Notes under the pieces: generated by a model
The model's database searches: none
What the model was told of the DNA's origin: nothing
Seen by the model: only the letters and a program-made list of their open reading frames with translations
Shown: piece by piece, positions 1-10,814 of the stretch
How the letters are laid out: each line of letters starts with the position of its first letter
Numbering within the stretch: the first letter of the stretch is position 1
Position numbers and translations under genes: made by a program
Source: a virus
Lineage: Duplodnaviria > Heunggongvirae > Uroviricota > Caudoviricetes
IMG/VR virus record: IMGVR_UViG_3300020049_013266
Coordinates: 1-10,814 of that record
Length of the DNA stretch: 10,814 nt
Direction: 5' to 3' (one strand)

Positions 1-1
1 A

Positions 2-418
2 ATGGAAAAATACTTAATTTACTTGTTAGCGGGATTACTAGGAGTAATTGCGCATTGTCTTTTTAAAGCAAAAGATTTAATTACAGATGCAGAAAAATTG
101 AATGTTAAATTCACTTTTAAAAATTATTTGCGTGTTGATTGGTTTGGAGTTTCAAGTTCTTTATTGTCTGTGTTAATTTGGTTGCTTGTTTTTGGTGAAG
201 TTGTAGCGAAGTACCCAAAAATAATTGACTATGTTATTTGCTCTTTTGTGGGGTGGGGATTTTTAGGTTCTTACGTTTTACAAAAGTTTTTCAGTAGGGG
301 TAAGGCATATATAAGAAATACAATGGATGAGAAATCAAATATAGCCGATGGTAAAATTCAGGCATTTTTCGATGAGCCAATAGCCGGGGGGGGTCAAAAA
401 AATCCTTCCAAACCATAA
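2..418 (+). CDS. Holin-like membrane protein (3 predicted TM helices, charged C-terminal tail)
   Basis: Hydrophobic segments at about aa 4-22, 47-69 and 74-97, then a charged tail (SRGKAYIRNTMDEKSNIAD...). It is the first gene of a cassette upstream of an endolysin. The ATG is at the window edge, so the true start could lie upstream. Confidence 0.55.
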   Translation: MEKYLIYLLAGLLGVIAHCLFKAKDLITDAEKLNVKFTFKNYLRVDWFGVSSSLLSVLIWLLVFGEVVAKYPKIIDYVICSFVGWGFLGSYVLQKFFSRGKAYIRNTMDEKSNIADGKIQAFFDEPIAGGGQKNPSKP

Positions 419-419
419 C

Positions 420-770
420 ATGAAATTCTTTTTAAAACAAACTATTTACTTACTCCCTATTTTTCTTATGGGAGTAAGTTTTTTGTCTGTTATAATTCCT
501 TGGTTTGGATATGATTTTGATTATGTTTTATGGGGTAACATCGGAGGTTTTTCTTTGATTACCGATGTGCTATTTTTTTATGTTTTTTATTACGGTAAAT
601 ATTGTATTTTTACTAAACTTTTTCCTGTATGTTTATTCTTAGTTAATTTAGTAAATATATGGGGATTATATAACCCAACGCTCTATAATGTATGGTATGA
701 AGTTACTATATTTAGTTTAACTTTATCGGCATTAGGAATTTATCAACTTAATAAATGCCTAAACAAATGA
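420..770 (+). CDS. Hypothetical 4-TM membrane protein in the lysis cassette (possible holin or antiholin)
   Basis: 116 aa and almost entirely hydrophobic, with four candidate TM segments. It starts 1 nt after the previous stop (TAA-C-ATG). Function inferred from context only. Confidence 0.5.
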   Translation: MKFFLKQTIYLLPIFLMGVSFLSVIIPWFGYDFDYVLWGNIGGFSLITDVLFFYVFYYGKYCIFTKLFPVCLFLVNLVNIWGLYNPTLYNVWYEVTIFSLTLSALGIYQLNKCLNK

Positions 771-1027
771 TGTTTTTACAAACGCAATTAAACGAAACAG
801 CTCAATTAGCCTACGGAAGTATAAATTTTGCGACCGGATGCATAGTAATTATAGTTGCATTATCTACTACGGTAGTATTTCTTTACAAAAGAACCGAAAC
901 GCTTCAGAAAGAATTTAGAGAGTATTTACAAACAAGCAATGAAACAATGCTTAAAGTACATCAATCTGTAAATCTTTCTATCAGCCAGGTTACTAAAGTA
1001 ATGGAATATATTGAGTCCAAAAAATAA
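767..1027 (+). CDS. Single-TM membrane protein with C-terminal coiled coil (holin-like, BhlA/UviB-type architecture)
   Basis: TM segment (INFATGCIVIIVALSTTVVFLY) is followed by KR and an amphipathic helical tail. The start is more likely ATG 767 (ATGA overlap with the upstream TGA at 768-770) or ATG 770 than the track's 755. Confidence 0.5.
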   Translation: MMFLQTQLNETAQLAYGSINFATGCIVIIVALSTTVVFLYKRTETLQKEFREYLQTSNETMLKVHQSVNLSISQVTKVMEYIESKK

Positions 1028-1032
1028 ACGCT

Positions 1033-1155
1033 ATGTGTACGGGATCAGTAGATAAGGAAAAAGAAAAGTTTGAACACTTGTTAGAACTTATAGAAAAAAC
1101 TATTTGCGATGGTGATAAAAAGATACGTAAAATATTCAAAGAAATTGTGAAATGA
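1033..1155 (+). CDS. Small hypothetical protein, 40 aa (MCTGSVDKEKEKFEHLLELIEKTICDGDKKIRKIFKEIVK); not in the ORF track
   Basis: Translated by hand. ATG 1033 lies 5 nt after the upstream stop, and its TGA (1153-1155) overlaps the endolysin ATG (1152-1154) as ATGA. It fills the gap exactly. Confidence 0.6.
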   Translation: MCTGSVDKEKEKFEHLLELIEKTICDGDKKIRKIFKEIVK

Positions 1156-1646
1156 GATTAGACGAAAACGGATTAAAGATATTACACCAAAGGGAAGGAT
1201 TAAAATTAAAGCCTTATTTGGATACCGAAGAAATACCTACAATTGCACTTGGTAACACTTACTATTTGGATGGTAGAAAAGTAACAATGGATGATAAACC
1301 ATTAACGTTGCAGGAAGCACAAGAATTAGGAAAATTAACTGCTAATGATTTCGCAAAGTTTGTTGATTCAAAAATAAAAAAACCAACCAATCAAAACCAA
1401 TTTAACAACTTAGTTTCTATTGCTTACAACATAGGTAAAACCGGATTTGCAAACTCTACTTTTTTACGATTAATAAACGAAAATCCAAACGATATTAAAA
1501 TTGCTGATGCAATTGCCATGTGGAGAAAAAACGTAGAAGTGAGAGGCCGTAGAGCATCGGAATTAAAAGGGTATTTTGATTATCCAAAAGCTACGCCTGA
1601 AATTAAAAAATATATTGATAATGTAATTAAAAACAAATTGACATGA
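1152..1646 (+). CDS. Endolysin, GH24 (phage lysozyme family) muramidase
   Basis: Catalytic triad spacing E-X8-D-X5-T (E15 GLKLKPYL D24 TEEIP T30), followed by IALGNT. Also carries NQNQFNNLVSIAYNIG and GFANSTFLRLIN, and ends with W...RGRRASE, all typical of GH24. No SAR or signal segment. Confidence 0.92.
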   Translation: MRLDENGLKILHQREGLKLKPYLDTEEIPTIALGNTYYLDGRKVTMDDKPLTLQEAQELGKLTANDFAKFVDSKIKKPTNQNQFNNLVSIAYNIGKTGFANSTFLRLINENPNDIKIADAIAMWRKNVEVRGRRASELKGYFDYPKATPEIKKYIDNVIKNKLT

Positions 1647-1699
1647 AAAATAAAATAGTAATATCGGATTTAATAGTTGGGAAAGAAACATCCGTATGA
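1643..1699 (+). CDS. Putative 18-aa micro-ORF (MKNKIVISDLIVGKETSV), ATGA-coupled at both ends
   Basis: ATG 1643-1645 overlaps the endolysin TGA 1644-1646. Its TGA 1697-1699 overlaps the next gene's ATG 1696-1698. Its short length limits confidence. Confidence 0.4.
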   Translation: MKNKIVISDLIVGKETSV

Positions 1700-2382
1700 C
1701 ACAGATAAATTTAAACTCGCCAATTATATTATTTGCAGTCAAGGCAATTAAATATTTGTTTGTGGCAATAATATTTCATTTCGCTTTACAGTGGTTTGGA
1801 GGTTGTTCTTCTGAAAATAAGAAAACCACACAAAAAGTTATTGTACCTGCAGTGTCCGGAAAATTTGAAGCAAAAAAACCTGAATCATCTCCATTGGAAA
1901 TAAAACAAAATCCTGTTTCTGAAATTAAAAAAGATGGATTAGTTTATGTAGAGAATCCATTAAATGAAAAATTAATAAAAGAAAACGATAGTCTTAAAAT
2001 AAATTATGCAATAATCGGTGATTCTTTAAAAACAAAAGCATATGATAAAGCAATTGAACTGAATAAATTTTCCTCTATATTTGAAGATAAATATATGAAG
2101 CTCACTATAAATGGAATCGTAAGAGGAGAGGTTCAGGAAGTCACTCCGGAATACATTTTAAAACAAAGAGAAGTTGAGGCAGCTGTAAAAGAAACAAAGC
2201 TAAGGGTGCTGCTTGGTGGATCCGTAGGAATTAATAAAGACTTGAATCAAGGTGTTTATATGCTGGATTTGAATCTGCAAAACAAAAAAGGAGATATGGC
2301 CTCTGCTGGATACCTAAGAATAAATAATCAAGACTACGGCATGATTGGTGTAAAGAAATCCATTTTAAACATTAAAAGGTAA
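1696..2382 (+). CDS. Membrane-anchored or lipoprotein-like lysis accessory protein (spanin candidate)
   Basis: N-terminal hydrophobic helix ending FGG-C37-SS (relaxed lipobox), a soluble middle, and a C-terminus of about four amphipathic beta-strands. It lies immediately downstream of the endolysin. Confidence 0.4.
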   Translation: MTQINLNSPIILFAVKAIKYLFVAIIFHFALQWFGGCSSENKKTTQKVIVPAVSGKFEAKKPESSPLEIKQNPVSEIKKDGLVYVENPLNEKLIKENDSLKINYAIIGDSLKTKAYDKAIELNKFSSIFEDKYMKLTINGIVRGEVQEVTPEYILKQREVEAAVKETKLRVLLGGSVGINKDLNQGVYMLDLNLQNKKGDMASAGYLRINNQDYGMIGVKKSILNIKR

Positions 2383-2383
2383 A

Positions 2384-3886
2384 ATGACCAAGATAAAAAA
2401 ATACCCAATAAAAACACCTGTGTCAAGCGACAAATTTGTTGGGTCGGACTCTGAAAACAGCGACAAAACTGTAAATTTTAGTTTTGATGGGGTTTTAGCG
2501 TTGTTGAATTCAGAACCTATACCAGAAGATTTTTATATTGCTACTCTATTCGATAGTTCAAAAATAATGTACAAAACAGACATTTACAGAGAATTAGATT
2601 TGCAACCACATGTGTCTGTAACTATTACTATGACAAATGAAATCGTTAGGAATGGGAACGATTTTTTTATAGTTGGAAATTTTACTAATGATAATAGTTT
2701 GCCTGTTTTTATAGTTCGTCTTTTGGGAGCAAAAATTAAAAAAAATATTTTGATTTTCGATGCAATAGAATCGGGAAATTTAGCTGCTCCAATTCACGGT
2801 CTTATTTATCACAATGATTTTTTATTTACAGCTACTCGATCTAGTTTAACAACCATTACAAAAATAAATCCATATGATTTTTCAGATATTAGAACTTTGA
2901 CTTTGCCAAACACCTCAGATTACACAGGTTCTACAACTGATATAATTGGCTACAAAAATAAATTATATATTCTATGTACCGTGGATTGGTTTACAACTTC
3001 AAAGTTTATTGAAATTTCGGATAATTTATTAAGTTATAGGAATGCATTTTCTATTCCATCTATTGCAGGTTACAATACAACTTCGTCTTCACCTTTTTTA
3101 ATTTATAACGATGAATTGTATGTCCCTTTCACGATCAATGGGAACACAATGGCTATTCGTGTTTATGACCTTCAAGGTAACATGAAAAGGGAACGTACCA
3201 ATATTACAATAAACACAACTTTATCTGGAGGATATTACGTCACGCCACACTGGATGACTATTTTTAACAATAAATTGATCTTAACGACAGTTTACGGAAA
3301 ATCTCTAGTAAGGTTAGACTGTTTAACTTTGGCTACGGAGGATAGTAAGGCTTTGCCAACCTCAATAACTGACGATAATTCAATTAGTAGAGATGGATAC
3401 TTGTATTTACACGGTGAGCCAAATCCTTACGACTTGACAGCATCAGTTCAACTTTTAAAAGTGAAGTATAATAATTTTTCAGATTATACAGTGGTTTTAG
3501 ATGGTTTGGATTACAATAATGGTAATGGGTCTCATGGTTCAATTAATTATAAAGTTCAACCATCTAGTTTGAACCTATTGGCCAAAAAGGATAATTACCT
3601 AAGTAAAACAGCCAACTACACTATTGTTCTAAGTGATTTTCTAAATAATAATACTCTGGTAGTCTATGTAAATGCTACATCAGCCAATGTAACAATTACT
3701 CTCCCATTAGCTGCTGCAACAGCAGGATATGAAATTAAAGTCATTAAAACAGATATTACAGCAAATACAGTGACTGTTAAAGGTAATGGATCTCAGTTGA
3801 TAAATTCAGCAAACACTTTTGTTTTGTCTGCTCAGTTCAGCAATATTAAAATTAACTCCAATGGAACTCAAAACTATATATTATAA
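2384..3886 (+). CDS. Tail appendage or receptor-binding-like protein: N-terminal anchor, beta-propeller-like middle, C-terminal beta domain
   Basis: N-terminal motif shared with 3955..4950. Repeated blade-like units (IYHNDFLF, GYKNKLYI, IYNDELYV, IFNNKLIL, SRDGYLYL). The C-terminal TANYTIV...VTITLP...G.EIKVIK module is of a kind common in phage fibre proteins. Confidence 0.6.
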   Translation: MTKIKKYPIKTPVSSDKFVGSDSENSDKTVNFSFDGVLALLNSEPIPEDFYIATLFDSSKIMYKTDIYRELDLQPHVSVTITMTNEIVRNGNDFFIVGNFTNDNSLPVFIVRLLGAKIKKNILIFDAIESGNLAAPIHGLIYHNDFLFTATRSSLTTITKINPYDFSDIRTLTLPNTSDYTGSTTDIIGYKNKLYILCTVDWFTTSKFIEISDNLLSYRNAFSIPSIAGYNTTSSSPFLIYNDELYVPFTINGNTMAIRVYDLQGNMKRERTNITINTTLSGGYYVTPHWMTIFNNKLILTTVYGKSLVRLDCLTLATEDSKALPTSITDDNSISRDGYLYLHGEPNPYDLTASVQLLKVKYNNFSDYTVVLDGLDYNNGNGSHGSINYKVQPSSLNLLAKKDNYLSKTANYTIVLSDFLNNNTLVVYVNATSANVTITLPLAAATAGYEIKVIKTDITANTVTVKGNGSQLINSANTFVLSAQFSNIKINSNGTQNYIL

Positions 3887-3912
3887 ATGACAAATAGAAT
3901 TTTGCTGTCATT
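3886..3912. promoter_or_regulatory. Dyad AATGACA-N13-TGTCATT, candidate operator
   Basis: Perfect 7-bp inverted repeat (3886-3892 and 3906-3912) in an intergenic gap, just upstream of a -7 box. The right arm resembles that of the 6187-6220 palindrome. Confidence 0.4.
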
Positions 3913-3927
3913 AAATTAATATCTTTG
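3901..3927 (+). promoter_or_regulatory. Candidate Bacteroidota housekeeping-sigma promoter (-7 TAnnTTTG)
   Basis: TATCTTTG at 3920-3927, 27 nt before ATG 3955. TTTG at 3901-3904 gives a 15-nt spacer, shorter than the usual ~19-21 nt, so the -33 assignment is weak. Confidence 0.45.
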
Positions 3928-3954
3928 TTTCACATATAAAAACTGCGCTATTTT

Positions 3955-4950
3955 ATGACTAAGATAAAAAAAAAGGAGGCATATCCTTTAAAAGTAAATA
4001 TAGTAGAATCTGACTTTGTTCCTGGATCTGATAGCGAAAGCAGCGATTCCACAGTTAGCTTTGCTTTTGAATCTATCAGGGCATTTGCTATAGCTGGATT
4101 GTCTCCGGATATGGGCGGTACTCTAAAAATAACTGAAATAACATACTCTGGCGCATTAGATTCGCCAAGTGAAGTACTCAACAATCTCAATCCATCATAC
4201 AGTGTTTTAAGGTATCATTTAGTAGTGGTTTCTGTCAATGGATACAAGTGGATATTAAAACTTCAAAACATTACAGTAGGTATTTCTGAAACACCTGTAA
4301 CTGAACCTGATTTTATAGAAATACCAACATCTGTTGGTCCGGCAGGAAAAGGCATCTCCTCGATCACAAAAACAAACACCGTAGGACTTGTTGACACCTA
4401 TACTATCACATATACCGATTCTTCTACATCTAACTTTAATGTTACGAATGGTGCTCAGGGAATCCAAGGTATTCAGGGAATCCAAGGAATACAAGGCGTG
4501 CCAGGAAAAGGGATTTCTTCTATCGTAAAAACTTCTACCGCTGGATTAGTAGATACGTACACTATAACTTTTACAGATGCTACAACAACTACATTTCCAG
4601 TAACTAATGGAACTAACGGAACAAATGCTGTTAATGATAATCAAAAAGTACTCACATATCCTGATGATTTTACGTCCAGTAACTATACTCTTGTAAATGG
4701 TGATAATGACTATACAATTTTTGTTGAAAACGGGGCCAATGCTGTAAGTATAACTGTTCCCGCAGGATTGACAGGAAAGTTTCAAGTCGGGATCATTCAT
4801 AGAGGGACTTCCGATGTCACTTATATTGCATCAGGAACAACTGTCACAAATCCAGTAGGATTAAAAAGTAAAGGAACAGGTTATTCGCAATACCTAATCC
4901 AAAAAGGATCTACAAATGTTTTTAACCTACTTGGCAATACTAAAGTCTGA
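3955..4950 (+). CDS. Collagen-repeat tail fibre or appendage protein
   Basis: Shared MTKIKK...GSDSE N-terminal motif. Two 36-aa GKGISSI...VTNG repeats flank a (G-X-Q)n collagen stretch. The C-terminal NYTLV...VSITVP module resembles that of 2384..3886. Confidence 0.7.
   Translation: MTKIKKKEAYPLKVNIVESDFVPGSDSESSDSTVSFAFESIRAFAIAGLSPDMGGTLKITEITYSGALDSPSEVLNNLNPSYSVLRYHLVVVSVNGYKWILKLQNITVGISETPVTEPDFIEIPTSVGPAGKGISSITKTNTVGLVDTYTITYTDSSTSNFNVTNGAQGIQGIQGIQGIQGVPGKGISSIVKTSTAGLVDTYTITFTDATTTTFPVTNGTNGTNAVNDNQKVLTYPDDFTSSNYTLVNGDNDYTIFVENGANAVSITVPAGLTGKFQVGIIHRGTSDVTYIASGTTVTNPVGLKSKGTGYSQYLIQKGSTNVFNLLGNTKV
4345..4611 (+). repeat. Two 108-nt coding repeats (4345-4452, 4504-4611) separated by a collagen-like GXQ run
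   Basis: Counted by hand: 27/36 aa identical. The spacer encodes AQGIQGIQGIQGIQGVP. Confidence 0.9.
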
Positions 4951-5372
4951 TGAATGAATTTAAGAGACATATTTTTATGACAGAAGTGGAAGATTACGCT
5001 CCTCCTTCTTTGAATTATTGCGTAACATGGGAAGCTCATAATTTAGATAATATAAAAATGAGCTTAAGTGGAACTATTGATTTTACAGAAGAGTTGGGGT
5101 CGAGAACCATTGATGCGGGAGATTCTATAGGTACAATAACTTCTTATATTGTAGATGGTACTACAGTTCCAGCTTCTATTCCCATGACTTTTACATTAAA
5201 AAAAGCTAATTTTAGTACGGCTACTCTTGATGCTGTAATGGATAGTGTTTTAACTGTAATTACATTTTATGTGGAGATAATTTGTAATGATTCATCTGAC
5301 ATCAGTGTAGGAAATACATTGGCTGCAATGGAAGGAGATCCTCTTAACTCTAGTTTTGATAGTTGCGTATAA
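4950..5372 (+). CDS. Hypothetical acidic beta-rich protein (possibly Ig-like structural or accessory)
   Basis: 140 aa, starting by TGATG overlap with the fibre gene stop. Alternating beta-strand pattern, Asp/Glu/Thr/Ser-rich, three Cys. No family recognised. Confidence 0.5.
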   Translation: MNEFKRHIFMTEVEDYAPPSLNYCVTWEAHNLDNIKMSLSGTIDFTEELGSRTIDAGDSIGTITSYIVDGTTVPASIPMTFTLKKANFSTATLDAVMDSVLTVITFYVEIICNDSSDISVGNTLAAMEGDPLNSSFDSCV

Positions 5373-5387
5373 TTAAATAAAAATAAA

Positions 5388-5624
5388 ATGGAAACTAAAA
5401 GAATAAGATTGTTGTCAGTAGAAATATTTAACAGAGAGCCTTTTGTGTATGTAGCAGATAAGCCACGCCCTATAAAAATTGATGGCAAACAGGAAATGAG
5501 AACTATTACCAATATTATTGAAAAAGACAATCATTATGAGGTTTATCTTTCCTCCGGAGCAGAAAGCAAACATTGGAAAGACATTCCAAAAAACAACAAT
5601 GTAACAGTTGAGTATTATGTATAG
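5388..5624 (+). CDS. Hypothetical protein (78 aa), overlapping the start of the GroES-like gene
   Basis: A-rich leader (AAATAAAATG) and a compact beta-rich sequence (HYEVYL...HWKDIP...VTVEY). Its end overlaps the next gene's ATG 5617. Confidence 0.65.
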   Translation: METKRIRLLSVEIFNREPFVYVADKPRPIKIDGKQEMRTITNIIEKDNHYEVYLSSGAESKHWKDIPKNNNVTVEYYV

Positions 5625-6180
5625 GATGCCAAACAGATTTATCGTTTCTCCGTTAAATAACGAAAAGTTCATCACCGAAAAACAAATAGGTGATAAAAAA
5701 ATGATTATTAATACTTCTATAGAAAACGCTAAAGACGTAAACAGAATAGGAGTAGTTAAGTCTGTTCCATTGAATTATGAAGGAGAAATAAAAATAGGTG
5801 ATCATGTTGTTGTTCAGCATAATGTATTTAGAACGTTTTTTGACGGACAAGGATTAACAAGAGAATCTGACTTTCATATAGAAGGAGATTTATTTTTTGT
5901 TCTTCCTGAATTAATATTTTTAATAATTAGAGTAGAGGAGAAAATCCCGGTTGAGGGCTTTTGTTTTGTAGAACCAATTATCGAAACTAAGAAATGGATT
6001 GGAGACGTTGAATTAGAGCATCAAGGCTTTGTCAAGTACACAAACAATTATTTGAAATCCATAGGGGTTAATAATGGTGACAGAATAGCTTTTAGCGTAG
6101 ATTCGGAATACGAGTTTATGATTGAAGATATGAGGCTTTACAGAATGAGGAATAGTTCTATTTTAGCCAAACTTGATTAG
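5617..6180 (+). CDS. Co-chaperonin GroES-like protein with two tandem GroES-fold domains
   Basis: Domain 1: PNRFIVSP...IGVVKSVP...IKIGDHVVV...IEGDLFFV. Domain 2: EGFCFVEP...GFVKY...VNNGDRIAF..DSEYEFMIEDMRLYRMRNSSILAKL, matching the GroES pattern VKVGDKVLF..Y.G.E..IDG..Y....ESDILA. The track start 5608 is TTG; ATG 5617 or 5626 is more likely. Confidence 0.72.
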   Translation: MYRMPNRFIVSPLNNEKFITEKQIGDKKMIINTSIENAKDVNRIGVVKSVPLNYEGEIKIGDHVVVQHNVFRTFFDGQGLTRESDFHIEGDLFFVLPELIFLIIRVEEKIPVEGFCFVEPIIETKKWIGDVELEHQGFVKYTNNYLKSIGVNNGDRIAFSVDSEYEFMIEDMRLYRMRNSSILAKLD

Positions 6181-6186
6181 AAACAA

Positions 6187-6220
6187 ATTAAACGAAGACA
6201 AACGTTTGTTGTCGTTTAAT
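6187..6220. promoter_or_regulatory. 34-bp near-perfect palindrome, candidate operator overlapping a promoter -33 element
   Basis: ATTAAACGAAGACAAAC|GTTTGTTGTCGTTTAAT: 15 of 17 positions pair, with no spacer loop. The stem is AT-rich and there is no + strand U-tract. Confidence 0.6.
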
Positions 6221-6234
6221 AATTCATAAATTTG
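6205..6234 (+). promoter_or_regulatory. Candidate Bacteroidota promoter TTTG-N18-TAAATTTG upstream of the structural/terminase/portal genes
   Basis: -33 TTTG at 6205-6208 and -7 TAAATTTG at 6227-6234. It lies 31 nt before ATG 6266, which has an A-rich, SD-less leader. Confidence 0.6.
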
Positions 6235-6265
6235 AACTTATTTAAAGAACTTAAAAAAAACTATT

Positions 6266-7036
6266 ATGCCAACTCCAAAATATATTTTTACGTCTGCTAA
6301 TGGGCAGTTAATAGCCACGTTAGATAATGCTCTTTCTGATTTTGAAAACTCTGAAATACTTGAATATAGAGCACCATCGGTACACCTTTACAATCCTATA
6401 GTATCTGGGCAAACAAAAAAAATACACTTGTTTGATTTTGGGGAATATGAAAGAGAATTTTTGTTTGAAAACATAAAAACTATTGGAGGAGCTACCCCTT
6501 CCGACATATCAAATGCCTACACTCTTTTACAGGCATTAATTCCTATTCCTTACAGTAGTGCCATGACACAGTCTGGTACATGGACGGTTCAAGTAGGAAA
6601 TACCCCAAATACTACCCCGATTTTAGCAAATCACCTTACCCCTGTTGTTAGTACAACCGGAGATACTGGAGCAAAAACAGCTACAGGAAATGGAGCTACA
6701 CAAACAAATGTAAGTGCAAAAGGAGCTTTAGTAGTTGTGAATTTAGGTACTGTAACAGGAACTACTCCTACAGCTGTATTTAAGTTACAAGGATCGGCAG
6801 ACTCCGGAACAACATGGGTTGATCTTCCTGGAGCCGCAACAGCAACATTAACAGCTACGGGCGTGTACGCAATAGAAGTTTTTCCTGGCATAACCACAGC
6901 TGCCGGAGTAGCAACATCAGGAAACATTGCTACATCAAGTACAGCGCTTCCAAGAACATGGAGAGTTGTATGGACATTGGGAGGAACCACGCCATCATTT
7001 ACCATAACAAATATTCAAGTGAATTATATCTTATAA
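6266..7036 (+). CDS. Putative virion structural or decoration protein (two-part; C-terminal Thr/Gly/Ala-rich beta-sandwich)
   Basis: The C-terminal about 130 aa (LVVVNLGTVTGTTPTAVFKLQGSADSGTTWVDLPGA...LPRTWRVVWTLGGTTPSFT) is a jelly-roll-like pattern I associate with phage minor capsid or cement proteins. The N-terminal about 95 aa is unrelated in composition. Confidence 0.5.
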   Translation: MPTPKYIFTSANGQLIATLDNALSDFENSEILEYRAPSVHLYNPIVSGQTKKIHLFDFGEYEREFLFENIKTIGGATPSDISNAYTLLQALIPIPYSSAMTQSGTWTVQVGNTPNTTPILANHLTPVVSTTGDTGAKTATGNGATQTNVSAKGALVVVNLGTVTGTTPTAVFKLQGSADSGTTWVDLPGAATATLTATGVYAIEVFPGITTAAGVATSGNIATSSTALPRTWRVVWTLGGTTPSFTITNIQVNYIL

Positions 7037-7049
7037 TTCTAATAACACA

Positions 7050-9710
7050 ATGCGAGGACTTTCCGAAGAAATAGAATATGCTATTCAAAATGCATTAACA
7101 GGAATGGCGCTTAGCGTTGATATTCTGGAAGTTGATGATGAAAAGCTGTCTAGCTTGGTGAAGTCTAGAATCGACTCTTTTTCCGCTATAAAAGAACTGC
7201 TTGTAACATGGCAAAATAGTCCTAATGCCCCTTCTCACGATAAACTAAAAGGATATATCGTGGATTTGGTAGGAGCTGGAGAAAATTCAATTGAAGTTCT
7301 TCGAAAAGCATTAAAAAAGAAAATTGACTTTAAGGAATTAGAAGCTGAGAAATACGGAAACGCTATTCGATCAAAGCCGATTATATTAAAGGCAATTACT
7401 GATATTAATGCTGGTAATATTGAGTTGAAAAAGCAAATAGAAGCAGATAAATTTGATTTACAAGAAAGGGAATTTAAAAGAGGATACCCTGAAAAATTTG
7501 CAAATCAAGAATTTTACCCGTTAAAAAACTACCATAAAGAATGGTATGACAAAGGCTCTGATAGTGTAATGATTTGCCCACTGGGTACAAAAGGAGAAGT
7601 CGTTGTTCTTGATGGTTTAAATATTATGCTGCCTAAAAAACCAAGAAGAAAAGACATTCTTTTTGAAAAATATCCAAAAGAACAACAATATTGGAGAAGA
7701 ACAGAGATGCCTAACGGACTAACTCCAGATACGGAATCCGCTTTTACTGATTTCATCCTACAAGAGTTTAAAAGAAGAAGAGAAGGAGTTTGGTTTATGA
7801 ATAATGGAGAAGCTGTTTATTTAACAGGATCACATTATTTTGCATTAAATTGGTGCATCTTAAAAGATGAACGATTTGTTGGTTACATGGGGTATAGAGA
7901 AGCCCAGAAACTAATGTTTTACCATACAGAAGCTTGTGTTTTAGATCAAAGATGTATAGGTCAGTTTTTTGTAAAATCTAGAAGGACTGGATATACTTAT
8001 GAAAAATTATTCAGAATGCTAAATGAATTTACATCCACAAATAAAGCAAATTTTGGATTAACTTCTAAGTCTGATGAAGATGCTAAAAAAGCATTCAAAA
8101 AACTTTCTTATGCTTTTCTTAATTTACCTTTTTTCTTTAGACCAATAGTTAAAGGAAAAGAAGATAGTGATGTTAGAATTGAATTCGCAAAACCATCTAA
8201 CAATTCTAATGCATCTAAAAAAAATAGAGACACGAGCACAAAAGATTATCTGAACTCAACATTTGATTATGAGCCAACAAAAGAAGATGCGTATGATGGA
8301 CAAGCAATGTTCAGATATCTTGCCGATGAAGCTTCTAAATGGAAAAGAGGATTAAATTTTCTTAAACACTGGGGAGAGGTAGGCCCAACTATGGACGAAG
8401 GTGGTGATATTGTTGGAAAAGCTTTTGTAGGCTCAACAGTTGCAGCCATGAAGGATGGCGGAGAGGCGTTTTTAGAGCTTCACAAACAATCTTTAGTTAA
8501 GTCAAGAGACAAAATTACTGAAAGAACTCCAAGCGGGCTTTATGCTTATTTTTTACCAGCCCACAAAAACATGGCTGATTATACAGATAAATATGGAGTT
8601 TGTCACGAACACGTTGTTCCTGGAGAAAGCTTCATAAATACAAAAGGGAAAATTAAGACAATTGGGTCTGTACAGTTCTTGGAGGCTAAAAGATCTGCAA
8701 AAAAGAAAGAAGGAGATGTAGATTATAATAACGAACTTAGAGCGTTTCCTATGACTCTAAAGGATGCTTTTCGCGATGAGATAACATCTACAATATTCAA
8801 TATTGAAAAAATAAATGAACAGTTAGATTTTAATGAGACGTATGATGTAAGGAAAAAACTTGTTAGAGGAAATTTTTCATGGGAAAACAATAATCCTGAT
8901 ACCCGAGTTATTTGGACTCCAACTGAAAAAGGGCGGTTTCTAGTTGGTTGGATTCCTCCTCCAGAAATGCAAAACAAATGGATAGAAAAAAGAAATGAAT
9001 TTGGATTTGTATGTAAGCATCCATTAAATGACGATTTAGGTGCTTTTGGAGTAGACACTTATGATCAAGACTCTACTCAGGGAAGTAAATTAGAAAACAC
9101 GGAAAATGGGTCAGAACACACTGGAGGATCAAAAGGAGCTATGCTAGGACTTACAGGAACTACTCTTAAGGATGCTCCAAGCAATTATTTCTTCCTAGAA
9201 TATGTCACTAGACCTCAAACTGCGGAGATATTTTTTGAAGATTGTTTGATGGCTTGTGTATTCTATGGAATGCCCGCACTTATTGAAAACAATAAAATTA
9301 GATTTTTATTGCATTTTAGAAATAGAGGCTATAGAGGATTTTCTATAAATCGATTTGACAAGGCAATGAGTAAGCTTTCGCAGACAGAGAGAGACTTGGG
9401 AGGTATACCTAGTTCAGGAGAGGAAATGATAACAACACACTGGACCGGTATAGAAAGCTACATTGACAAATATGTAGGTTATTATGCGCAAGGTCAAAAT
9501 ACTTTTCCTGTTAGAGAAGAAGGGGAAATGGGCAGTATGGATTTCGAAAGAACTTTAAGGGACTGGTCTCAATTTAATGTTGCAAAAAGAACTAACTTTG
9601 ATGCGACCATTGCTTCCGGATATGCAATTATGGCGGTAAACAGAAGACCATACTTAGCTCCATCTGGACCAAAAAAACCAGTACAAATAAAATTCGCAAC
9701 ATATCGATAA
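7050..9710 (+). CDS. terL: Terminase large subunit with an extended helical N-terminus (possible fused small subunit)
   Basis: Adenine-binding-type YREAQ, Walker A VKSRRTGYT (aa 308-316), Walker B YLADEASKW, coupling motif FVGST, and RNase H-like nuclease acidic motifs FGVDTYD and NFDATIASG. It is directly followed by a portal-like gene. Confidence 0.92.
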   Translation: MRGLSEEIEYAIQNALTGMALSVDILEVDDEKLSSLVKSRIDSFSAIKELLVTWQNSPNAPSHDKLKGYIVDLVGAGENSIEVLRKALKKKIDFKELEAEKYGNAIRSKPIILKAITDINAGNIELKKQIEADKFDLQEREFKRGYPEKFANQEFYPLKNYHKEWYDKGSDSVMICPLGTKGEVVVLDGLNIMLPKKPRRKDILFEKYPKEQQYWRRTEMPNGLTPDTESAFTDFILQEFKRRREGVWFMNNGEAVYLTGSHYFALNWCILKDERFVGYMGYREAQKLMFYHTEACVLDQRCIGQFFVKSRRTGYTYEKLFRMLNEFTSTNKANFGLTSKSDEDAKKAFKKLSYAFLNLPFFFRPIVKGKEDSDVRIEFAKPSNNSNASKKNRDTSTKDYLNSTFDYEPTKEDAYDGQAMFRYLADEASKWKRGLNFLKHWGEVGPTMDEGGDIVGKAFVGSTVAAMKDGGEAFLELHKQSLVKSRDKITERTPSGLYAYFLPAHKNMADYTDKYGVCHEHVVPGESFINTKGKIKTIGSVQFLEAKRSAKKKEGDVDYNNELRAFPMTLKDAFRDEITSTIFNIEKINEQLDFNETYDVRKKLVRGNFSWENNNPDTRVIWTPTEKGRFLVGWIPPPEMQNKWIEKRNEFGFVCKHPLNDDLGAFGVDTYDQDSTQGSKLENTENGSEHTGGSKGAMLGLTGTTLKDAPSNYFFLEYVTRPQTAEIFFEDCLMACVFYGMPALIENNKIRFLLHFRNRGYRGFSINRFDKAMSKLSQTERDLGGIPSSGEEMITTHWTGIESYIDKYVGYYAQGQNTFPVREEGEMGSMDFERTLRDWSQFNVAKRTNFDATIASGYAIMAVNRRPYLAPSGPKKPVQIKFATYR

Positions 9711-9713
9711 GAC

Positions 9714-10814
9714 ATGACAGAAGATAGTAAATTTAAAATATCGCAAAACATAGCTCCTCCAAGTCAATTAGATAGCTTTGTGACTAAATCATCTCGTGAG
9801 TTCGGGAAAGCTGTTGGGAATATGATTTATTCTGAATGGTTCTATAAAGGAAGTGGGAGATGTAGGTTTTATGCCAATAGAACAGAATTTTTCGAGAGAA
9901 GAATATATGCCAATGGGAAGGTTAATATGGAGAAGTATTATGCTAAATTAGGTACTAATGGAGATGTATCTTTGCTTAATTTGAGCAAAAAATCTCTTTC
10001 TACAATGCCTAAAATAGTAGATTTGGTAGTTAACGGAATGGTAAACAGACCTTATTCAGTGGTAGCCAAAGCTATTGATCCTACTTCGCAGGATGAAAAA
10101 AGGTCATATCGACAAAAGATTGAGAAAGAAAGAAACGCAATTCCTATTACTCAAAAAATAAAAGCGGAAACCGGTATAGATGTTAGCGAAATGACTATTG
10201 ACGAAATTCCGCAAACAAAAGAAGAATTGGATATCCACATGCAAATGGATTGGAAGCCATCAAACTGCCTTTCCAATCAATTAGCTATCGCTGCGGTAAT
10301 GAGCGAGAATGAGTATAATCTTATTGTAGACAGGCAAATTAAGAGAGATTTGGTTGTGGATGGTGTTGCCTGGAACCGAACAAGACTAAATCCGGCAAAA
10401 GGAATTATAATTGAGCGAGTTGATCCGGCCGACATGATTTATTCCCAAACGAAAGATCCTTACTTTAGAGACTGTTTCTATAAAGGCCATGTAAAAACTG
10501 TTTTGATTAGCGATATATTCGTTGAATATCCGGAATTGCTATCTTCTGAAAATGCAGAAGTGAAAAAAGAAATAGAACTTTCTGGGCAAAATTGGTACAA
10601 CATGCATGAATTGTCTGCGTCAGATAATTTAAAAGGGACAACAAACTTACTTTATTACACGTATAAAACTTTCAGAGAAAGAGCATCTAAAGTAAAAAAG
10701 AAATCCAATGGTGAAACTATTATAGATGAAGCCGATGAAGTTTTCGATGCAACAAAACAAAATAAAAAAGACAAGTACATAAGAAACTCTGTTGTAGAGG
10801 AAGTTTTGTTTGAA
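9714..10814 (+). CDS. Portal protein (partial, 367 codons, runs off the window); not in the ORF track
   Basis: Translated by hand with no stop: MTEDSKFKISQNIAPPSQLD...EWFYK...NGDVSLLNLSKKSLSTMPKIVDLVVNGM...EELDIHMQMDWK...ERVDPADMIYS...PYFRDCFYKGHVK. It starts 3 nt after the terL stop. Motifs resemble, from recollection, portals of Flavobacteriia-type phages. Confidence 0.82.
   Translation, partial: MTEDSKFKISQNIAPPSQLDSFVTKSSREFGKAVGNMIYSEWFYKGSGRCRFYANRTEFFERRIYANGKVNMEKYYAKLGTNGDVSLLNLSKKSLSTMPKIVDLVVNGMVNRPYSVVAKAIDPTSQDEKRSYRQKIEKERNAIPITQKIKAETGIDVSEMTIDEIPQTKEELDIHMQMDWKPSNCLSNQLAIAAVMSENEYNLIVDRQIKRDLVVDGVAWNRTRLNPAKGIIIERVDPADMIYSQTKDPYFRDCFYKGHVKTVLISDIFVEYPELLSSENAEVKKEIELSGQNWYNMHELSASDNLKGTTNLLYYTYKTFRERASKVKKKSNGETIIDEADEVFDATKQNKKDKYIRNSVVEEVLFE

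Follow-up and report, generated by a model that had tools for sequence, protein, structure and literature searches.

Canonical small terminases (TerS) form rings of 8-12 subunits, bind to the phage DNA or to a pac/cos site, and regulate the ATPase and nuclease of the large subunit (TerL). They have a central core of helical hairpins for oligomerisation and a flexible C-terminal part that binds the TerL N-terminus, and their gene lies directly before terL, to which it is coupled. How such rings work together with a TerL pentamer is an unsolved question of DNA packaging. RcGTA gp1 consists of a coiled-coil hairpin and a conserved C-terminal TerL-binding helix; it lacks a DNA-binding domain, and packaging requires it (PMC6854486). 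The 44RR TerS is a plain hairpin (PMC9611059). In lambda and P22, the TerS C-terminus binds the TerL N-terminus, and the lambda terminase protomer is TerL1:TerS2 (PMC9611059).

The window, i.e. the whole 10,814-nt stretch of DNA analysed here, comes from a flavobacterial phage with a complete genome of 74.8 kb. Its TerL carries an N-terminal helical module fused to the TerL core. The same fused, full-length form is found in Elemovirus TerL (e.g. YP_010108896.1, 876 aa; RefSeq name 'terminase large subunit'), with 57% identity over the full length, and in the TerL of Callevirus/Pervagoviridae (phi38:1 gp090, phi40:1, and Calle_1-3), with 42% identity; both align in one piece. Elemovirus and Callevirus also share with the window the order of GroES-like gene, TerL, and portal. 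The window differs from them by a 256-aa ORF inserted upstream, and not in TerL architecture. In their records the name is 'terminase large subunit' in some cases and 'hypothetical protein' in others, with no annotation of the N-terminal module.

The fused terminase gene and its duplicated extension

The fused terminase gene (7050..9710, + strand, as are all features below) is an ORF of 886 codons without a stop, encoding an N-terminal double-hairpin module, a linker, and the TerL core. The profile of the TerL family, phrog_6681, covers aa 161-881 (E 9.9e-154; profile positions 12-741 of 758). Since this match begins only at aa 161, about 155 N-terminal residues are unaccounted for; they precede the core common to all relatives. 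The core shared with the split relatives, in which the two parts are separate genes, spans 7530..9710. Its residues K309, R311, D426, E427, D669, and D851 are invariant in the TerL alignment. From general TerL knowledge, VKSRRTGYT (aa 308-316, nt 7971-7997) is presumably a Walker A-like motif, LADE (aa 424-427) the Walker B/catalytic motif, and the Asp motifs at aa 666-672 and 849-855 those of the nuclease. No solved TerL structure was matched by sequence search.

The ATG at 7050 is supported as the start by the N-terminus M-x-G-L-S-x-x-I-E, which is conserved in 41 relatives. The earlier note had described an in-frame extension without a stop ahead of the TerL start, and no Met between aa 19 and 174. 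Both observations held: Met occurs only at aa 1, 19, 174, and 193, and the extension is a genuine part of TerL.

The AlphaFold2 (AF2) model of the extension (pLDDT 83, pTM 0.75) contains two helical hairpins and a flexible linker. Hairpin 1 (7050..7229, aa 1-60) has predicted helices at 4-20 and 30-55, and is acidic (pI 4.3). Hairpin 2 (7230..7448, aa 61-133) has predicted helices at 63-89 and 99-132. The linker (7449..7529, aa 134-160) contains the near-invariant PEKFANQEF (aa 147-155, nt 7488-7514); its residues 141-160 have pLDDT below 50, with a short helix at 147-151. Columns 142-157 are invariant or near-invariant in the alignment of relatives. The extension has a net charge of -2. The helix order and the pTM of the model suggest that the two hairpins may pack as a compact four-helix module.

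Hairpin 1 is a diverged duplicate of hairpin 2. The repeat proposed earlier, aa 23-50 and 92-119, has 7 identities in 28 positions, and its single-sequence signal is marginal (Smith-Waterman score 38 versus 24.1 +/- 4.4 for shuffles, p = 0.011). Comparison of the profiles of aa 9-50 and 78-119 by hhalign recovered the duplication in the register first proposed, with a score of 27.7 and P 6.4e-5. Column shuffles scored 10.6 +/- 1.8 (max 15.7), and the reversed profile scored 10.4. A standalone form of the unit, P0137, is independently tandem-duplicated with two hairpins; none of the viral and metagenome contigs scanned was found to encode it.

The fused form is widespread. By tblastn, a single alignment piece covers aa 1-885 in 68 Elemovirus records, Calle, phi38:1, and phi40:1. 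Matches to aa 1-160 come from at least 135 protein clusters (90% identity); of the 120 listed, nearly all have a length of about 870-890 aa. The frame is open from the extension into the core in 52 of 54 further IMG/VR loci; because these relatives were assembled independently, the junction needs no read check. The extension and the core are about equally conserved relative to Elemovirus (50.6% and 56.8% identity). In the phylogenetic tree, the fused tips are monophyletic (support 1.0), and their sister is a split clade of 73 tips. The split Pachyviridae fall outside with outgroup and midpoint rooting alike. The fused clade is nested within the split forms, and the fusion arose once. This is a real, clade-wide natural gene fusion, duplicated and in-frame. 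The fusion suspected in the earlier note is thus natural, but it is no peculiarity of one phage; a large clade, with published phages among its members, has it as the standard form. The region is an ordinary N-terminal domain of all TerLs, as the earlier note had considered, inside the fused clade, but in the sister clades it is a separate gene. The literature searched contained no account of a TerS-TerL fusion occurring naturally in fused-clade phages, and the fusion has apparently not been remarked on there before.

A separate upstream protein related to hairpin 2

The split clades comprise a large clade of MW202828-like uncultured phages, and the Pachyviridae. Both encode a protein of about 93 aa in an ORF overlapping the terL start; among its members are phi13:2 gp097 (phrog_20415) and Gundel_1 gp075. 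At about 70 split loci, 17-53 open codons precede the core, and an ORF of 88-113 aa sits directly before terL, ending at or inside its start. This ORF has its own stop, usually lies in the +1 frame relative to terL, and encodes one hairpin with the motif GFAERRSK at the C-terminal end. The AF2 model of the standalone protein has helices at 3-26, 39-75, and 88-92; a disordered, low-confidence tail with the conserved GFAERRSK follows its helix-loop-helix part. The body is acidic, and the tail alone is basic. The family has 394 members at E <= 0.001 in a library of representatives at 50% identity. The separate ORF that the earlier note had proposed to look for in relatives is present in the split sister clades. 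Since the split terL is often without an ATG and in the +1 frame, a programmed +1 frameshift joining the two ORFs was considered. It was rejected as the main reading: the stop context varies with no conserved slippery site, and coupling through ATG/ATGA occurs at several loci.

When the extension was compared with three upstream ORFs by pairwise BLASTP, no match was significant (E about 1-2), so that profile-profile comparison was needed. By hhalign, aa 67/71-153 of the extension aligned end to end with the whole standalone profile (P 3e-4). With a deeper profile of 97 sequences, P improved to 5.6e-5 / 1.8e-5; the hhalign probabilities are moderate, 40-78%. The helix plans of the two models agree, as the helices at 63-89, 99-132, and 147-151 of the fused form correspond to the three of the standalone form. 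The phrog_20415 HMM gave 6e-65 for phi13:2 gp097, only 0.11 for the MW202828 ORF, and no match to the window's extension in hmmscan. The kinship of the extension with the phrog_20415 family comes to light only through profile-profile comparison and synteny. These two lines of evidence show the second unit to be homologous and syntenic to the standalone gene, and bear out the earlier remark that the second segment resembles a gene of about 100 aa before terL in related phages. Hairpin 1 gave no signal against the standalone profile in hhalign (E 0.33 / 0.02); judged by sequence, it is related to the standalone family only through hairpin 2.

The gene order agrees with this relationship. The GroES-like gene of the window (5608..6180; phrog_13932, E 6e-21) directly adjoins terL in fused relatives, or the small upstream ORF in split ones. 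The portal gene (9714..10814, the 5' part in the window; phrog_6547, E 3e-39) starts 4 nt past the terL stop, and belongs to a genome ORF at 9714-12140 (808 aa). The inserted ORF (6266..7036; 256 aa, 44% GC) lies between the GroES-like gene and terL, is missing from about 60 related loci, and is lineage-specific. It has no Pfam or PHROG match, and is not TerS-like.

The likeness between the extension and the upstream ORF might instead be convergence or chance, with the extension being a clade-specific N-terminal domain of TerL. The BLASTP, hmmscan, and hhalign probability values above would fit this, but the alignment is end to end, co-linear, and better with profile depth. Its score of 28.6 compares with 12.6 +/- 2.8 for shuffles (max 20.6) and 9.9 for the reversed profile. 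A terminal motif is also shared in the equivalent place, GFAE[RK]..* in the standalone form and G[YF][PA]EKFA in the fused form (GFAERRSK versus GYPEKFAN). The synteny of GroES-like gene, unit, TerL, and portal is exact in fused and split phages, and the lengths sum (99 + 775 aa in phi13:2 versus 876-886 aa fused). Chance is accordingly very unlikely. An artefact is even harder to credit, whether a frameshift, an assembly error, a mis-called start, or a real TerL starting internally. A few short database proteins (92-102 aa) do match part of the extension only, but either their tails diverge at arbitrary points, as if frameshifted, or the contigs that encode them are tiny; as a conserved split form they were rejected, being truncated or frameshifted fragments. 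Besides the open frame in the independent assemblies, and in all cultured relatives, no conserved in-frame ATG, GTG, or TTG is found at aa 120-173 among 37 relatives, and the extension is conserved at the protein level.

Is the unit a small terminase?

The unit is probably, though not provably, the missing small terminase of the fused clade. The case for this putative identity consists of its position, its hairpin-plus-tail plan without a helix-turn-helix (HTH), and the fact that no other TerS was found. As to position, the standalone homologues directly precede terL, and the unit of the window lies within terL. In architecture only, the unit matches the three-helix plan of HTH-less TerS proteins, i.e. 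a hairpin and a conserved C-terminal helix. Like the unit, RcGTA gp1 and the 44RR gp16 core (PDB 3TXS) have a hairpin and a conserved C-terminal segment, which in these two proteins binds TerL, but no N-terminal DNA-binding domain, and their genes lie directly upstream of terL, as does the standalone ORF. They are separate subunits, neither fused nor duplicated, unlike the window's TerL. The likeness is one of described architecture; no sequence or specific fold similarity was detectable in the searches. Lambda gpA1:gpNu1(2) has two small units per TerL, as in the window, and its small-subunit C-terminus meets the TerL N-terminus non-covalently (PMC9611059). The gpNu1 protein is a separate polypeptide with a winged-HTH DNA-binding domain, and has no homology to the window's unit.

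The searches gave no direct support. No TerS family was matched by the extension or the standalone homologues in Pfam, PHROG, or PDB (E up to 1-10), and PDB profile searches, including 3TXS-type chains, gave no match for the unit. The ESM-Atlas search of the extension and the standalone family returned no named family. The AF2 models of the fused and standalone forms have long helices only, without an HTH; both contain the hairpin. Helical hairpins are generic folds. Fold searches of both models (Foldseek against PDB and BFVD, and VIA-align wide) gave no TerS among the matches listed; generic helical bundles and hairpins were returned, such as syntaxin/Sso2 (Z 11) and CHMP4B (Z 8.6), and such searches are uninformative for folds of this kind. 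The earlier claim of a TerS-like nature is thus upheld by position and architecture, but not by any TerS family, HTH, or TerS fold detected. The accompanying remark that no separate small-terminase gene is evident upstream was correct, since the upstream ORFs in the window have no Pfam or PHROG small-terminase match. Across the complete genome, none of the 56 ORFs of at least 96 aa matched a small terminase in Pfam or PHROG, and neither RefSeq elemoA nor phi13:2 gp001-gp100 has an annotated TerS. An unrecognised TerS could lie elsewhere in the genome, among the ORFs shorter than 96 aa.

It is possible, if somewhat unlikely, that the unit and its standalone homologue are terminase-associated but not TerS equivalents. 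They might be a third subunit that acts in assembly or as a chaperone, like herpesvirus pUL33, an aid to pentamerisation or portal docking, or a regulator of the nuclease. Recognition of the DNA would then fall to TerL or to an unrecognised protein encoded elsewhere. Herpesviruses do have a third, chaperone-like terminase subunit (PMC9611059). The negative searches, the lack of an HTH and of net positive charge, the 'unknown function' listed in PHROGs for the phi13:2 homologue, and the many small genome ORFs without annotation would also agree with such a role. However, the overlap with the terL start and the plan of a hairpin with a conserved tail are those of validated HTH-less TerS proteins (PMC6854486), and the source genome and the annotated relatives yielded no other TerS candidate.

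A proposed origin and its implications

Taken as a whole, the preferred reading, held at a probability of about 0.6, is that the first ~155 aa are a small helical-hairpin protein, duplicated in tandem and fused to TerL, which would serve as a TerS-like partner with a docking tail and a pseudo-dimeric arrangement. The join to the TerL N-terminus is covalent. In the fused form, hairpin 2 runs through the PEKFANQEF linker straight into TerL, with an extra, diverged hairpin in front. The linker corresponds to the standalone C-terminal tail GFAERRSK. The unit would be the small regulatory or assembly partner of the terminase, equivalent to a minimal TerS without an HTH, as in RcGTA gp1 and the T4-like 44RR. 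We infer that the conserved standalone tail docks on the TerL N-terminus, and that in the fused clade a peptide bond replaced this non-covalent docking. The duplication might provide in one chain the pair of hairpins otherwise formed by dimerisation. A further step is doubtful, namely a single-chain holoenzyme in which TerS function is a tethered hairpin pseudo-dimer within TerL, and packaging proceeds without a free TerS ring of 8-12 subunits. The 10:5 stoichiometry of a single-chain motor is speculation.

Among flavobacterial phages of marine and fresh waters that can be cultured, fused and split systems exist as matched sets. If the single-chain holoenzyme is true, the cultured fused phages (phi38:1, elemo) would be directly comparable with their split sisters, and nature would have run an experiment that speaks for lambda-like TerL1:TerS2 protomers rather than for ring-based TerS models. 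Should the unit be equivalent to TerS, its function would tolerate, or prefer, a fixed 2:1 tethered arrangement, and the docking motif would be pinpointed as GFAERRSK / PEKFANQEF. A fused or adjacent partner would explain the missing TerS annotation in the Elemovirus, Callevirus, and Pachyviridae genomes. It would also give a likely role to a family of 'hypothetical' phage proteins of about 93 aa.

The long TerL and its gene neighbourhood

The window covers the opening 10.8 kb of an IMG/VR phage genome that is complete at 74.8 kb (terminal overlap 121 bp, GC 32%), with the gene order endolysin, tail-fibre-like genes, GroES-like gene, 256-aa ORF, 886-aa ORF and portal gene (from 9714). The 886-aa ORF (7050-9710) matched the TerL family phrog_6681 (E 1e-153), beginning only at aa 161. 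Its Met residues are at 1, 19, 174 and 193, in line with the Met-free stretch between aa 19 and 174 given in the earlier note, and the N-terminus M-x-G-L-S-x-x-I-E is conserved across 41 relatives, which supports a start at 7050. The long in-frame N-extension claimed in that note was borne out. Among phage records, 68 Flavobacterium "elemo" phages gave one unbroken tblastn alignment over aa 1-885 at 57% identity, and the Cellulophaga phages Calle_1-3, phi38:1 and phi40:1 were matched over aa 1-868 at 42%. A search limited to aa 1-160 gave 135 protein clusters, of which 120 were listed, almost all with lengths of about 870-890 aa. Another 54 IMG/VR loci contain the extension, and in 52 of them the frame runs open into the TerL core; no conserved in-frame start codon lies between aa 120 and 173 in the relatives compared. 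Identity to Elemovirus is 50.6% in the extension and 56.8% in the core, the extension being only slightly less conserved. The long TerL is a real form. Short database proteins matching the extension as an apparent split form were rejected as truncated or frameshifted fragments. Five relatives (P0048, P0051, P0060, P0117 and P0121) are intein-bearing fused TerLs of 1210-1232 aa, with intein/homing-endonuclease domains PF05203, PF05204 and PF14528.

The GroES-like gene (5608-6180, + strand) is of a long form (187-190 aa) adjoining terL. The unannotated 256-aa ORF between it and terL (6266-7036, + strand) has a GC content of 44% vs 32% for the genome, is rich in T, G, A and V, and has no match in Pfam or PHROG. 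About 60 related loci lack it and have the GroES-like gene directly next to terL, so the ORF was probably gained recently in this lineage alone. Outside the window, the genome encodes a second GroES of ordinary length (phrog_3188; G000:C1:69709-70008, - strand), adjoined by a 520-aa ORF in the position that GroEL occupies in elemoA. A terL-like fragment (G000:C1:22034-22153, + strand; locus L087) lies between two structural genes; its 40 aa share 50% identity with TerL aa 603-642 and include one in-frame TGA.

Split relatives and the origin of the fusion

Other relatives match only from aa ~154-159: Pachyviridae phi13:2, phi18:3, phi19:3 and phi46:3, Tenacibaculum phage Gundel_1, MW202828 and about 70 IMG/VR loci. 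They have only 17-53 open codons ahead of the core in the terL frame, and a separate 88-113-aa ORF, whose phi13:2 member PHROGs files as "unknown function" (phrog_20415), lies between the GroES-like gene and terL, ending at or inside the terL start. The summed lengths fit (99 + 775 aa in phi13:2 vs 876-886 aa in fused forms). The small ORF has a strongly conserved C-terminus, ...[KQ]GFAE[RK]RSK* (KGFAEKFSR* at one locus). At aa 143-151 the fused proteins read RG[YF][PA]EKFA. Next comes EF[YF]P.KNY.KEW, the counterpart in the alignment of DYIPK...KN..KSW.YGY at the N-terminus of split TerLs.

Most split-clade terL frames (L012-L085, e.g. L022:1117-1240) have no ATG ahead of the conserved core; they first offer a TTG (or GTG) start, 23 (17) nt ahead of the upstream ORF stop, within the conserved GGA-TTT-GCA-GAA (GFAE) codons of that ORF, with terL in the +1 frame. 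Translation from the TTG start or by termination-reinitiation is likely. A +1 frameshift giving a fusion product is also conceivable, but no conserved slippery site was seen. In P0147 (138 aa), the upstream ORF reads through into the terL frame after an indel about 12 codons ahead of the usual stop; either a sequencing error or a genuine fusion in the making may account for this.

A tree built on the TerL core (84 sequences) places the 8 fused tips in a single clade with support 1.0. Their sister group is a clade of 73 split tips, and the split Pachyviridae branch off outside these two, whether the tree is rooted by outgroup or at the midpoint. The parsimonious reading is that fusion happened once, on the stem leading to Elemovirus and Callevirus.

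Homology and duplication of the hairpin unit

The extension comprises hairpin 1 (aa 1-60), hairpin 2 (aa 61-133) and a linker (aa 134-160). Pairwise BLASTP between the extension and the standalone ORFs was not significant. Profile-profile comparison of the extension (41 sequences) and the standalone family (44 sequences) aligned aa 71-153 end-to-end and co-linearly with positions 9-95 of 97 (P 3e-4, score 28.6; column-shuffled profiles 12.6 +/- 2.8, maximum 20.6; reversed profile 9.9). With the standalone profile deepened to 97 sequences, P was 5.6e-5, and 1.8e-5 for aa 69-156 alone; the Pachyviridae ORFs fall in register with the family (P 2-3e-3). These matches substantiate the suggestion that the second unit resembles the ~100-aa gene preceding terL in relatives. 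The AlphaFold2 models agree in their predicted helix plan: the extension (pLDDT 83, pTM 0.75) has helices 4-20, 30-55, 63-89 and 99-132 and a disordered linker with a short helix (147-151); the standalone protein (pLDDT 84) has helices 3-26 and 39-75 and a low-confidence tail with a short helix (88-92).

The internal duplication proposed from aa 23-50 and 92-119 was confirmed. Judged on the single sequence alone, the 7/28 identities are of borderline significance (p = 0.011); at the profile level, aa 9-50 matched aa 78-119 in the same register (P 6.4e-5, score 27.7; shuffles 10.6 +/- 1.8; reversed profile 10.4). Because profile comparison gave no direct signal between hairpin 1 and the standalone family, hairpin 1 is a diverged copy of hairpin 2. 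P0137, an unfused standalone protein of 163 aa, carries the hairpin unit twice in tandem, the copies having diverged little, and has one GFAERRAK tail. It parallels, in unfused form, the double-hairpin module of the window and represents an independent, recent duplication, so this unit has been duplicated more than once.

Possible small-terminase identity and known systems

The TerS identity is the weak step of the argument. Of the natural TerS-TerL fusion proposed earlier, the fused small unit stands; no database search (Pfam, PHROG, PDB-sequence, ESM-Atlas) linked that unit to any TerS, nor did the top rows listed by the fold searches (Foldseek, VIA-align). It has no HTH, and the module lacks a basic character, with a net charge of -2 and a pI of 4.3 for hairpin 1. 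These features favour a terminase-associated module with another role. However, the standalone gene occupies the usual terS slot and is coupled to terL, and validated TerS proteins without an HTH are likewise built as a hairpin followed by a conserved C-terminal segment. The 56 genome ORFs of 96 aa or longer that were scanned yielded no other TerS, and none is annotated in RefSeq elemoA or in phi13:2 gp001-gp100. Weighing position, architecture and the absence of another TerS against the opposing features, we give a TerS-like partner fused to TerL a probability of about 0.6, and consider a terminase-associated but different role about half as likely.

In RcGTA gp1, which packaging requires, a coiled-coil hairpin is joined by a conserved C-terminal helix that binds TerL (PMC6854486); the TerS of 44RR has been described as "a simple helical hairpin" (PMC9611059). 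The unit resembles both in its hairpin plan without HTH, and RcGTA gp1 also in its conserved C-terminal segment. In lambda and P22, the TerL N-termini are bound by TerS C-termini, and the lambda protomer is TerL1:TerS2 (PMC9611059). The 10:5 stoichiometry put forward in the earlier note is a speculative idea. The TerL and MCP of Pachyviridae and Pervagoviridae have been placed near Crassvirales (PMC9855967). No mention of this fusion, or of any natural TerS-TerL fusion, was found in the literature searched. The fused protein is present in public records of cultured phages, labelled TerL or hypothetical; it is a terminase whose small partner is both duplicated and fused.
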